A stretch of 64,000 nt of DNA, taken from Limnothrix sp. BL-A-16 (GTDB taxonomy: Bacteria > Cyanobacteriota > Cyanobacteriia > CACIAM-69d). The notes beneath the pieces are model-generated. The model saw nothing but the letters and a program-made list of their open reading frames with translations, had not been told where the DNA came from and ran no database searches. The stretch covers positions 3,264,001 through 3,328,000 of the forward strand of contig CP166615.1 in NCBI GenBank assembly GCA_041937175.2, written 5' to 3'. Positions 1-64,000 of the stretch are shown here, in pieces. Each line of letters starts with the position of its first letter. Within the stretch, counting starts at the first letter, position 1. Both the position numbers and the translations under genes were made by a program.

Positions 1-123
1 CAGCCGATCGCCCCAGGTTGTAGATTTCCGACACATTGCGTTACAAAATGACCGATCCTGACGGCGACGACAGCGGCCGCCCGCCCCAAACCTCCGCCTG
101 GGCCAGCATTTGAACGGGCATAG

Positions 124-1374
124 TTACGTCGCCAAAGCCGATCGAATTTCGGCATTCAGGCGATCGAACGGATTATCTGTTAGCGAAACCGTCACAATTC
201 CCTTCAAAATTCGGCGCAATTGATTCAACACCTCGTCAGGATTTTCCATGCGCGAAATACCCTTAAACTCATGCACCATTTGATTGCGATCGGCGCAGAG
301 ATTTTCAATTTTGTCTAAATCTTTCAGCAGTTCTTTCGAGTCAGGATAACAATCCAAAATCAGCCGCATGGTCAGGCGATTGGGAAAATAGCTGGTGCGG
401 ACGGCGCGATTTTTGGGGGCTGCCTGCTCTAGGGTGCGATAGACTTCACCGGATTTGAGAGCCTTGACCGCTTCCCAGAATCGATCGGTGTCGGCCTCAT
501 TTTTGGGAAATTCTGCTAGCTGCCCGATCGCGTATTTCAGCACATTTTCTTGGATGCCAAATACTCGCGTAAAAAAGGTGAAATAGTCGCGATTGTTCAG
601 CGACAACACTGCATTGAAATAGGCTTCCGCCAAAACCGTGGGCTTGTGTCCCGATCGCAGCTTGCCAATGTCCTTAGCCCAGCGATCGTCGATTTGGCCC
701 GCCAGATTCTGAATCGCATCGTTGGCCCCATGAAAGTCGAAAGCCTTGCGACAACGGGCATATTCCAACAACCCTTGCAGGCGATCGGTTGCTAACTGGC
801 TGGCTTCCAACTCCAACCAAGCACCGCTGTAGTTGTAGTCGGCAATTTGTTGCTCAATTCGCTTGCGATCGAACTCCTGCCGCAACACCAAAACATCAGT
901 CGCAAACACCCGACTTTGATTCGGCTGCATTTTCTCGGGATTGCGAACTTGCCACACTTGGCTGTTACCGGCATAGCCCGCCGCCTGCAACAAACTGAAG
1001 GCCGATTTCATCGCTGGCGTACCCGAAGAGGCGTTAAATTCAATGCGATCGCCTGGCTCCAGCAGTAATTTCACCTGCTCCAAACCACGCTTCGCTTCTT
1101 GGGCTGCCAATAACAAATCGGTCGGGTCTTTTGAGAGTTGATTGCTAGTGGGAATTAGCTCCACCGACAACCCCGATAATTGCGCTTCTGATTCGATATG
1201 ATCTTGGGTGTCGCGGGCGTTTTTGGCTGTGCCTTCCGTATGGAGCAACAGCACTTTTTTAATCGTTGTCCCCCGATTCAACAAAAATCGCAGCAAACTA
1301 ATGATCGATCCTTCGGTTTCCGTCGCGGCAAACGGATCTTGATTACCCACAAACGACAAAACAACACTAGCCAT
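124..1374 (-). CDS. Csm6-like CARF-HEPN ribonuclease (type III CRISPR ancillary effector)
   Basis: N-terminal CARF motifs LSFVGNQDP and NASSGTPAMKSA typical of Csm6; C-terminal HEPN RxxxxH (RNQMVH); last gene of the cmr run; ATG start chosen at MASVVLSF. Confidence 0.8.
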   Translation of the reverse strand: MASVVLSFVGNQDPFAATETEGSIISLLRFLLNRGTTIKKVLLLHTEGTAKNARDTQDHIESEAQLSGLSVELIPTSNQLSKDPTDLLLAAQEAKRGLEQVKLLLEPGDRIEFNASSGTPAMKSAFSLLQAAGYAGNSQVWQVRNPEKMQPNQSRVFATDVLVLRQEFDRKRIEQQIADYNYSGAWLELEASQLATDRLQGLLEYARCRKAFDFHGANDAIQNLAGQIDDRWAKDIGKLRSGHKPTVLAEAYFNAVLSLNNRDYFTFFTRVFGIQENVLKYAIGQLAEFPKNEADTDRFWEAVKALKSGEVYRTLEQAAPKNRAVRTSYFPNRLTMRLILDCYPDSKELLKDLDKIENLCADRNQMVHEFKGISRMENPDEVLNQLRRILKGIVTVSLTDNPFDRLNAEIRSALAT

Positions 1375-1422
1375 GATTTTGAGTTTAGAGAGATCGGCTT
1401 TAGTTTGGAGAAAAATCAACCA

Positions 1423-2085
1423 TCAATCGACCAGTTCAGATTTGGCTACGGGTCTCGTGTTTATCTCTGTTTGAATTTGGGCATAAAGCAATTGAGCCTG
1501 TCCCTCGATGGATAAACTAGATGAAATGCCAATCGCTAGACCAAGGAACAATCCCATCAGGAAAGTGCCTATAAATCCACTAAATCCTAGAAAACCACCC
1601 AAAACCAACCCTAAAAGCAGTCCAAACAATCCTCCAAAAATGCTATAGCCTAACAATAAAGATTTCGCTTGGTTGCGAAGTCTGGATGCTACTTTTAAGG
1701 CAAATTCGGGATTATAAACCAGTCGCATTTGATCAGAAGACTGTGATAATTCTGAGTACACTGATTCAGAGTATTGCTGATGAACTTCAGTGCCCGTTAA
1801 ATAAAAAATCTCATTCCAAATAGGTCTAAGTTGTCCAGTTTTTCTGGCTTCAAGGTTCAGAACTTCGATTCCTTCCGGTTGAATCGTTTTGAGGCCACGC
1901 ATCAGGCGATCGCGGATTTGTTCTAGTTGGGGTGGATTTTCTCCCTCAAAGGTCAGCTTCAGTTCATTGCCGTTGGTGCGGCCTTTACAAGTCCAGCCCT
2001 CTTTTTGGAACGATCGATTCAGCATCGCCGCGATCGCCCCTGGTTTGCCCTGTTTTGCCAAGTTGAGAAGCGTGTTATCTGCCAT
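1423..2085 (-). CDS. Uncharacterised membrane protein: soluble N-terminal domain plus two glycine-zipper TM helices
   Basis: N-terminus LAKQGKPGAIAAMLNRS (recurrent cyanobacterial module); hydrophobic GxxxG-rich C-terminal segments; ATG at MADNTLL. Confidence 0.7.
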   Translation of the reverse strand: MADNTLLNLAKQGKPGAIAAMLNRSFQKEGWTCKGRTNGNELKLTFEGENPPQLEQIRDRLMRGLKTIQPEGIEVLNLEARKTGQLRPIWNEIFYLTGTEVHQQYSESVYSELSQSSDQMRLVYNPEFALKVASRLRNQAKSLLLGYSIFGGLFGLLLGLVLGGFLGFSGFIGTFLMGLFLGLAIGISSSLSIEGQAQLLYAQIQTEINTRPVAKSELVD

Positions 2086-2148
2086 GACTGGATTCCTCCA
2101 AGGTTGATACACAACAAACGTGAAAAGGGCGATCGCAGAGCAAGCCAA

Positions 2149-2808
2149 TCACTGGCGATCGGAGATCACACTAGATCGCAACTGTTGGCGAAGCTGGGCT
2201 TCCGCTGCAATTTCATCTTGTTCAGAAGCCGCCAAAAATTGATAGAGCTGGGCTTTTTCGATTGTGGGAAAGGTGGGACTTTGGCTCAGTTCTTGATAGG
2301 TTCGATCAGTTTGGAGGGCATAAATTTTCCATTCCTGACCGTTGTAGCGCCAAAATTCAGGAATTCCGAGGCTGGCGTAGAGGTTGAGCTTGTCGATGTC
2401 GGTGTGGGTGATGTCAATTTCTACGACCAGATCAGGCGGTGGATCGGTGTTCAGATCAATAGTTTTGCCAGCGACTTTGGGTTGATTTTGAATGTAGTAA
2501 GCGAGGTCTGGTTCGGCGGCGCGATCGAGATCGGGGCGATCGAGCCTGGTCGATCCCAAGCTTTTGAGTTTTAGCCCCAGTTCTGCAACCAAGATGCGAA
2601 TAAACAAGCCGATTAATTCACGGGAAAATTCATGCAGTTCCAGGGGCATAACAAGTTCAATTTTGCCGCGATCGTAGGTTAGCCGCACCGATCGTTCTTC
2701 CCCCAACGCGGCTAGCAAGTGGCGATATTGTTCAGGGGTGCGATCGCATAACAAAAAACGCTGCTCTGCGATCGGTCTAGATAGTTTGGACTGAATCAAA
2801 ACAGTCAT
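2149..2808 (-). CDS. Uma2 (DUF820) family PD-(D/E)xK endonuclease
   Basis: Motifs RLTYDRGKIELVMP, EPDLAYY, PPPDLVVEIDIT, GIPEFWRY. Confidence 0.9.
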   Translation of the reverse strand: MTVLIQSKLSRPIAEQRFLLCDRTPEQYRHLLAALGEERSVRLTYDRGKIELVMPLELHEFSRELIGLFIRILVAELGLKLKSLGSTRLDRPDLDRAAEPDLAYYIQNQPKVAGKTIDLNTDPPPDLVVEIDITHTDIDKLNLYASLGIPEFWRYNGQEWKIYALQTDRTYQELSQSPTFPTIEKAQLYQFLAASEQDEIAAEAQLRQQLRSSVISDRQ

Positions 2809-2835
2809 AGTCTTACAAAGCCCCTATTGCAGTCA

Positions 2836-4323
2836 TTACAGCTCATTAACTTCCTCAACTAGTTTCTGATGTACCAAAACCATCAGACTGGCAACACCAT
2901 CTTCATCATCAACTTGATCGATTAACTTGAAGTTTTGATCAGAAATAAAATTTAGGCAATTCAAAACACACTTTTTCCAAAGACTTTCAGGATCAAAGGC
3001 TCTGGGATCAATTTTCCAAGCCTGGAAAACGGATTCTTTTCCTTTTAATCCTGAAAGTTGATGAAATAAGTCATTTCTATTCTTAAATACATGATTCCCA
3101 AACGTCCATATATCTAGATTTCGTGATTTATCAATTCGCTTCTCAAGGTTAAGGGCAAAATATAAGTCTTTTCCATAGCGATTGAGATTCTTTTCTCCGA
3201 TAGTGATAACTCTTGATTCAGCAGGAAATTTCCGATCAGCCCATTTTCGCAATAGTCCCTCAACAGCCCGAAAGCTGTGGAACATAGCTTCCACAGTGTC
3301 TACGCGCTCCAGGCGCTTCACGGCTAGATAAGCAGACTCATAGGCTGTTGACCACCACAATTGCTTTCTTTGAAGAGCCAAGTCATGAAAGTAAGGAATT
3401 AAACTTAGCGTGTCAAAGAACTTGTCGAATTCTGCAAAATTCCACTGAATTGCAGCCTCCAGCAATAGGCTCAGCTCTTGAGATAATCCAAAATTGAGCA
3501 ATTCTTGAACTGCTGCATAATTGCCAAATTTCAGTAGCTCTCTTGCTTGTTGCTTTTTAATTCCGCGCAGATAGCTAGAGCTTTCAATGAACTGCGCTGA
3601 GTTTTCTTGAGTGTCGCTTGTCTTGAGATTATTTTGATTTTCACTGGTGACTAAGAAACGTACGCGATCGCCAAAGTAGGACAAGGACATAAACTGCACA
3701 GCCGAAGAAATAGCCGGTGTGCTAGCCTGATGGCTCACGTACACTTGCTCAAGCTCGCCATCAGTTGCCAGTAGATCATTATTTAAAACGGCAAATTTTT
3801 GGCGCACCAGCTCCAGTACTGAATCCCAATTATCCAAACTGTCCGCAACAGTCTCTGGTTGCAAAACAATTGGCTCTACTACTTGAGCATTCGGCAACTG
3901 CTCGCTAAAGTAGCGCTTTAAAATTGGGAGCAGTTCAGAAGTATCTTGCCAATACGGGCTTTTTACCCCTCGTTCAGTCCGACCATCTGCAAAAATCTTG
4001 GATTGGTCAGTCAGGACTAGAACGATTTGATTTAGTTCACCAGGCTGCCGCACTTTCCGAGTGAAGTTTTCTAAAAGAGGAAAAACCAGTTGGCAAAAAA
4101 TAGTGCTTTGGATCTCTGATTGATTTTGATAAACAGACCCAAGAACCCGTGCAGGAACGCGAAGCACTTCATCATTACTTTTAAAGTGAATCTTCTTAAA
4201 ATCTACATGATACTTCTCATCATAATCTACTTCAAGACACTCATACCAGTCATCCCAGCAAGAGTTTCTTTTCAACTGAATATCGCTGCTGCCGATTGTC
4301 AAAATCCAAATCTTAATCTTCAT
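2836..4323 (-). CDS. Divergent CARF-like/HEPN effector (Csx1/Csm6-like)
   Basis: N-terminal WILTIGSSD strand-loop; VSHQASTPAISSA resembles the second CARF motif; helical middle; HEPN RNDLFH; starts 4 bp after the cmr6-cmr1 stop. Confidence 0.65.
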   Translation of the reverse strand: MKIKIWILTIGSSDIQLKRNSCWDDWYECLEVDYDEKYHVDFKKIHFKSNDEVLRVPARVLGSVYQNQSEIQSTIFCQLVFPLLENFTRKVRQPGELNQIVLVLTDQSKIFADGRTERGVKSPYWQDTSELLPILKRYFSEQLPNAQVVEPIVLQPETVADSLDNWDSVLELVRQKFAVLNNDLLATDGELEQVYVSHQASTPAISSAVQFMSLSYFGDRVRFLVTSENQNNLKTSDTQENSAQFIESSSYLRGIKKQQARELLKFGNYAAVQELLNFGLSQELSLLLEAAIQWNFAEFDKFFDTLSLIPYFHDLALQRKQLWWSTAYESAYLAVKRLERVDTVEAMFHSFRAVEGLLRKWADRKFPAESRVITIGEKNLNRYGKDLYFALNLEKRIDKSRNLDIWTFGNHVFKNRNDLFHQLSGLKGKESVFQAWKIDPRAFDPESLWKKCVLNCLNFISDQNFKLIDQVDDEDGVASLMVLVHQKLVEEVNEL

Positions 4324-4327
4324 AACA

Positions 4328-6115
4328 TTAGTTCCTTCCCCAAACTAGTTGAAACTCTGCTGGATCAGTTGATGAGGATTTCAAAAAATCAAGAAACTCT
4401 CTACATTCGTTAGAGTCGTCCAAGAAAATTGTTAAAATCTCGAAGAATTGATCAGTTTGAATAGCCATTTTCTCTCCTGGCTGATTAGGATTGTCAATTA
4501 AGCAAATTTTAGGATACATGCGATGGATAACTCTACCAATAGTAGATTTGTCAGATTCAACTAACCCCGTTAGAGAAGTCTTGTAAATTGATTTCTCCTG
4601 CTCAGTCTTCAAAATTGCCCGTTGATAAGGCTTATGAAACCAAGACACTGCACGAGAATCACTCATACCTTCAGCCAAACGTGCCCACACTTCAACTTTG
4701 CTAGGATGCCAAGACTCTCGCCAATTTTTAGCCCATCGATCTGATTGAATGGTTAACTTTTCTTGCTGTTCGAGCCATTCACGTTTCAATTCCATCCATT
4801 CACTCGCTGTTGATCGAACACTATCTAAAAACGAGCAAATGCTTTTAATACTCGAAACACTCCTATTGAGTCTCCGGCTCTTTTCATCTGACCACTCCCA
4901 ATGGCAACCAATTAGAGGCTTATAACCGCGAGAATTTTGATAGTAGACATTCCAAAATTTTTGGTGATCAACTCGTCGCCAAGATTTTCCGAATCCACCT
5001 AAAAATAAAGCAAACTGCATCAGCTTTTTAATTAGCTTTGCTAGTGTTTTTTCGTGATGAGAATCATCTAGTGATCGATTTAGAAGCCAAACCAAATTCC
5101 CTTCAACAACATACTGTCCTGAAGGAAAAGGTTCGACATTTGGTGGCAACGGGTGAAACTGGAATCCAAGTAAACCAACAGTTGGTTTGTTAGATTGAAT
5201 CCCTCCAAAAAGGTCTTCAACTAGTCGCTCTGCTATTTTACAATCTGTCAAGCCACCAAATAGACGCAAAGCATGGCCTCGCAATGCAGCACGAAAAATA
5301 TTAGGGCGAAACTCAGCTGAGCCATCTAGCAGCTTGGGGGCTTGCCCTTGACCCTTGAGTTTTGCTGAATACAAAACCTTACGCACCTTAACAGATGTCG
5401 CTTTCACAGACTGCCCATAGCCCGTGGCAGTCTTAGAACCCAAGCCAACGGATAGTGCTCGCTCCCAAATTGTCCAAATCGTTTGCCACTCAGCATTCAA
5501 TAGTGGTTGATTACTCGAAATGGCAAAACGCAACTTTGGCTGATACAGTGAAACCATGGAATAGGCCGTTTCACCAGACGGCTTTTTATCTGTTTTCATG
5601 GTTTTAACCTGCCATTCTTGCTGAGGGTGAACAAGGTCAATTAGGCCCTTTGTCCAATCATTGGTTGGATAAGCACCAAGAAAGCGCAGAATTCCGGGGC
5701 ATAGATCGGTTTCTTTGCCGCAATAGCGATCAGTGCTGCCTACCAACACCATTCCTAATGCCTCGGCCTGCTCACAGGCACTCCGAAACGCCCCCTTCAT
5801 ACTGCTGCCTGGATAGAACGGAATTCCCGCCTTCCCCAAAACCGGCCGAATAATCCCATCATCCTGACCTCCATTAGTGACAAATCGCCAGGAAATTTGA
5901 TAGGACTTAGCACTATAAACCGGTGTTTGTTCGTCCTTAGCATCCCGAGCAGGAATCTGTTCAGCCTTGTCAATCCACTCATTAACCCACTTATCAATGT
6001 CGCGTGGTTGGCCGTCTTTAGTTTTACCTGCATATTGCAGTTTGGATCGCCCATCAATCTGAGCGCGAAACATCCTCGGTACTTCTTCATAGCTGTCAGG
6101 AATCGCTGGCATCAT
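4328..6115 (-). CDS. cmr6: Cmr6-Cmr1 fusion RAMP protein (type III-B variant)
   Basis: Two RAMP units: GIPFYPGSSMKGAFR...GLGSKTATGYG (Cmr6-like) and FRPNIFRAALRGH...LGGFGKSWRR (Cmr1-like). Confidence 0.85.
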   Translation of the reverse strand: MMPAIPDSYEEVPRMFRAQIDGRSKLQYAGKTKDGQPRDIDKWVNEWIDKAEQIPARDAKDEQTPVYSAKSYQISWRFVTNGGQDDGIIRPVLGKAGIPFYPGSSMKGAFRSACEQAEALGMVLVGSTDRYCGKETDLCPGILRFLGAYPTNDWTKGLIDLVHPQQEWQVKTMKTDKKPSGETAYSMVSLYQPKLRFAISSNQPLLNAEWQTIWTIWERALSVGLGSKTATGYGQSVKATSVKVRKVLYSAKLKGQGQAPKLLDGSAEFRPNIFRAALRGHALRLFGGLTDCKIAERLVEDLFGGIQSNKPTVGLLGFQFHPLPPNVEPFPSGQYVVEGNLVWLLNRSLDDSHHEKTLAKLIKKLMQFALFLGGFGKSWRRVDHQKFWNVYYQNSRGYKPLIGCHWEWSDEKSRRLNRSVSSIKSICSFLDSVRSTASEWMELKREWLEQQEKLTIQSDRWAKNWRESWHPSKVEVWARLAEGMSDSRAVSWFHKPYQRAILKTEQEKSIYKTSLTGLVESDKSTIGRVIHRMYPKICLIDNPNQPGEKMAIQTDQFFEILTIFLDDSNECREFLDFLKSSSTDPAEFQLVWGRN

Positions 6116-6116
6116 C

Positions 6117-6545
6117 TCACTTCCCAATTTTGTAACGCTGAGTCCACCAAACCAAGCAATCGCAAAGCTGTGTCAAAACGGCGATCGCCACTCGTTGATC
6201 TTCAATTGATAAAGACCAAAGTTTTTTGGAAACTTCTTCAATCTTTTTGGAAGCTTCTGAATTTTTTAAATCAACAGTGTCTTTAGGCAATAGAATTCCA
6301 GCGTCTTCCATTACTCCACAGAAGGCATCCCACGTATCTTTCCAATATTTAGATTTTGCCACCTCCAGATTCTCTTTTTTATTACCACTAGCCAAGCGCA
6401 AATGTTCTCCCCAAAATCGCTCTAGTCCATAGGCCACGGACATACGCATTTTGTGGGATTGATTCATAGAGTCTGGATCACGCTCACGTGCTGACAACAC
6501 CAATTTCTGCGCAACACGATCAAGTTCATAGGACTTCCAAGTCAT
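6117..6545 (-). CDS. cmr5: Cmr5 small subunit
   Basis: 142-aa helical protein between cmr4 and cmr6; conserved-looking C-terminal LVWWTQRYK. Confidence 0.75.
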   Translation of the reverse strand: MTWKSYELDRVAQKLVLSARERDPDSMNQSHKMRMSVAYGLERFWGEHLRLASGNKKENLEVAKSKYWKDTWDAFCGVMEDAGILLPKDTVDLKNSEASKKIEEVSKKLWSLSIEDQRVAIAVLTQLCDCLVWWTQRYKIGK

Positions 6546-7357
6546 TACTGGTCACCTCCTGAGAGCAACACACGACAGCGACCAAAGCCAATGGATTCGA
6601 GTCCACCAAAATAGATTTCAGATTCCTTATGCTCTCCAAAGGGTTCCCATCCGTGTTCTTTTAAGGCAATAGGAAAAATCATAATGCTCCCTTCTGGTAA
6701 AGCTTCAGTATTGAAAAATGCCCCCTTCGTAACCTTTTTCTCAGCATCATCGAGTTTGACTCGGCTTTGACGATAAAGTGCCATGTCATGCAGCATGGAA
6801 ATATCATTGTCATCAACGACCACGAGCTTATTTCGATCTAGATCAATATCAGCAGGCACCCAAGGAGATAGATCAGCCGTATTCGTAATCTCCAAAAATC
6901 CAAGATTGAAGAACAGAATTTTTCCTCGTCCTTGAACTTGTCGTCCTTGTAGCCCTTTTGGTGCAGTGTAGGGTGCAGGTACATCGGCTTTGATGCCTGT
7001 AATCCGTTTATAGCGCTTGAGCAAAGATGGGCAACTCACCCAAACCACCGGCTGTCCTGGACAGAAAACTGGAAACCAAACCAATGAAGCATATTCAAAC
7101 TTCACCAAGGCTTCAGTAGTTCCGCCATCTGGTTGATTATCTACAGCTTCATGACCATACCAGTAGTTAGTTGCTGTGCGATCCGAACCCCGCATCTCTG
7201 CCCGAAAGCGACCACGAATCGAACTACCGGGAATAATGCCGGTTTGGGTGAACTGATCCCGAAAGATTAGGTTCAAATTACCGGTTTCTTCACCCGCCGT
7301 TGCCCCCACATGCAACGGGGCAAGGGTTTCAATTATGCCGAACGCTCTGTTGTACAT
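6545..7357 (-). CDS. cmr4: Cmr4 (Cas7 group RAMP)
   Basis: APLHVG, IPGSSIRGRFR, FFNTEALPEGS, G-rich loop FGGLESIGFGRC. Confidence 0.9.
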   Translation of the reverse strand: MYNRAFGIIETLAPLHVGATAGEETGNLNLIFRDQFTQTGIIPGSSIRGRFRAEMRGSDRTATNYWYGHEAVDNQPDGGTTEALVKFEYASLVWFPVFCPGQPVVWVSCPSLLKRYKRITGIKADVPAPYTAPKGLQGRQVQGRGKILFFNLGFLEITNTADLSPWVPADIDLDRNKLVVVDDNDISMLHDMALYRQSRVKLDDAEKKVTKGAFFNTEALPEGSIMIFPIALKEHGWEPFGEHKESEIYFGGLESIGFGRCRVLLSGGDQ

Positions 7358-8445
7358 TCTGGGACTCCTTGAATTTCAACCGGTAAACATAGACCACATC
7401 CCAATTGCTTGAGTGAAAATCCTTCCTTGGGAAACCACTCTTCAGGAAAATCCCACCAGGTCATGTTTAAAGGCTCGCGGAAAACATAAACACTGCCACT
7501 GGGAACGGCATACCGCCCTCGCCCTAGTCGCCGCCCTTTTCGAGGATCATCTTTGTTTTGACCCACTCGATAGCGATAGGGCACAGGTTTATCCATCAAC
7601 AACTTGAGGTCACGCTTCGGGAAACTCGGATGTTGTGGATAACGATAGGAAAGGTTATTTGACCCCCAAACGGCCGGAGTGATTAAGGCAAAAGCATGAG
7701 AGATTTTTTGAGCTAGCAACCGATTTAATGGATGTCGCTCGTTAATTGGTTTAGTTTCAATCTCTGCCAAATGTCCTTCGCCACCAAGCCGATACCAACC
7801 ATTGAGATCAATAGTTTCCAAATTAGTTAAGTAAACTAGGCATACATCTTCAGGAAGTTGAACAGCATTTTCCAAAAACAAGCCATCTTCATGCAATACA
7901 TGACGCTCATCATTCCGCATTTGAGTATGTAGGAATGGGGTTGATTTCCAGGGAGATGATCTAAGAGACTGATCGTTTTCTTTAATTTCCTCGTTAGTCC
8001 AGTTCCAGGTATTAATGCGTTGCCAGATGGTTGATGCTGAACCCTTAATATCTCCAGATCCTCGATGCCAGCGATATTGATTGAGATATTGACTATTTGA
8101 CTGATTGGATTGTCGTGCTAGCGACCACTCATCTACTGATGCCCATTTATTTTCGCCTGTTGCACCAATGATCCGATGACGAGGCATAGGCACATAAAAG
8201 TCTTTAGGACTCCTGGTGTATGCCCAAAATGGTCCCGCAACCACTAGTTCTTGTTGAAGTAGGCTTGGATTCATGAAGTTTTGAATTTGATTTGCACCCA
8301 AAATTAGTCCAGATATTGCAGCAGCATCGGGAGGAAATTTATAGTTGGATTTGCCTACCAGACTGCCTATCGACAGAAATCCTCCAGAGCTGGCATACAT
8401 AAAGCCCAATGGAGAAATAGTCACTAGAGATTTGAATTCCGACAT
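7333..8445 (-). CDS. cmr3: Cmr3 (Cas5 group RAMP)
   Basis: ISPLGFMY, FPPDA, VAGPF, RLGGEGH, YAVPSGSVY, LGCG; overlaps the cas10 and cmr4 ends. Confidence 0.85.
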   Translation of the reverse strand: MSEFKSLVTISPLGFMYASSGGFLSIGSLVGKSNYKFPPDAAAISGLILGANQIQNFMNPSLLQQELVVAGPFWAYTRSPKDFYVPMPRHRIIGATGENKWASVDEWSLARQSNQSNSQYLNQYRWHRGSGDIKGSASTIWQRINTWNWTNEEIKENDQSLRSSPWKSTPFLHTQMRNDERHVLHEDGLFLENAVQLPEDVCLVYLTNLETIDLNGWYRLGGEGHLAEIETKPINERHPLNRLLAQKISHAFALITPAVWGSNNLSYRYPQHPSFPKRDLKLLMDKPVPYRYRVGQNKDDPRKGRRLGRGRYAVPSGSVYVFREPLNMTWWDFPEEWFPKEGFSLKQLGCGLCLPVEIQGVPECTTERSA

Positions 8446-10181
8446 AATTGCCACCCTACTTCGATCAGATCATCTACCCACATGATGAAGCGAAAGCCTT
8501 TATCTACAAACTCGAGATTTCCAAAGAATTTATGCAGCCCATCTCGCATTACTGCACTCCAAATTCTAGAGCTTTGATTCTGGAAGTACAAATCAAAAAT
8601 TGTCTGGGCTACGTCACGATGTATAGGGCGATATTTCTTCGGATCGAGCAAAATAGCATGGCGATCCTTTAAAGCAGCCCAATCACTGTAGATATGACTC
8701 CAGTTCGCTTCAGCACCTGTTTTGTTGTTACGATCGCAATAGCTATCCAAAATTGCTAGCTCATCCCAGGGGCAAGTCCATTGCACAAATCGACCGCTGT
8801 TGAACACGATGCGGATGGTGACTCGATCGCGCCCTAGGTTTTTTGAGCGTTGTTCAGCTTCTCGGCAATGCTGCAAAATATCGCGTTGTGGAACCTGATG
8901 ACCAGCCCAAACAAACCCCACGCTATACGTCAGCTTAAATCCCAATTCGTGCTGCGTATCTGCTTGGATTTGTTGCCATTTCTCGGGGAGCTTTTTTAGC
9001 CAGTTCCATGCTTCAATCGGCTGAACTTTTGCTGGCAATTTATTTGAGTTACTAGGCTCTTCGCTATAAAGAACACCAAGAAAGTCATCCCCACCAGCAT
9101 AAATCACACGCCCCTTTCCCTCAGGAAATAGCTCTTTTGCTTTGGCAAACTTTTGCCCCCAATTTCGCATTAAGGTTGAAAATCGTTGAAGATTGCGATC
9201 ACGTTTTTGGGGGCTATCAGGATAGCGATTAGCCAGGTCAGTTAGTTTGTCACCCACCTTGTCACCATCGCCCATAAACCAACCTGTCCAGTAATCCTTC
9301 TCGCGGTAAATATCGCGAAACGACGTTTCAGGATGATCAATGCCAATATCAAGCGCTAATGGCTCAAAGGTAACAAGGCGTTTTGCCAGCTCAGGAATGC
9401 TCAAGCGTTCGCGGGGGCTGATAAATTTCCCGCCGTCATTATCTGGATTAGCAAAGTGATCCTTCAGTTCCTGATCAGAAGGAAATGATTGATGGCAGCG
9501 CTTAAAATCATCCAAAATCCAGGCTAAGCGAAGATAAAAACGCTCGATATCCTGTCTTTCGCTGGCTGAAAACGATCGCCCTGGATTGTTGTCAGGTTTG
9601 CCCAATCCGGGCCAGGCGATCGCATCAGTTCCCGTAATACTGGAGCTTTCACCAACCCAATTAATCCCAATCCAATCCCGCTTCAGCTTACGAGTTTCCA
9701 AGTCCTCCATCGCTGATTGGGGTGTTGTGCCATAGCCCCAAAACACTTCCCACGCATAGAGTCCCCAGCGCTCCCACTCACCGGCCCCACGCCGATCGCC
9801 CGGGATGGGCTGTGACCAAAAGTAGGACTCACTGGGTAGGTTCTGCTCAATCCAGCATCGGCAAGATTGAAGGAGCATTTGCCAATGCTTGAGCAGACTC
9901 TTTTTGACATCATGGCGCTTAATTTTTGGCCCTTTCAGCAAAATGCGATTGGGCATACCTCTTTGATGATCAATGCAGGCAGGGGAAATTACTTCAGCGC
10001 TCTGCCCATCTGCATTTCGGGTTAGGTCTTCAATTAGTTTTTGGCTCAGATAGGACAAAATTTGGGAAGCGCCAAACAAATCACGCAACTTACGAGACTT
10101 TTCGATGAACCCTTGGACGGGCGCAAAACTAATGGCGGTGTAAATGACGGCGGAATCAGACATCTTCTGTTCTGAAGTCAT
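8424..10181 (-). CDS. cas10: Cas10/Cmr2 large subunit, short HD-less form with intact palm cyclase motif
   Basis: Starts directly at ISFAPVQGFIEKSRKLRDLFGASQILS; GDGDKVG and VIYAGGDDFLGV (GGDD); no N-terminal HD domain; 585 aa. Confidence 0.92.
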   Translation of the reverse strand: MTSEQKMSDSAVIYTAISFAPVQGFIEKSRKLRDLFGASQILSYLSQKLIEDLTRNADGQSAEVISPACIDHQRGMPNRILLKGPKIKRHDVKKSLLKHWQMLLQSCRCWIEQNLPSESYFWSQPIPGDRRGAGEWERWGLYAWEVFWGYGTTPQSAMEDLETRKLKRDWIGINWVGESSSITGTDAIAWPGLGKPDNNPGRSFSASERQDIERFYLRLAWILDDFKRCHQSFPSDQELKDHFANPDNDGGKFISPRERLSIPELAKRLVTFEPLALDIGIDHPETSFRDIYREKDYWTGWFMGDGDKVGDKLTDLANRYPDSPQKRDRNLQRFSTLMRNWGQKFAKAKELFPEGKGRVIYAGGDDFLGVLYSEEPSNSNKLPAKVQPIEAWNWLKKLPEKWQQIQADTQHELGFKLTYSVGFVWAGHQVPQRDILQHCREAEQRSKNLGRDRVTIRIVFNSGRFVQWTCPWDELAILDSYCDRNNKTGAEANWSHIYSDWAALKDRHAILLDPKKYRPIHRDVAQTIFDLYFQNQSSRIWSAVMRDGLHKFFGNLEFVDKGFRFIMWVDDLIEVGWQLCRNSNL

Positions 10182-10200
10182 GTTGAAAGTCCCGTGGCCT

Positions 10201-10313
10201 AATCAAGCTTGAAGCGACTTGATTGTTTTCACATCTGTGCCTTGGCTACCATCCTAAGGGATGCATCCCCTAAGCGAGGTGTAAGTTTTGATATTGTTTA
10301 TTAAGCAACATCA
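10201..10313. promoter_or_regulatory. Divergent cas10/WYL promoter region with three inverted repeats
   Basis: AATCAAG-N10-CTTGATT (10201-10224); perfect GGGATGCATCCC (10258-10269); imperfect TGATATTGTTTATTAAGCAACATCA (10289-10313). Confidence 0.5.
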
Positions 10314-10408
10314 ATGCTTGTAAGGCTTTGTGTTGTTGGGTTTGGCGCGATCACCCTCTGGCCGGGAAAATAATATTTCTGGGTAGGCGGACGGCTGGAG
10401 ATGTGTTA

Positions 10409-11575
10409 ATGGCAACCCGATCGCATCATGGGTACGAGGAGCCGATCGCCTTCGATCGCCTGCTGCTGTTGGCGGCCCTGTTGGCTCAGGAGCCGGGCAG
10501 CGGAGCGATCGAAGCGGGGGGCTTGGCTGCGATCGGGGCGGCCCTGCGCGATCGGGCGACGGCCCTGGGGCGGCCCTTTCCGGCAGATTACCCCTCGATT
10601 CCGACCTTGCGGAAGGATTTGGCCACCTTGCGGGCCTACGGACTGCTGGGCGATCGGATGTATCGCTGGGGCTATTACCTAGGGGTGGGTGGGCTGTCAG
10701 CGGCGGAACTGACGATCGCCCTGAATGGGTTGCGGCTGATGGCGATCGACCTGGGCGATCCACAGGTGGCCCAATGCTGGGAGGCGATCGAGCGGCGGCT
10801 GAAGTCTTGGGATGCGGAGGCCAAGGGGCAACTCACCTATCTGCTCCGGCGATCGCTCTCGCGCCCCGTGAGTGAGCAAGACCCGATCGCCCGGATGCAA
10901 CGGGGTCAAGATTGGGATCGGCTGGCGGAACGGTTGGAGGCGATCGAGCAGGCAATTTTGACCGGCCAGGCGATCGAACTGAAGGTGGCCCGCTCACCAC
11001 ACCCGGACGATCGGGGCGATCGGGAGCGGCTCTATCCGTTGCAGTTGCTGTTTTACGACGTGGGTTGGTATTTGCTCTATGAAAAAGTGGATTCGGGCCA
11101 GTTTGCCACCCGGCGGATCGATCGCCTGAGTGCGGAGGTGCGACCGTTGCCGTTGCCGCCCCGGGGCTTACGGATCCAATGGCAACGGCTGCGGAAAGCG
11201 ACGGATCTGCTTTCGGCCGGTTGGGGACTGTTTTTAGGGGAAGCGACGGAACAGGCGCAGGAGTTGGCGGGGCGGGAATCGTTGGTGTCGGCGGCGGTGC
11301 GGTTTTGGCGGCCGACGGCGGATTTTATTGCGGAGGGCGATCGCCGCCACCCATCCCAGGAGATGAGCTGGGGAAGTTCGACGGGCGAGGGGCGCGATTG
11401 GTTGGATTTTCGGGTGCGGTTGCCGAGGCGATCGATCGCTGAGTTTGGGCGGTGGGTGCGGCGGTATGGGAGCGATGCGGTGGTGCTGGAGCCGCCGGAG
11501 TTGGTGGCGCAGTTTCGGCAGATGGCGATCGCCCTGGCCCAGGCCTATGGGGTTGGGGCAGGCGGTTCTAGCTGA
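10409..11575 (+). CDS. HTH-WYL-WCX transcriptional regulator divergent from the cmr operon
   Basis: wHTH motif TLRKDLATLRAYG; WYL motif YPLQLLFYDVGWYLLY and RRIDRL; WCX tail WVRRYGSDAVVLEPPEL. Confidence 0.88.
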   Translation: MATRSHHGYEEPIAFDRLLLLAALLAQEPGSGAIEAGGLAAIGAALRDRATALGRPFPADYPSIPTLRKDLATLRAYGLLGDRMYRWGYYLGVGGLSAAELTIALNGLRLMAIDLGDPQVAQCWEAIERRLKSWDAEAKGQLTYLLRRSLSRPVSEQDPIARMQRGQDWDRLAERLEAIEQAILTGQAIELKVARSPHPDDRGDRERLYPLQLLFYDVGWYLLYEKVDSGQFATRRIDRLSAEVRPLPLPPRGLRIQWQRLRKATDLLSAGWGLFLGEATEQAQELAGRESLVSAAVRFWRPTADFIAEGDRRHPSQEMSWGSSTGEGRDWLDFRVRLPRRSIAEFGRWVRRYGSDAVVLEPPELVAQFRQMAIALAQAYGVGAGGSS

Positions 11576-11976
11576 TTGAGGGCCCCGCAGATATATTTCT
11601 TGACGGTTTCGCGGCTGGCGGTCACGCCGCTGGGCAAGGTAAACACCATCTCAACGGTGGTTTGGTTATTTTCTGCGAAGGCAAATACGTCAATGGGCAA
11701 GGCCCGTTGAAAGGCGGTGGCGGGATTTTCGGCGCGCATCGTACCGTTGGCTACGTCGGTGCTGAGGGTGCGAATGCCTTCGCGGGCCAAAATCACCCGC
11801 AGTTGAAAGAAGGCTCTTTCGACGGATAGGCCTTGGACTTGGACGCGGGCGAAGTAGGCGGAACCGTTGAAGAAGTCGCCTTTTTTGTCGAAGCTTTCTT
11901 CGCAGGTGGTGGCCAGGGCGGGCGTGCCAAGGCAGAGCAAGGCCAGGCTCAGGAGGAGCGATCGCATGGTTTGCAT
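11545..11976 (-). CDS. Secreted hypothetical protein
   Basis: Signal peptide MRSLLLSLALLCLGTPALA; Cys near both ends of the mature region; 3' end overlaps the WYL gene by 31 bp. Confidence 0.7.
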   Translation of the reverse strand: MQTMRSLLLSLALLCLGTPALATTCEESFDKKGDFFNGSAYFARVQVQGLSVERAFFQLRVILAREGIRTLSTDVANGTMRAENPATAFQRALPIDVFAFAENNQTTVEMVFTLPSGVTASRETVKKYICGALNQLEPPAPTP

Positions 11977-12195
11977 GATCGGGTCGAAGAACAAAACCTC
12001 AGGATTGCCGATCGGGAATGGGCATGGCCATAGCGGTGTGACACAAAGGAGCCACAGCACGCGATCGTGTAGAGCAATGATGGCGGCCCAAGTAATCGGA
12101 AATAGTCGGCTTGCCCGATCAACCGATCCACAACCTCCGCGAAACAATGCGGGTTTTAGTCGATCGCCCCAGGTTGTGGATCGGCTCATTGTTGA

Positions 12196-12465
12196 CTAGC
12201 CGACCGTGATATTCGGCTCCTCGCAGAAATTCACCAACACCGTTTCGCTTTCCGACTCATCCTCAAACACAAAGCTGATGTACCACTCACAGGGCGAATC
12301 ATTCGTATGTTCCGCCCAAGTGACCGTTGCCCCCTCCCCAGAAGCAATTCCCTCTTCTGGCAAATCGAACTGCGACCACTCCTCATCATCGGGCGAAACC
12401 CAAATTTCCAGAATGGTTTGATCGGTGTTGTTGGTGACCGTAAAGCTAAACAAATCGTCCGACAT
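12196..12465 (-). CDS. Small very acidic beta-rich hypothetical protein
   Basis: 89 aa; FTVTNNTDQTILEIWVSP...C...C pattern; D/E-rich. Confidence 0.6.
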   Translation of the reverse strand: MSDDLFSFTVTNNTDQTILEIWVSPDDEEWSQFDLPEEGIASGEGATVTWAEHTNDSPCEWYISFVFEDESESETVLVNFCEEPNITVG

Positions 12466-12679
12466 GGGGGGTATATCCCAAAATTGCAGAATACGGCTCC
12501 GTTCTAGACTCCAAACCGGGTCGCTGTGGGCTTTCCTTAGCTTTTCTTCACCACGCCGTTCCCTTGCCCGCAATTCAAATTTCAACTCCTATGCTGAAAT
12601 GAAACCCTGGTCGATCGGGCGTTCCTGAACCGATCGGTCTTGGTTTTGATGGTTTTTGATCAATTAGGAGCAAGATTCG

Positions 12680-13444
12680 ATGAAATGGACTGGCAAACAA
12701 GGCCCATGGCTCGCGGGCCTGTCCCTCGCGATCGCCAGCACCGCCGCGATCGGGGGTTGGGGATTTAGCCAATGGCGGGGCCAACAACCCGCCGCATCGG
12801 CCCAAGGTTCCAACCCCATCGCCCAGGCCAGCCCCGCCCTTTGTCCTCCCGGCGGGGACGCGGCCGGCGGCATGGCGCATCATATGCACTCGATGCAGGT
12901 GAGCAGCGAGTTTGAATTCATCAGCCACATGATTCCGCACCACCAGGAGGCGATCGACACGGCCAAGCTCGTGCGCGATCGCACCCAACGGCCGGAAATG
13001 CGGCAATTTACCCAAGCGATTATTGATGCCCAAAGCCGGGAGGTGAGCCAAATGAAAACATGGCTGCAAACCTGGTATCCCAACCAAACCAGCACCCAGG
13101 CCTACCAGCCCATGATGCGCCCTCTGGAACCTTTGCAAGGGGATGCGCTGGATCAGCAGTTCTTGCAAGATATGGTGATGCACCATCAAGGGGCGGTGAT
13201 GATGGCCCAAAGCCTGATTCAAGGCAAGTTGGTGAAACATCCGCCCGTGCAGTCGATGGCTCAGGATGTGATTCGCACCCAAAGCCAGGAGATTGATCAG
13301 ATGCAAACCTGGTTGGGGGCTTGGTTCCCGAACGGTGGCCAATGTGGGCGATCGACGACGGATTCCACGGGCAACGGGTTAATGCACCACGGCATGAACC
13401 ACGGGAACATGAACCACGGCATGAACCATGGGAAACAGCCTTAG
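12680..13444 (+). CDS. DUF305 / CopM-like metal-binding protein
   Basis: Signal/TM N-terminus; two MIPHHQEAI / MVMHHQGAV repeats; His/Met-rich tail. Confidence 0.85.
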   Translation: MKWTGKQGPWLAGLSLAIASTAAIGGWGFSQWRGQQPAASAQGSNPIAQASPALCPPGGDAAGGMAHHMHSMQVSSEFEFISHMIPHHQEAIDTAKLVRDRTQRPEMRQFTQAIIDAQSREVSQMKTWLQTWYPNQTSTQAYQPMMRPLEPLQGDALDQQFLQDMVMHHQGAVMMAQSLIQGKLVKHPPVQSMAQDVIRTQSQEIDQMQTWLGAWFPNGGQCGRSTTDSTGNGLMHHGMNHGNMNHGMNHGKQP

Positions 13445-13874
13445 GCTTCGTTGTATTCGCCATCGGGTTTGCACCGTGGTGATTCGCCACCATGATTAGT
13501 CTGGGTCAATAGTCCAGCAGGGGCCGTATAGGGCCGGCCGCTAGCATCCATCGGGAATGGCATGGGATCACCATCCCGATCGCCCATCGATTTTGGTTGA
13601 CTATGGTTGATTCTTAAAGAAATGGCTAAGGAACAAGCAGCCATTAGCCACAACTTCAACGAATTTTCTGAGGAAATGGCCCTGGCACTTTCTGGGACAA
13701 TTTGGACAACCCAACGCCCCGGGGACATTTTCTGAGCCAAAAAACTTCTGAGCCAGAAAAACCGTCAGGAAATTTTTACAAATTCCACAGGGGGGCGATC
13801 GCCGGCCGGCGGGAACCTTGGTATCGTGGAGATATAAATCGTATACCGCAATACGAAATAGATCAGGAAGCTTA

Positions 13875-14016
13875 GGGTGTGTCGTCAAATCGCCTGAAAC
13901 CCTGATTCCACCGTTGGCAGATCGTGGAAGACAAGATGCTCAAGCCCCTTGTGACGACGACTGGGACATGTAAAATCAATCGTTTCTGCCTGATCCTAGG
14001 AAATGACGACAGACCC
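13875..14016. mobile_element. 142-bp MITE, full copy A
   Basis: 13-bp terminal inverted repeats GGGTGTGTCGTCA / TGACGACAGACCC (12/13 match), TA on both flanks, homologous to copies at 23.5, 29.5 and 44.0 kb. Confidence 0.75.
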
Positions 14017-14152
14017 TATTTCCTAACGTTATATTTGCGCCGTTTTAGCGCTAGTTTGGCGCTGTTCTGGTGCTTTGCGAGGGTTCGCTCACGCCACCTC
14101 ACTGCTCGATCGATTCATAACTGCCGAATCTGTTCCTCAAGAATTTCACCGT

Positions 14153-14905
14153 ATGCTGGCCAGCGATCGCGCCCTGAAATTTAATCCCCTGGATGCGGGG
14201 CAACCCAGCCGCATCCTGATTGTTGAAGACGAAGAACTGATTCGCGATATGGTTGCCGCGGCCCTGCGCGACGAGGGCTATGAAGTATTAGTGGCGGCCG
14301 ATGGGGCTGCGGCCTTGAACCTGTTGAATCTGAACAATCCCGGCGACATGAACCGCCCGCCCGACTTGATTGTTCTGGATTTGATGTTGCCCCGGGTGAA
14401 TGGGCTGGATCTGTGTCGGCTGTTGCGCCAGCGCCAAGATCCCGTGCCGATTTTGATGCTGAGTGCTAAGGGCAGCGAGACCGATCGGGTGTTGGGGCTG
14501 GAAGTGGGGGCTGATGACTACCTCACGAAGCCCTTCAGTATGCGGGAGTTGGTGGCTCGTTGCCGGGCCCTGCTGCGGCGCAATCGGATCGTGAGCGCGG
14601 CCCAACCGGAAGTGCTGCGCTATCGGGATATTGAACTGTATCCCCAGGAATGCCGGGTGGTGGTGCGAACTCAGGAAGTGAACCTGTCACCGAAGGAATT
14701 TCGACTGCTGGAATTGTTTGTGCAACATCCCCGGCGGGTTTGGTCTCGGGAGCAATTGCTGGAGCGCATTTGGGGCATTGACTTCATTGGCGACAGCAAA
14801 ACCGTTGATGTGCATATCCGCTGGCTGCGAGAAAAGATTGAGCTAGATCCCAGCACGCCTGAATACATCGTCACCATTCGCGGCTTTGGCTATCGATTTG
14901 GTTAG
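14153..14905 (+). CDS. sphR: Phosphate regulon response regulator SphR/PhoB (OmpR family)
   Basis: Receiver domain (VEDE, LDLMLP, DYLTKPF) plus winged helix (KTVDVHIRWLREK); adjacent to kinase and phoU. Confidence 0.88.
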   Translation: MLASDRALKFNPLDAGQPSRILIVEDEELIRDMVAAALRDEGYEVLVAADGAAALNLLNLNNPGDMNRPPDLIVLDLMLPRVNGLDLCRLLRQRQDPVPILMLSAKGSETDRVLGLEVGADDYLTKPFSMRELVARCRALLRRNRIVSAAQPEVLRYRDIELYPQECRVVVRTQEVNLSPKEFRLLELFVQHPRRVWSREQLLERIWGIDFIGDSKTVDVHIRWLREKIELDPSTPEYIVTIRGFGYRFG

Positions 14906-16445
14906 TGTCCTAGTCGGTTTAGGACTGGGGCTAGGGGTTGGGGTGTGGCAACAGGCGCGGCTGCGTTCTCGCCTGATGCAGCTTTTTGCGCCCATTTTGG
15001 CCGATGAGGTGGCGATTCCGTTGGGGCTGGAGTCCTTGGTGCGGCGCGGAGTGGTGGCGGCGCTCGATCGGGAAGTGGCCCTGGAGTCTCAGCTCGAAAT
15101 CTGGGAGAAGGCCCTGGCGGCGGCTCCGATCGCCTTTCTGTGGGTCGATCGCGATGATGGCCTACGGTGGTGCAATGATCGGGCCCGGGAATTGTTCGCC
15201 ATCCGTCAGTGGCAACCCAGCCAAGACCGGCTCTTGATTGAGGTGGTGCGCTCCTACGATTTGGATCAGTTGGTGCAACAAACCCGGCGGGGCCGGCTCA
15301 CTTGCCAACGGGACTGGACTTTTTATGGGGATCCACGGCCGGAACCCACGGAACCGACGGAGGGCCCGGAGTTCAGCGACCACGGGACGATCGATCCGCC
15401 ATTGCCGGGGCCGGGAACCGCCACCAAGGGGGTGGGGCTGGCCCTGCGGGGGTGGGGAATTCCGCTGCCCCATGGTCATGTGGCGATTTTTGTGGAAAAT
15501 TGCCAACAGATGGTGGATTTGGCCCGCAGTCGCAACCGGTGGATTAATGATTTGGCCCATGAGTTGCGCACGCCCCTCACGTCCATTCAATTGGTGTTTG
15601 AAACCCTGCAAAAGCAACTGGAACCGCCCTTGAGCCATTGGGTTGATCGGGCGATGCCGGAAGTGAAACGGCTGGTGCGCTTTGTGCAAGATTGGCTGGA
15701 TTTGAGCCAAATGGAACAGAATCCGGGGCAAATTTTGCGTCTGGAGGTGTTGGACTTGGTGGAGGTGGCCCAGGCGGCTTGGCAGTCGGTGGAACCCTTG
15801 GCGGAACGAAAATCGGTGGCCCTGGTGCTCGATCGGGATGGGTTAGATCATCTTTGGCTCCAGGGCGATCGGGCCAAGCTCCATCGGCTGCTGTTGAATC
15901 TGCTGGACAATGCGATTAAGTACAGCCCGGAAGGTGGGCAAATTTGGCTGCACATTTCCCAAGATGCGCCGGCCTTGACCTTGCCCCAGCCGCCCAAGGA
16001 GTTAGCGGAGGAATTGGCGGAGGAATTGGGTTTGGCGAGCCAGTCGGGCGATCGCGCCTCGGAGTCTGACCCGCACTGGGCCGCCGGAGCGCCCCAGCCC
16101 AACCCCCAAGCGGCCAGCGACTCCCCCGACCCAGACAATGACCCGATCGCCACCTGGGCCTATGCCGACGTGATCGATATGGGGCCCGGATTTTCGCCCA
16201 CGGATTTACCTCACATTTTCGAGCGGCTCTATCGCGGCGACGCTTCCCGCACCCGCGAAACCGATGCCATGATTGCGCCCCAGTTACCCAGCACCGGCAG
16301 CGGCCTGGGGCTAGCGATCGCCCGGCAAATTGCGATCGCCCATGGGGGACAAATTACCGGCAGCAACGACCCCAAAACCGGCGGCGCAAGGCTGCGGGTG
16401 GCCCTGCCGATTCGGGCCATCCGTCAACCCCTGGATGATCTGTAG
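14886..16445 (+). CDS. sphS: Phosphate-sensing histidine kinase SphS/PhoR
   Basis: N-terminal TM, PAS-like region, H-box LAHELRTPL, N-box NLLDNAIKYS, G-boxes DMGPG and GSGLGL. Confidence 0.88.
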   Translation: MAIDLVSVLVGLGLGLGVGVWQQARLRSRLMQLFAPILADEVAIPLGLESLVRRGVVAALDREVALESQLEIWEKALAAAPIAFLWVDRDDGLRWCNDRARELFAIRQWQPSQDRLLIEVVRSYDLDQLVQQTRRGRLTCQRDWTFYGDPRPEPTEPTEGPEFSDHGTIDPPLPGPGTATKGVGLALRGWGIPLPHGHVAIFVENCQQMVDLARSRNRWINDLAHELRTPLTSIQLVFETLQKQLEPPLSHWVDRAMPEVKRLVRFVQDWLDLSQMEQNPGQILRLEVLDLVEVAQAAWQSVEPLAERKSVALVLDRDGLDHLWLQGDRAKLHRLLLNLLDNAIKYSPEGGQIWLHISQDAPALTLPQPPKELAEELAEELGLASQSGDRASESDPHWAAGAPQPNPQAASDSPDPDNDPIATWAYADVIDMGPGFSPTDLPHIFERLYRGDASRTRETDAMIAPQLPSTGSGLGLAIARQIAIAHGGQITGSNDPKTGGARLRVALPIRAIRQPLDDL

Positions 16446-17512
16446 CGCTTGACGATCGGGCGCAATCCCCAAAAACACCAACAACCGGGGCGATCGAGCT
16501 GTTTGGTAGCCAACAGCACCCCAACCGGTGCAGAAATTTTGAACAATCATCTCAGGGGCGACTCTTCCCGGGATTGCGGCAGATCAGCCCACTAAAGTTT
16601 GGTTAAATTCCCACTAAACTTCTGAGCTGGAACCCCCATCTTAAGAAAATATAAGATATAAAGGAAAGGCAATCTTTTGACATGCATCCATTAATTTCTC
16701 ATTTCCATTCCCCTTTTTACCGAGGCATTTTTATTCCAATCCTTATCCATCAGACAATCGCCAATTAGTCCAATGGCAGCCTTGATTAATCCTAGATTGA
16801 TCTTTCGCAGATTGTCCTTTCATGAACCTTTGATCAGACAACAGCATGAGTCATTAAGTATGAGTCATTAATCACCCCAGTCGATGTTTCGTCATCATTC
16901 CTTGCGATCTTCCCGATCGCTCAAAAATTGTCAAATCCATCAAGATTGATTGGAGTTTGACCCAGCAATCCCTAATTCTATTTCTGTCCGTTGCCTAGCA
17001 GCTTCCCAGAAACTTCCCGGAAATTTTTCCAGTACTTTTGGATCAGCCTTTCCCTAGTCATCAAACTCTCGGCGCGATCGGCTTTGTTCAAAATTTCTGC
17101 CCGAATTTCTGCCCAAAATATTCATAGCCAAGCGTCAAGCCCCTAAGCCACACTCATCTTTCTTTGCCAGACCCCAAACCAAGAGCCAGCAATTCATCAA
17201 GAATTTATGGTGCGATTCATGGTTTTGAGCCTTCGCTTCCCCCGATCACGCCATTCGTGACTCCTCCATCCTCTAGCTCTTTTTCTCATCTCTTCTCATC
17301 GATCAATGTAGCTCGTAGGCTTTTAGGGCATTGGTATTTTGGTTCTTTGAAGTGAGTGTTTTCAATAGAACTGAGCGGGCAGGGTCATTGCGGGGCAAGG
17401 TCTAAATTCAAAAGAAAATCATCAACAAGACATCATCATGAGCCGATGATCACGGTTTCCAAAGTAGGGTTGGGGCGAGCTGTTGATTCATTCCGTCGTT
17501 TATGAAGGTTCC

Positions 17513-18208
17513 ATGATTGCTGTAGACGTGAAACGATCTTTGTTTTCCACTGCTTCGGGTGCGGCCACCAAACCGACGGCGATCGAGCGCAAAATCAAGC
17601 GAGTTTGCCAAGATGTGCTGCGGATGGGAGCGCTGGTTGAGGATTCGTTTCGCCTCACTCAGCAAGCCCTGTTTGCCCGCGACCTATCCACGATCGAGCG
17701 GATTAATGCCCTCGAAGACCGCATCGATGCGTTCTATCGCCAAATTGAACTCGACTGCGTGGTCACCATGACCCTGAACGCTCCGGTGGCGGAAAATTGC
17801 CGCTGGCTGAGTGCCCTGATGCAGTTGGTGCGGGACTTGGAACGCATTGGCGATTATTCCCAGGATTTGGCGGACATTGCGGTGCGCCTGTTTCCCTATG
17901 GGCCCCATCCCCATTTGGAGGAGGTGGAAGCCATGGCTCGCCAAACCCTAACCATGTTGGGCATGAGTTTGGCGGCGTTGGTAGAACCAGATCCGGAGGC
18001 GGGGGCCCGGCTCCAGGCGGCGGACAATGTGGTGGATGAGGCTTACGATCGCCTCTATAGCCTGTTGGCCACGCAGCGGGATGTGCCGGGGCCGATCGAG
18101 CCGGTGTTGCTGATGGTGCTGACCATTCGCCACATTGAGCGCATGGCCGACCATGCCACCAACATCGCCCAACGGGCCTCCTATATCGTGACGGGTCACC
18201 GCCCCTAG
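17513..18208 (+). CDS. phoU: Phosphate signalling protein PhoU (SphU)
   Basis: Two PhoU repeats: RDLERIGDY and HIERMADHATNIA. Confidence 0.92.
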   Translation: MIAVDVKRSLFSTASGAATKPTAIERKIKRVCQDVLRMGALVEDSFRLTQQALFARDLSTIERINALEDRIDAFYRQIELDCVVTMTLNAPVAENCRWLSALMQLVRDLERIGDYSQDLADIAVRLFPYGPHPHLEEVEAMARQTLTMLGMSLAALVEPDPEAGARLQAADNVVDEAYDRLYSLLATQRDVPGPIEPVLLMVLTIRHIERMADHATNIAQRASYIVTGHRP

Positions 18209-18307
18209 CCATCCCCTGAGAGGATGCCTGATCAGCCAGAATGTCCACTCCGTAAGCCCCAGCGATCAACGAAGACAAGGGGCTTCAGGCCCTTGCCCCC
18301 ACGACCC

Positions 18308-19228
18308 CTAAGCCCCAAACAGCCAAAGCCAAAGGGGCAAGGTGAAGGGCAAGGCCAGGGTTCCCAGGGCCACACTGGACACGGCCAAGTCCCGATCGAG
18401 GTCGTAGGCTTCGGCAATGACCAAACAGGCAAAGGCCGGGGGCATGGCCATCTGCAACACCAAAACCAAGAGGGTTGGCCCCTGCCATCCCCAACCCCGC
18501 AGGGCCAACCCCACCACCAGGGGCACGATCGCCATTTTGATCACCAACAGGGCGATCGCCGGGGCCGTGGCATTGCCCCAACGCAACTGACTGAGCCGCA
18601 TTCCAATCAACACCAAGGCCAGGGCCACCACAGTCCAAGCAATGGCCGTCAGTCCCCGATCGATCACCTGGGGCAGGGCGATCGATCGCGACCCCAAGCC
18701 CGCCAGGGCCCCCCAGACCGTCGGATTCACCAACCCCGCCCGCACCATGCCCCAACCGTCGCTGGATTGTCCCCCCAGCCGGGCCGCCAGGGCCGAACCC
18801 ACCCCATAGGCCCCCAGGGTTGTGCCCGCCACATCAAAAAACAGGGCCCAGGCAAATTGCCCACTCCCCACCAGGGCCAGGGCGATCGGGAAGCCCAAAT
18901 AGCCCGTGTTGCCAAACATGCTCCCCAGCCAAAAGCTGGCTCGCCGTTGGGGAGCGGTCACCCCTTGCCAGTGCAACCATCCCCAAGCCAGGCAACCGGC
19001 CAGGGCGATCGCCCCCCAAGCCACCAAGGGAGCCAGCCAGGCTTGACCGCTCAGATCCGTTTGGCGCAAAAAGGCCACGCAGCTCAGGGGCACCCCTACC
19101 CAAAACAGCCCTTGCCCGATCGCCCCGGACACCCGCGCCGGTAACCAGCGGCCCAACAGCACCCCCAAGCCCACCCCACCGGCCAAGGTGGCGTATAACT
19201 TCCCCAACACAACTGCATCCAACGCCAT
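18308..19228 (-). CDS. AEC (auxin efflux carrier) family transporter
   Basis: Multi-TM; FGNTGYLGFPI and QMAMPPAF motifs. Confidence 0.85.
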   Translation of the reverse strand: MALDAVVLGKLYATLAGGVGLGVLLGRWLPARVSGAIGQGLFWVGVPLSCVAFLRQTDLSGQAWLAPLVAWGAIALAGCLAWGWLHWQGVTAPQRRASFWLGSMFGNTGYLGFPIALALVGSGQFAWALFFDVAGTTLGAYGVGSALAARLGGQSSDGWGMVRAGLVNPTVWGALAGLGSRSIALPQVIDRGLTAIAWTVVALALVLIGMRLSQLRWGNATAPAIALLVIKMAIVPLVVGLALRGWGWQGPTLLVLVLQMAMPPAFACLVIAEAYDLDRDLAVSSVALGTLALPFTLPLWLWLFGA

Positions 19229-19617
19229 TCCCTATCCCTGCCTTTGCCCAACAGTTCCCATTCAGCTCCAATCTCAGATCCAATCCCAGGTTCAATTCAG
19301 ATTTAGTTTCAGATCCAATGCAGATTCAATTCGATTGAGTTTCGAGCCAAGATTCCACAAAAACTCGCCCCCTTTCCATCAAACGCATCCCCACAGCCCC
19401 AAAACCGGCCGCAGTTTCCGCCAAAGACCTCAGTAATCCCGATTCGATCGGTCACATGCTCTCTTTCGCGAACCCCATGGCAAGCGCTACAGTGTCGAAA
19501 ACCAAATAAACCACGCCGGAATCCGGCAAGCCTCGCCCATTTCCCTTGGCTTGCTGATTCCACGATCGCACCGTTAAATAAAACGTGAAGCATTCCCGGG
19601 GAGAAGCCAGCTAAACC

Positions 19618-20778
19618 ATGAAAGCCATGATCCTTGCGGCAGGCAAAGGCACGCGTGTTCGGCCAATCACCTTCACCGTGCCCAAGCCGATGATCCCCAT
19701 CCTGCAAAAGCCAGTGATGGAATTCCTGATCGAGCTTTTGCGCCAACACGGCTTTGATCAAGTGGTGGTGAACGTCAGCCACCTGGCCAAGGAAATTGAA
19801 GACTATTTTCGTGACGGCCAACGGTTTGGGGTCGAAATTGCCTATTCCTTTGAAGGATTTGTCGAAGACGGCGAGCTGATTGGCAAAGCTCTCGGATCTG
19901 CGGGTGGCCTGCGCAAAATCCAAGACTTCTCCCCCTTCTTTGATGACACTTTTGTGGTGCTTTGCGGCGATGCGCTGATTGATTTGGACTTGACCGCCGC
20001 CGTCAAATTCCACAAGGCCAAAGGCTCCCTAGCCACGATCGTTATGAAATCCGTGCCCCGGGATGAGGTGTCTAGCTATGGGGTGGTGCTGACAGATCCG
20101 GACGGCCGGATCAAGGCATTCCAGGAAAAACCCGCCGTGGAAGAAGCCCTCAGCACCAGCATCAACACCGGGATTTATATCTTTGAGCCGGAAATTTTCA
20201 ACTACATTCCCCCGGGCTGTGAGTATGACATCGGGGGCGACCTGTTTCCCAAACTGGTGGAAATGGGTGCGCCGTTCTATGGCATCACCATGGATTTTCA
20301 GTGGGTTGATATTGGCAAAGTGCCGGACTACTGGCGGGCCATTCGCAGTGTGCTGTTAGGGGAAGTGCAAAACGTGGCCATTCCTGGACGACAGGTGCGC
20401 CCGGGGGTTTATACGGGGCTGAATGTGGCGGTCAACTGGGACAAGGTAGATATCCAAGGGCCGGTGTATATCGGGGGCATGAGCCGGATTGATGATGGGG
20501 CAAAGATTATTGGCCCCACGGCGATCGGGCAAAACTGCCACATTTGCAGCGGGGCCACGGTGGAAAACAGCGTGATTTTTGAATATTCCCGTTTGGGCCC
20601 GGGGGTGCGGCTGGTGGATAAGTTGGTGTTCGGTCGCTATTGTGTGGATAAGACGGGCGCGACGATCGATGTGCAGGCGGCGGCCCTCGATTGGCTGATT
20701 ACGGATGCCAGACAGGTGATGCCTGCTACACCCACGGAGGAAGGCCAGGCGATTGCGGAGTTGTTGCAGTTGGAGTGA
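19618..20778 (+). CDS. cugP: NDP-sugar pyrophosphorylase (cyanobacterial UDP-glucose pyrophosphorylase CugP family)
   Basis: MKAMILAAGKGTRVRPIT...PKPMIPILQKP; C-terminal left-handed beta-helix. Confidence 0.82.
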   Translation: MKAMILAAGKGTRVRPITFTVPKPMIPILQKPVMEFLIELLRQHGFDQVVVNVSHLAKEIEDYFRDGQRFGVEIAYSFEGFVEDGELIGKALGSAGGLRKIQDFSPFFDDTFVVLCGDALIDLDLTAAVKFHKAKGSLATIVMKSVPRDEVSSYGVVLTDPDGRIKAFQEKPAVEEALSTSINTGIYIFEPEIFNYIPPGCEYDIGGDLFPKLVEMGAPFYGITMDFQWVDIGKVPDYWRAIRSVLLGEVQNVAIPGRQVRPGVYTGLNVAVNWDKVDIQGPVYIGGMSRIDDGAKIIGPTAIGQNCHICSGATVENSVIFEYSRLGPGVRLVDKLVFGRYCVDKTGATIDVQAAALDWLITDARQVMPATPTEEGQAIAELLQLE

Positions 20779-20948
20779 GCCAGGCGATCGGGATCGAGGC
20801 CCGATCGAGCCAGCCCCCGAGGTCAACTTGGCTGCGGGAATTTCCCGATCGACAATCCAGGAAATTCCCATCAGGTCTGCAAAAGACCGTCTACCCTTTT
20901 GCAGGATTGTCAGTTAGCATTGGCGAGAAGTTTTAGACAGGCATCAGT

Positions 20949-21707
20949 ATGGCCGAGGGTCGAGTAGCGTTTTTAGCAGGCTGCGCCATTACGGGATCGC
21001 TGGCATTTGCGGTCGCGAAGGGATGGATTGCGGTGGGCGCGCCTCCGTCCTCGGTTCCCGGGCTGTCGGAAAATCCCAACGGGGTTCCCCTGCTCGAAGG
21101 GGGTGGCCAACTGCCCCCGGCCCCCACGGTGACCATGCTGCCCTCGCCGCCGCCCACTGCTGTGACCGCGCCCGCCGCCCGCCCCAGTGCCGCCGCGAAC
21201 GGTGCTGCTGATGCGGCGGCCACCCCTCCCACGGGCGACAGCACGATCGCCAAGTTGGAGGAACGGCTGCGGAAAAGCGAAGACCAACTGAAGGAAATTC
21301 AAGCGGACTTGCGAGAAGACCGCAAAGACCGGGAGCGCCTGACTGCGGCGGTGGATAAACTGAGCACCGCCGTACAGGGCCAGGAAAAGAACCTCACTTC
21401 CATGGCCTTGGATGACAAGTTGGCGCAAATTGCTGCTAACCGGGGCGAACAGCAGCCCCCGGGCCAATGGGGCAACGGCATCCTTTGGGCCCTGGGGGGC
21501 ATGGTGCTGACGGTTAGCAGCATTGTGATGGCGGGGGTGATTTCCACCATGGCCCGGCAAAACCGAGGGAGCTATGGCGCGCCGCCCCACAGCCCGCAAC
21601 CCTTCCACCCCATCCGAGTGGTTCCTACTTATTTACCTCGGGCCCGCCAGGATCAGGCGGTGCGCCGGGAACCGGGGACGGCGGACTTCGTGGAATACGA
21701 TTACTAG
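20949..21707 (+). CDS. PatN-like membrane protein (N-terminal hydrophobic segment, Pro-rich linker, coiled coil, C-terminal TM)
   Basis: AFLAGCAITG N-terminus; coiled coil; GILWALGGMVLT TM segment recalls the PatN family. Confidence 0.5.
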   Translation: MAEGRVAFLAGCAITGSLAFAVAKGWIAVGAPPSSVPGLSENPNGVPLLEGGGQLPPAPTVTMLPSPPPTAVTAPAARPSAAANGAADAAATPPTGDSTIAKLEERLRKSEDQLKEIQADLREDRKDRERLTAAVDKLSTAVQGQEKNLTSMALDDKLAQIAANRGEQQPPGQWGNGILWALGGMVLTVSSIVMAGVISTMARQNRGSYGAPPHSPQPFHPIRVVPTYLPRARQDQAVRREPGTADFVEYDY

Positions 21708-21832
21708 GGCTTTTCAGGCTCGTACTAGGCTATTGCTGGGACTGGGTGGCGACCCAAAAAGGGCGATCGGGAAATGGCGGTGAGTGGCCTGTGGGTGGCC
21801 GGTGATGGCGATGCGTTCCTGATCATGGGGCG

Positions 21833-23308
21833 ATGATGCACGATCGGGCGTTGAGTTTGGCTCGCCAAGGGGATTGGCCGGGAGCGATCGCCCTATGGCA
21901 ACAAATGGCGGCAGCGGCCCCCCATGATGGGGCCATTTGGAAGAATTTAGGGATTGCCTATTATCGATCGGGGCATTGGCTCCAGTCGATCGACTGCTAT
22001 CAACGGGCGATCGCCCTGCGGCCGGAGGATCCGGGTTTGCGAGTCAATCTGGGAGCGGCCCTCAAACAGGCCCAACAGCTCCCGGCGGCCGTGGCGGAAT
22101 ATGAACGGGCGATCGCCCTGGATCCTGATCATTGGGATGCCCATCGCAATTTGGCCAATGCCCTGGAAAAGCTGGGCGACCTGATTCCCGCCGAAGTTCA
22201 TATCCGGCAGGTGGTGGCAGCACTGCCCCAATGCGCCAAAGCCCGCCACAGCTTGGGCAATATCCTTTGGGAACAGGGTCGCTATGAAGACGCGATCGCC
22301 CAATATAACCAGGCCTTGGCGATCGAGCCGGATTTCCATGAGGCGATCGCCAATCGGGGTATGGTGCAAATGACCCTCGGCCAATGGGAACAGGGCCTAG
22401 CGGACTATGAGCACCGTTGGTTTTGTGTGGAAACGGCGCGGGGGCTGCCGCCGGTTCCCTTTCCCCAACCGGTTTGGACGGGAGCGCAACCGCTGGCGGG
22501 CAAAACCATTCTGCTCTACTCAGATATGGGCTTTGGGGATGCGCTGAACTTTGTGCGCTATGCTCCCCTGTTGGCGGCCCGGGGAGCGCGGGTGCTGCTG
22601 GAATGTCCAAGGCCCCTGGCTCGGCTGTTTGGCACGGTGGCGGGCGTGGCGCAGGTGGTGATCCGAGGGGAAGCGCCACCGCCGTTTGATTATTGGTCGC
22701 CGTTGATGAGTTTGCCGGCCGCCTTGGGAACCACGCCAGCCACCATTCCAGCGAATATTCCCTATTTTCAGCCCCTTCAATCGCTGCCGTTGTTTCCAGG
22801 GTTTCCACCGTCAGCTCAGGGGGCGATCGAGCCGGAACCTTTACCAATCGCCTCGCCAGCGGGTCAACGGTGGGGATTTGTTTGGGCTTCGGGCAAAACA
22901 GGAGCCACCGCCCGCAAGCGATCGACCGCTTTGGCCCAATGGGCGGCCCTGCTGCGATCGCCGGGCTATCAGTTTTGGAGTTTACAAACGGAAACCAGCC
23001 CCGAGGAGCGGGCCTGGCTCGCCGATCGGGGCATTCCCGCCTTGGGCGATCGGCTCACGGATTTTGCGGACACGGCCCAAGCGATCGCCCAACTGGATGG
23101 GGTGATCACCGTAGACACCGCCACAGCCCACCTGGCCGGGGCGATCGGCAAACCGGTTTGGATTCTGTTGCCGGCCGTGCCCGACTGGCGCTGGCTGCTG
23201 AACACCGATCGCACCCCCTGGTATCCCACAGCCAGACTCTTTCGCCAACCGAAGATTGGCGATTGGGCGGCGGTTTTTGCCCAAGTACAAAGGGCGCTGG
23301 CCCCATGA
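21833..23308 (+). CDS. TPR-repeat protein with C-terminal GT9-like glycosyltransferase domain
   Basis: About 5-6 TPRs; MGFGDALNFVRY, VITVDTATAHLAGAIGKP, DWRW, PWYPTARLFRQ. Confidence 0.88.
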   Translation: MMHDRALSLARQGDWPGAIALWQQMAAAAPHDGAIWKNLGIAYYRSGHWLQSIDCYQRAIALRPEDPGLRVNLGAALKQAQQLPAAVAEYERAIALDPDHWDAHRNLANALEKLGDLIPAEVHIRQVVAALPQCAKARHSLGNILWEQGRYEDAIAQYNQALAIEPDFHEAIANRGMVQMTLGQWEQGLADYEHRWFCVETARGLPPVPFPQPVWTGAQPLAGKTILLYSDMGFGDALNFVRYAPLLAARGARVLLECPRPLARLFGTVAGVAQVVIRGEAPPPFDYWSPLMSLPAALGTTPATIPANIPYFQPLQSLPLFPGFPPSAQGAIEPEPLPIASPAGQRWGFVWASGKTGATARKRSTALAQWAALLRSPGYQFWSLQTETSPEERAWLADRGIPALGDRLTDFADTAQAIAQLDGVITVDTATAHLAGAIGKPVWILLPAVPDWRWLLNTDRTPWYPTARLFRQPKIGDWAAVFAQVQRALAP

Positions 23309-23482
23309 CCAACGCCCCAAAAATAGTCGATTCGCGAGATATGGCCCCCGGCCAATTCCCCCCGCCAGACTAACGACTGACGAAGGAATCAAGCCGGGCG
23401 ATCGACTTGCCCTAGTAGCGCGGCTACCTTAATTCGCTTGGTCAAATTACATGACTGTTACTGTCACCTAATCGTTAAGCAG

Positions 23483-23567
23483 CAAGGGGCTTAAGCCCCT
23501 TGTTACAACGACTGGGACATGGAGAATCAATCGTTTCCGCCTGATCCTAGGAAATGACGACAGGCCT
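23483..23567. mobile_element. MITE partial copy C (central palindrome to right TIR)
   Basis: Perfect CAAGGGGCTTAAGCCCCTTG, then sequence matching copy A up to TGACGACAGGCCT. Confidence 0.7.
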
Positions 23568-23596
23568 TAAGCCTGTCAAGCTACTAGAGACCCGTT

Positions 23597-24736
23597 CTAG
23601 AAACCCATCGCCTGGGCCACTGCCTCCAATTCCGGTTCAATCCCTTGGTGGTACTGATTTTGGGAGGTTTTCAGGGCCGTATCCGGATCCTTCAAACCAT
23701 TCCCCGTCAGCACACAAACCACCGTGGCCCCGGCGGGCACTTGGTCGCGCACCTTCAGCAGCCCCGCCACGGAAGCCGCGCTAGCCGGTTCACAGAACAC
23801 GCCTTCTTCACCCGCGAGCAGTTGGTAGGCCTCCAGAATTTCTTCATCGGTGACCGCCTCAAAGCCGCCTTGGCTGGCATCCCGCACCGCCAGAGCCTTA
23901 TCCCAACTGGCGGGCTTGCCGATGCGAATGGCCGTCGCGATCGTGTGTGGATCCAAAACCGGACGACCTACCACCAACGGCGCAGACCCGGCCGCTTGGA
24001 AGCCCATCATCCGGGGCAACCGCTGGCACCGTTGCTCCTGGTGATATTCACAGAAGCCCATCCAATAGGCGGTGATGTTCCCGGCATTCCCCACGGGCAC
24101 GCAGAGCCAGTCCGGCGCATCGCCCAGGGCATCCACCACCTCAAAGGCGGCGGTTTTTTGCCCCTGAAGTCGATAGGGGTTCACGGAGTTCACCAGGGTG
24201 ATCGGATAGTCGTTGGCCATTTGGCGCACCAACTCCAACGCCCGATCGAAGTTGCCCCGAATCGCCAGCACCTCAGCGCCGTAGAGCAGGGCTTGGGCAA
24301 GCTTGCCCAGGGCCACATAGCCATCGGGAATCAAGACAAAAGCCTTGAGGCCACCCCGGCGGGCATAGGCAGCAGCAGCGGCGGAGGTGTTGCCGGTGCT
24401 GGCGCAAATCACCGCCTTGGCTCCGGCTTCCTTGGCTTTGGTCACGGCCATGGTCATCCCCCGGTCTTTGAAGCTGCCGGTGGGATTCAAACCGTCATAT
24501 TTCACGTAAACTTTCACGCCGCGCCCAATCCGATCGGCCACGGACGGGACGGGAATTAACGGTGTATTACCCTCGTGTAGGGTGACAACGGGCGTGGAGT
24601 CGGTAACGGGAAGATAGCGGCGATAGGTTTCGATCAGGCCGCGCCAGCCTCCCGGGGGCGCTGGAACCTGTGCCGTACTGGCCGTGCGAGGATCAACAAT
24701 TGGGGCGGATTCGACGACGGGTAAACGAGCGGTCAC
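23597..24736 (-). CDS. thrC: Threonine synthase
   Basis: [13 protein letters not shown] lysine motif, [24 protein letters not shown]; start uncertain. Confidence 0.95.
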
Positions 24737-24904
24737 AGAGCGTCTACAACTCCAACGTGCTTGCAGATTACCCAAACAGTTTAACCTGACAGGCCCGAAC
24801 GCGGCGACGACGAACCTATCAAAAGCTGGGTGCTGAAAATTGAATCACGGCCGTTGAAATGATGCAAATGCTGATCGAAAGGGTGAGCCAAAGGTGAACA
24901 GAAT

Positions 24905-25597
24905 ATGACCTTTCAACTGACACAGGTAGTGCCTTGGGGGCGATCGTTTGAGGACTATCGGCAAATGTTTTCCCTCACGGAGGAGGATTTGGAGCGATCG
25001 ATCCTCGACTGTGCCGGTGGGCCGGCCAGCTTTAACGCGACGATGCATCGGTTGGGAAAACGGGTAATTTCCTGCGACCCGATTTATCAGTTTTCAGCGG
25101 CGGAAATTGCCCAACGGATTGCGGAAACCTGTCCCAAAATCGTGGCGGGATTGCACGAAAACCACGATTGGTTTGTGTGGTCTGCGGAATTGCCCACGCC
25201 GGAAGCGTTGGCGGACTATCGGTTGCAAGCAATGGGGGAATTTTTGGCGGATTTTCCTGCCGGATTGCCAGAACAGCGCTACCAACCATGCTGTTTGCCG
25301 GAGTTGCCCTTTGGGGATGGGGAGTTTGAGTTGGCGCTCTGCTCCCATTTGCTCTTTACCTATTCCGCTCAATTTTCCCTGGAATTTCATCAGCAATCGA
25401 TCGGGGAATTAGCCCGGGTGGCGCAGGAAGTGCGGGTGTTTCCGCTGCTGGAAAATTATCAGGTGACCCGATCGCCCCATGTGCAACCGACGATCGATCA
25501 CTTGGTCGATCGGGGTTTGCGGGTGGAAGTTTTGCCCACCACCTACGAATTTCAGCGGGGTGGCAATGAACTGCTGCGCATTTGGCGCGCACCCTAG
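24905..25597 (+). CDS. SAM-dependent methyltransferase-like protein
   Basis: ILDCAGGPASF motif I; LPELPFGDGEFELALCSH. Confidence 0.8.
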   Translation: MTFQLTQVVPWGRSFEDYRQMFSLTEEDLERSILDCAGGPASFNATMHRLGKRVISCDPIYQFSAAEIAQRIAETCPKIVAGLHENHDWFVWSAELPTPEALADYRLQAMGEFLADFPAGLPEQRYQPCCLPELPFGDGEFELALCSHLLFTYSAQFSLEFHQQSIGELARVAQEVRVFPLLENYQVTRSPHVQPTIDHLVDRGLRVEVLPTTYEFQRGGNELLRIWRAP

Positions 25598-25758
25598 CCA
25601 GAGCCAACTGGCAAAAAAACGCGCTTGATCGTCAGCGCCTGATCGCCAGTGCGATCGAGACTGGCGCGATCAAGGCCAGGGCCAGGAACCAAGCACCGGA
25701 CAAGTTCCCAAAAGCGTGCTATCGATCGGATGATGTGCCACTCCTTGCTTCGTTATCG

Positions 25759-26067
25759 ATGGTTACTGCTTTGGCGCTATTGATCCTGTTCTCGATCGCC
25801 CTGCTGCCACCGTTGCTGTCCCTGCGGGCCGTTCGCCGCTATGAAGCCCTGGTGCAAACCACGGTTGCCCGGGCCCGCCTGACGACCCGATCGCCCCGGT
25901 CGTCCTTCCCGGGGCCTCAGCCCCCGGAACTGACCCATATTCCAGGGGCGGGCTATGTCATCGGCAATCTGAGCTGTCGGTTCAATGCCCGATCGCCCCA
26001 GTTGCGCTGTGCCGTGAATCCCAGTGGCCCCTGTGCCGATTGCCATTGGTACGAAGCCACGCCTTAA
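25759..26067 (+). CDS. DUF6464-type small membrane protein with Cys4 motif
   Basis: N-terminal TM; IGNLSCRFNARSPQLRCAVNPSGPCADC. Confidence 0.75.
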   Translation: MVTALALLILFSIALLPPLLSLRAVRRYEALVQTTVARARLTTRSPRSSFPGPQPPELTHIPGAGYVIGNLSCRFNARSPQLRCAVNPSGPCADCHWYEATP

Positions 26068-26125
26068 CAGGTGGTTAATCAGTTAATCAACTCATTAGTT
26101 AATTAGTAGACTGTTGATTAACCCA

Positions 26126-27355
26126 TCAATCAAGGGCCGTTGGCGATTTACCCACGATCGCCCCCAGCGTTGCCACCAAAATATCGGGCGTTTGGCCGCT
26201 GGTGGCAAAGATACTCGCCTCGCCCTGCAATCGATAGGCGGGGTTAGTGGCCAGAATGCCTCGCCCCCCTTGGGCCACGAGGGCGGCTTGGGTGGCTCGG
26301 CCCATGAGGGCGATCGCCTGGGCCCGCAGTTGCAGTTTTCGGGCATAGGGTTTGTCGATCGGGCGGCCGTAGACCTGTTGCCGCAATTGGTCAAACTCCC
26401 GGCGCAGGGTGTCGTGGGCAACGGCGATCGTCAGCAGGCGTTTTTCCTGGAACAGCACCGTTAGCCGATCGAGGGCCGCTTGGGTGCAACCGAGGGCGAA
26501 GTAGACCCCTTGCAGAGCGTTCCGGCGATCGAGTTGCTGAATCCAGTCGATCGGCTTGAGGCCAATCACGGCCGCTTCGGGAATTAGCCAGCGATCAAAT
26601 GTGACTGCCGCCGTTTGGGTGGCGTTCATGGCTCCCAACACCATGGGCGGCTCCGGCTGAATGTTGCGATCGCCCGATTGCACCGCCGTCAACGGCACAA
26701 TGCCAAACAGCACCCCGGCCGCCGTTGGCACAGCTAACACCGCTTCGGGAAAGTGCCCCACCCCAGTCACCCAAGGAGCCGTGCCCGTAACTTCCCAGCC
26801 ACCGGCCACGGCGCGCCCCTCGATCGGGGGATCATCCGCCCGCCGCAGATGGGAAAAGGCGATGCCCAATTGTCGATCGCCCCGCGCGATCACCGGTAAA
26901 TATTGGGTTTTGAGGTCGTCATTGTCCCCGGAGGCAATCAGCGCCGCTGCGGTTTGGTGCTGGGCTTGCAAAAAGGCCAAAGCACCGGAACAGCGAGCCA
27001 GTTGCTCCCGAAACCAACCATATTCCTCTTCGTTCAGGGCTTTGCCGCCCCACTCGACGGGCACTTTCAGGGCTAACCAACCCTGTTGCCCCAGCCATTG
27101 AAGGGCCGCAGTCAGGGCTTCCGGCTGGCGATCGAGTGAATCCGCCTGGGGCCCCAGGGTGGTCAGCAATTGGGCCGCCGCCTGCTCCAACCAAGGAGGC
27201 AAATTGGGCCCGTCCGTCGCGGCCAGCGTCGGGGTCATCGGGTTGGTCTCTGTGTGGTTGGTCTCCGTGTGGTTAGCCTCTGCATGGTTGATTACTTCGC
27301 CGCTGGTGTCGTTAGGGCCGGTGTTGTTGGGGCTGATGTCTTGAGATGGCTCCAC
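26126..27355 (-). CDS. Acyl-CoA dehydrogenase family protein
   Basis: VPVEWGG, GIAFSHL, GTAPWVTG, AQGGRG motifs; low-complexity N-terminus (start may be 27238). Confidence 0.82.
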   Translation of the reverse strand: MEPSQDISPNNTGPNDTSGEVINHAEANHTETNHTETNPMTPTLAATDGPNLPPWLEQAAAQLLTTLGPQADSLDRQPEALTAALQWLGQQGWLALKVPVEWGGKALNEEEYGWFREQLARCSGALAFLQAQHQTAAALIASGDNDDLKTQYLPVIARGDRQLGIAFSHLRRADDPPIEGRAVAGGWEVTGTAPWVTGVGHFPEAVLAVPTAAGVLFGIVPLTAVQSGDRNIQPEPPMVLGAMNATQTAAVTFDRWLIPEAAVIGLKPIDWIQQLDRRNALQGVYFALGCTQAALDRLTVLFQEKRLLTIAVAHDTLRREFDQLRQQVYGRPIDKPYARKLQLRAQAIALMGRATQAALVAQGGRGILATNPAYRLQGEASIFATSGQTPDILVATLGAIVGKSPTALD

Positions 27356-27829
27356 CTTGGTCGATCGGGGATGAGTAGTGGTTTACGGCTATTGTGCTAC
27401 GGCCGGGAGTTTTCGCCCCCTGGCCAGCGGCGTTTGAGCAGCGTTGTCAACGAAATGTTAACTCTAAAGTTAAGGTTTCTTGCATGAACGAGGCCGCCCG
27501 AAACGCACCGTGATAACTTTCTTCTCGGTTAGCAAAGCGCCAACCGCCATCAATATCTCCCCACCCATTCGGAACCTTAATTTCGGTCAATTCGCTTGCT
27601 GAAATTAACTTCGGAAGATCAGTTCAAGATAATCGCAATTTAATCGCAGATTAATCATGAACGGTTCTCAAAACTGATGGGTAATGCCAGTTGATCGGTG
27701 AACTATTGATCGTAAATTAATGATCGAATTGGTTGACCGCATCAATTAGAAATTGGTGAGATTTTGAAGACAGTGGCTCCGCTTTCTAACCTGCTTGAAT
27801 CACGCCGTTTTACTTCTCTGGCAGTAGCG

Positions 27830-28021
27830 ATGTTGACCCACAAAAGCGATGCACCGGTTCGTGAAAGCTTCAGCGATTATGTAGCCGAATTGCAATTGCA
27901 CATGAGTTTGCAAGCGCGAAACCTGGTTCCTTCATCGGGCCAAGCGGAAGAAAACCGTGATCGCTTGCTGCGAGAAACCCAAGAAACCGTCGAGAAAATG
28001 CTATCGCGGCAATTGGGCTAA
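27830..28021 (+). CDS. Small conserved cyanobacterial hypothetical protein
   Basis: 63 aa; FSDYVAELQLHMSLQARNL motif. Confidence 0.7.
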   Translation: MLTHKSDAPVRESFSDYVAELQLHMSLQARNLVPSSGQAEENRDRLLRETQETVEKMLSRQLG

Positions 28022-28335
28022 GATGCTTTGGTCAAGACATCTTGATCAAGGGGCTTGGTGATTCGTCACCGACAAACCATAACAATCTGAATAAAAACGC
28101 TCTTCGGAGTGGTTTTTAAAGCGCAATCAAAACTCAGTTGTTTGTTTTTTCTTTCCTTTTAATTGCTTTTTCAATTCCTTTCTTGAATGCCCGATCGCGC
28201 CTTTTTTAGCGATCACCCTTTTAATTCCACAAACTACTGTATAACCAAAAGCACGCTCCGATTCTGGGGCGTGCTTTTGGTTTCTGGCCCCAGTGAACTT
28301 GGGGGTCAATTTTCCCGCCTGCCCGTTTTTGCATC

Positions 28336-29421
28336 ATGACCCTTGCGATTAATTTGAGTTTTACGATTCCCGAACCAACGGGCTTGGCAACTTACGCGAT
28401 CGAACTGTTGCCCTACTTGCGATCGCGCGATCCTTTGCTATTTAGCCCCTGGGAAATGGCGGGGTTTCGTAACCAGCGCGTGCCCGCCAACATGACTTCA
28501 GATTTAGGCGCAAAGGGTCATCTACGGCGACTGTTTTGGACGCAATTTCGCTTGCCGCAACTGTGCCGTCGATCGGGTGTTGAGCTGCTGTTTTGTCCGG
28601 TTCCCGAGGCTCCAATTCAGTTTGGCACTCGGGCCCTGCGCACCCTGGTGATGGTACATGATTTGATTCCGCTGCGGTTTTTTCCGCCCCGATCGCGCCT
28701 ACATCTTTACAGCAAATATTACGTGCGCCGAGTGGCCGAACAGGCCACCCATTTGCTCTGTAATTCCCAGGCCACGGCCGATGATTTAGTCCATTTTTTC
28801 CAAATTCCTGCCCAGAAAATTACCGTCACTCCGTTAGCGCACAATGCCGATCGCTACCGATTTTTGAACCTGCCGCGCCGCCCTTATTTCTTCTATGTGG
28901 GACGCAACGATCCTTACAAAAATTTACCGGGGGCGATCGCGGCCTTTGCCCAATTTTTGCGGATGGCTCCGGCCAATGATTGGCAATTTTGGATTGCTGG
29001 GCCCATGAACCCGCGCTATCAACCGGCCCTGGCGGCCCAAATTGCGGAATTGGGTTTGGCCGATCGGGTGCGCTTTTTAGGATATGTGCCGATCGAGCAA
29101 TTACCGGTATTGCTGAACCAGGCGATCGCGTTGGTTTTTCCCACTCGTTGGGAAGGCTTTGGGATTCCGGCCCTGGAAGCGATGGCCTGCGGTACACCCG
29201 TGATCACCTCCAATCTGGCTTCGTTGCCGGAGGTAACGGGCGATGCAGCGTTGTTGATTGACCCAGAACAACCCCGAGCCATTGCTGATGCCATGGTGCA
29301 GGTGGCCACCGATGACCGACTTTGGCAGGAGTTACACCAACGCAGCCTCGATCGCGCCAGTCAGTTCAGTTGGGCCAAAACCGCAGCCCAAACGCAAGCC
29401 GTTTTGAGGCAATTGTTTTAA
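28336..29421 (+). CDS. Glycosyltransferase family 4
   Basis: [25 protein letters not shown] (EX7E). Confidence 0.92.
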
Positions 29422-29488
29422 GGCAATGTCAAGCCCCTTGAAAGCAAGGCGCTGGCAACGGCCAAATCGACCGACCTAGAAGCATATG

Positions 29489-29600
29489 GATCGTGGGGGA
29501 CAAGGGGCTTAAGCCCCTTGTTACGGCGACTAGGGCATGGAAGATCAATCGTTTCAGCATCACCTCGAAAAATGACGACACCCCCTAAGCCCCTTGCCCC
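29489..29600. mobile_element. MITE partial copy D plus flanking half-palindrome
   Basis: Palindrome at 29501-29520; right TIR TGACGACACCCCC (29573-29585); followed by TAAGCCCCTTG. Confidence 0.7.
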
Positions 29601-29663
29601 CACAACGATTGAGTGGAATAACCACTGGTCTCCACCTTCTTCACCACGCCAAGCGCTCAAACA

Positions 29664-29697
29664 ATTCAGGGGACGATCGCCCGATCGCCCCCTGAAT
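29664..29697. terminator. Hairpin between convergent GT4 and ho1
   Basis: ATTCAGGGG-a-CGATCG-cc-CGATCG-c-CCCCTGAAT inverted repeat. Confidence 0.5.
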
Positions 29698-29764
29698 CTG
29701 GGTGCTGGTTTCCTGAGTCAATTATCCTCAGTGTCCGTTACCCATCCAAGCCAATTGATTTAGC

Positions 29765-30484
29765 CTATTCAGCGGTGGCCAGCTCTTCCGTGCTGCCCCG
29801 GCTGCGGCGGCGGGTCAGGGTGTTAAACAACATTTGCCCGATCGCCTTGATCAAATTGCCTTCCAATTCCATGAACATTTTCATGTTCTTGCCAAACGCA
29901 TCATTGGCTTCATCCACAATGCGATCGGCCGTGGCTTCATCGATCGGCAATTCGTTCAGCGCTGCCCGATATTGGTTCTTGAAAGCCTTCTCATCCGAGA
30001 TGGTTTCAAACTCATAGAAAGCCGTTCCTTGGCCATCGGTCAAGTTCATGGCATTCACGGCAATGTTCTTGAGAATTTGCCCACCGGACAAGTCACCCAA
30101 ATAGCGCGTGTAGGAATGGGCCACCAACAATTCGGGAGCCGTGGCCGACACTTCCCGCACCCGAGCAATGTAGTCTTGGGCGGCGGTCGAAGGCTTCACT
30201 TCTTCACGCCAATTGGAGCCGTAATAGTAAGCCAAATCACGCTCCAGGCTGCTCTTGCGATACAACTCTTGGAAGTTGATCGGCGCAACAACTGGGTGAT
30301 CTTTGTGCTTGGTCATTTCCTCTTCCATTGCCGTGTAGACAAAGTAGAGGTTGCCCACCAGTTTGCGATAGGAGCTTTTTTCGACTACGCCTTTCAGAAA
30401 GCACTTCACGAAGCCGACATTCTCTGCCATGCTGTGTGATTTTTTCGTGCCTTCGCGTAGTTTGGTTGCTAAATTGACGCTCAT
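29765..30484 (-). CDS. ho1: Heme oxygenase (biliverdin-producing)
   Basis: MSVNLATKLREGTKKSHSMAENVGF; HSYTRYLGDLSGGQ. Confidence 0.96.
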   Translation of the reverse strand: MSVNLATKLREGTKKSHSMAENVGFVKCFLKGVVEKSSYRKLVGNLYFVYTAMEEEMTKHKDHPVVAPINFQELYRKSSLERDLAYYYGSNWREEVKPSTAAQDYIARVREVSATAPELLVAHSYTRYLGDLSGGQILKNIAVNAMNLTDGQGTAFYEFETISDEKAFKNQYRAALNELPIDEATADRIVDEANDAFGKNMKMFMELEGNLIKAIGQMLFNTLTRRRSRGSTEELATAE

Positions 30485-30807
30485 GTTAAAGAAGTTGAGA
30501 AGTCTGCGAATACCAGTTTGCCAATTTTGTGCGATTCCTGGGCAAAGGCAGCGGGGGAGAAATCCACACCCCCTACCGAACGCGGGCCCCTAAAACAGTT
30601 AGGTTGCGACGGTTGCCGACACAGGGCAGCACTTAACCACGGCGAAAGACGGCCAAAGCAAAATCCTGTCTCGATCGCTGGGTGACTCGATCGTTAGATT
30701 AGCGGGATTTTCTGAACGTTATGGTTAAGAATCATGACAAGCACCAAAGTTATCGAGTTTGATCAAATCAATCATTTTCGTATCTCTCCTTGCTTGAATC
30801 CCTGGCT

Positions 30808-31875
30808 GTGAGTTTTTGCCTAAACCCCCAGTGCGATCGCCCGCACAATCCCGATCAGGGAAATTTTTGCCTCAATTGCGGTGCTCCCTTGCTGTTGCGG
30901 GGGCACTACCGCGCCATTCGCCCCCTGGGCCGTGGCGGCTTTGCACGCACCTACTTGGGCATCGATCGCGATCGGCTCGATACCCCCTGTGCCATTAAGC
31001 AATTTTTGCCCAGCGCCAAAACCCCCGCTGGCCGCGACAAGGCGATTGAACTGTTCACCCGCGAGGCCCTACGGCTGCGAGACTTGGGCGACAATCCGCA
31101 AATTCCCGCCCTGTTGGGATTTTTTGAGGAAGGGGGCTACCTCTACCTGGTGCAGGAATACATCGCCGGGGAAACCATCGATCGGGAACTGCAACGATCA
31201 GGCCCGTTCAGCGAAGCCAAGCTGCTGGCCTTCCTGCGGGATTTGTTGCCCGTGTTGCAATTTGTGCACGATCGCAGCACGATTCACCGGGATCTGAAGC
31301 CCTTGAACCTGATTCGTCGTCAACGGGATCAGCGAATTGTCCCGATCGATTTCGGCGTGGCTAAAGTGCTGGAAGCCAACACCCAAAGCCGCCCCGGCAC
31401 GAAAATTGGCACGGCCGGCTATGCGCCCGATGAGCAATTGCGCGGCGGCCAGGCCTATCCCGCCAGCGATCTCTACAGCGTGGGAGCGATCTGCGTGTTT
31501 CTGCTGACCGGTGTGGAACCGGAGGAGCTATACAACCCCCTGACGGGCCAGTGGCCTTGGCGAGAACAGTTGGCCCAATGGCGGGATGAGCTGTCGGGCA
31601 ATGGAGATTCGCTAGATGCATCCCAACGGAAGCACTTGCCGGTGTCTGACTCGGTGAGCGAAGGGTTGGGCTTGGTGCTCGATCGACTCTTGCAACCGGC
31701 CGTTGCCGATCGCTACCAAAGCGCCCTGGAAGTGCTGGCGGATCTAGACAACATCATTCGCACCATGCCCCCTTCTCCCTACCGTCGAGAAGAGTCCATG
31801 GCGGTCGATCGCGATCGGGCCAAGCGCTTTTGGCTGACTCGAATTGGCACATCTTCCGGCGGCAATTTTTCATAG
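30808..31875 (+). CDS. Ser/Thr protein kinase with 4-Cys prefix domain
   Basis: CLNPQC..CLNCG, LGRGGF, AIK, HRDLKPLN, DFG; no C-terminal sensor domain. Confidence 0.88.
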   Translation: MSFCLNPQCDRPHNPDQGNFCLNCGAPLLLRGHYRAIRPLGRGGFARTYLGIDRDRLDTPCAIKQFLPSAKTPAGRDKAIELFTREALRLRDLGDNPQIPALLGFFEEGGYLYLVQEYIAGETIDRELQRSGPFSEAKLLAFLRDLLPVLQFVHDRSTIHRDLKPLNLIRRQRDQRIVPIDFGVAKVLEANTQSRPGTKIGTAGYAPDEQLRGGQAYPASDLYSVGAICVFLLTGVEPEELYNPLTGQWPWREQLAQWRDELSGNGDSLDASQRKHLPVSDSVSEGLGLVLDRLLQPAVADRYQSALEVLADLDNIIRTMPPSPYRREESMAVDRDRAKRFWLTRIGTSSGGNFS

Positions 31876-32915
31876 AACTCGGGCAGTTTGACCTTAATTG
31901 TCCAGAGCACGGCCTTTTCAATTTCCAGGTGCGATCGATAGCGATAAACAAATTTCCAAGCTAACCGATTAGGCAAAAAGATAAAGACCAAAATCTTGGT
32001 CAAAATCTTGATTGTGCAATCACGGTTTTCTCGCACAAATTCCCAATTATCGCGCCAAATCCAATAGGCTAAATAGCGCAGGGCCAAAAAAGCACGGTTG
32101 CGGTGAATTCCCCCATCCATCGCCTTATACAACAAGAATTTATAGCGATTATTCAGGGTCATTTGCACCAGCTTGCCAAAGCGCTTGCGATCGGCTGGAT
32201 TTTGACTGAGCCGTTGGTGCTCTCGGTTAATAATTGCCAAGCTCACCTGCTCCATCTTGATCGCATTGGTGGAGGCGGAACCCCTCACCTGGCGATAATG
32301 CACCTGTAATTTCGGCACACAAATAAATTCATAGGATTCCGCCAAGCGCAACCAAAAATCCCAATCTTCCGCCGGGTGCAGCGATCCTTCATAGCCCCCC
32401 AATTCAAAATAGGCATCGCGCCGGATCATCGTGTTCGATCCTGATTGCACAATGTCAATCAATAAAATCTGTAAGTAGGTGTTATATTCCGTGTCAATAA
32501 AGCCCCCGTCACGAATATAATTTCCCTCTTCATCAACCCAATCAATCCAACTGTAAACGGCTCCGGCTTCTGGGTTGGCTTCAAGGGCATTCACCTGATC
32601 TTCAACCTTGTCCGATGTCCACAGATCATCCGCGTCAATAAAGGTGAGATATCGCCCTCGGGACACCATGGCCCCATGATTACGAGCAGCGGCCACACCG
32701 GCATTTTCCTGTTCAATCAGCTTCAGGCGGGGATCTGTGAATTGCCGCACCACGTTGGAGGTGTTGTCGGTGGAACCATCGTTGACAACGATCACTTCGA
32801 TGTCCCGCAAAGTCTGATTCAGGACGGATTCGATCGTTTCAGCAATGGTTTTTGCCCCGTTATAGGCGGGAATAATAATCGATGCAGTGGGGACGGCGTT
32901 CATGGGTGGGGCCAT
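31779..32915 (-). CDS. Glycosyltransferase family 2
   Basis: IIIPAYN, VNDGSTD, FIDADD, AEDWDFWLR. Confidence 0.92.
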   Translation of the reverse strand: MAPPMNAVPTASIIIPAYNGAKTIAETIESVLNQTLRDIEVIVVNDGSTDNTSNVVRQFTDPRLKLIEQENAGVAAARNHGAMVSRGRYLTFIDADDLWTSDKVEDQVNALEANPEAGAVYSWIDWVDEEGNYIRDGGFIDTEYNTYLQILLIDIVQSGSNTMIRRDAYFELGGYEGSLHPAEDWDFWLRLAESYEFICVPKLQVHYRQVRGSASTNAIKMEQVSLAIINREHQRLSQNPADRKRFGKLVQMTLNNRYKFLLYKAMDGGIHRNRAFLALRYLAYWIWRDNWEFVRENRDCTIKILTKILVFIFLPNRLAWKFVYRYRSHLEIEKAVLWTIKVKLPEFYEKLPPEDVPIRVSQKRLARSRSTAMDSSRR

Positions 32916-33200
32916 CAGAAATCAACAAAACCAGGAAGAAATCGTGCCTTGAGCATAGCCTCCGGCTTGGGGCTGCTGGTAGCTTTCATTGGCTTCCCCA
33001 TTTCTGAAATTCGCGCAGAATTGGCCCCATCCGCCTAAAACGCAATTCTTGATTGTTTTCGATCGGGTTTTCGATGGGCCCCGATCGGGGCATGGCGGAA
33101 GCCGCAAAAACCGCAACGGGCTGGGTCAAGCACTGAATAAGCTCGGGATGCGCTGAACTCGTTGAATGGGCTGAATTTGTTGAATGGGCTGAGGTAACCC

Positions 33201-34694
33201 CTAGGAACCACAGCGGGCCCGATCAGCTGCGAGGCGCTCCTTCAGCTTCGGGGTGATGCCGGTGGTGGCGTTGCTCCAGAGGCGATCGAACTCCCGCTGA
33301 AACAGGGTCGCCACGATCGGGTGCTTGACCACCAACAGGGTTTCATCATTGAGGCGATCGGCTGCCGCAGACCAGTTGTGAGAACCGGTCAGCACCGTTT
33401 GCCCATCCACCAAGCCAAATTTGTGGTGCAGCAGGTCACCCATGGGCAACTCCGGGGAACCCACGGTGGTGATCGGTGGGTTCCAAGGTCGCTGATTGGG
33501 TTCCAGTTCGCAGGTTCTGCGGCGCAGGGTCACCCCCAGCAGATCCAGGGCTTCGCTATAGTCCCGGGCCAGGAAGCTCGGATCCACCAGCACACGCACT
33601 TTAGCTCCTCGGCGGTGGGCGGTTTCCATGGCATCCGCGATCGCCTGTTCTGAAAAAACAAACAGGGCCAGATCGATCGAGCGGGTGGCCTGGCCCACAT
33701 TGGCCGCAATCACCCCATTGGTGCGTTCAGGAAAAGGAACGGCGGTTTTCATGGGCGAAAACTGAATGCCAATGGTGGCATCACCCACTTGGGTCGATCG
33801 CAGGGGGCGCAGGGGCTTGTTCGTGCCAAAGCGGCTGTCGGGCTGACCGCCGGGCCCATCGCCCCACATCAGCGCAAATTCCTCCAGCAACCAACCGGCC
33901 ACGACGGGGCTATCAATTTCTAACAGGTTATTGGGATTGCCGCGACTGGCGGGCCGGCCCATGTCGCCATGGACATCGCTGAGGGTGAAGTTCGCGGAGG
34001 TGATGATCGATCGATTGCCGTCCACCACGATGAACTTGTGGTGCATCAAGCCCGATCCCTTGGATCCATCGGCGGTGTCGTCTAGGGTGGGCACGCCGCC
34101 CTGAGCCAACATCACCATGGCATCGGTTGCCAGCACCTCTGCTTCACTGACGGTTCCGTCGCCGTTGCGATCGCCCAGTCGGAAATAATCTTCAATGCGC
34201 GATCGCTCCCGATCGCTCAGTTGCGCCAACTCCTCCGGGCTGTAGCTGCTCCAGGGACGGCTGGCGCTGTTTTCCAAAATCACCCGTACTTGCAGGCCGG
34301 CTCGATGGCGATCGACCAAGGCTTGGGCCAACCGAGGCAAGCGCAATTCCTGCACGGCCACCACCACGGTCGATCGGGCGCTTTCGACCAACTGCACCAT
34401 GCGCCCTTCGAGGTCATCGCCCGATCGCTCAATGCCCCGGTAGGGATCGCGATATTGACTAGCAAGATTGTGATTAAAAAATGCCCGCACGGGGCCCGGT
34501 TGGGCGATCGGGGAAGGACGACTTTCGGCGGAACCACCTGAGTTGTTGAATTCAGCGGCCGGCGGCAAGGATCCACCCTGGAACTGGGGGCCCGCAGACC
34601 CGCAACCCCAGAGGGCGATCGCACCCAAAAGGCTAAACGTCCAAAGACCCCCCCAGGATTTCAACCGCCCGATCGCCCATCCGTTCGTTTCCAT
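33201..34694 (-). CDS. Phospholipase D-superfamily lipoprotein (ComA/Slr0197-like nuclease)
   Basis: Lipobox ALWGC; two HxKxxxxD motifs (MHHKFIVVD, LHHKFGLVD); EF-hand-like DRNGDGTVSEAE. Confidence 0.82.
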   Translation of the reverse strand: METNGWAIGRLKSWGGLWTFSLLGAIALWGCGSAGPQFQGGSLPPAAEFNNSGGSAESRPSPIAQPGPVRAFFNHNLASQYRDPYRGIERSGDDLEGRMVQLVESARSTVVVAVQELRLPRLAQALVDRHRAGLQVRVILENSASRPWSSYSPEELAQLSDRERSRIEDYFRLGDRNGDGTVSEAEVLATDAMVMLAQGGVPTLDDTADGSKGSGLMHHKFIVVDGNRSIITSANFTLSDVHGDMGRPASRGNPNNLLEIDSPVVAGWLLEEFALMWGDGPGGQPDSRFGTNKPLRPLRSTQVGDATIGIQFSPMKTAVPFPERTNGVIAANVGQATRSIDLALFVFSEQAIADAMETAHRRGAKVRVLVDPSFLARDYSEALDLLGVTLRRRTCELEPNQRPWNPPITTVGSPELPMGDLLHHKFGLVDGQTVLTGSHNWSAAADRLNDETLLVVKHPIVATLFQREFDRLWSNATTGITPKLKERLAADRARCGS

Positions 34695-34844
34695 CACCCC
34701 GATCGCCCGTTGAATGGCAACTAGTCCACAGCAACTGTTGAGCTGTTGAGCAACCCGTTCAGCCCAAGTTGAGCCGCACGAGTTGAGCCAAATGCAGCCC
34801 ACTTGAATTCAGCCCACTTGAATTAGGCCAGGTTAACTGCGCAA

Positions 34845-35354
34845 TTACTGGTAAGCGGCCACACACTTTTCAACCAGCGCCGCCACCTTGTCTGCCTCCT
34901 GCCAACCGAGGATTTCCGTCACCTTCTTTTCCAGATTCTTGTAGGTGCGGAAGAACTCAGCAATTTCTTCCAAGCGGTGGGGGTGAATGTCCTTCAGGGA
35001 GTTCACACCGGCATAGCGGGGATCCGCAGCGGGAACGCAAAGGATCTTTTCGTCCCGATCGCCCCCATCCACCATTTCCAAGAAGCCGATCGGGCGTGCG
35101 GCAATCACGCAACCGGGGAAGGTCGGCTCATCCATAATCACCATCCCATCGAGGGGATCGCCATCATCCGCCAAGGTGTTGGGAATAAAACCATAGTCAA
35201 ACGGATAGCGCACCGAGGCATACAACACCCGATCGAGGGCGAAGGCTTGCATATCCTTATCGAACTCGTATTTGTTCTTGCTGCCACCGGGAATTTCCAC
35301 CAGCACGTTCACAATTCCGGGCTTCGGTTGGGCAGGAATGCGCGACAGATCCAT
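34845..35354 (-). CDS. ppa: Inorganic pyrophosphatase
   Basis: [26 protein letters not shown]. Confidence 0.96.
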
Positions 35355-35697
35355 GGTCTCGATCCTAAAAGCTTGCTTGAATACTTGCTTGCGCCAGAGC
35401 AAACTCCAATCGATCGCGCCCGATCGTCCATCATCATTGACTCCCTGCAATGGCTGGATGGGAACCCAGCTTCTTAACCCCCAGGCGATCGAGGGTTGGG
35501 CATCGATCCTGACAGACACCGGGCGCGATCGGAGCGCCCCTTTTGGCCCTCCAATAATTGCATGGAGCGCGACCCCAGGGGTAGCAACCAGCGATCGGGC
35601 TGGGGAATTGGTCGCTCAGAACGATCGGCACTCAGGATCCTGAGCACTGCGAATCTATTTGGTGAATCTATCCAAGGCTCAAAACTAGCTTGAGCGC

Positions 35698-36060
35698 TTA
35701 GGGCATCGGCTGTTCCGCACGGAAGACCGCTGGCGTTGGCAGGGCAGTGGAGGGCATCGCATCCCAATTGGAATAAACCACCGCCATCCAAGGCAAGGTC
35801 AGGGTTAACAGGGCGATCGTCGTTCCCAAACAGCGGGCCCAAACCGCCGAGGGGGGTTCCGTCAACATCGCCGGACGCGACAACAGAACGGGGGACGGAG
35901 GATCGTTAGATTTTGAGGCCGATTTTAGGACAGAGGCTGAGGCCAAACTTTGGGGCGATTTTAGGGCGGGCGATTTTAGGGCGCGATTGGATGGGGAGCG
36001 GAGGGGAAAGGCAGAATGCAAAAGCGGTTCGAGCGGACGACTACTACCGTCACTATCCAT
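35698..36060 (-). CDS. Hypothetical single-TM protein
   Basis: Ser/Pro-rich N-terminus and TM LGTTIALLTLTLPWMAVVYS; start uncertain. Confidence 0.5.
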   Translation of the reverse strand: MDSDGSSRPLEPLLHSAFPLRSPSNRALKSPALKSPQSLASASVLKSASKSNDPPSPVLLSRPAMLTEPPSAVWARCLGTTIALLTLTLPWMAVVYSNWDAMPSTALPTPAVFRAEQPMP

Positions 36061-36296
36061 AGGGAAGTCTGAAATCAGCAATCGGATCTCCGCTGAATAA
36101 ACCAGCGATCGGGGGCTGGGGTTGGCCGTGGCTGCGGGTCGATCGGGCAGGAAACCCACCCCTCTCAACCCAGCTCGGGCCGCCACCAGCTCGATGGGCG
36201 ATCGATTCATCCAGTCAAATCGGGCCGCCGGGAGATGCCGTGCCGATCATCGTAGCAAGTCCCCGGGCTGGGTTGGTGTTGGGAACTTGACCAAAC

Positions 36297-36770
36297 CTAC
36301 AATCCAGCAATCTGGGTCAGGGAAATTTCGCCCCGCAAAATTCCCACCACCAACACCAACGCCAAACAGCCCACAAAGGACAGGCCCAGCGTAAACAGGG
36401 CAAACAGTTCCCCGCCGGACAGGGGGCGATCGGTCGGATCCAAGTACAAATTGGAAGACTCGAAGGAACTGGGGGGCTGCAAATTTTGCCAGGGCTGCAC
36501 CACCGTCCAGCGGGAATAGCCGATCGAGAGGTCATATTGCTCCCGGCGATCGGGATTGCTCAACACCGCATAGGCCTGGTTCAACTCTTGAAATTTGACC
36601 GTGGCGATCGGAAGCGGCAACTCAGTTGTGTCCGGGTGATAGGCCTTGCTCAGTTCGCGATATTGCCGCCGAATTTCAATCACATCCGCCGAGGGATGCA
36701 GCCCCAAAAGGTCGTAGTAGGTCATTTTGGGATCAAGAGAGCCAGACTGTGCCGTTCGATCGCCTGCCAT
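36297..36770 (-). CDS. J-domain (DnaJ-like) protein with C-terminal TM
   Basis: YYDLLGL, HPD motif, LNQAYAVLSNPDRR. Confidence 0.88.
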   Translation of the reverse strand: MAGDRTAQSGSLDPKMTYYDLLGLHPSADVIEIRRQYRELSKAYHPDTTELPLPIATVKFQELNQAYAVLSNPDRREQYDLSIGYSRWTVVQPWQNLQPPSSFESSNLYLDPTDRPLSGGELFALFTLGLSFVGCLALVLVVGILRGEISLTQIAGL

Positions 36771-36904
36771 AGTTGATGAACCCAATGCTGAATCAGGGTC
36801 AATAACCGCTAACCAAGATTCCGGTTTGACCGGTTTCCTGATTGTACTGTGATGGCCTCTCCGCCTTTGCTGCGGTGGCGCTGCGGTGGTGCTGTGTTTA
36901 GCGG

Positions 36905-38200
36905 TTAACGGGTTGCCGCTCCCAGCACCGTTTTGCCGCCCAGGTAGGGTTGCAGGGCTTCCGGCACGGCGATCGCCCCATCCGGTTGTTGATAATTTTC
37001 CAAAATTGCCGCCATCGTTCGGCCCACAGCCAGCCCGGAACCATTGAGGGTATGCAGGAATTGGGTTCCCTTCTTGCCCGCTTCCTTAAACCGCAAATTT
37101 CCCCGACGGGCTTGGAAATCGCCACAGTTCGAGCAACTGGAAATTTCTCGATATTTGTTTTGGGAGGGCAGCCAAACTTCCAAGTCGTAGCACTTTTGGG
37201 CCGAGAACCCCATGTCTCCCGTGCAAAGTTGCAACACCCGATAGGGCAGCTTCAGGGCCTGCAACACGCCCTCTGCATCCTGGAGCAATTGTTGGTGTTC
37301 TGCCTCCGAAGTTTCCGGCGACACAAACTTAAACAACTCCACTTTGTTGAACTGGTGCAACCGAATGAGTCCGCGCGTGTCGCGCCCATAGCTGCCGGCC
37401 TCGCGCCGGAAACAGGGCGTGTAGGCGCAGTGGTAAATCGGCAACTGATCATCGGTCAAGATTTCATCGCGGTACAGGCTGGTGACCGGTACTTCAGCGG
37501 TGGGCGCGAGCCACAGATCGTCGCGATCGCACTTGAAACTTTCTTCGGCAAACTTGGGCAACTGGCCCGAGGCGGTTAACGAGGCGGAGTTAATCAGAAT
37601 GGGGGGCAACACTTCCTGATATCCGGCGGCAATGTGGCGATCGAGCATGAAGCTAATCAACGCTCGCTCCAGGGCGGCCCCTTCGCCAATCAGCGCCACA
37701 AACCGGCTTTGGGCAATGCGGGTGGCCCGTTCAAAGTTCAACCAACCCAGCTTTTCGCCGATTTCGTAGTGGGGCAAAATGTCCGATCGCGTGGGGATCA
37801 AAGCCTCGCCCCACCGCCGAATTTCCACGTTGTCGTCCTCATCCTTCCCGATCGGGGTGGTGGGGTCGGGCAAGTTGGGAATGGTCATCAGGGCGCTTTC
37901 AATTTGCGCTTTCAAGTCCCGCTCTTGGGGTTCCAGCGCTGCCAATTGGGCCTTTAGTTGGTTGCCTTCTTCCTTCAGGGCCAAAACTTCCGCCCCCTGG
38001 GGATCGGCCCCTTGCTTCATCTTTTGGCCCACCAGTTTGCCAATTTCGTTGCTGCGGGCCTGGAGATCATTGCGCCGCTGTTCCAAGTCACGCACTGCCC
38101 GATCGAGTTCCAAAATCGGAGCAATATCGTATTGGCCACGGTGGTTCAGGCGTGCTTGTACATCATCAGGATTCGCACGCAGTAGCTTCAGGTCTAGCAC
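36905..38200 (-). CDS. serS: Serine--tRNA ligase
   Basis: [48 protein letters not shown]. Confidence 0.97.
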
Positions 38201-38362
38201 GATCGATGGGGGCTGTTTTCAGTAATATCTTGAGGTGCAACCATTCTATCGGCTGGTTTACCCTTGCTCGATCGCCCCGGCCCATTTCTCGTTGCCTGGG
38301 GTTAGTTCACCGTTGGCCCTGTTGGCGTGAACGCTGTCCGTTGATTCAACCTAACCCTGTCT

Positions 38363-38704
38363 ATGGATTACGAAACCGCCCGCGCCTTTTTGATTGGCCA
38401 AGGCAACGCGAGTTCTGAAAATGCCGATGCATTTTTGAATCGGCTGAAGGCAGGCAAACCCCCAATTCCCGGACAGGTTACCTCCATTCTGTTGGCCTTG
38501 AAGATGGTCTACAACGCTTTGGAAGGAACCCCCAGCCTCAGCCGGGAACTGGCCGGGCCGCTCTATCGGATTGCGGTCGAAAGTCGCGAGGCCTACGAAC
38601 AGGGCGATCGACAGGGGGTGAGCTGGCCGCCGCTGTTGGATGAAGACTTGGGGCGGATCGCGCGGGCCGCAGGCAGCATCTTTGCCGGAAGCTGGCAAGA
38701 TTAG
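38363..38704 (+). CDS. Conserved cyanobacterial hypothetical protein
   Basis: PPIPGQVTSILLALK and WPPLLDEDL motifs; 113 aa. Confidence 0.75.
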   Translation: MDYETARAFLIGQGNASSENADAFLNRLKAGKPPIPGQVTSILLALKMVYNALEGTPSLSRELAGPLYRIAVESREAYEQGDRQGVSWPPLLDEDLGRIARAAGSIFAGSWQD

Positions 38705-38751
38705 AACTTCATCAGCATTTCAACAGCATTTCAACAGCACCAGATCGCAGC

Positions 38752-39384
38752 ATGACTGAGGGGAACCGTTGGGGCATCGCCATCCACACCGCCAGCACCC
38801 AGTTGGGGTTGGCCAAGGGAGACTCGCCCCGTGACATCGTGGGGCGGGTTTGGGAACTGGGCACAAAACTCTCCAGCGATTTCCACGATCGACTGTCGGA
38901 GTTTGTGTATCCCTTGCCTTGGTCGGCGGTGCGGCTCTTGGCGGTGGCGATCGGCCCCGGCGGTTTCACCAGCACCCGCATTGGCGTGGTGGCAGCCCGC
39001 ACCCTTGCGCAACAGTTGGATCTCCCGCTGTTTGGCTATTCCACCCTGGCGGCGGCGGCCTGGCGACAGCGCCAACGGGCCCAACCGGGCGAATGGTTGG
39101 CGGTGCAAATGCCGGCCCGCCGGGGAGAATGGCATGGGGGCATCTATGAGGTTACGGCGGCGGGCTTGGTGACCCATGTGAGCGATCGGGTCTTGGCTCC
39201 GGAGCAGTGGGAAACCACAATCGCCCAGCAACCGGCCCCCTGTGTGATCGTGACGGCGGAGGCAGATTTGGGCCAAGACGCGATCGCCCTCTTGCAACTG
39301 GCCCAACAGGATTGGGCAAAGGACGTTCGGCCCCATTGGTCCACGGTCTTGCCGCACTATGGCCAACATCCGGTCGATCGATAG
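38752..39384 (+). CDS. tsaB: tRNA t6A biosynthesis protein TsaB
   Basis: IAIHTA, AVAIGPGGFTSTRIGVV, PARRG, LPHYGQHPV. Confidence 0.88.
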   Translation: MTEGNRWGIAIHTASTQLGLAKGDSPRDIVGRVWELGTKLSSDFHDRLSEFVYPLPWSAVRLLAVAIGPGGFTSTRIGVVAARTLAQQLDLPLFGYSTLAAAAWRQRQRAQPGEWLAVQMPARRGEWHGGIYEVTAAGLVTHVSDRVLAPEQWETTIAQQPAPCVIVTAEADLGQDAIALLQLAQQDWAKDVRPHWSTVLPHYGQHPVDR

Positions 39385-39442
39385 GGTGATCGCCAGGGCC
39401 CATCAGCAGCTTCAGCCCATCAGCACAACCGTAGACAGACCC

Positions 39443-39934
39443 ATGGCCAATCGATCGAGCCAGTTTTCGCGCCTCCCTTGGGGCGATCGCCTCCGTCAAG
39501 TTGGGCGATCGGTGGGCAAAATTCTCCTTTCGATCGGGTTAATCGGCTGCTTAATCAGCGGGCTTTGGGGCAGCACCTTGATTCCCGCCTGGGCCGCCAC
39601 GGAACCGATCCCACTAGCCGCACCCTTGGAAGCCGCCCCAATTTCACCCGATGCCAGCGCCGTGCCGGCCGAAAAGGTGACCCAATTCGTGCGGGCCTAT
39701 TTGCAAGTGCTGGCCCTGTTGGAGCGGCGGGAAGGAGAGCTGCGCCAAGCGGAAACCGAACCGGAAGCCAACCGCTTGGAACAGGAAATTGAGCTGGAGG
39801 CGTTCGAGGCGATCGAGCAGGCGGGATTGAAACCCCAGGAATATGTGCAACTCCTGAGCTTGGCAAACAACGATCCCGATTTTGGAGAACGAATTGCAGC
39901 CAGACTTCAGGAATTGGAAGCCGAACCCCGTTGA
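39443..39934 (+). CDS. DUF4168-like exported protein
   Basis: TM/signal, then KVTQFVRAYLQV...AIEQAGL..EY...NNDP. Confidence 0.7.
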   Translation: MANRSSQFSRLPWGDRLRQVGRSVGKILLSIGLIGCLISGLWGSTLIPAWAATEPIPLAAPLEAAPISPDASAVPAEKVTQFVRAYLQVLALLERREGELRQAETEPEANRLEQEIELEAFEAIEQAGLKPQEYVQLLSLANNDPDFGERIAARLQELEAEPR

Positions 39935-40024
39935 AATTAGTGATCTAAGTGATCTATCTGTTGCATCAGTCTTGATGGAGTGATCAAGCCAACGACCGAT
40001 CGAGCGGGCGATTCGAGCGGGCGA

Positions 40025-40471
40025 TTAAGCCGCCGCTTCCACACAGTTCAACAGCGCAGCCAAGGACTGTTCCGCCACTGCCAAATCGTAGGGAAAGGGT
40101 GGTTTCATGGGTCGATAGTCAAGGCGATGGGCGGCTCCGTGACGCACCACAGCATTCACCACCAAACAGGGATCTTGACTGAAGTTCAAAGCACCATGGG
40201 GTACACCGGGCGGAATGGTTAAAACCACCGGCACACGATCGCTCAAAGGAATGTATTGATAGCGACGGTTTTGCAACACCACCATCACAAAATTGCCCCG
40301 CACCACCAACAATTGATCGGTCTGAAACCGATGCACAAATAAATCATCCCGCGCCATGGCCGGCACTTGCACCAACATTGTTTCGTGGCAGGATTGGGGC
40401 GTGTAAAACTCTGCCATTCCCGACTTCATGGAGTCGAGCCGCTTCACTTGGATTGTTTGAGAAAGTCCCAT
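40025..40471 (-). CDS. RmlC-like cupin (dTDP-4-dehydrorhamnose 3,5-epimerase-like)
   Basis: FVHRFQTDQLLVVRG, IPPGVPHG. Confidence 0.75.
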   Translation of the reverse strand: MGLSQTIQVKRLDSMKSGMAEFYTPQSCHETMLVQVPAMARDDLFVHRFQTDQLLVVRGNFVMVVLQNRRYQYIPLSDRVPVVLTIPPGVPHGALNFSQDPCLVVNAVVRHGAAHRLDYRPMKPPFPYDLAVAEQSLAALLNCVEAAA

Positions 40472-40960
40472 GATCTATACCTCAAGAGCATTTGAGCGAT
40501 CGATCACAATGGCGCTGGCGGTTAGTCTAACGCATTTTTTAAAAAGCCGTGGGAGCTAGTTTTTTCTGGCTAATTTTTAGTTTTTTGATCTTTTTGATAC
40601 AAAATTTCCATTAACCCAAGATTTTTCAGCAAAATTACCAAGCAAAACTTTCCAGTTAAATTCCAACACAGGCTCTGGGTCAAAGCTCAAGATTCGCTCA
40701 CCCCAAAAGGTCAGCAAAGGCATGACATAAGCCACGCAATGGTAAACATCGGGGAGCAATTGATTGCGATTGATTCTGAAGGTTTTCTGAAAAGTCTGCT
40801 GAAGATTCTGGGGTGTTTTTGGGAGCGGTCGATGGCAAACCCCAAGCCTATCTGTCAGTATTGGAAGGTTTCCAATCCGGTGCAATTGATACAGTCTCCG
40901 AGAACGGGTTATCGTACAACTTAATCGCGCCGCCGCCGTTGAGGCTGCCCCCTAAAAACC

Positions 40961-42730
40961 GTGTTTGCGAAATCTCGTCAGTCGCCCTTTCGATCACCCC
41001 GTGACACCGATCGCCCCAACGCCGAGGCCACCGACTCCCCGGCCCCGCCCGATCCCCTCCATCGCCTTTGTCGTCCCTTGGCAACCTATGCCTTGCGCGG
41101 TCTGGCGACTCATCAGGATCAGGTGCTGGCCTTGGATGCAGCTCGGGGCCATCTGCTGTTGGTGGACTTGGCAACCGACTGCACTGAAGTTCTGAATGCT
41201 TACCAGGTTGGGGATTTTTTGGATGCGATCGGGCTGGCCATTGGGCCGCCGTTGGCCGGGGCTGATGTGCCCTCGGTGTGGTTCACGCGCGATCGGGAAG
41301 TGCTTGCCTGTAGTTGGGGCCAGTGGGAACCCAAACCCATGTACACCCTGCCCGAGTGGGTGGAAGGGGTGGCGATTTATCGATCGACCCTGTATGTGTC
41401 GTCCCAACGAGCGGGCTGCATCTATGTGCTGGATTTGAACAAGGGGCGCGAAATTACCCGGTTTTATGCCCCCGGAATTGGGGTAGAGAATCTTGTGGCA
41501 CAGGGCGAAGAACTTTGGGTGTGCGATCGCCTGGAGCAAACGGTTTATTGTCTCGATCGGGCAACGGGGCTGGTGAATTTCAGCGTTCTCACCCCCTACG
41601 AATCGCCCACGGCTTTGGCTTTTGATCAGGCGGGAACCCTTTGGGTGGCCTATTCGGGCGAAGAACCCTACATCCGCGACAACCCCAACGATCCGGAACC
41701 CCTGCAAGTGGCGTTCCGCGATCGGGTAACGATCGGCTCCCTAGACTATGGGTTCTATCCCGATCGGGGCTACGCCCTTTCCAACGGCTACAGAATTGAG
41801 ATGTTCTATGTGGAAGAACTGTCCCCCTTGGAAGGGGTGGATTTCAGCCTGCTGAAGGATGTGGAATGGCGCATTTCCCTACCGTCCAACACCGATCGGC
41901 AAACGGTGCAGAGTGTGGAACCCGTGGGGATGCCCTTTGAAGTTGAAGCGTTGCCCGACGGTCAGCAGGTGGCAGTTTTCAAATTTGGCTCGATCGAGCG
42001 AGGGGAAGGGCGGCTGTTTGGCTGGAAAGCCATCATTGATGTGCGGGGCATTCGCTACCAACTCACACCGCCGGACGTGGAACGGTTGCCCTCCCTCGCG
42101 GACTGTGAATTGTCCGCAGACTACACCGAAAAATATTTGGTCGATAACGACAACCTGGCGATGGATCAGCCCTCGGTGCGGGCGGCGGCCCGCGAGGCGA
42201 TCGGCACGGAAACCAATTTGCTGCGGCAAATGTTGGCTATTCGGAACTATGTGTACGATCGCCTGGGTTATCGGATTCGCCGCAGCATTGAGCCGCCCGA
42301 TGCGGTGCTCGATCGCGGCTATGGCTGTTGCGGCGAATATGTGGGCGTGTTGCTGGCCCTGTCTCGGCTCAACGGCATCGCCACCCGCACCGTGGGCCGC
42401 TACAAGTGCCCACAACCGGCCGATCGCACCCAAGTGGCGCTCTATCCCGACTACAACCACGTTTGGCTAGAGTTCTTCATTCCCGGTTTCGGTTGGGTGC
42501 CCATGGAGTCCAACCCCGACGATATCCAAGAGGGCGGCCCCTATCCCACTCGCTATTTCATGGCCTTGCCTTGGAACCATGTGGAAATTGCCAAGGGATC
42601 GCGATTCCAAGGAATCCAGGTGGGTGGGCGACCCTTGGCGGAGTTGTCGGAGCTGAAGGTGGGCGATTTGGCGCTCAACCATGTGCGATTCCGAATTTTG
42701 GAGGAGCTGGATCCACTCGATCACCTCTAG
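40961..42730 (+). CDS. Beta-propeller plus transglutaminase-like domain protein
   Basis: Repeated beta-blade motifs N-terminally; GYGCCGEY, NHVWLEFFIPGFGWVPME catalytic Cys/His. Confidence 0.82.
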   Translation: MFAKSRQSPFRSPRDTDRPNAEATDSPAPPDPLHRLCRPLATYALRGLATHQDQVLALDAARGHLLLVDLATDCTEVLNAYQVGDFLDAIGLAIGPPLAGADVPSVWFTRDREVLACSWGQWEPKPMYTLPEWVEGVAIYRSTLYVSSQRAGCIYVLDLNKGREITRFYAPGIGVENLVAQGEELWVCDRLEQTVYCLDRATGLVNFSVLTPYESPTALAFDQAGTLWVAYSGEEPYIRDNPNDPEPLQVAFRDRVTIGSLDYGFYPDRGYALSNGYRIEMFYVEELSPLEGVDFSLLKDVEWRISLPSNTDRQTVQSVEPVGMPFEVEALPDGQQVAVFKFGSIERGEGRLFGWKAIIDVRGIRYQLTPPDVERLPSLADCELSADYTEKYLVDNDNLAMDQPSVRAAAREAIGTETNLLRQMLAIRNYVYDRLGYRIRRSIEPPDAVLDRGYGCCGEYVGVLLALSRLNGIATRTVGRYKCPQPADRTQVALYPDYNHVWLEFFIPGFGWVPMESNPDDIQEGGPYPTRYFMALPWNHVEIAKGSRFQGIQVGGRPLAELSELKVGDLALNHVRFRILEELDPLDHL

Positions 42731-42854
42731 GATTCAGGGGATCCATGCGCTTCATGTCTTGCGCCCATACTTGCAAGTGATTGGCAAGAAGCAAGCGAAC
42801 GTCATAGGATGACCTGTGGCTGACCTTGCCCTTTGCCTTGTGGATTGCCCGACC

Positions 42855-43940
42855 ATGACCGACTCTGCCGCCATTTTGGATTTGGCCATTTTGCATTTGG
42901 ACTGTGTGACCCGTCGCTATCAAACCGGGCCGGCGGCGGTTGATCGGGTAACGCTGACCCTAATGCAGGGCGAACTTTTGGCATTGTTGGGCCCCTCCGG
43001 CTGCGGCAAAACCACCCTGCTGCGACTGATTGCCGGGTTGGAAGTGCCGAACGAAGGAGCGATCGTGCTGTCGGGGCGACCCGTGGCCGGGCCGGGCGGC
43101 TGGGTTCCACCGGAGCGCCGCCAACTGGGCATGGTTTTTCAAGATTACGCCCTGTTTCCCCACCTGACCGTGGCTCAAAATGTGGGCTTTGGGCTGGATC
43201 GGTTGCGGAAACAGGCCCCCCAGCAAATGCGCGATCGGGTGGCCGAGGCGATCGCCCTGGTGGGCTTAGAAGGCCTGGAAAAACGCTATCCCCACGAACT
43301 GTCGGGCGGTCAACAGCAACGGGTGGCCCTGGCCCGATCGATCGCCCCGCAACCGTCCCTGATTTTGCTGGATGAACCGCTGAGTAATTTGGATGCCCGG
43401 GTGCGCCAACGGTTGCGCCAGGAAGTGCGGGCCATTTTGAAGCGGGCCGGAGCCGCCGCCGTTTTTGTCACCCACGATCGGGAAGAGGCCATGGCGATCG
43501 CCGATCGAGTAGCCGTGATGCGTCGGGGCCAAATTGAGCAAATCGACAGCCCTGAAGGTCTTTATTGGGAGCCGGATTCTCGGTTTGTGGCCGGGTTTGT
43601 GGCAGAAACCAACTTTTTGATCGCCACTCGATCGGCCCAAGGCTGGCAAACGGAATTGGGGCTAATTTTGCCGGAACAACTGGGCAACGATCCCCCGGGC
43701 GATCGGGTGGAGCTGGCCATTCGCCAAACGGATGTGACCCTGGAAGCCGATCCCCAAGGCCACGGCCAATTGCTGGAGCGACAATTCCTCGGGCGGGAGT
43801 ATGTTTACCTGGTGCAATTGCCCAGCGGCGAGCGGTTGCAAATTGTCACGGACTGGCGGTGCAAGCTGGAACCGGGCGATCGGGTGCATCTCAAGATCAC
43901 TAGCCCCCGATTGCGGGCCTTCCCGATCGGCCCAGACTAA
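42855..43940 (+). CDS. ABC transporter ATP-binding protein (FutC/FbpC-like, TOBE domain)
   Basis: GPSGCGKT, LSGGQQQR, LLDEP, VTHD. Confidence 0.88.
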   Translation: MTDSAAILDLAILHLDCVTRRYQTGPAAVDRVTLTLMQGELLALLGPSGCGKTTLLRLIAGLEVPNEGAIVLSGRPVAGPGGWVPPERRQLGMVFQDYALFPHLTVAQNVGFGLDRLRKQAPQQMRDRVAEAIALVGLEGLEKRYPHELSGGQQQRVALARSIAPQPSLILLDEPLSNLDARVRQRLRQEVRAILKRAGAAAVFVTHDREEAMAIADRVAVMRRGQIEQIDSPEGLYWEPDSRFVAGFVAETNFLIATRSAQGWQTELGLILPEQLGNDPPGDRVELAIRQTDVTLEADPQGHGQLLERQFLGREYVYLVQLPSGERLQIVTDWRCKLEPGDRVHLKITSPRLRAFPIGPD

Positions 43941-43961
43941 TCACGGCGATCGACCCGCTTC

Positions 43962-44103
43962 GAGCCTGTCGTCATTTCCTGGGATCAAGTGAAAATGGTT
44001 GATCTTCCATACCCTAACCACCCTAGACAAGGGGCTTAAGCCCCTTGCCTCCCACGATCTGACAAGGCGAAATCAGGGTTTCAGACGATTTGACAACAAT
44101 CCC
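43962..44103. mobile_element. 142-bp MITE, full copy B (inverted relative to A), followed by a second half copy to ~44171
   Basis: Ends GAGCCTGTCGTCA / TGACAACAATCCC, same length as copy A, central CAAGGGGCTTAAGCCCCTTG. Confidence 0.72.
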
Positions 44104-44171
44104 TAAGCCCCTTGTCCCTCACGATCCGCTAACGGTGGAATCAGGGTTTCAGACGATTGAAACGATAGGTC

Positions 44172-44894
44172 TTAGGCCGCTTGGGAGGGTTGATCGATCG
44201 GGGAGGCTTTGTGTTGGTCGATCGCGGCCTTGCATTGGTCAATCGAACCCCGATCGCGCAGTTGGGCCACCAAAGCACCATAGGCTCGCTCATTCTGTTG
44301 CAGCAGCGTCTTGGCTCGCAAAATCGACAAATTCATTTGGGCGGTGGCATTGGGGCGGTTGCCTTGGCCCTGGGTGCTGAGTTGGGCCCAAAGGCTCAGG
44401 AGCTTTTGGCGATCATCGCCGCCGCCTTCTGCGTTGCCATACACCAACTGTTCAGCAGCAATGCCCGCCATCCAAACGGTGGCGTAGTGACTGAGAATGC
44501 GGGCCGGCACTTCACCGCGATCGAGCCATTGGGCCAGCTCCTGATCGGCAAATTGCACCCCACCGGAACCGGGATAGCCCTGCTGGAACGCTTCCCAGGC
44601 ATTGAGGGCATAGCCAGAAACGGGAATTTCCAACAAGTGGGCCACCAAAAAATGGCCCGCCTCGTGGTGCAAAATCCGATCGCGGTGGGTAGTTGATCGG
44701 TTGGCAAACCAGTCCACCAGCAAGGTGCCGCCCCGACCTTGCCACCCAAAGCGATCGACCGCCGCCAATCCCAAAAAACCAGCGGTGAACAGGGCTGGCA
44801 CTTCCGCCGGGAGCGCAATCAAGGGGCCAAACAGGCTAGACAAGGTGACCACAAACACCCCGATCGCAACCAGATTGAGCGTGATGTTTCCCAT
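44172..44894 (-). CDS. M41-like Zn metalloprotease without ATPase domain
   Basis: Two N-terminal TMs; HHEAGHFLVA; MAGIAAE; GGGDD. Confidence 0.82.
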   Translation of the reverse strand: MGNITLNLVAIGVFVVTLSSLFGPLIALPAEVPALFTAGFLGLAAVDRFGWQGRGGTLLVDWFANRSTTHRDRILHHEAGHFLVAHLLEIPVSGYALNAWEAFQQGYPGSGGVQFADQELAQWLDRGEVPARILSHYATVWMAGIAAEQLVYGNAEGGGDDRQKLLSLWAQLSTQGQGNRPNATAQMNLSILRAKTLLQQNERAYGALVAQLRDRGSIDQCKAAIDQHKASPIDQPSQAA

Positions 44895-44974
44895 AGCGGC
44901 GGTGGCAAAGCGGCCAAAAACGGTATAAAGAACAGTATTTGTAGCTTAATAGTTTTTTCATAGAAACCCCTATC

Positions 44975-45730
44975 ATGAGCGGAATTCCCCAGGATTTAGC
45001 CGAGGCGATCGCCCAAGCCCGCACCGCCACCCTTGCCGCTTTGGATGAGGGACTAACGCTCATTCAGGTGGAATTGGTTTTGCCGGAGCTGAAAGTGATG
45101 CCCGTGGCGGAAAGTTTCCTCGCGGCCTTGGAACCCTGGGGCGATCGGCTCAAAATCTTCTTCCCCGACGCGGGGGCAGCCGCCTTGGCCCGACGAGATT
45201 GGGGCGATCGCCCCTTTCGGATCACCGACGTGGGATCGGGGCGCACTCCCATGACCGGCAAGGTGCAACCGGAGGATGGCATCTTTCTGTTCATTGAACC
45301 GTCGGCCGTGGAAGTGACTCAGGTGGAGCAACTGTGCCAAGCGGCGGGCGATCGACCCGTGATTTTCCTAAATCCTCGGATGGAAGACCTGGCGATCATT
45401 GGCATTGGCTACGCGGGCCGGCAACTGCGCGATCGATTCTTAAACCGAATTGTCACGGCCTATTATTTGCGCCCGATCGAAGGAGCAGCCGTGCGGCGGG
45501 CTTTCCCGGGCCAGTGGGAAGTGTGGTTGGAACCCACGGACGACGATGCTGATTATCAATTGGTGGCCACCCGTCCCCAACGGCCCGCTGGCGAGGCCCT
45601 GGATGAGATCTTGCTGCAAGCCACTGGCGGCCAGGACACCAACAGCCCCAACGCGGCCGTGAACGCGGCGGCCCAGCGCCAAGGCTTCCTGGGGCAATTG
45701 CAAAACTTCCTGAAGGCCCTCAGCAACTAG
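44975..45730 (+). CDS. DUF1995 family protein
   Basis: FFPDAGAAALARRDWG, LNPRMED, IGIGYAGRQLR. Confidence 0.85.
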   Translation: MSGIPQDLAEAIAQARTATLAALDEGLTLIQVELVLPELKVMPVAESFLAALEPWGDRLKIFFPDAGAAALARRDWGDRPFRITDVGSGRTPMTGKVQPEDGIFLFIEPSAVEVTQVEQLCQAAGDRPVIFLNPRMEDLAIIGIGYAGRQLRDRFLNRIVTAYYLRPIEGAAVRRAFPGQWEVWLEPTDDDADYQLVATRPQRPAGEALDEILLQATGGQDTNSPNAAVNAAAQRQGFLGQLQNFLKALSN

Positions 45731-45815
45731 ACCTTCCGCAGTTAGGGCTTCCGCCATTGGGTTAATCAACGGACTGAAGACAAGGGGAAGCGGGAAGCGG
45801 GTTTGAACACAAGCC

Positions 45816-46043
45816 ATCGGGTCGATCGAGTCCGGCTGCGATGGCTAATTGTTCTAACCCCAACCCACCCAGACAAGGGGTTTAAACCCCTTGCCCCTGC
45901 GATCGAACAACGGCAGCGCGATCGGCTGGATCGGGTCGATCGAGTCCGGCTGCGATGGCTAATTGTTCTAACCCCAACCCATCCAAACAAGGGGTTTAAA
46001 CCCCTTGTCCCCACGATCGAACAACGGCAGCGCGATCGGCTGG
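45816..46043. repeat. Tandem duplication, 2 x 114 bp, each unit with palindrome CAAGGGGTTTAAACCCCTTG
   Basis: Units start at 45816 and 45930, partial third at 46044; junctions fall in HIP1-like GATCG clusters. Confidence 0.88.
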
Positions 46044-46238
46044 ATCGGCTCGATCGGCTACAGTCGTCACCGTAACTTGTGACGATTCTCACGGGCGATC
46101 GTGGATCAGGTATTAAGCGGTCAAAACCCGATGGCGCTAAGCTGTAAGTCGAATTAACGGCGGTCTGCGAGGAACCCCCCCATCAGATCGCGATCGTGAA
46201 CTGGCATGTTGGGGCGATCGCACGTCAAGATAATAGGT

Positions 46239-46997
46239 ATGGATGCGACTTCAGCGACTCGAAAAATTGTCATTGGTGATGTCCACGGACAATACGATGG
46301 CTTAATGCACTTGTTGGGCTTGATTGCACCTGGCCAGGATGATCAGCTCTGCTTTGTGGGTGATTTAATCGATCGCGGCCCCAAAAGTGCCCAGGTGGTG
46401 GATTTCGTGATGCATAGCCCCTACCAATGCTTGCTGGGGAATCACGAACGCATGTTGCTGGACATTTTGCACGAGGGTCAAGTGCTGCAACAGCCGCTGC
46501 AAGCCTGGCTCTTCAGCGGCGGACAAATGACCCTGGTGAGCTACCAAGATTTTTATGGCGAGCCGGGAATTCCCCACGCGCACTTTGACTGGATGCGATC
46601 GCTCCCCCTTTACGTTGATTGGGGTGACTATTGGATCGTCCATGCGGGGGTGGATCCCACTTTGCCCTTAGATGTGCAAGGCATTCAGCAGTTTTGTTGG
46701 ATCCGTGACTCGTTCCACAGCTTCCCTCAGCCCTACTTCAACGACAAAACGATCGTGACGGGCCACACCATCACCTTCACACTCCCGGGGATTGAGCCGG
46801 GGCAATTGGCTCGGGGGCCCGGCTGGCTGGACATTGACACCGGAGCCTATCACCCCCGCAGTGGTTGGTTGACGGGCGTTGACCTCACTCAGCAAATGGT
46901 CTATCAGGTCAATATCTATCGCAGTGAAACCCGAATTCGACCCCTGGCGGAAGCGACGATTTCGATCATGCCAGAGGCCGTGGTGGGTCGATTCTAG
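46239..46997 (+). CDS. PPP-family metallophosphoesterase (Ser/Thr phosphatase)
   Basis: GDVHG, GDLIDRG, GNHE, HAG, GHT, DTGA. Confidence 0.9.
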   Translation: MDATSATRKIVIGDVHGQYDGLMHLLGLIAPGQDDQLCFVGDLIDRGPKSAQVVDFVMHSPYQCLLGNHERMLLDILHEGQVLQQPLQAWLFSGGQMTLVSYQDFYGEPGIPHAHFDWMRSLPLYVDWGDYWIVHAGVDPTLPLDVQGIQQFCWIRDSFHSFPQPYFNDKTIVTGHTITFTLPGIEPGQLARGPGWLDIDTGAYHPRSGWLTGVDLTQQMVYQVNIYRSETRIRPLAEATISIMPEAVVGRF

Positions 46998-47040
46998 GGG
47001 CGATCGCCCTTGTTCAGTGCCCTTGTTCAGTGCCTTGCCG

Positions 47041-47874
47041 CTAGCGCAGGGCTGATCGCACAAATCCTTGATATTCCGCATTGTCCAGCCCCATGCCATT
47101 GCTGCCGTTGGGGCCAATCAGTTGCAGCAATCGCGCCACCCGTTCATCGCTGTTGGGGTGGGTGCTGAGGATGGCAGGCGGCTCCCGCCGACTACGAAGT
47201 TTTTGTAAAAAGCTGGGCAACCCGATCGGGGCATATTGGGCCCGTTGCAGCAGGGTCACCCCCACCTGATCCGACTCGAACTCCGCTTGGCGACTGCGGG
47301 GCAAATTTAACGCCAACTCCACACCCAGACTGGTGGCCCGGCGGCGATCGAGACCCGTGGCGCTCAAAATTCCATCCGACAGGGCCCGGCTGCGCAGGTT
47401 TTTAACCACATGGCGCTCGGTGATGTGGCCAATTTCGTGGGCCATTACGCCAGCGAGTTCCGCTTCGTTTTCGGCCGCAACCATCAGCCCCAAATTGACA
47501 TATACAAAACCGCCCATGGTGGCAAAGGCGTTGATATCGCGGCTGTTGACCACCCGAAAGGTGTAGGGAATGTTGGGGCGGCTGCTGACGGCGGCGAGGC
47601 GCTGCCCGATCGAGTCCACCAGCCGATTGAGGGGACTGTTATTCACGAATCGCAATTGGCGGCTCAGTTCCCGATCGATCTGTCGCCCTAAATCCACTTC
47701 TTGGGCATCGGAAAGGTTCGAGAGTTGATACACTTCAAAGCCGCGTCGGAGCAGGTCTAACCAATCGACCGCTTGGACACTCGGTGGTGTGCTGAGGGTG
47801 GTGATCACGGCCGCACAAAGGGCCAGCAAACCGTAAATCCAGCGGTGCGATCGCCCGGAGGTGAGGAAAGTCAT
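47041..47874 (-). CDS. M48 family metallopeptidase, exported
   Basis: INAFATMGG, AHEIGH, SRQAEFESD, STHP. Confidence 0.9.
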   Translation of the reverse strand: MTFLTSGRSHRWIYGLLALCAAVITTLSTPPSVQAVDWLDLLRRGFEVYQLSNLSDAQEVDLGRQIDRELSRQLRFVNNSPLNRLVDSIGQRLAAVSSRPNIPYTFRVVNSRDINAFATMGGFVYVNLGLMVAAENEAELAGVMAHEIGHITERHVVKNLRSRALSDGILSATGLDRRRATSLGVELALNLPRSRQAEFESDQVGVTLLQRAQYAPIGLPSFLQKLRSRREPPAILSTHPNSDERVARLLQLIGPNGSNGMGLDNAEYQGFVRSALR

Positions 47875-48229
47875 AGCTTCAGTTCCTTTGCCGATCCCTT
47901 TTCCCATCTATCATTGACCGGGATGCCTAAAAACTGCGGGATTCGATCGGCCACTGACGCGATCGACCAATCCCTAATGAGGCTTTCCTGAATGACGGAA
48001 TTTCCCATTCTCAAGATCCAACGACGCTGTACTTTGGAGATAGCAATCAGCAGGGGTTCATTAGCGGTCGAAATTGCCCAAATTCAACCATTCCCATCGC
48101 CAACATTTCCCACCTTCAGCATTTCCAACATTCTTCAGCATTGAAAACTCCCAGGATTCAGCATTTCCAGGATTTAGTATTTCCAACACAAGGGTTAACC
48201 AACAGCTAGGCAAGGATTGAGGTATTGGC

Positions 48230-48652
48230 GTGGAAACAGCGGAGCAAGCAAATCAGCAGGTGAACCCAATCCAAATCACCTATCCTGAGAAAACGGTGCA
48301 TCGAGCCGCGCGTGCTGTCCGCTGTGCGCCGTTTGGGGTGAAGTTCTACGAGTCCATGCGCAGTCGCAGTGTGGCGATCGCGGAGTTGGTGGGTGTGGCG
48401 GCGGTGAAACAATCCATGACCCGATCGCCCTTGAGCGAATTGACCGCAGAAAACGAACTGATGTGGCTAATTCAGGTGGGGATGTTACGACGGGAGGTTG
48501 ATGGTCAAGGTTTGACCGATCGATTCCGGCTCACACCCCTGGGGTTTTTGTTGCTCGATCGGTGGCAAACGAACCCCGCCGCCTGGACTCAGGGCCGATG
48601 GGGCGATCGCCTGCGGAATAGTCTGTGGCGCTGGGGACGATGGCCCCTCTAA
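48230..48652 (+). CDS. Npun_F0494 family protein
   Basis: WLIQVGMLRREVDGQGLTDRFRLTPLG. Confidence 0.82.
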   Translation: METAEQANQQVNPIQITYPEKTVHRAARAVRCAPFGVKFYESMRSRSVAIAELVGVAAVKQSMTRSPLSELTAENELMWLIQVGMLRREVDGQGLTDRFRLTPLGFLLLDRWQTNPAAWTQGRWGDRLRNSLWRWGRWPL

Positions 48653-48840
48653 GCTTCGGCTTCTCGTGATCATTGCTCAGTTTCAGCTTCCAGTTCTGTC
48701 GCCCGGCTTCGGCCCGGATTTCGACGCGAACTTCGGCACGAATCCTTCCCCGCCGTGGTGAAGGCTCTTGCCCCTTAAAACATTTCAGTAATCGCAGTAT
48801 TGGGATAACCGATCGTTTATCGGTTCCGAAGTTGAAGTTT

Positions 48841-50259
48841 ATGGACACACAGGCTCTCAAAGCAATTTTGCTGATCGGCACAGGTAACGCGGCCGGGAAG
48901 TCGCTGTTGGCTTCGGCGCTCGGTCGGCTGCTGTATCGACGGGGTCTGAAGGTGGCTCCCTTCCAAGCCCAAAGCACCTCCTCGATGCTCTACACCACCA
49001 ACCAAGGGGAACAAATCGCCTATTTTCAGGCGGTGCAAGCCTGGGCGGCCCGCACGGAACCCCAAGCGGATTTCAATCCCCGTTGTCCCGGTGATCAGTC
49101 TCCGGAACGGGTCTGGGCGGTGCTCAAACAATCCCTTGAGCGGTTAACTCAGTCCTTTGATGTGTTGGTGGCCGATGGGGTGGGCAGCCCGGCCGATGCG
49201 TATTTGACGGGGCAGGATGTTTGTAACTTGCACTTGGCGCAAACCCTGAATGCGCCTGTGGTGTTGGTGGTGGATGCCGATCGGGGGGGCTGGTTGGCCA
49301 GCGCGATCGGGACGTTGGAGCTGATGGATCCAACCGAAAAAGCACTGGTACGGGCGATCATCATCAACAAATATCGGGGCAATCCCGATCGGCTCAAACC
49401 CGGCCGCGATTGGTTGGAGCAGCGCACCGGAATTCCCGTGGTGGGAGTCATGCCTTGGCTCCAGAACCTCTTCCCCTCGCCCGAGTCGATCGACCTGTTT
49501 GCTCGCCGTCGTCGTCAATCGGATATTGAAACCACGATCGCCGCCGTCCGCTTGCCCCACATCGCCAGCTTCAGCGATCTGGATCCGCTGTCGGCCGAGC
49601 CAACGGTTTCCCTTCGCTACATTGATTTGGGTCAAGAATTGGGCTATCCCGACGCGGTGGTTTTGCCGCGATCGAACAACCTAGCCGAAGATCTCCAGGC
49701 CCTGCACCAATCCGGCTTTGCGGAAGATCTCCAGCAATACGCGATCGCGGGCGGCACTATTTTGGGCATTGGCGAAGGATTCCAGATGCTGGGTCGCCAA
49801 GTGGTGCAACTGCAAGGGCTAGACACCGCTTCCCAAGAACTGATGGGGCTGGATCTGTTGCCCATCTCCAGCATCACCACGGGCGACTGGATCGATCGGG
49901 AACGCCAGGCCACCTCCAACTATCCCCAAGCGGGCTTACCGGTCACCAGCCGTGAATTTCGCCAAAGCTACACCCAAATTTTGGACAACCAAAGCGTGCA
50001 ATCTCTCTTTGACGATTCCAAGCTGGGCGTAGTGTCCAGCAGCCAACTGGTTTGGGGAACCTATCTGACGGACATTTTTGATAGCAGTCCCTGGCGACGG
50101 GCTTGGCTCAATCGTTTGCGCCACCAACGGGGTCTGTCTTCCTTACCCACGGGAATTCCCGACTACCGGGAACACCGGGATATGTTGCTGGATTCACTGG
50201 CCGACGATGTGGCGGTCAACATCAATCTCGATCGACTCTGGGCCGCCATCGGCCTTTAG
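48841..50259 (+). CDS. cobQ: CobQ (cobyric acid synthase) homolog with degenerate active sites
   Basis: Full CobQ architecture (AGKS P-loop, DADRGG, INKYRG, PWRRAWLNRLR), but GATase Cys and His are replaced. Confidence 0.8.
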   Translation: MDTQALKAILLIGTGNAAGKSLLASALGRLLYRRGLKVAPFQAQSTSSMLYTTNQGEQIAYFQAVQAWAARTEPQADFNPRCPGDQSPERVWAVLKQSLERLTQSFDVLVADGVGSPADAYLTGQDVCNLHLAQTLNAPVVLVVDADRGGWLASAIGTLELMDPTEKALVRAIIINKYRGNPDRLKPGRDWLEQRTGIPVVGVMPWLQNLFPSPESIDLFARRRRQSDIETTIAAVRLPHIASFSDLDPLSAEPTVSLRYIDLGQELGYPDAVVLPRSNNLAEDLQALHQSGFAEDLQQYAIAGGTILGIGEGFQMLGRQVVQLQGLDTASQELMGLDLLPISSITTGDWIDRERQATSNYPQAGLPVTSREFRQSYTQILDNQSVQSLFDDSKLGVVSSSQLVWGTYLTDIFDSSPWRRAWLNRLRHQRGLSSLPTGIPDYREHRDMLLDSLADDVAVNINLDRLWAAIGL

Positions 50260-50319
50260 TTTAAATAACGCAACAGAATGAGCGATTCAAGACGCGACTC
50301 AGGATGTTGCTCCAGAAAA

Positions 50320-50391
50320 TGGGTGACCTGGGATTCGAACCCAGAACCAGCGGATTAAGAGTCCGATGCGCTGCCGTTGCGCCAGTCACCC
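50320..50391 (-). tRNA. trnK: tRNA-Lys(CTT)
   Basis: Acceptor stem GGGTGAC/GTCACCC, anticodon loop CTCTTAA, T-loop GGTTCGAATCC; CCA not encoded. Confidence 0.93.
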
Positions 50392-50825
50392 TGGTTGCTT
50401 GTGGGTCAAGCTTGTTTATATTGCCAAAGATGCTGAAAAAGTTCAAGCACCTTTGCCAGAATTCACCCAGAATGGGAATGGAAAACACGATCGCCCCCGC
50501 CCAGGATCGCGATCAGTCAGCAAATTAGCCCCTCAGCGGCGAGACTCTCAGGTGCTAGACTCTCAAGCGCTAGATTCTCAGCCAGAGCACGACCAGGTTA
50601 GTTTGCCGTTTCCAAGCTTGGCATTTCCCGATCGGCTCATCTCCAGCATCCGCCAACCCCCGCGCACCCCGCCCAATCCGCTGCCCGATCGTGCCTTGGC
50701 AGCCGCTGGCGGCGATGCCCAGTGGCGAAAAGCGGCCAGTTCCGCGATTGGGGCCCCGCAACTCGGGATGAGTGATACCTTGGCTAGAGTTGGCATTCAC
50801 GGCGGCGAGTTGGGAGAGCAAGGTT

Positions 50826-51953
50826 ATGAGCGATCGCGATGGGTCCGGCATCTTGGCCAGTCCCGAGGTTTCCAGACTCAATGCTGAAATCGATCGCCTC
50901 AATGCCCACAACGCTGCCCTTCGTCTTCAGCAGGAACTGTTGGGCAGTTGGATCGTGACAGCCCGAATGACCACCGCCACCGGTTTGGTGTTGCGGGCCC
51001 TGACTCAACAGATCTTGGAAGCCCTACAATCCCTATGCCAGGCAGAACAGGGCAGTATTTTTCTTCTCGATGAGCACCTGCAAGCCACGGAATGTTTGTT
51101 GGCGCGAGGATCCACCATTCGGGAGCAAAAGCGAGAAATCGTTAACCAAATTCTGAAAGAAGGGCTGGCGGCCTGGACGATTCAGCACCGACAAATCGCG
51201 ATCGTGATGGACACCATGACCGATGAGCGGTGGTTGCAACTGCCCAACCAACCCTACACGGTGCGATCGGCCCTTTGCATCCCCATCCAGCGTGGAAAAC
51301 GGCTGTTGGCGCTGGCCACCCTCATGCATAGCCAACCGCACCACTTCACCCCCTTGCGTGTGGAGCAGGCCCAATTTGCCGCCGACGCGATCGCCCTCAA
51401 CTTGGAAAACGCCTTGCTCTATGACCAGCTCACCAGCACCCTAAACGAGGCCAAAGACGATCCCCTCAGTCACGAAGCGCCGTCCTTTGGGGGCGAGTCC
51501 AACGCCTTGCCCTCCTTGGCTAATCCCTTTGAAGACTCGATCGCCAGTTCCAACATTCTCCCCAGCAGCATCCAAAGCGCCGTCAACGCCAGCGAAGCCC
51601 GCGGCCTCGAAGAAACCGGCCTTTACATCACCACCGCCGAAGGGCGATTGCGTTACGTCAACCGCTGCTTTGCCCAAATTTTTGGCTATCGGCGGCGCGA
51701 ATTGGCCCGGGTTGAATCCATCCTGGACTTAATTCCCGTGGACTATCAAGCCATGCTGGTTCACAAGCTGGAAGACTGCATTCGCGACAACCAACGGCCC
51801 TTAAGTTGCCTGTTGCCGGGCCTGCATCGATCGGGGCGGTTGATTGGCCTCGACTTGTACGGCGAGCGGATTCACTTTTCCGGCGAACCGGGCGTGATCG
51901 GCATGGTGCGCCGGGTCGATTCGTCACCCTATCGCACAGGTAACACGGTTTAA
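50826..51953 (+). CDS. GAF-PAS sensor protein without output domain
   Basis: Coiled coil, GAF (GSIFLLD, RSALCIPI, ENALLY), PAS (YVNRCFAQIFGY..EL). Confidence 0.78.
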   Translation: MSDRDGSGILASPEVSRLNAEIDRLNAHNAALRLQQELLGSWIVTARMTTATGLVLRALTQQILEALQSLCQAEQGSIFLLDEHLQATECLLARGSTIREQKREIVNQILKEGLAAWTIQHRQIAIVMDTMTDERWLQLPNQPYTVRSALCIPIQRGKRLLALATLMHSQPHHFTPLRVEQAQFAADAIALNLENALLYDQLTSTLNEAKDDPLSHEAPSFGGESNALPSLANPFEDSIASSNILPSSIQSAVNASEARGLEETGLYITTAEGRLRYVNRCFAQIFGYRRRELARVESILDLIPVDYQAMLVHKLEDCIRDNQRPLSCLLPGLHRSGRLIGLDLYGERIHFSGEPGVIGMVRRVDSSPYRTGNTV

Positions 51954-52069
51954 ACCGTTTAAACAGAGTTCGCCCGTAGCTTGCTTACTAGTGAGGTGGG
52001 CAATGCCCTACAGGTACTGGCTCTATTCTTGTTGCGCTCCTGCCCGATCGCGCCCCGGAGTTGTGGTGG

Positions 52070-53788
52070 TTAGTAGTGGTTGCCTACTTTGCGATGGTGG
52101 ACGGCCGTGAGGGCATCTTCTTTTGAGACCCGACCGTTATCCACGGTGCTGTAGACCAGCCAGTGATCCCCGCAATCCATCCGGCTACTGACCTGGCATT
52201 CCAGATAGGCCAGCGCGTCGCTGAGGATGGGGGAGCCGTTGGTGGCCTGCTGGGTTTCCACACCGGCAAAACGGTCTTCACCGGGGCCAAACCGCTTCAG
52301 GAAATGCCGCATCAGATGGCCATAGTTGCCCTCTTCCAAAATGTTCAGCACGAAGCGATCGCCCACTTGCATTAGCGACTCGATCGCCCGATCTTTAGCC
52401 ACCGCGATCGTGATTCCCAGGGGCTGGAAGCTGGCCTGCACCACCCAAGAGGCCAACATGGCGCTGGCTACATCGCCCTTCTTAGCGGTGATGATGTAAA
52501 GCCCACCGCTCAAGCGGCCCAAGGCCTTATCCAAATCGGAATCCAGGGACTTCATTTGCTTGACGGTTTCTTTGACCATCAACGCCTGGCCCAAGTCCGT
52601 GCCCGCTTCTTCGCAGAGTTGATAGGTGAAAGCTTGGGGCTTGGTGCTAATCCGAATTACATCGAAGGCCGGCTTCAGACCCAAATCCCGGAAGCGGTTA
52701 AACAGGGGATAGCTCGGCTCGTCTTGGCCGCCGCCGGACTCAAACACACCAATCCGCTGCTTGTTGTTGGCCACGGTCAGGATTGTGCCGATCGCCGCTT
52801 CGCATTCTCCTTGGGGCGGCGCGGCCAAAACCAGCGCCACCGATCGCTCCACCAATTCCCGCAACTCCTGGGGATCGGCCGCCTTCAGATCCATCATTTC
52901 CACAGCCACGCCGGTTTTGGTGATCCCCTTGGCGATCGACTGGGACAACCGATCGCTGTAGCCATAGTCAGACACATAGAACACGGCGGCGGTGGTTTCC
53001 GCTTCGGCCTTGGTTTGGCTCCAGTGGCGATAGCGACCGGTGAGTTCAACCACGTTGTGGCGCAACAGGGGGCCGTGACCCGTGGCGATTGTGTGGTAGC
53101 CGGGGAGGGCATCCATCCGCTTCATGGCTCCCAAGACCGATCGAGCATTGGGGGCCATCAGGCATTCGTAATAGAACCGAAAATCCGGTTCGATCGCCCC
53201 CAAATCCGCATCAAACAGGTCATCGCTGCAATAGTGCATCCCAAAGGCATCGCAGGTGTAGAGGGTCTGCGTCCCGTGGTCATAGGTAAAGATCGTGTCT
53301 GGCCAATGGAGATTGGGTGCATTCAAAAACTCCAGCACATGCCCTTGGCCCAAATCCAGGCTCTCACCACTTTTCACCAGCAGTTTGCTGAAGGGCTGGT
53401 GAATCAGATTTTCCAGAAACTGAATCGCCACCTTGGAAGCCACCACGGTGATCTGAGGATTCAGGGCCAGCAAATCCGCCACTAGGCCGCTGTGATCCGG
53501 TTCCGTGTGGCTCACCACCAAGTAATCAATCTGGGTCGGGTCGATCGCGCCCTTCAGGGTATCCAGATAGAGTTGGCGAAATTTGGCGTGGGAGGTGTCC
53601 ACCAGGGCCACTTTGTCCCCACGAATCAGGAAGGAGTTATAGGTTGTGCCGTTTTGCAGGCCAAATTCAATATCAAAGCGATCGCGATCCCAGTCCAGCG
53701 ATCGAATCGTCAGGGTTTGGGCGGCAATCTCGGCGGTTTGAATCGTCAACCGCTTCTCGGTTTGCGGACGTTCTGTGGCGACAACCAT
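52070..53788 (-). CDS. flv3: Flavodiiron protein Flv3
   Basis: RSLDWDRDRFDIEFGLQNGTTYNS, HTEPDH, flavodoxin and flavin-reductase domains, HHRKVGNHY. Confidence 0.85.
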   Translation of the reverse strand: MVVATERPQTEKRLTIQTAEIAAQTLTIRSLDWDRDRFDIEFGLQNGTTYNSFLIRGDKVALVDTSHAKFRQLYLDTLKGAIDPTQIDYLVVSHTEPDHSGLVADLLALNPQITVVASKVAIQFLENLIHQPFSKLLVKSGESLDLGQGHVLEFLNAPNLHWPDTIFTYDHGTQTLYTCDAFGMHYCSDDLFDADLGAIEPDFRFYYECLMAPNARSVLGAMKRMDALPGYHTIATGHGPLLRHNVVELTGRYRHWSQTKAEAETTAAVFYVSDYGYSDRLSQSIAKGITKTGVAVEMMDLKAADPQELRELVERSVALVLAAPPQGECEAAIGTILTVANNKQRIGVFESGGGQDEPSYPLFNRFRDLGLKPAFDVIRISTKPQAFTYQLCEEAGTDLGQALMVKETVKQMKSLDSDLDKALGRLSGGLYIITAKKGDVASAMLASWVVQASFQPLGITIAVAKDRAIESLMQVGDRFVLNILEEGNYGHLMRHFLKRFGPGEDRFAGVETQQATNGSPILSDALAYLECQVSSRMDCGDHWLVYSTVDNGRVSKEDALTAVHHRKVGNHY

Positions 53789-53926
53789 GCTCGCACCTCC
53801 TGGGCTTGACCGATCTGGATGGGGGATTTGTTAAGTTGTTTTACCTATCTTGACACAAGGGATACAGAAATACTGGGCGATCGGGCGGGGCGATCGTTTG
53901 CAGTCGTGATGCTGAAAATCGGCACG

Positions 53927-53968
53927 ACTTATCAGTAAACCTGAAGCGCTTCAAGTTTACTGATAGGT
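53927..53968. terminator. 42-bp near-perfect palindrome between the M23 gene and flv3
   Basis: ACTTATCAGTAAACCTGAAGC|GCTTCAAGTTTACTGATAGGT, 19 of 21 positions complementary. Confidence 0.45.
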
Positions 53969-54039
53969 CACATTGCTGTGCGAGCTGTCTGAATGGAGCT
54001 GGGCTGCTTGATCTGCCACTCGATCGCTCGATCGCCAGG

Positions 54040-55344
54040 CTATTGCACTTGAGCAGCGGCCTTGGTTTCGTCGATCACGGCGTATTGGACTTTATAGGAA
54101 GACTTCACCGCCTCGATCGTGGCGGCCATCAGCGCTTCAAAGGGATCTTTGGGTTTGTCAGCAGCGGCGATCGGGCTGCTTGCGCCCGCCAAGAACTTCG
54201 CCGGATCCGTCACCACCCAACCTTGGGCCGTGAGCTGACGAACTTCAAAGTGCAAGTGTGGCCCCGTGGACATGCCCGTGCTGCCCACACGCCCAATCAC
54301 TTCCCCTTGCTTAACCATGGCTCCCGGCTTCACAAAAATTTCCGAGAGGTGACCGTAAAGGGTCTTTTGCGTGTCGCCATGATCCAACACCACCGTTAGC
54401 CCATAGCCCCCCAAAAAGCCCCCGATCGAGACCTTGCCGTCCAACACCGCTACCACGGGCGTACCCAAGGGAGCCGAAAGGTCAGTGCCCGCATGAAACC
54501 GGCTGTAGCCCAAGATCGGATGCACCCGCCAGCCAAAGGAGGAGGAAATCGGAGCCAGGCTGGTGAGCGGGAACAGCATTTTCAGGTTGCCATTACCCAA
54601 CAGACCCTTGGGGCGACTGCTGCGGAAATAGTAGCTGTTGGCATCGAAGTTCACGCCGTTTAAGCCCACGGTTAGGGGGCCGATTTTGACGGAAATGGGC
54701 GATTGGGCCGGCAGGGCGCTGCCCACGGAACCAAGGCGCATGGGGCTGCCCATTTGCAGGTGGGAACCCCGATCGCCCGTGGGAATGGCCACAATTCCGG
54801 GGTGGCCAGCTTGGCCGGGTTGCCCAGGCGATCGGGTCACGGTGCAACCGGCGCTGAGGCGGCCGCCCACACTGGCACAACCGGTGGAGCGCTCTGTGAA
54901 CTGAATTTCGCTGGGCGGGGCCTGGCGTTGGGTGGCTCCCAAATTGAAATCGTTGGACTGGTCGATCGGGCCGCGGCTGGTGGGGCGTTCTGCCGGGGAA
55001 GGGGCCAAGCGAGGCACGTTCGGCAGTTCCCGTTGGGGGGTACGCTCCACGGCCGGCGCGGGCCGTTCGATTCGGGCTGGGCGATCGGGGTTGGCGGCGG
55101 GCTTCGGTTCCGGAGGTGCAGCGGGTGCTTCCGGGGCCAAGTCTGCGGAACTACCGCCGGGGGCCGCGTCGATCGCCTGGATCGGGGTTGCCAGTCCGCC
55201 GAGCAAGCTGGTCATTGCGCCAACCCACCCGAGACCTTGCAAAATGCGACGGCGACGGCGTTGGAGACGAGTGGGGAAGTTGGGGCGGTGATTCATGGCG
55301 CGGTTGGGAGCGCAATGCATGGCGTAATGGGACGGGGACAGCAC
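54040..55344 (-). CDS. M23 family peptidase
   Basis: HAGTDL, YGH, STGPHLHFE; Pro-rich N-terminal half; start uncertain. Confidence 0.88.
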   Translation of the reverse strand: MLSPSHYAMHCAPNRAMNHRPNFPTRLQRRRRRILQGLGWVGAMTSLLGGLATPIQAIDAAPGGSSADLAPEAPAAPPEPKPAANPDRPARIERPAPAVERTPQRELPNVPRLAPSPAERPTSRGPIDQSNDFNLGATQRQAPPSEIQFTERSTGCASVGGRLSAGCTVTRSPGQPGQAGHPGIVAIPTGDRGSHLQMGSPMRLGSVGSALPAQSPISVKIGPLTVGLNGVNFDANSYYFRSSRPKGLLGNGNLKMLFPLTSLAPISSSFGWRVHPILGYSRFHAGTDLSAPLGTPVVAVLDGKVSIGGFLGGYGLTVVLDHGDTQKTLYGHLSEIFVKPGAMVKQGEVIGRVGSTGMSTGPHLHFEVRQLTAQGWVVTDPAKFLAGASSPIAAADKPKDPFEALMAATIEAVKSSYKVQYAVIDETKAAAQVQ

Positions 55345-55697
55345 AAACAGCGTTAAAAACCGGGTTCCAGGGGAAGCGTAGTTGGCTTCGGGCAGCGAAC
55401 CGCTAGGGAAAGTGTTACCAAGCCTTAGACGGCGCGATCGCCCAAAATGTTCAGAAAATGTTTAGCCACGGCCTTCAATCACAGCCAGAAACGGCGGTTG
55501 CACCCTTTGACCGGGGCTTAGAAGCCAGGAGAGTCAGACAGGATGGTTGCCAAAACCTCGGGACGCTACTGCTCTTTTCAGGCATGACAACCTTGAGTCA
55601 GGTTTGGGTCAGGGGGGTTTGGCTCAGTCCTCAGTCATGATAGCAAGGGAAAAAGCAAAAGCGCTTAACACAACCCTGCGGAAATCGAAAAGACTAT

Positions 55698-56846
55698 TCA
55701 AGGATTCTTTAAACAATCCGTAACCTCGCCACCGTCTGGGCCGGGGGGTTCAGGCGTTTGGGGCGATCGCGCATAGCCTAACCGCACCGCGCCGGGGGGA
55801 AGATGCAATTCCGCAGCAAGTTGATCGGAAAATTTGACCCGAAGTTCTCCGCGTGAGGTAATGCCCACGGCGATCCCGGTGCGATCGCCCACTTGCACCG
55901 ATCGCCCGCAGGTTTCCAGCAATTCCAAATAATCCGCCAAAAAACTTTCGAGGCCGCCCGTTTGGAGTTGTCGATCGCCCCGGTCTAAACCCGCGATCGC
56001 CAGGGCTGCCAACTCCGCGAGTGATCGAATCGGTGGCCCACCCTCCAAGGGGAAATCGGCAGACGGCAACAAAGGCGGGGCACTCAGTTGATTCGCCTTG
56101 TTCGCCAACGCACCGGCCCCATTCAGCGGATGAGAGCCATCAGCGACATTGGACGAGTCCGATGAACGATCAGCCCAATAACCCGAAAGATCTAAAGGAT
56201 CTAGGCGATCTACTAGTTGACGATCTACTAATTGATTTGATTGATCTGTTTGATCATGCAGACGATCTACTAATTGATTTGATTGATCTGTTTGATCATG
56301 CAATCGTTCCGGAAACGCCAGCTCTGGAAACAGCTCCGTGGCATTGATCCCCGTCTCAGGAACCGGATTAGCCCAATTCAACCCCAATCCCGTGACCGCG
56401 CCGGCAATTTTGCCACCCACCAGCCGGGTTTCCGTCAGCAACCCGCCCCACTTGCGTCCCCGAACGACCAAATCGTTGGGCCACTTCAGCGCCACCGGCA
56501 CACCCCGATCGCGCAGGGTTTGCCCCAAACCCCAAGCGGCCGCCAAGGTCAGTTGGGCCCCATCCTCCGGTAACAACTGGGGGGCAAAATAGCGCGAGAG
56601 ATACAATCCCCCCAAGGGCGACAACCATTGGCGGCCCCACTGCCCCCGCCCGGCCGACTGTTGCAGCGCAATCACAATCGTCCCCGGCTGGGCCCCCGCT
56701 TGGGCCAGTTCCCAGGCCACCTGATTGGTGGAGCCAGTCTCCGCTAGCACCTGCAACCTGGGCAACCGAACACCGAGCCGCGCCGTTTCGCGCAACACGG
56801 CGGCACTGAACTCTGCGGGGTCGATCGGGGTGGTTTCCAGCACCAA
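55698..56846 (-). CDS. birA: Biotin--[acetyl-CoA carboxylase] ligase with a ~95-aa insertion
   Basis: STN, QSAGRGQWGRQW, KWPND, KWGGLL, GLGLN. Confidence 0.88.
   Translation of the reverse strand: MVLETTPIDPAEFSAAVLRETARLGVRLPRLQVLAETGSTNQVAWELAQAGAQPGTIVIALQQSAGRGQWGRQWLSPLGGLYLSRYFAPQLLPEDGAQLTLAAAWGLGQTLRDRGVPVALKWPNDLVVRGRKWGGLLTETRLVGGKIAGAVTGLGLNWANPVPETGINATELFPELAFPERLHDQTDQSNQLVDRLHDQTDQSNQLVDRQLVDRLDPLDLSGYWADRSSDSSNVADGSHPLNGAGALANKANQLSAPPLLPSADFPLEGGPPIRSLAELAALAIAGLDRGDRQLQTGGLESFLADYLELLETCGRSVQVGDRTGIAVGITSRGELRVKFSDQLAAELHLPPGAVRLGYARSPQTPEPPGPDGGEVTDCLKNP
56219..56302. repeat. Perfect 2 x 42-bp tandem duplication inside birA
   Basis: GACGATCTACTAATTGATTTGATTGATCTGTTTGATCATGCA twice. 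Confidence 0.9.
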
Positions 56847-57360
56847 TAGTTTTCTAATTGCTTTCTAATTTTTGAGGTCGTGATTGCGGCGATCGACCCT
56901 TACCCTACCGCGATCGGGTCACCCAGCGGATCGCCCCCATTTCATCCTCTTGCACAAACCGAATTGGATGTGTTGCCTGGTCGTTGAGCAACCCAGCCAG
57001 CAGATGAAGCCTCAAGCCAAAACAGCGACGACGATTGCGATAGTGTTCTGAGCAGATCCGAAATTGCTTCAAGTGACGAATGGCACACTCAAAACGCCAT
57101 TGACTAACGCCATTGCCCAATCGCTAGGCATCTGGCGATCGACTAATGGTTGCGATTGTATTTTTTGAGGGGCCGATCGCCCTTGGAAGGGGAAGGGGAA
57201 CGATAAAATGTGGTCTGGTTGTGGTCTGGTTACGGATAATGACGCAGCACTGAGGATCGCAACCGGAAATTAGGGGCCGATCGCTGGCTGCTAATGGGTT
57301 GCAAGGGGCTGCGGTTGTCCGTGCGGGCTGAAGGATGACGTTCAGGCGAGGGTCTGGTTT

Positions 57361-57585
57361 ATGGCTTTGACGGATTTGCCGATCGCGCTGATTTTGTATG
57401 TGGCGCTGGCGGGGGCTTACCTGGTGGTGTTGCCGCTGGGTCTCTATGTTTATCTACAAAAACGGTGGTATGTGGCTAGCTCGATCGAGCGGCTCTTGGC
57501 CTACTTTGCGGTGTTTTTGTTCTTCCCCGGGCTGCTGTTGTTGTCGCCGTTTTTGAATCTGCGTCCCCAGCGTCGGGCCATTTGA
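57361..57585 (+). CDS. ndhL: NDH-1 subunit L
   Basis: [33 protein letters not shown]; upstream of DUF3007-trpA. Confidence 0.92.
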
Positions 57586-57679
57586 TGCCTAGCTTGTCCC
57601 GCTTGGGCGATCGAACCAGGGTGAGGGGTTGGATGATGGTGAGCAATCGTGAGCAATTGACAGGGGCGATCGAGCAAAC

Positions 57680-58018
57680 ATGCGGCGAATTGACGCGATT
57701 CTGATCGGGTTAGGTGTCTTTTTGGGTGGGGGGCTGGTCTATGGTCTCCTGCAACTGGTGGGCATTGATGCCACCAATGCGGGCATCTGGACTCAGGCCG
57801 CGTTGGTAGTAGGATTGATGGGCTGGTTGCTGACCTATCTGGTGCGGGCCCTGACCCAAAAGATGACCTACTCCCAGCAGTTGCAAGACTACAAAGACGC
57901 AGTTTTGCAAAAGCAGTTGGAAGCGTTGTCACCAGAAGAGCTGGCCGCGTTGCAAGCTCGATTGGAAGCGGAAGCGGCGGAAACGGATCGATCGAACCCG
58001 ACCCATCCGTCACCCTAA
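57680..58018 (+). CDS. DUF3007 family protein
   Basis: MRRIDAILIG, AGIWTQ, MTYSQQ; ndhL-DUF3007-trpA synteny. Confidence 0.88.
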   Translation: MRRIDAILIGLGVFLGGGLVYGLLQLVGIDATNAGIWTQAALVVGLMGWLLTYLVRALTQKMTYSQQLQDYKDAVLQKQLEALSPEELAALQARLEAEAAETDRSNPTHPSP

Positions 58019-58173
58019 TCCGCATTCTTCGCCACCAACGCGCCGCCCGTTCCCCCAATTCAAAGCCAGCATCCTCAGCCCCCAACGCGGGTTCGCCCTG
58101 AATCCAGCGCTTGGGCGAAGTTGCTGGCCGTTTTTGATGTCCTGACTATCGAGTTGATCGATCGCCTGCCACC

Positions 58174-58974
58174 ATGACCGTCTCTGTTTCTGAACGTTTT
58201 GCCACCCTGCGCCAAGCAGAACGCTGTGCCCTGATCCCTTTCCTCACCGCCGGGGATCCGAATTTGGCAACAACGGAGGCGGCCCTGCGGCGACTCGATC
58301 GGGCAGGGGCCGACCTAATTGAACTGGGCGTGCCCTACTCCGACCCCCTAGCGGACGGCCCCACCATTCAAGCGGCCGCCACTCGGGCCTTGGCCAACGG
58401 CACTCGCCTTGATGATGTGTTGGCACTGGTGCAGCGGGTTTCGCCGGAACTGTCCGCCCCGATCGTCCTGTTCACCTACTACAACCCAATTCTGAATCGA
58501 GGAATTGAGCAATTCATTCAAGATGTGAAAGCGGCCGGGGCGGCGGGCCTGGTTGTGCCAGACTTGCCCCTCGAAGAAGCAGACGGCCTGCTGAAGCCAG
58601 CGGCGGCGGCGGGTTTGGAAGTCACGCTGTTGGTGGCCCCGACGAGTTCCAAGGATCGGATTGAAGCCATTGCCCAGCAGTCCCAAGGGTTTATCTATCT
58701 AGTCAGTGTGACTGGGGTAACGGGGATGCGCAGCGAAATGCACGGGCGCGTTTCCGAAATTTTGGCCGCCATGCGCCAGGTTACCGATAAGCCGATCGGG
58801 GTGGGCTTTGGCATTTCCTCGCCGGAGCAAGCGGTGCAGGTGCGGACTTGGGGGGCTGATGCGGCGATCGTGGGCAGTGCCTTTGTGAAGCGACTGGCCG
58901 ACGGCACACCGGAAGAGGGCTTAGCCGCCGTTGAAGCGTTCTGCCGGGATTTACGAGCCGCCCTTGATCAATAA
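58174..58974 (+). CDS. trpA: Tryptophan synthase alpha chain
   Basis: [34 protein letters not shown]. Confidence 0.97.
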
Positions 58975-59097
58975 AAATCAACGAACTAGATCAACAACGA
59001 ACTAGATCAACAAACTAAAGATCAATAGCTCAATCAACTAGGCCAATTCGATTGAGGCAAGTTCCATTCCCTCAACAGAAATAGTCCAAGTCAAGCA

Positions 59098-59122
59098 GTA
59101 GGGGCGTACGGCCGTACGCCCT
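59098..59122. repeat. GTAG-type REP-like palindrome
   Basis: GTAG followed by perfect 20-bp palindrome GGGCGTACGGCCGTACGCCC. Confidence 0.6.
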
Positions 59123-59206
59123 TATCAAGTTGACCGGTGGAACTGGTCAGTGGCAATTTTGAGCAATTATTTTGAACAATTCTTGAGCAATTGTAATGAA
59201 TTGCCC

Positions 59207-59401
59207 CTACACCCAGTCGGCCATGGATTCCCAACTGTGGCGCAATTGGCTGCTCAATAATCCATTTTCCGATCGCCGATTGCGGCGGCGGGATTTGGCA
59301 GCATTCGAGCGTTTCCGCGATCGCTTGTCAACCACAATTTTCCTCAGGTCGATCGCATCGTCCCAAGAATGAAACCGGTCAGGAAAAGTTCGCTGAGTCA
59401 T
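59207..59401 (-). CDS. Small highly basic hypothetical protein
   Basis: 64 aa; GGAGG Shine-Dalgarno 8 nt before ATG; DKRSRKRSNAAKSRRRNRR. Confidence 0.6.
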   Translation of the reverse strand: MTQRTFPDRFHSWDDAIDLRKIVVDKRSRKRSNAAKSRRRNRRSENGLLSSQLRHSWESMADWV

Positions 59402-59703
59402 GATTCTGACCTCCCAAAATTGACGTTGGGGGAATTGCCAGCCCAGTTGCTGGCTTCAGAGATGCAGCCCCGTCGTCGATGGAATGATCCCAGTGCAATC
59501 CAGCTTCATCGTCGAAGCGAGCTAGGGATATGGACGCAAATCTCTAGGGTATTGTTCTGCGAATTGGGAACCCAATCCGGTTAACTTCGCCAGAAGCCCC
59601 CGGTTCGATCGTACCGCTCTTTTTCAGGGGCGGCGACTCATAAATCTTGATTCCTCAGGAATGAAGTTTCCAGAATTGTCCAAGGAATTCCAGCCCAAAT
59701 TGC

Positions 59704-60351
59704 TTACTGAGCTAATTGATCGCGCACCAACTGGCGCAATGCTTGTTCAGCAGCAATTTCATCTTGCTGAGCCTCTGCCAAAAATTGATACAAATACGCT
59801 TTTTCTACCCAAGGAAAAATGGGGCTAAATTCCGATTCTTGATAATCCCCATTTTCCAAAATAAAAATGCGCCAATCACGGCCGTTATATCGCCACAGTT
59901 CTGGAACGCCCATCGCGGCATAGAGCCGGTTTTTATCAATATCCGTGTGGGTGATATCCACTTCAACCACCAGATCCGGCGGAGGATCAGTCGCAAAATC
60001 AACTCTTCGACCTGCAACCCGTGCCTGATTTTGAATGTAGTAAGCACAATCAGGTTCTGAGCTGCGATCAAGCTCTTCACGCTCAATCCGAGTAGATCCC
60101 ATTGTTTTAATTTTCAGACCCATCTCAAAGATCATGATGATGATAAAGCGCTCAATGAGACGAATCGAAAATTCATGATCTTCCAAGGGCATAGTGATTT
60201 CTAAAACTCCATGATCATAGGTCAAGCGAGCAGAACGACGGAACGGCAGGGCATGGAGAACCTGTTGGTAAGTTTGCCAAGTTAGGCCACACAGCGTCAC
60301 ACGTTTTTCGCCGATGAGTTGGGTGGGAGCCAGCGGGGCGATCGCAATCAT
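59704..60351 (-). CDS. Uma2 (DUF820) family endonuclease
   Basis: RLTYDHGVLEITMP, EPDCAYY, PPPDLVVEVDIT, GVPELWRY. Confidence 0.9.
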   Translation of the reverse strand: MIAIAPLAPTQLIGEKRVTLCGLTWQTYQQVLHALPFRRSARLTYDHGVLEITMPLEDHEFSIRLIERFIIIMIFEMGLKIKTMGSTRIEREELDRSSEPDCAYYIQNQARVAGRRVDFATDPPPDLVVEVDITHTDIDKNRLYAAMGVPELWRYNGRDWRIFILENGDYQESEFSPIFPWVEKAYLYQFLAEAQQDEIAAEQALRQLVRDQLAQ

Positions 60352-60485
60352 TGCTCACAACTCCTGAAACGGTTGATCAGTTCTATTATCGCCAATGGGG
60401 CCAAGCAGCGGGCCAGCCACCCGATCGCCCGGATCGGTGCGCAAAGGGACTGCTATGCTGAGGGCGAGCATTCTGCAATCGCCCC

Positions 60486-63431
60486 ATGACCGACTCCGCA
60501 AAGACCTTGCTTTTGGTAGATGGCCATTCCTTGGCTTTCCGAGCATTCTATGCCTTCGTAAATGGACGAGATGGCGGCCTGCGCACTTCCACCGGCATTC
60601 CCACCAGCATTTGCTACGGATTTATTAAGGCCCTATTGGACACGATCGCCCTTGAAAAACCCCAAGCGATCGCCCTAGCTTTTGATACTCGCCAGCCCAC
60701 TTTTCGCCACGAGGCCGATGCGACCTACAAGGATGGGCGGCCGGAAACTCCCGTGGAGTTTATTGAAGATATTCAGCACCTCGAAACCCTGTTGGCGGCG
60801 CTGAATTTAACCATTGTCAAAACGCCAGGTTTTGAAGCGGATGACGCGATCGGGACAATCACCCAACAGGGCATCGCGGCGGGCTATCGAGTCAAAATTT
60901 TGAGTGGCGATCGGGACTTATTTCAACTGATTAATGACCAGCAAGGTATCAGCGTTTTGCACCTGGGTGGGCGCGATGTGAAGTCTTCTCGCTACAGCGA
61001 ATATCGTGCGGCCCAAGTGGTGGAAAAATGGGGCGTACGTCCGGATCAGGTGGTGGATTTCAAAGCCCTTTGTGGTGATAAGTCCGATAATATTCCGGGG
61101 GTGAAAGGCATTGGCGAAAAAACCGCCGCCCAGCTTCTGCAAGAGCATGAGTCCTTGGATGGGATTTATCAGGCATTAGATTCCCTGAAAAAATCCGTTA
61201 AAAGCAAATTGGAAGCCGATCGAGAAGCTGCTTACCATTCTCAATTTTTGGCGCAAATTAAATGTGATGTGCCCTTGGATTTGGCCTTAGCAGACTGTGA
61301 ATTAAGTGGGTTCGATCGCGCCGCCCTCACCCCTCTGCTGGAAAAACTGGAACTGAATCAGTTTCTAAAGCAAATTGAGCGCTTGGAAGCTCGATTTGGC
61401 AATGGTCAGTTAACGCTGGGAGCAGAACCAGAGACAGGCAATGAAACGGGTTCTGCGGGCCGATCGCCCCAATTATCCAGGGGTTCACAAACTTCGACCT
61501 TGGAAGCGGAAGATACTTGGTTTTTCAGTGCCGAAGAGACCGATGCACTCAAGGAAAATCCACCGCTACCGGCCGAATTTACCCCAGAAATTATTACTAC
61601 ACCTGATCAATTAGAGGCGCTGGTTGCCGCCCTGTTACGCTGCCAAAACCGTGACTATCCCACCGCTTGGGACACAGAAACCACCGATCTTGATCCTCGC
61701 AAGGCCGCACTGGTAGGAATTGGGGTTTGCTATGGAAATGCGGAACAATTCACGGTGGCCTATATTCCCGTGGGACACAGTACGGGAAAACAGCTCGATC
61801 GATCACTGGTGTTGCAGGCACTGAAACCGATTTTGGAAAGCGAAAACCATCCCAAGGTGCTGCAAAGTGCCAAGTTCGATCGGGCAATTTTGCGCAGCCA
61901 AGGAATTCAACTGGCCGGGGTGATTTTTGACCCAATGCTTGCCAGTTATGTGCTGAATCCAGAAGCCAGCCATAACCTAACCGATTTGGGATTGCGCTAT
62001 TTAGGGATCAGCGCCACCAGCTATCAGGATCTTGTGCCGAAGGGCCAAACCATTGCAGCGGTGAGTATTACTGCCGTTGCCAACTATTGCGGCACGGATG
62101 TTTATAGTGCATTTCATTTAGTTAATATCCTGCGATCACAACTGTCTAGCGAGCAGGATTTGTTGCCACTTTTTGAGCAAGTGGAGCTGCCCCTTGAGCC
62201 GGTTTTAGCGGCCATGGAAGGGCGAGGCATTCGGATTGACACGGCCTATTTGGCGGAATTTTCTAAGCAATTAGAAACAGACCTATTGGCGATCGAACAG
62301 CGGGCCTACGCAGCGGCTGGGGAGACTTTTAATTTAGGTTCGCCCAAGCAGCTCAGTGAATTGTTATTTGGCAAATTGGGTCTTGATCCCAAAAAGTCTC
62401 GCAAAACCAAAACCGGCTATTCCACGGATGCCGCTACCTTGGAAAAGTTAAAGGATGATCATCCCGTGGTGGAAGCGATCGTGGAGCATCGCACCCTAGC
62501 CAAACTGAAGTCTACCTATGTGGACGCGCTGCCGCAGTTGGTTTCGCCCCAAACCGATCGCGTCCATACGGACTTTAATCAAACGGTGACGGCGACGGGT
62601 CGCCTCTCTTCATCCAATCCCAACTTGCAAAATATCCCGATTCGGACGGCCTTTAGTCGGCAAATTCGGCGGGCTTTTTTACCCAAAACGGGCTGGCTGT
62701 TGGCCGCAGCGGACTATTCCCAAATTGAGCTAAGAATTTTGGCCCATTTGAGTCAGGAACCGGTCTTGATTGAAGCCTATCAAACGGGGCGAGATGTCCA
62801 TGCTTTGACCGCACAATTATTGCTCGATCGCCCCGACATTACCCCCGAAGAACGGCGACTGGGAAAAATCATCAACTTTGGGGTGATTTATGGCATGGGG
62901 GCACAACGATTTGCGCGGGAAGCGGGCGTGTCGCGCATGGAAGCCAAGGAATTTATCGATCGCTTTAACCAGCGCTATCCCCAAGTCTTTGAGTATTTGC
63001 AACAAATGCAGCGCGAGGCGATCGCCCTGGGCTATGTGCATACGTTGCTGGGCCGACGGCGCTATTTTCAATTCATGAGTCCCTCGTTGAATCAATTGCG
63101 CGGCTCCGATCCCCAGGCGATCGACCTCGATCGGTTGCGGGTCAATGGTCAAAATGATGCCCAATTGCTGCGGGCGGCGGCCAACGCACCGATTCAGGGT
63201 TCCAGCGCCGACATCATCAAAATTGCCATGATTCAACTTCATCAACGGTTGCAATCTACCCAGGCGGCGTTACTGTTGCAGGTGCATGATGAATTGATCT
63301 TTGAAGTGCCTCCGGAAGAGTGGGACTTTGTGCGAGCAATCATTCAGGAAACCATGGAGTCAGCAGTCACCTTGAGTGTGCCCTTGGCGGTGGAAGTTCA
63401 TGCGGGTCAAAACTGGATGGAAGCGAAATAG
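60486..63431 (+). CDS. polA: DNA polymerase I
   Basis: 5'-3' exonuclease (LLVDGHSLAFRAF), DTETT, DYSQIELR, KIINFGVIYG, QVHDE. Confidence 0.97.
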   Translation: MTDSAKTLLLVDGHSLAFRAFYAFVNGRDGGLRTSTGIPTSICYGFIKALLDTIALEKPQAIALAFDTRQPTFRHEADATYKDGRPETPVEFIEDIQHLETLLAALNLTIVKTPGFEADDAIGTITQQGIAAGYRVKILSGDRDLFQLINDQQGISVLHLGGRDVKSSRYSEYRAAQVVEKWGVRPDQVVDFKALCGDKSDNIPGVKGIGEKTAAQLLQEHESLDGIYQALDSLKKSVKSKLEADREAAYHSQFLAQIKCDVPLDLALADCELSGFDRAALTPLLEKLELNQFLKQIERLEARFGNGQLTLGAEPETGNETGSAGRSPQLSRGSQTSTLEAEDTWFFSAEETDALKENPPLPAEFTPEIITTPDQLEALVAALLRCQNRDYPTAWDTETTDLDPRKAALVGIGVCYGNAEQFTVAYIPVGHSTGKQLDRSLVLQALKPILESENHPKVLQSAKFDRAILRSQGIQLAGVIFDPMLASYVLNPEASHNLTDLGLRYLGISATSYQDLVPKGQTIAAVSITAVANYCGTDVYSAFHLVNILRSQLSSEQDLLPLFEQVELPLEPVLAAMEGRGIRIDTAYLAEFSKQLETDLLAIEQRAYAAAGETFNLGSPKQLSELLFGKLGLDPKKSRKTKTGYSTDAATLEKLKDDHPVVEAIVEHRTLAKLKSTYVDALPQLVSPQTDRVHTDFNQTVTATGRLSSSNPNLQNIPIRTAFSRQIRRAFLPKTGWLLAAADYSQIELRILAHLSQEPVLIEAYQTGRDVHALTAQLLLDRPDITPEERRLGKIINFGVIYGMGAQRFAREAGVSRMEAKEFIDRFNQRYPQVFEYLQQMQREAIALGYVHTLLGRRRYFQFMSPSLNQLRGSDPQAIDLDRLRVNGQNDAQLLRAAANAPIQGSSADIIKIAMIQLHQRLQSTQAALLLQVHDELIFEVPPEEWDFVRAIIQETMESAVTLSVPLAVEVHAGQNWMEAK

Positions 63432-64000
63432 CTGATCTGGAATGAGTGATGCAATTAGGGGTAATTTTAAACCTGCTTTACCTAATTTGCTTTCGTCACA
63501 TTCATCAAAAGCTCTCCTTTCATCTCACGAAATTATTGCAATGAGTTGTTAAAATCAGCCTCATTTCCAGCCAATCAAAATTGGCATAGACAGTTACAGA
63601 CTGGCACAAAATTGATGGAGTTCAGTTGAAAACCCCCATAGGATTGAGGCGATCGAGCGAATGCACCTGAAATAACCTGAGAGGATGTCTGACAAGCCGC
63701 AATGGCTACCTTGCTGGTGGGTTTCATCAACCGACGAAGACAAGATGCTCAAGCCCCTGACTCCCACAACTGTTGGTGCTTAACCATTGCCCCAAGTTAC
63801 TTCTCAGACATCCTCTGAGGTTTGTTAATTTCAGTTGATTCCAACCGATCGAGACAGCAAGCTGCGTCTTTTGTCCTCAACCATTGCTGCGATCGCTTGT
63901 GTTGAATTTTGCGAGCTATTTTTTTGCCCCCGGTGGCTGGGGAACCCATGCCCGATCGCTCGCGGGAGCATTGCACCCGATCGAGCCGATCGCCCTTTGT

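Follow-up and report, generated by a model that had tools for sequence, protein, structure and literature searches.

A candidate signalling-only type III-B-variant CRISPR locus with two Csm6-type RNases in Limnothrix sp. BL-A-16

The minus-strand operon at the start of the window, the 64,000-nt stretch of Limnothrix sp. BL-A-16 DNA that was analyzed (contig CP166615.1, positions 3,264,001 to 3,328,000), is best read as a type III-B-variant sensor and cyclase that would delegate killing and shut-off to RNases; we put the probability of this reading at roughly 0.6. It follows from the combination of a III-B-variant core, no HD domain, no Cmr4 catalytic aspartate, an intact cyclase motif and two intact RNases. 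Neither of its own two cutting activities seems to be left to the system, which probably defends by a chemical alarm that activates the two RNases.

An earlier note, made from the sequence letters, had placed nine minus-strand ORFs and a divergent WYL regulator here, and all were found at those coordinates (Table 1). Their close packing also holds; with the likely ATG starts, neighboring genes overlap by 22, 25 and 1 nt or are separated by gaps of 1, 4, 27, 63 and 48 nt. The PADLOC check that the note had proposed, together with Pfam scans, named cas10, cmr3, cmr4, cmr5, cmr6, two CARF1-HEPN proteins, Uma2 and WYL/WCX, so that the Cas10/Cmr2, Cmr3, Cmr4, Cmr5 and Cmr6 families of a type III-B gene set are present. 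No second RAMP locus was found in the genome. The proposed Cmr6-Cmr1 fusion was likewise recovered: its Cmr1 half matches that of the Synechocystis fusion from one end to the other (HHalign 99.3%, E 2.7e-20), a two-step profile link that runs via the Synechocystis fusion to Thermus Cmr1, and a direct TIGR01894 scan of the fusion gave no Cmr1 match. Promoter and terminator scans of the locus returned matches no more frequent than chance, and RNA run X1 gave just 8 short contigs, which are no evidence of transcription.

Table 1. Features of the locus, in window coordinates.
Feature	Position	Strand	Basis and remarks
WYL-WCX transcription regulator, divergent from cas10	10409..11575	+	Pfam WCX, WYL; likely ATG 10409, longest ORF from 10328
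Short Cas10/Cmr2, 585 aa	8424..10181	-	PADLOC Cas10b E 3e-195; motifs
Cmr3 (Cas5)	7333..8454	-	Pfam Cas_Cmr3; likely ATG 8445
Cmr4 (Cas7 backbone), Asn29 at catalytic-Asp position	6545..7357	-	Family scan, alignments, model
Cmr5 (Cas11)	6117..6545	-	PADLOC Cmr5 E 2e-60
Cmr6-Cmr1 fusion, Cmr6 half first	4328..6127	-	PADLOC (Cmr6 half), profile link (Cmr1 half); likely ATG 6115
CARF-HEPN RNase 1 (CH1), RNDLFH at 416-421	2836..4323	-	PADLOC CARF1-HEPN E 1e-111
Uma2-family PD-(D/E)xK protein	2149..2808	-	Pfam Uma2
Membrane protein, 220 aa	1423..2085	-	Likely ATG 2085; N-terminal domain and hydrophobic C-terminal stretch
CARF-6H-HEPN RNase 2 (CH2), Csm6 family, 416 aa, RNQMVH	124..1374	-	PADLOC E 8e-141; likely ATG 1374
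cas2 3' remnant, 23 codons	41..112	-	21/23 codons identical to G402 Cas2
Array leader start	1..40	-	Array itself left of window

Cas10 keeps the cyclase motif and lacks the HD nuclease, as the note had read it: DGD (305-307) and YAGGDD (361-366) are in place, and the N-terminus starts level with the HD-less Thermus Cmr2. Short Cas10s of this kind form a lineage detected in 49 of 401 cyanobacterial genomes, and all 46 full-length members retain GGDD without HD. An N-terminal HD motif was present in 19 of 28 long Cas10s. The further claim that HD-less Cas10 defines the III-B variant (III-Bv) proved wrong, since the Cas10 of Synechocystis CRISPR3 has 979 aa and an N-terminal WGLLHDP motif. As understood here, the published III-Bv definition does not include a long HD-motif Cas10, and its absence at this locus marks a sub-lineage.

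The absence of the catalytic aspartate from Cmr4 was borne out by alignment. Its motif is GNLNLIFRD, and in the alignment N29 stands opposite the D of VDLPIQRE. Asn occupies this position in 53/53 rows of the short clade; of 104 canonical Cmr4 representatives, 102 have Asp there and 2 have Glu. Over the whole motif window, Asp occurred in 0/29 cyanobacterial-type versus 102/104 canonical representatives, and the Cmr4 of Synechocystis CRISPR3 likewise lacks it. Loss of HD and loss of the Cmr4 Asp are therefore not special to this locus but common to many relatives; literature searches found no published description of their joint loss. The Cmr4 Asp is reported to hold the catalytic Mg2+ (PMC11026444), and D26A abolishes cleavage by Pyrococcus Cmr4 (PMC4333402). 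The EEY motif has also lost its first Glu (T217 here); this was considered as a sign of a dead Cmr4 and dropped, because Pyrococcus E227A is reported to be without effect (PMC4333402).

Structural modeling leaves the question of the Asp undecided, because the catalytic loop was poorly modeled (pLDDT under 50 at residues 22-27), although the alignment-based model as a whole reached a pLDDT of 87.9 and matches Cmr4 chains; a single-sequence fold gave a pLDDT of 30.6. The loop is one residue longer than the canonical one, its register is shifted, and it carries conserved E23/E24. There is perhaps one chance in a few that the complex can still cut target RNA at a rebuilt site, formed by E23 or E24 with help from N29 or located in the Cmr6-Cmr1 fusion; it would then be a III-B system of the ordinary HD-less kind that has two RNases. 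Within the short clade E24 and N29 never vary, 91% of 85 rows from the cyanobacterial clades have D/E in the E23 column, the modeled loop is flexible, and slicing loss is toxic in Saccharolobus, where a dead Cmr4 is reported to cause autoimmunity (PMC9368842). This alternative has to contend with the motif window devoid of Asp in every cyanobacterial-type representative, with a non-acidic E23 column in 6/85 rows, and with literature searches in which no published substitute catalyst was found. If Cmr4 does cut, its active site would be an undescribed one.

Known systems share parts of this combination. The canonical III-B Cmr of Thermus thermophilus HB8 also has a short Cas10 (584 aa, no HD, GGDD), but its Cmr4 keeps the Asp and its Cmr1 and Cmr6 are separate genes. 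Subtypes III-G and III-H have reportedly lost Cas7 catalytic aspartates naturally; unlike the short-core lineage, which lost HD and kept the cyclase, they are described as keeping the HD nuclease and as predicted DNA cutters (PMC12669027). III-B clusters 3-5 of Microcystis aeruginosa FACHB-524 are alike by description, with a fusion-length Cmr6 and with accessory genes of the CARF and Uma2 kinds; E. coli is protected from T4 by cluster 4, with Csx1 adding to the protection, but the tested cluster has a longer Cas10 (PMC11855584). Long-Cas10 relatives are reported to defend without single accessory genes (PMC6546367) and without Csx1 (PMC11855584). Since long-Cas10 systems may use HD, their defense is no test of the short core.

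Both CARF-HEPN RNases were confirmed, each with an intact RxxxxH motif. In CH1, R416, N417 and H421 are invariant in 30/30 sequences, and the R and H of the CH2 motif are invariant in 26/26. CH2 has the Csm6 build of CARF, 6H and a HEPN domain with RxxxxH, and its family profile matches Enterococcus italicus Csm6 over the full length (E 7.9e-11). It aligns over CARF, 6H and HEPN with the Csm6 proteins of III-A (E. italicus 6TUG, Csm6' 8PCW), but it adjoins a III-B core, whereas the section of PMC11229360 used here reports Csm6 only in III-A loci. CH1 is a distant homologue of CH2 (HHalign 99.6%); its comparison with solved structures gave no direct match.

CH1 goes with the short core, being present in 26 of 49 short-core loci, and CH2 belongs to the array and adaptation side. 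The view of an expanded effector cassette was not upheld: the same CH1-CH2 tandem recurs in 5 of 19 CH2 loci, and multi-effector loci are described as common in type III (PMC11229360). A recognized effector lay in the fetched stretch at 42/49 short-core loci, with none nearby in 7/49; short cores elsewhere are also paired with cA4-type effectors and Csx3. Searches of this genome for Csx3 and for CARF genes of the APE2256 type found neither; a Csx16 search matched nothing anywhere and is therefore uninformative here.

The note had counted two to four effectors, which we reduce to the two RNases. The Uma2 gene looks like a passenger: 57 Uma2 copies occur in the genome, and the gene is missing at the same spot in the close relatives L152, L153 and L154, although the contig of run X2 includes it. 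The membrane gene lacks support as an effector and looks like a lineage-restricted, passenger-like resident. It accompanies CH2 with either core in 5/5 metagenome type III loci and is absent from the loci of other genomes (0/49 and 0/28, or 0/77), and its N-terminal domain is common in cyanobacteria (33/41 genomes). An Atlas comparison assigned this domain to no family, and a test against the cOA-gated membrane effectors Cam1, Csx23 and CorA gave no nucleotide-sensing family match, with no recurrence across the 77 loci. That both proteins are activated killers, making four effectors, is very improbable. Both genes are co-oriented within the operon, Uma2 lies inside several other cyanobacterial cmr operons, is counted as accessory in PMC11855584 and matches the PADLOC candidate PDC-S17, and the membrane gene stays beside CH2 whichever core is present; against this, family scans found no nucleotide-sensing domain in either protein, and the distribution of both genes is that given above.

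Comparison with close relatives showed that the locus is a mosaic of a resident frame (WYL, membrane gene, CH2 and array) and an exchangeable cassette (core and CH1). In L153 and L156 the same flanks enclose a core of the HD type; these flanks are 87% identical at the nucleotide level over window positions 124-2117 and 78% at 10222-10476. The core is therefore exchanged as a cassette, and each of the two RNases derives from a different module. In genome G220, a WYL gene 52% identical to the one here also flanks an HD-type core. GC content is 0.65 in WYL, part of the resident frame, and 0.41-0.47 in the short core versus 0.55; L153 and L156 also have low values in their long cores (0.43-0.54), so GC does not reveal which way the swap went. 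Strains differing only in the core would allow HD-armed defense to be compared, in a natural setting, with the proposed signal-only kind.

In the signalling-only reading, the array would be transcribed and, with no cognate Cas6, its crRNA would probably be processed by RNases of the host, as happens in CRISPR3; in strain 6803 this maturation is assigned to RNase E and RNase J (PMC12464536). Judging from its family, the Cmr complex would bind complementary invader RNA, which Cmr4 with Asn29 would presumably leave unsliced, the HD DNase being absent. The intact palm, with its motif present, would make cyclic oligoadenylate, which is predicted to activate the two RNases, assigned to the Csm6 type by family and active sites; once activated, they would halt the cell and break down the RNA of the invader. 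Shut-off may come from removal of the bound target by the RNases, which could also degrade their own activator, as studied Csm6 enzymes do. The design may be abortive-infection-like, as the note proposed, but dormancy with recovery fits Csm6-type enzymes equally. Weighing against the signalling-only reading are the conserved E23/E24 of the Cmr4 loop, which might stand in for the Asp, the autoimmunity seen with a dead Cmr4 in Saccharolobus together with the negative Csx3 and APE2256-type CARF searches, the 7/49 short-core loci with no effector nearby, and the negative spacer-target searches.

Cas7, by slicing the target, is regarded as setting the time at which Cas10 signalling ends (PMC11734703). 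The odds seem even that a widespread cyanobacterial III-B lineage, in about 1/8 of sampled genomes, is a natural pure sensor that neither slices nor cuts DNA and only synthesizes messenger, having given up this built-in off switch and using Csm6-type RNases for killing and reset, possibly via cA6, while close relatives have an HD-armed core exchanged for it within the same surroundings of regulator, RNase and array. To our knowledge, cA6 has so far not been tied to III-B. If true, a common natural lineage without slicing and HD DNase would have its type III immunity run and reset by ancillary RNases alone, and its compact, naturally non-cutting Cas10 complex would be a ready RNA sensor.

The CRISPR array, absent from the earlier note, lies at G000:C1:3261978-3263843, 157 bp left of the window and in the orientation of the operon strand. 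Also overlooked was the cas2 remnant at 41-112, a sequence we interpret as the scar left by loss of csx18-cas1-cas2. A Cas1 search of the genome found none, and the three genes are missing in L152 and L154 too. These losses would suit a decaying locus that no longer protects, its missing residues being mere degeneration, an explanation we consider very unlikely given nine intact ORFs, 25/25 identical repeats, and the invariance of the Cmr4 loop and of the Cas10 motifs in 46-53 rows that represent many families. Searches of phage and plasmid collections returned no spacer targets, spacer self-matches in the genome did not exceed 22 nt, and the spacer base skew (14/24) is uninformative. No cas6 occurs among the locus genes; the single Cas6 encountered is part of a type I-B locus >1 Mb away.

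The array comprises 25 identical 36-nt repeats (GGCCCCACTCGCTGGGGCCCCCACTTGATTGGAAAC) and 24 spacers of 34-46 nt, and the repeat is CRISPR3-like, with a 5' stem and a GATTGGAAAC end. Synechocystis sp. PCC 6803 CRISPR3 (pSYSA, III-Bv) shares the gene order cas10-cmr3-cmr4-cmr5-fusion, the Cmr6/Cmr1 fusion, the lack of a cognate cas6, and 25/36 repeat nucleotides including the 3' end. The two systems differ in Cas10 (979 aa with an HD motif there, 585 aa without HD here) and in Cmr4, which is 33% identical and falls in separate clades of a tree built by a quick method, in which long branches meet. Two Csm6-type RNases stand in the operon here, whereas none is annotated beside CRISPR3; the adaptation genes are lost here, and the sequence after the repeat stem is C-rich here and AU-rich in CRISPR3.

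The locus is a mosaic of a resident frame (the WYL gene, the membrane gene, the CARF-6H-HEPN RNase CH2 of the Csm6 family, and the CRISPR array) and an exchangeable core that includes the second CARF-HEPN RNase, CH1 (coordinates in the table). In locus L153, a long-type core is followed at once by the membrane gene and CH2 (84% and 92% identical); the repeat is identical, and nucleotide identity to the frame-side stretch of the window is 87%. L156 carries an HD-type Cas10 core flanked by DNA that matches the window on both sides of its own core. Genome G220, from the same family, pairs an HD-type core with WYL, CH2 and the same repeat, and the short core with CH1 recurs in L152, L154 and the same-genus genome G402. 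An earlier note had read the locus as an expanded effector cassette of abortive-infection-like design; because one RNase came with the core and the other belongs to the frame, two RNases at one locus require no special design. The core swap and this sorting of the effector cassette are new here.

All nine genes that the note places in one orientation, and the WYL gene diverging from them, were found intact in an ORF check, and family scans matched the names given in that note. Its Cmr6-Cmr1 fusion also holds. The first part is Cmr6 by profile matches to the Thermus and Runella proteins; the Cmr1 half, unmatched in a TIGR01894 scan, can be aligned over its whole length with its counterpart in the Synechocystis fusion (99.3%, E 2.7e-20), and the profile of the latter's clade in turn matches Thermus Cmr1 (E 3.6e-6).

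Of 401 genomes from the phylum, 49 (its own included) encode homologues more than 50% identical to the window Cmr4; the remainder fall below 40%, with a gap between. The loci examined were 49 of the 51 others of this close group (two short contigs were left out) and 31 hand-picked from 91 weaker matches. In the close group Cas10 is short (489-662 aa; Thermus Cmr2 is equally short), and all 46 full-length proteins retain GGDD and lack an HD domain. In the other main group, to which Synechocystis CRISPR3 belongs, Cas10 runs to about 1000 aa and 19 of 28 proteins carry LHDP near the N-terminus, so that HD loss is not the defining trait of the CRISPR3 type that the note took it to be. In the excerpts on which this and the following citations rest, that type is described by the fusion and the absence of Cas6 (PMC6546367), and HD is present in 39% of 1113 type III loci (PMC11229360); loss of HD is by itself ordinary. 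Nine long Cas10s lack LHDP (L086, L091, L095, L102, L103, L105, L108, L110, L112), and HD may have decayed in that clade as well. Cyanobacteria have a third Cmr lineage (L094, L097, L106; Cas10 about 740 aa, Cmr4 loop GNNNP, also without Asp), sister to the short clade in a quick tree.

The Cmr4 loop GNLNLIFRD aligns with canonical VDLPIQRE and lacks the catalytic Asp, as claimed. All 53 short-clade rows have Asn here; the 29 long-clade rows, Synechocystis included, all have L, M or V. A profile search supplied 150 representatives, and the motif is present in 133 of them: the 104 canonical ones have Asp (102) or Glu (2), and none of the 29 cyanobacterial-type ones has Asp. In a quick tree of 97 rows, a single branch with support 100 separates all 60 Asp-less rows from the others and the short-clade rows group together (support 95), which allows a single origin of Asp-less Cmr4, long branches meeting in this tree. 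The Asp is essential in Pyrococcus Cmr4 (PMC4333402) and binds catalytic Mg2+ in III-Dv (PMC11026444). Counting against lost cleavage, the same loop carries a conserved E23/E24 and is poorly defined in the structure model. We put the probability that Cmr4 is non-cleaving at about 0.7.

Such a complex, once loaded with guide, would leave target RNA unsliced and synthesise cOA, which would activate the RNases and lead to arrest. It is slicing that normally shuts Cas10 down (PMC11734703), and losing it is toxic in Saccharolobus (PMC9368842). Searches that detected their positive controls found neither Csx3 nor an APE2256-type CARF gene in the genome. The simplest account would be a reset by the RNases themselves, since studied Csm6 enzymes break down the molecule that activates them and are found without accompanying ring nucleases (10.1101/2024.09.24.614671). 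In long-core relatives, defence survives without single accessory genes (PMC6546367) or without Csx1 (PMC11855584), an independence that HD could explain.

RxxxxH is intact in both RNases and invariant in their aligned homologues (30/30 for CH1, 26/26 for CH2). Over its full length the CH2 family matches E. italicus Csm6; CH1 is distantly homologous to CH2, the two showing no BLAST similarity. The CH1-CH2 tandem is recurrent and CH2 travels with the array side: across 19 CH2 loci of the genome collection, CH1 lies directly upstream in 5, the core is long-type in 7, and csx18, cas1 or cas2 follows in 13. Effectors at short cores were recognised from BLAST clusters and by scanning 147 neighbours with PADLOC. 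For 49 loci, judged on the fetched stretches, many of which are truncated, one family was found in 37, two in 4, three in 1 and none in 7; CH1 was present in 26 and CH2 in 2. Three of the seven (L038, L051, L078) belong to genomes with another type III locus, which fits effector sharing in trans (PMC11229360). Further partners are CARF-RelE, CARF-TM, Csx1 and Csx3, all linked to cA4 (PMC11229360; 10.1101/2024.09.24.614671). At the short-core loci L060 and L082 the sole candidate effector is a two-helix membrane protein (PADLOC Mem_02).

The proposal that Uma2 and the membrane gene are effectors finds little support. Uma2 is a passenger, with 57 copies genome-wide; it is present at the locus in a contig of sequencing run X2 and missing from the corresponding place in L152, L153 and L154. 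Uma2 genes also lie between cmr genes of long-core operons (L087, L096, L098, L100, L158), up to five or six per locus. The membrane gene is a stable local resident, found at the type III locus in 5/5 metagenome loci and in G402, and in 0/49 short-core and 0/28 long-core loci of other genomes. Family scans found no known sensor domain in its product, which has 12 homologues of similar length, the named ones from Limnothrix. In the homologues P0160-P0162, its N-terminal domain, almost unchanged in P0160, precedes a C-terminal part of unrelated sequence, which suggests domain swapping.

Outside the window, 157 bp beyond its left end, is the array (25 identical repeats, 24 spacers); 25 of 36 nt of its repeat are shared with the CRISPR3 repeat. 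In G402, csx18-cas1-cas2 occupies the place of the window's cas2 end. No Cas1 was found in the Limnothrix genome (rated 100% complete), the search control being positive in 7/14; type I-C and I-B loci are present, yet without any detected Cas1.

Already known are III-Bv, HD-less Cas10, several effectors per locus, and Asp-less Cas7 in III-G/H, where HD is kept (PMC12669027; general background in PMC9676260 and PMC12464536). The literature covered, with most subscription papers and supplements outside its scope, yielded no description of the short-Cas10 lineage and no statement of an Asp-less cyanobacterial Cmr4, an alignment of which those sources could hold.

Positions of features in the window and at other loci
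Feature	Sequence	Position	Strand
3' end of cas2	window	41-112	
CH2	window	124..1374	-
Stretch compared with L153	window	124-2117	
Matches to L156 core flanks	window	1985-2117; 10222-10476	
Exchangeable stretch	window	~2120 to ~10220	
CH1	window	2836..4323	-
Palindromic repeats, core AAGGGGCTTAAGCCCCTT	window	13916-13961; 18260-18305; 29485-29530; 44012; 45858; 45972; 63725	
Presumed response regulator, sensor kinase and PhoU-like gene (named from sequence appearance)	window	14075-18208	
Type I-C locus (L148)	G000:C1 (own contig)	~621700-629000	
Type I-B locus (L149; MYXAN-like, carrying WYL and Cas6)	G000:C1	2121100-2132400	
Array with I-B-type repeat; no cas gene recognised alongside (one ORF scanned)	G000:C1	4391302	
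Two-helix membrane protein	L060	3047-3916	

Elsewhere in the window, the presumed signalling and PhoU-like genes mark a return to host-like GC, and the dispersed palindromic repeats also occur in tandem elsewhere in the genome.
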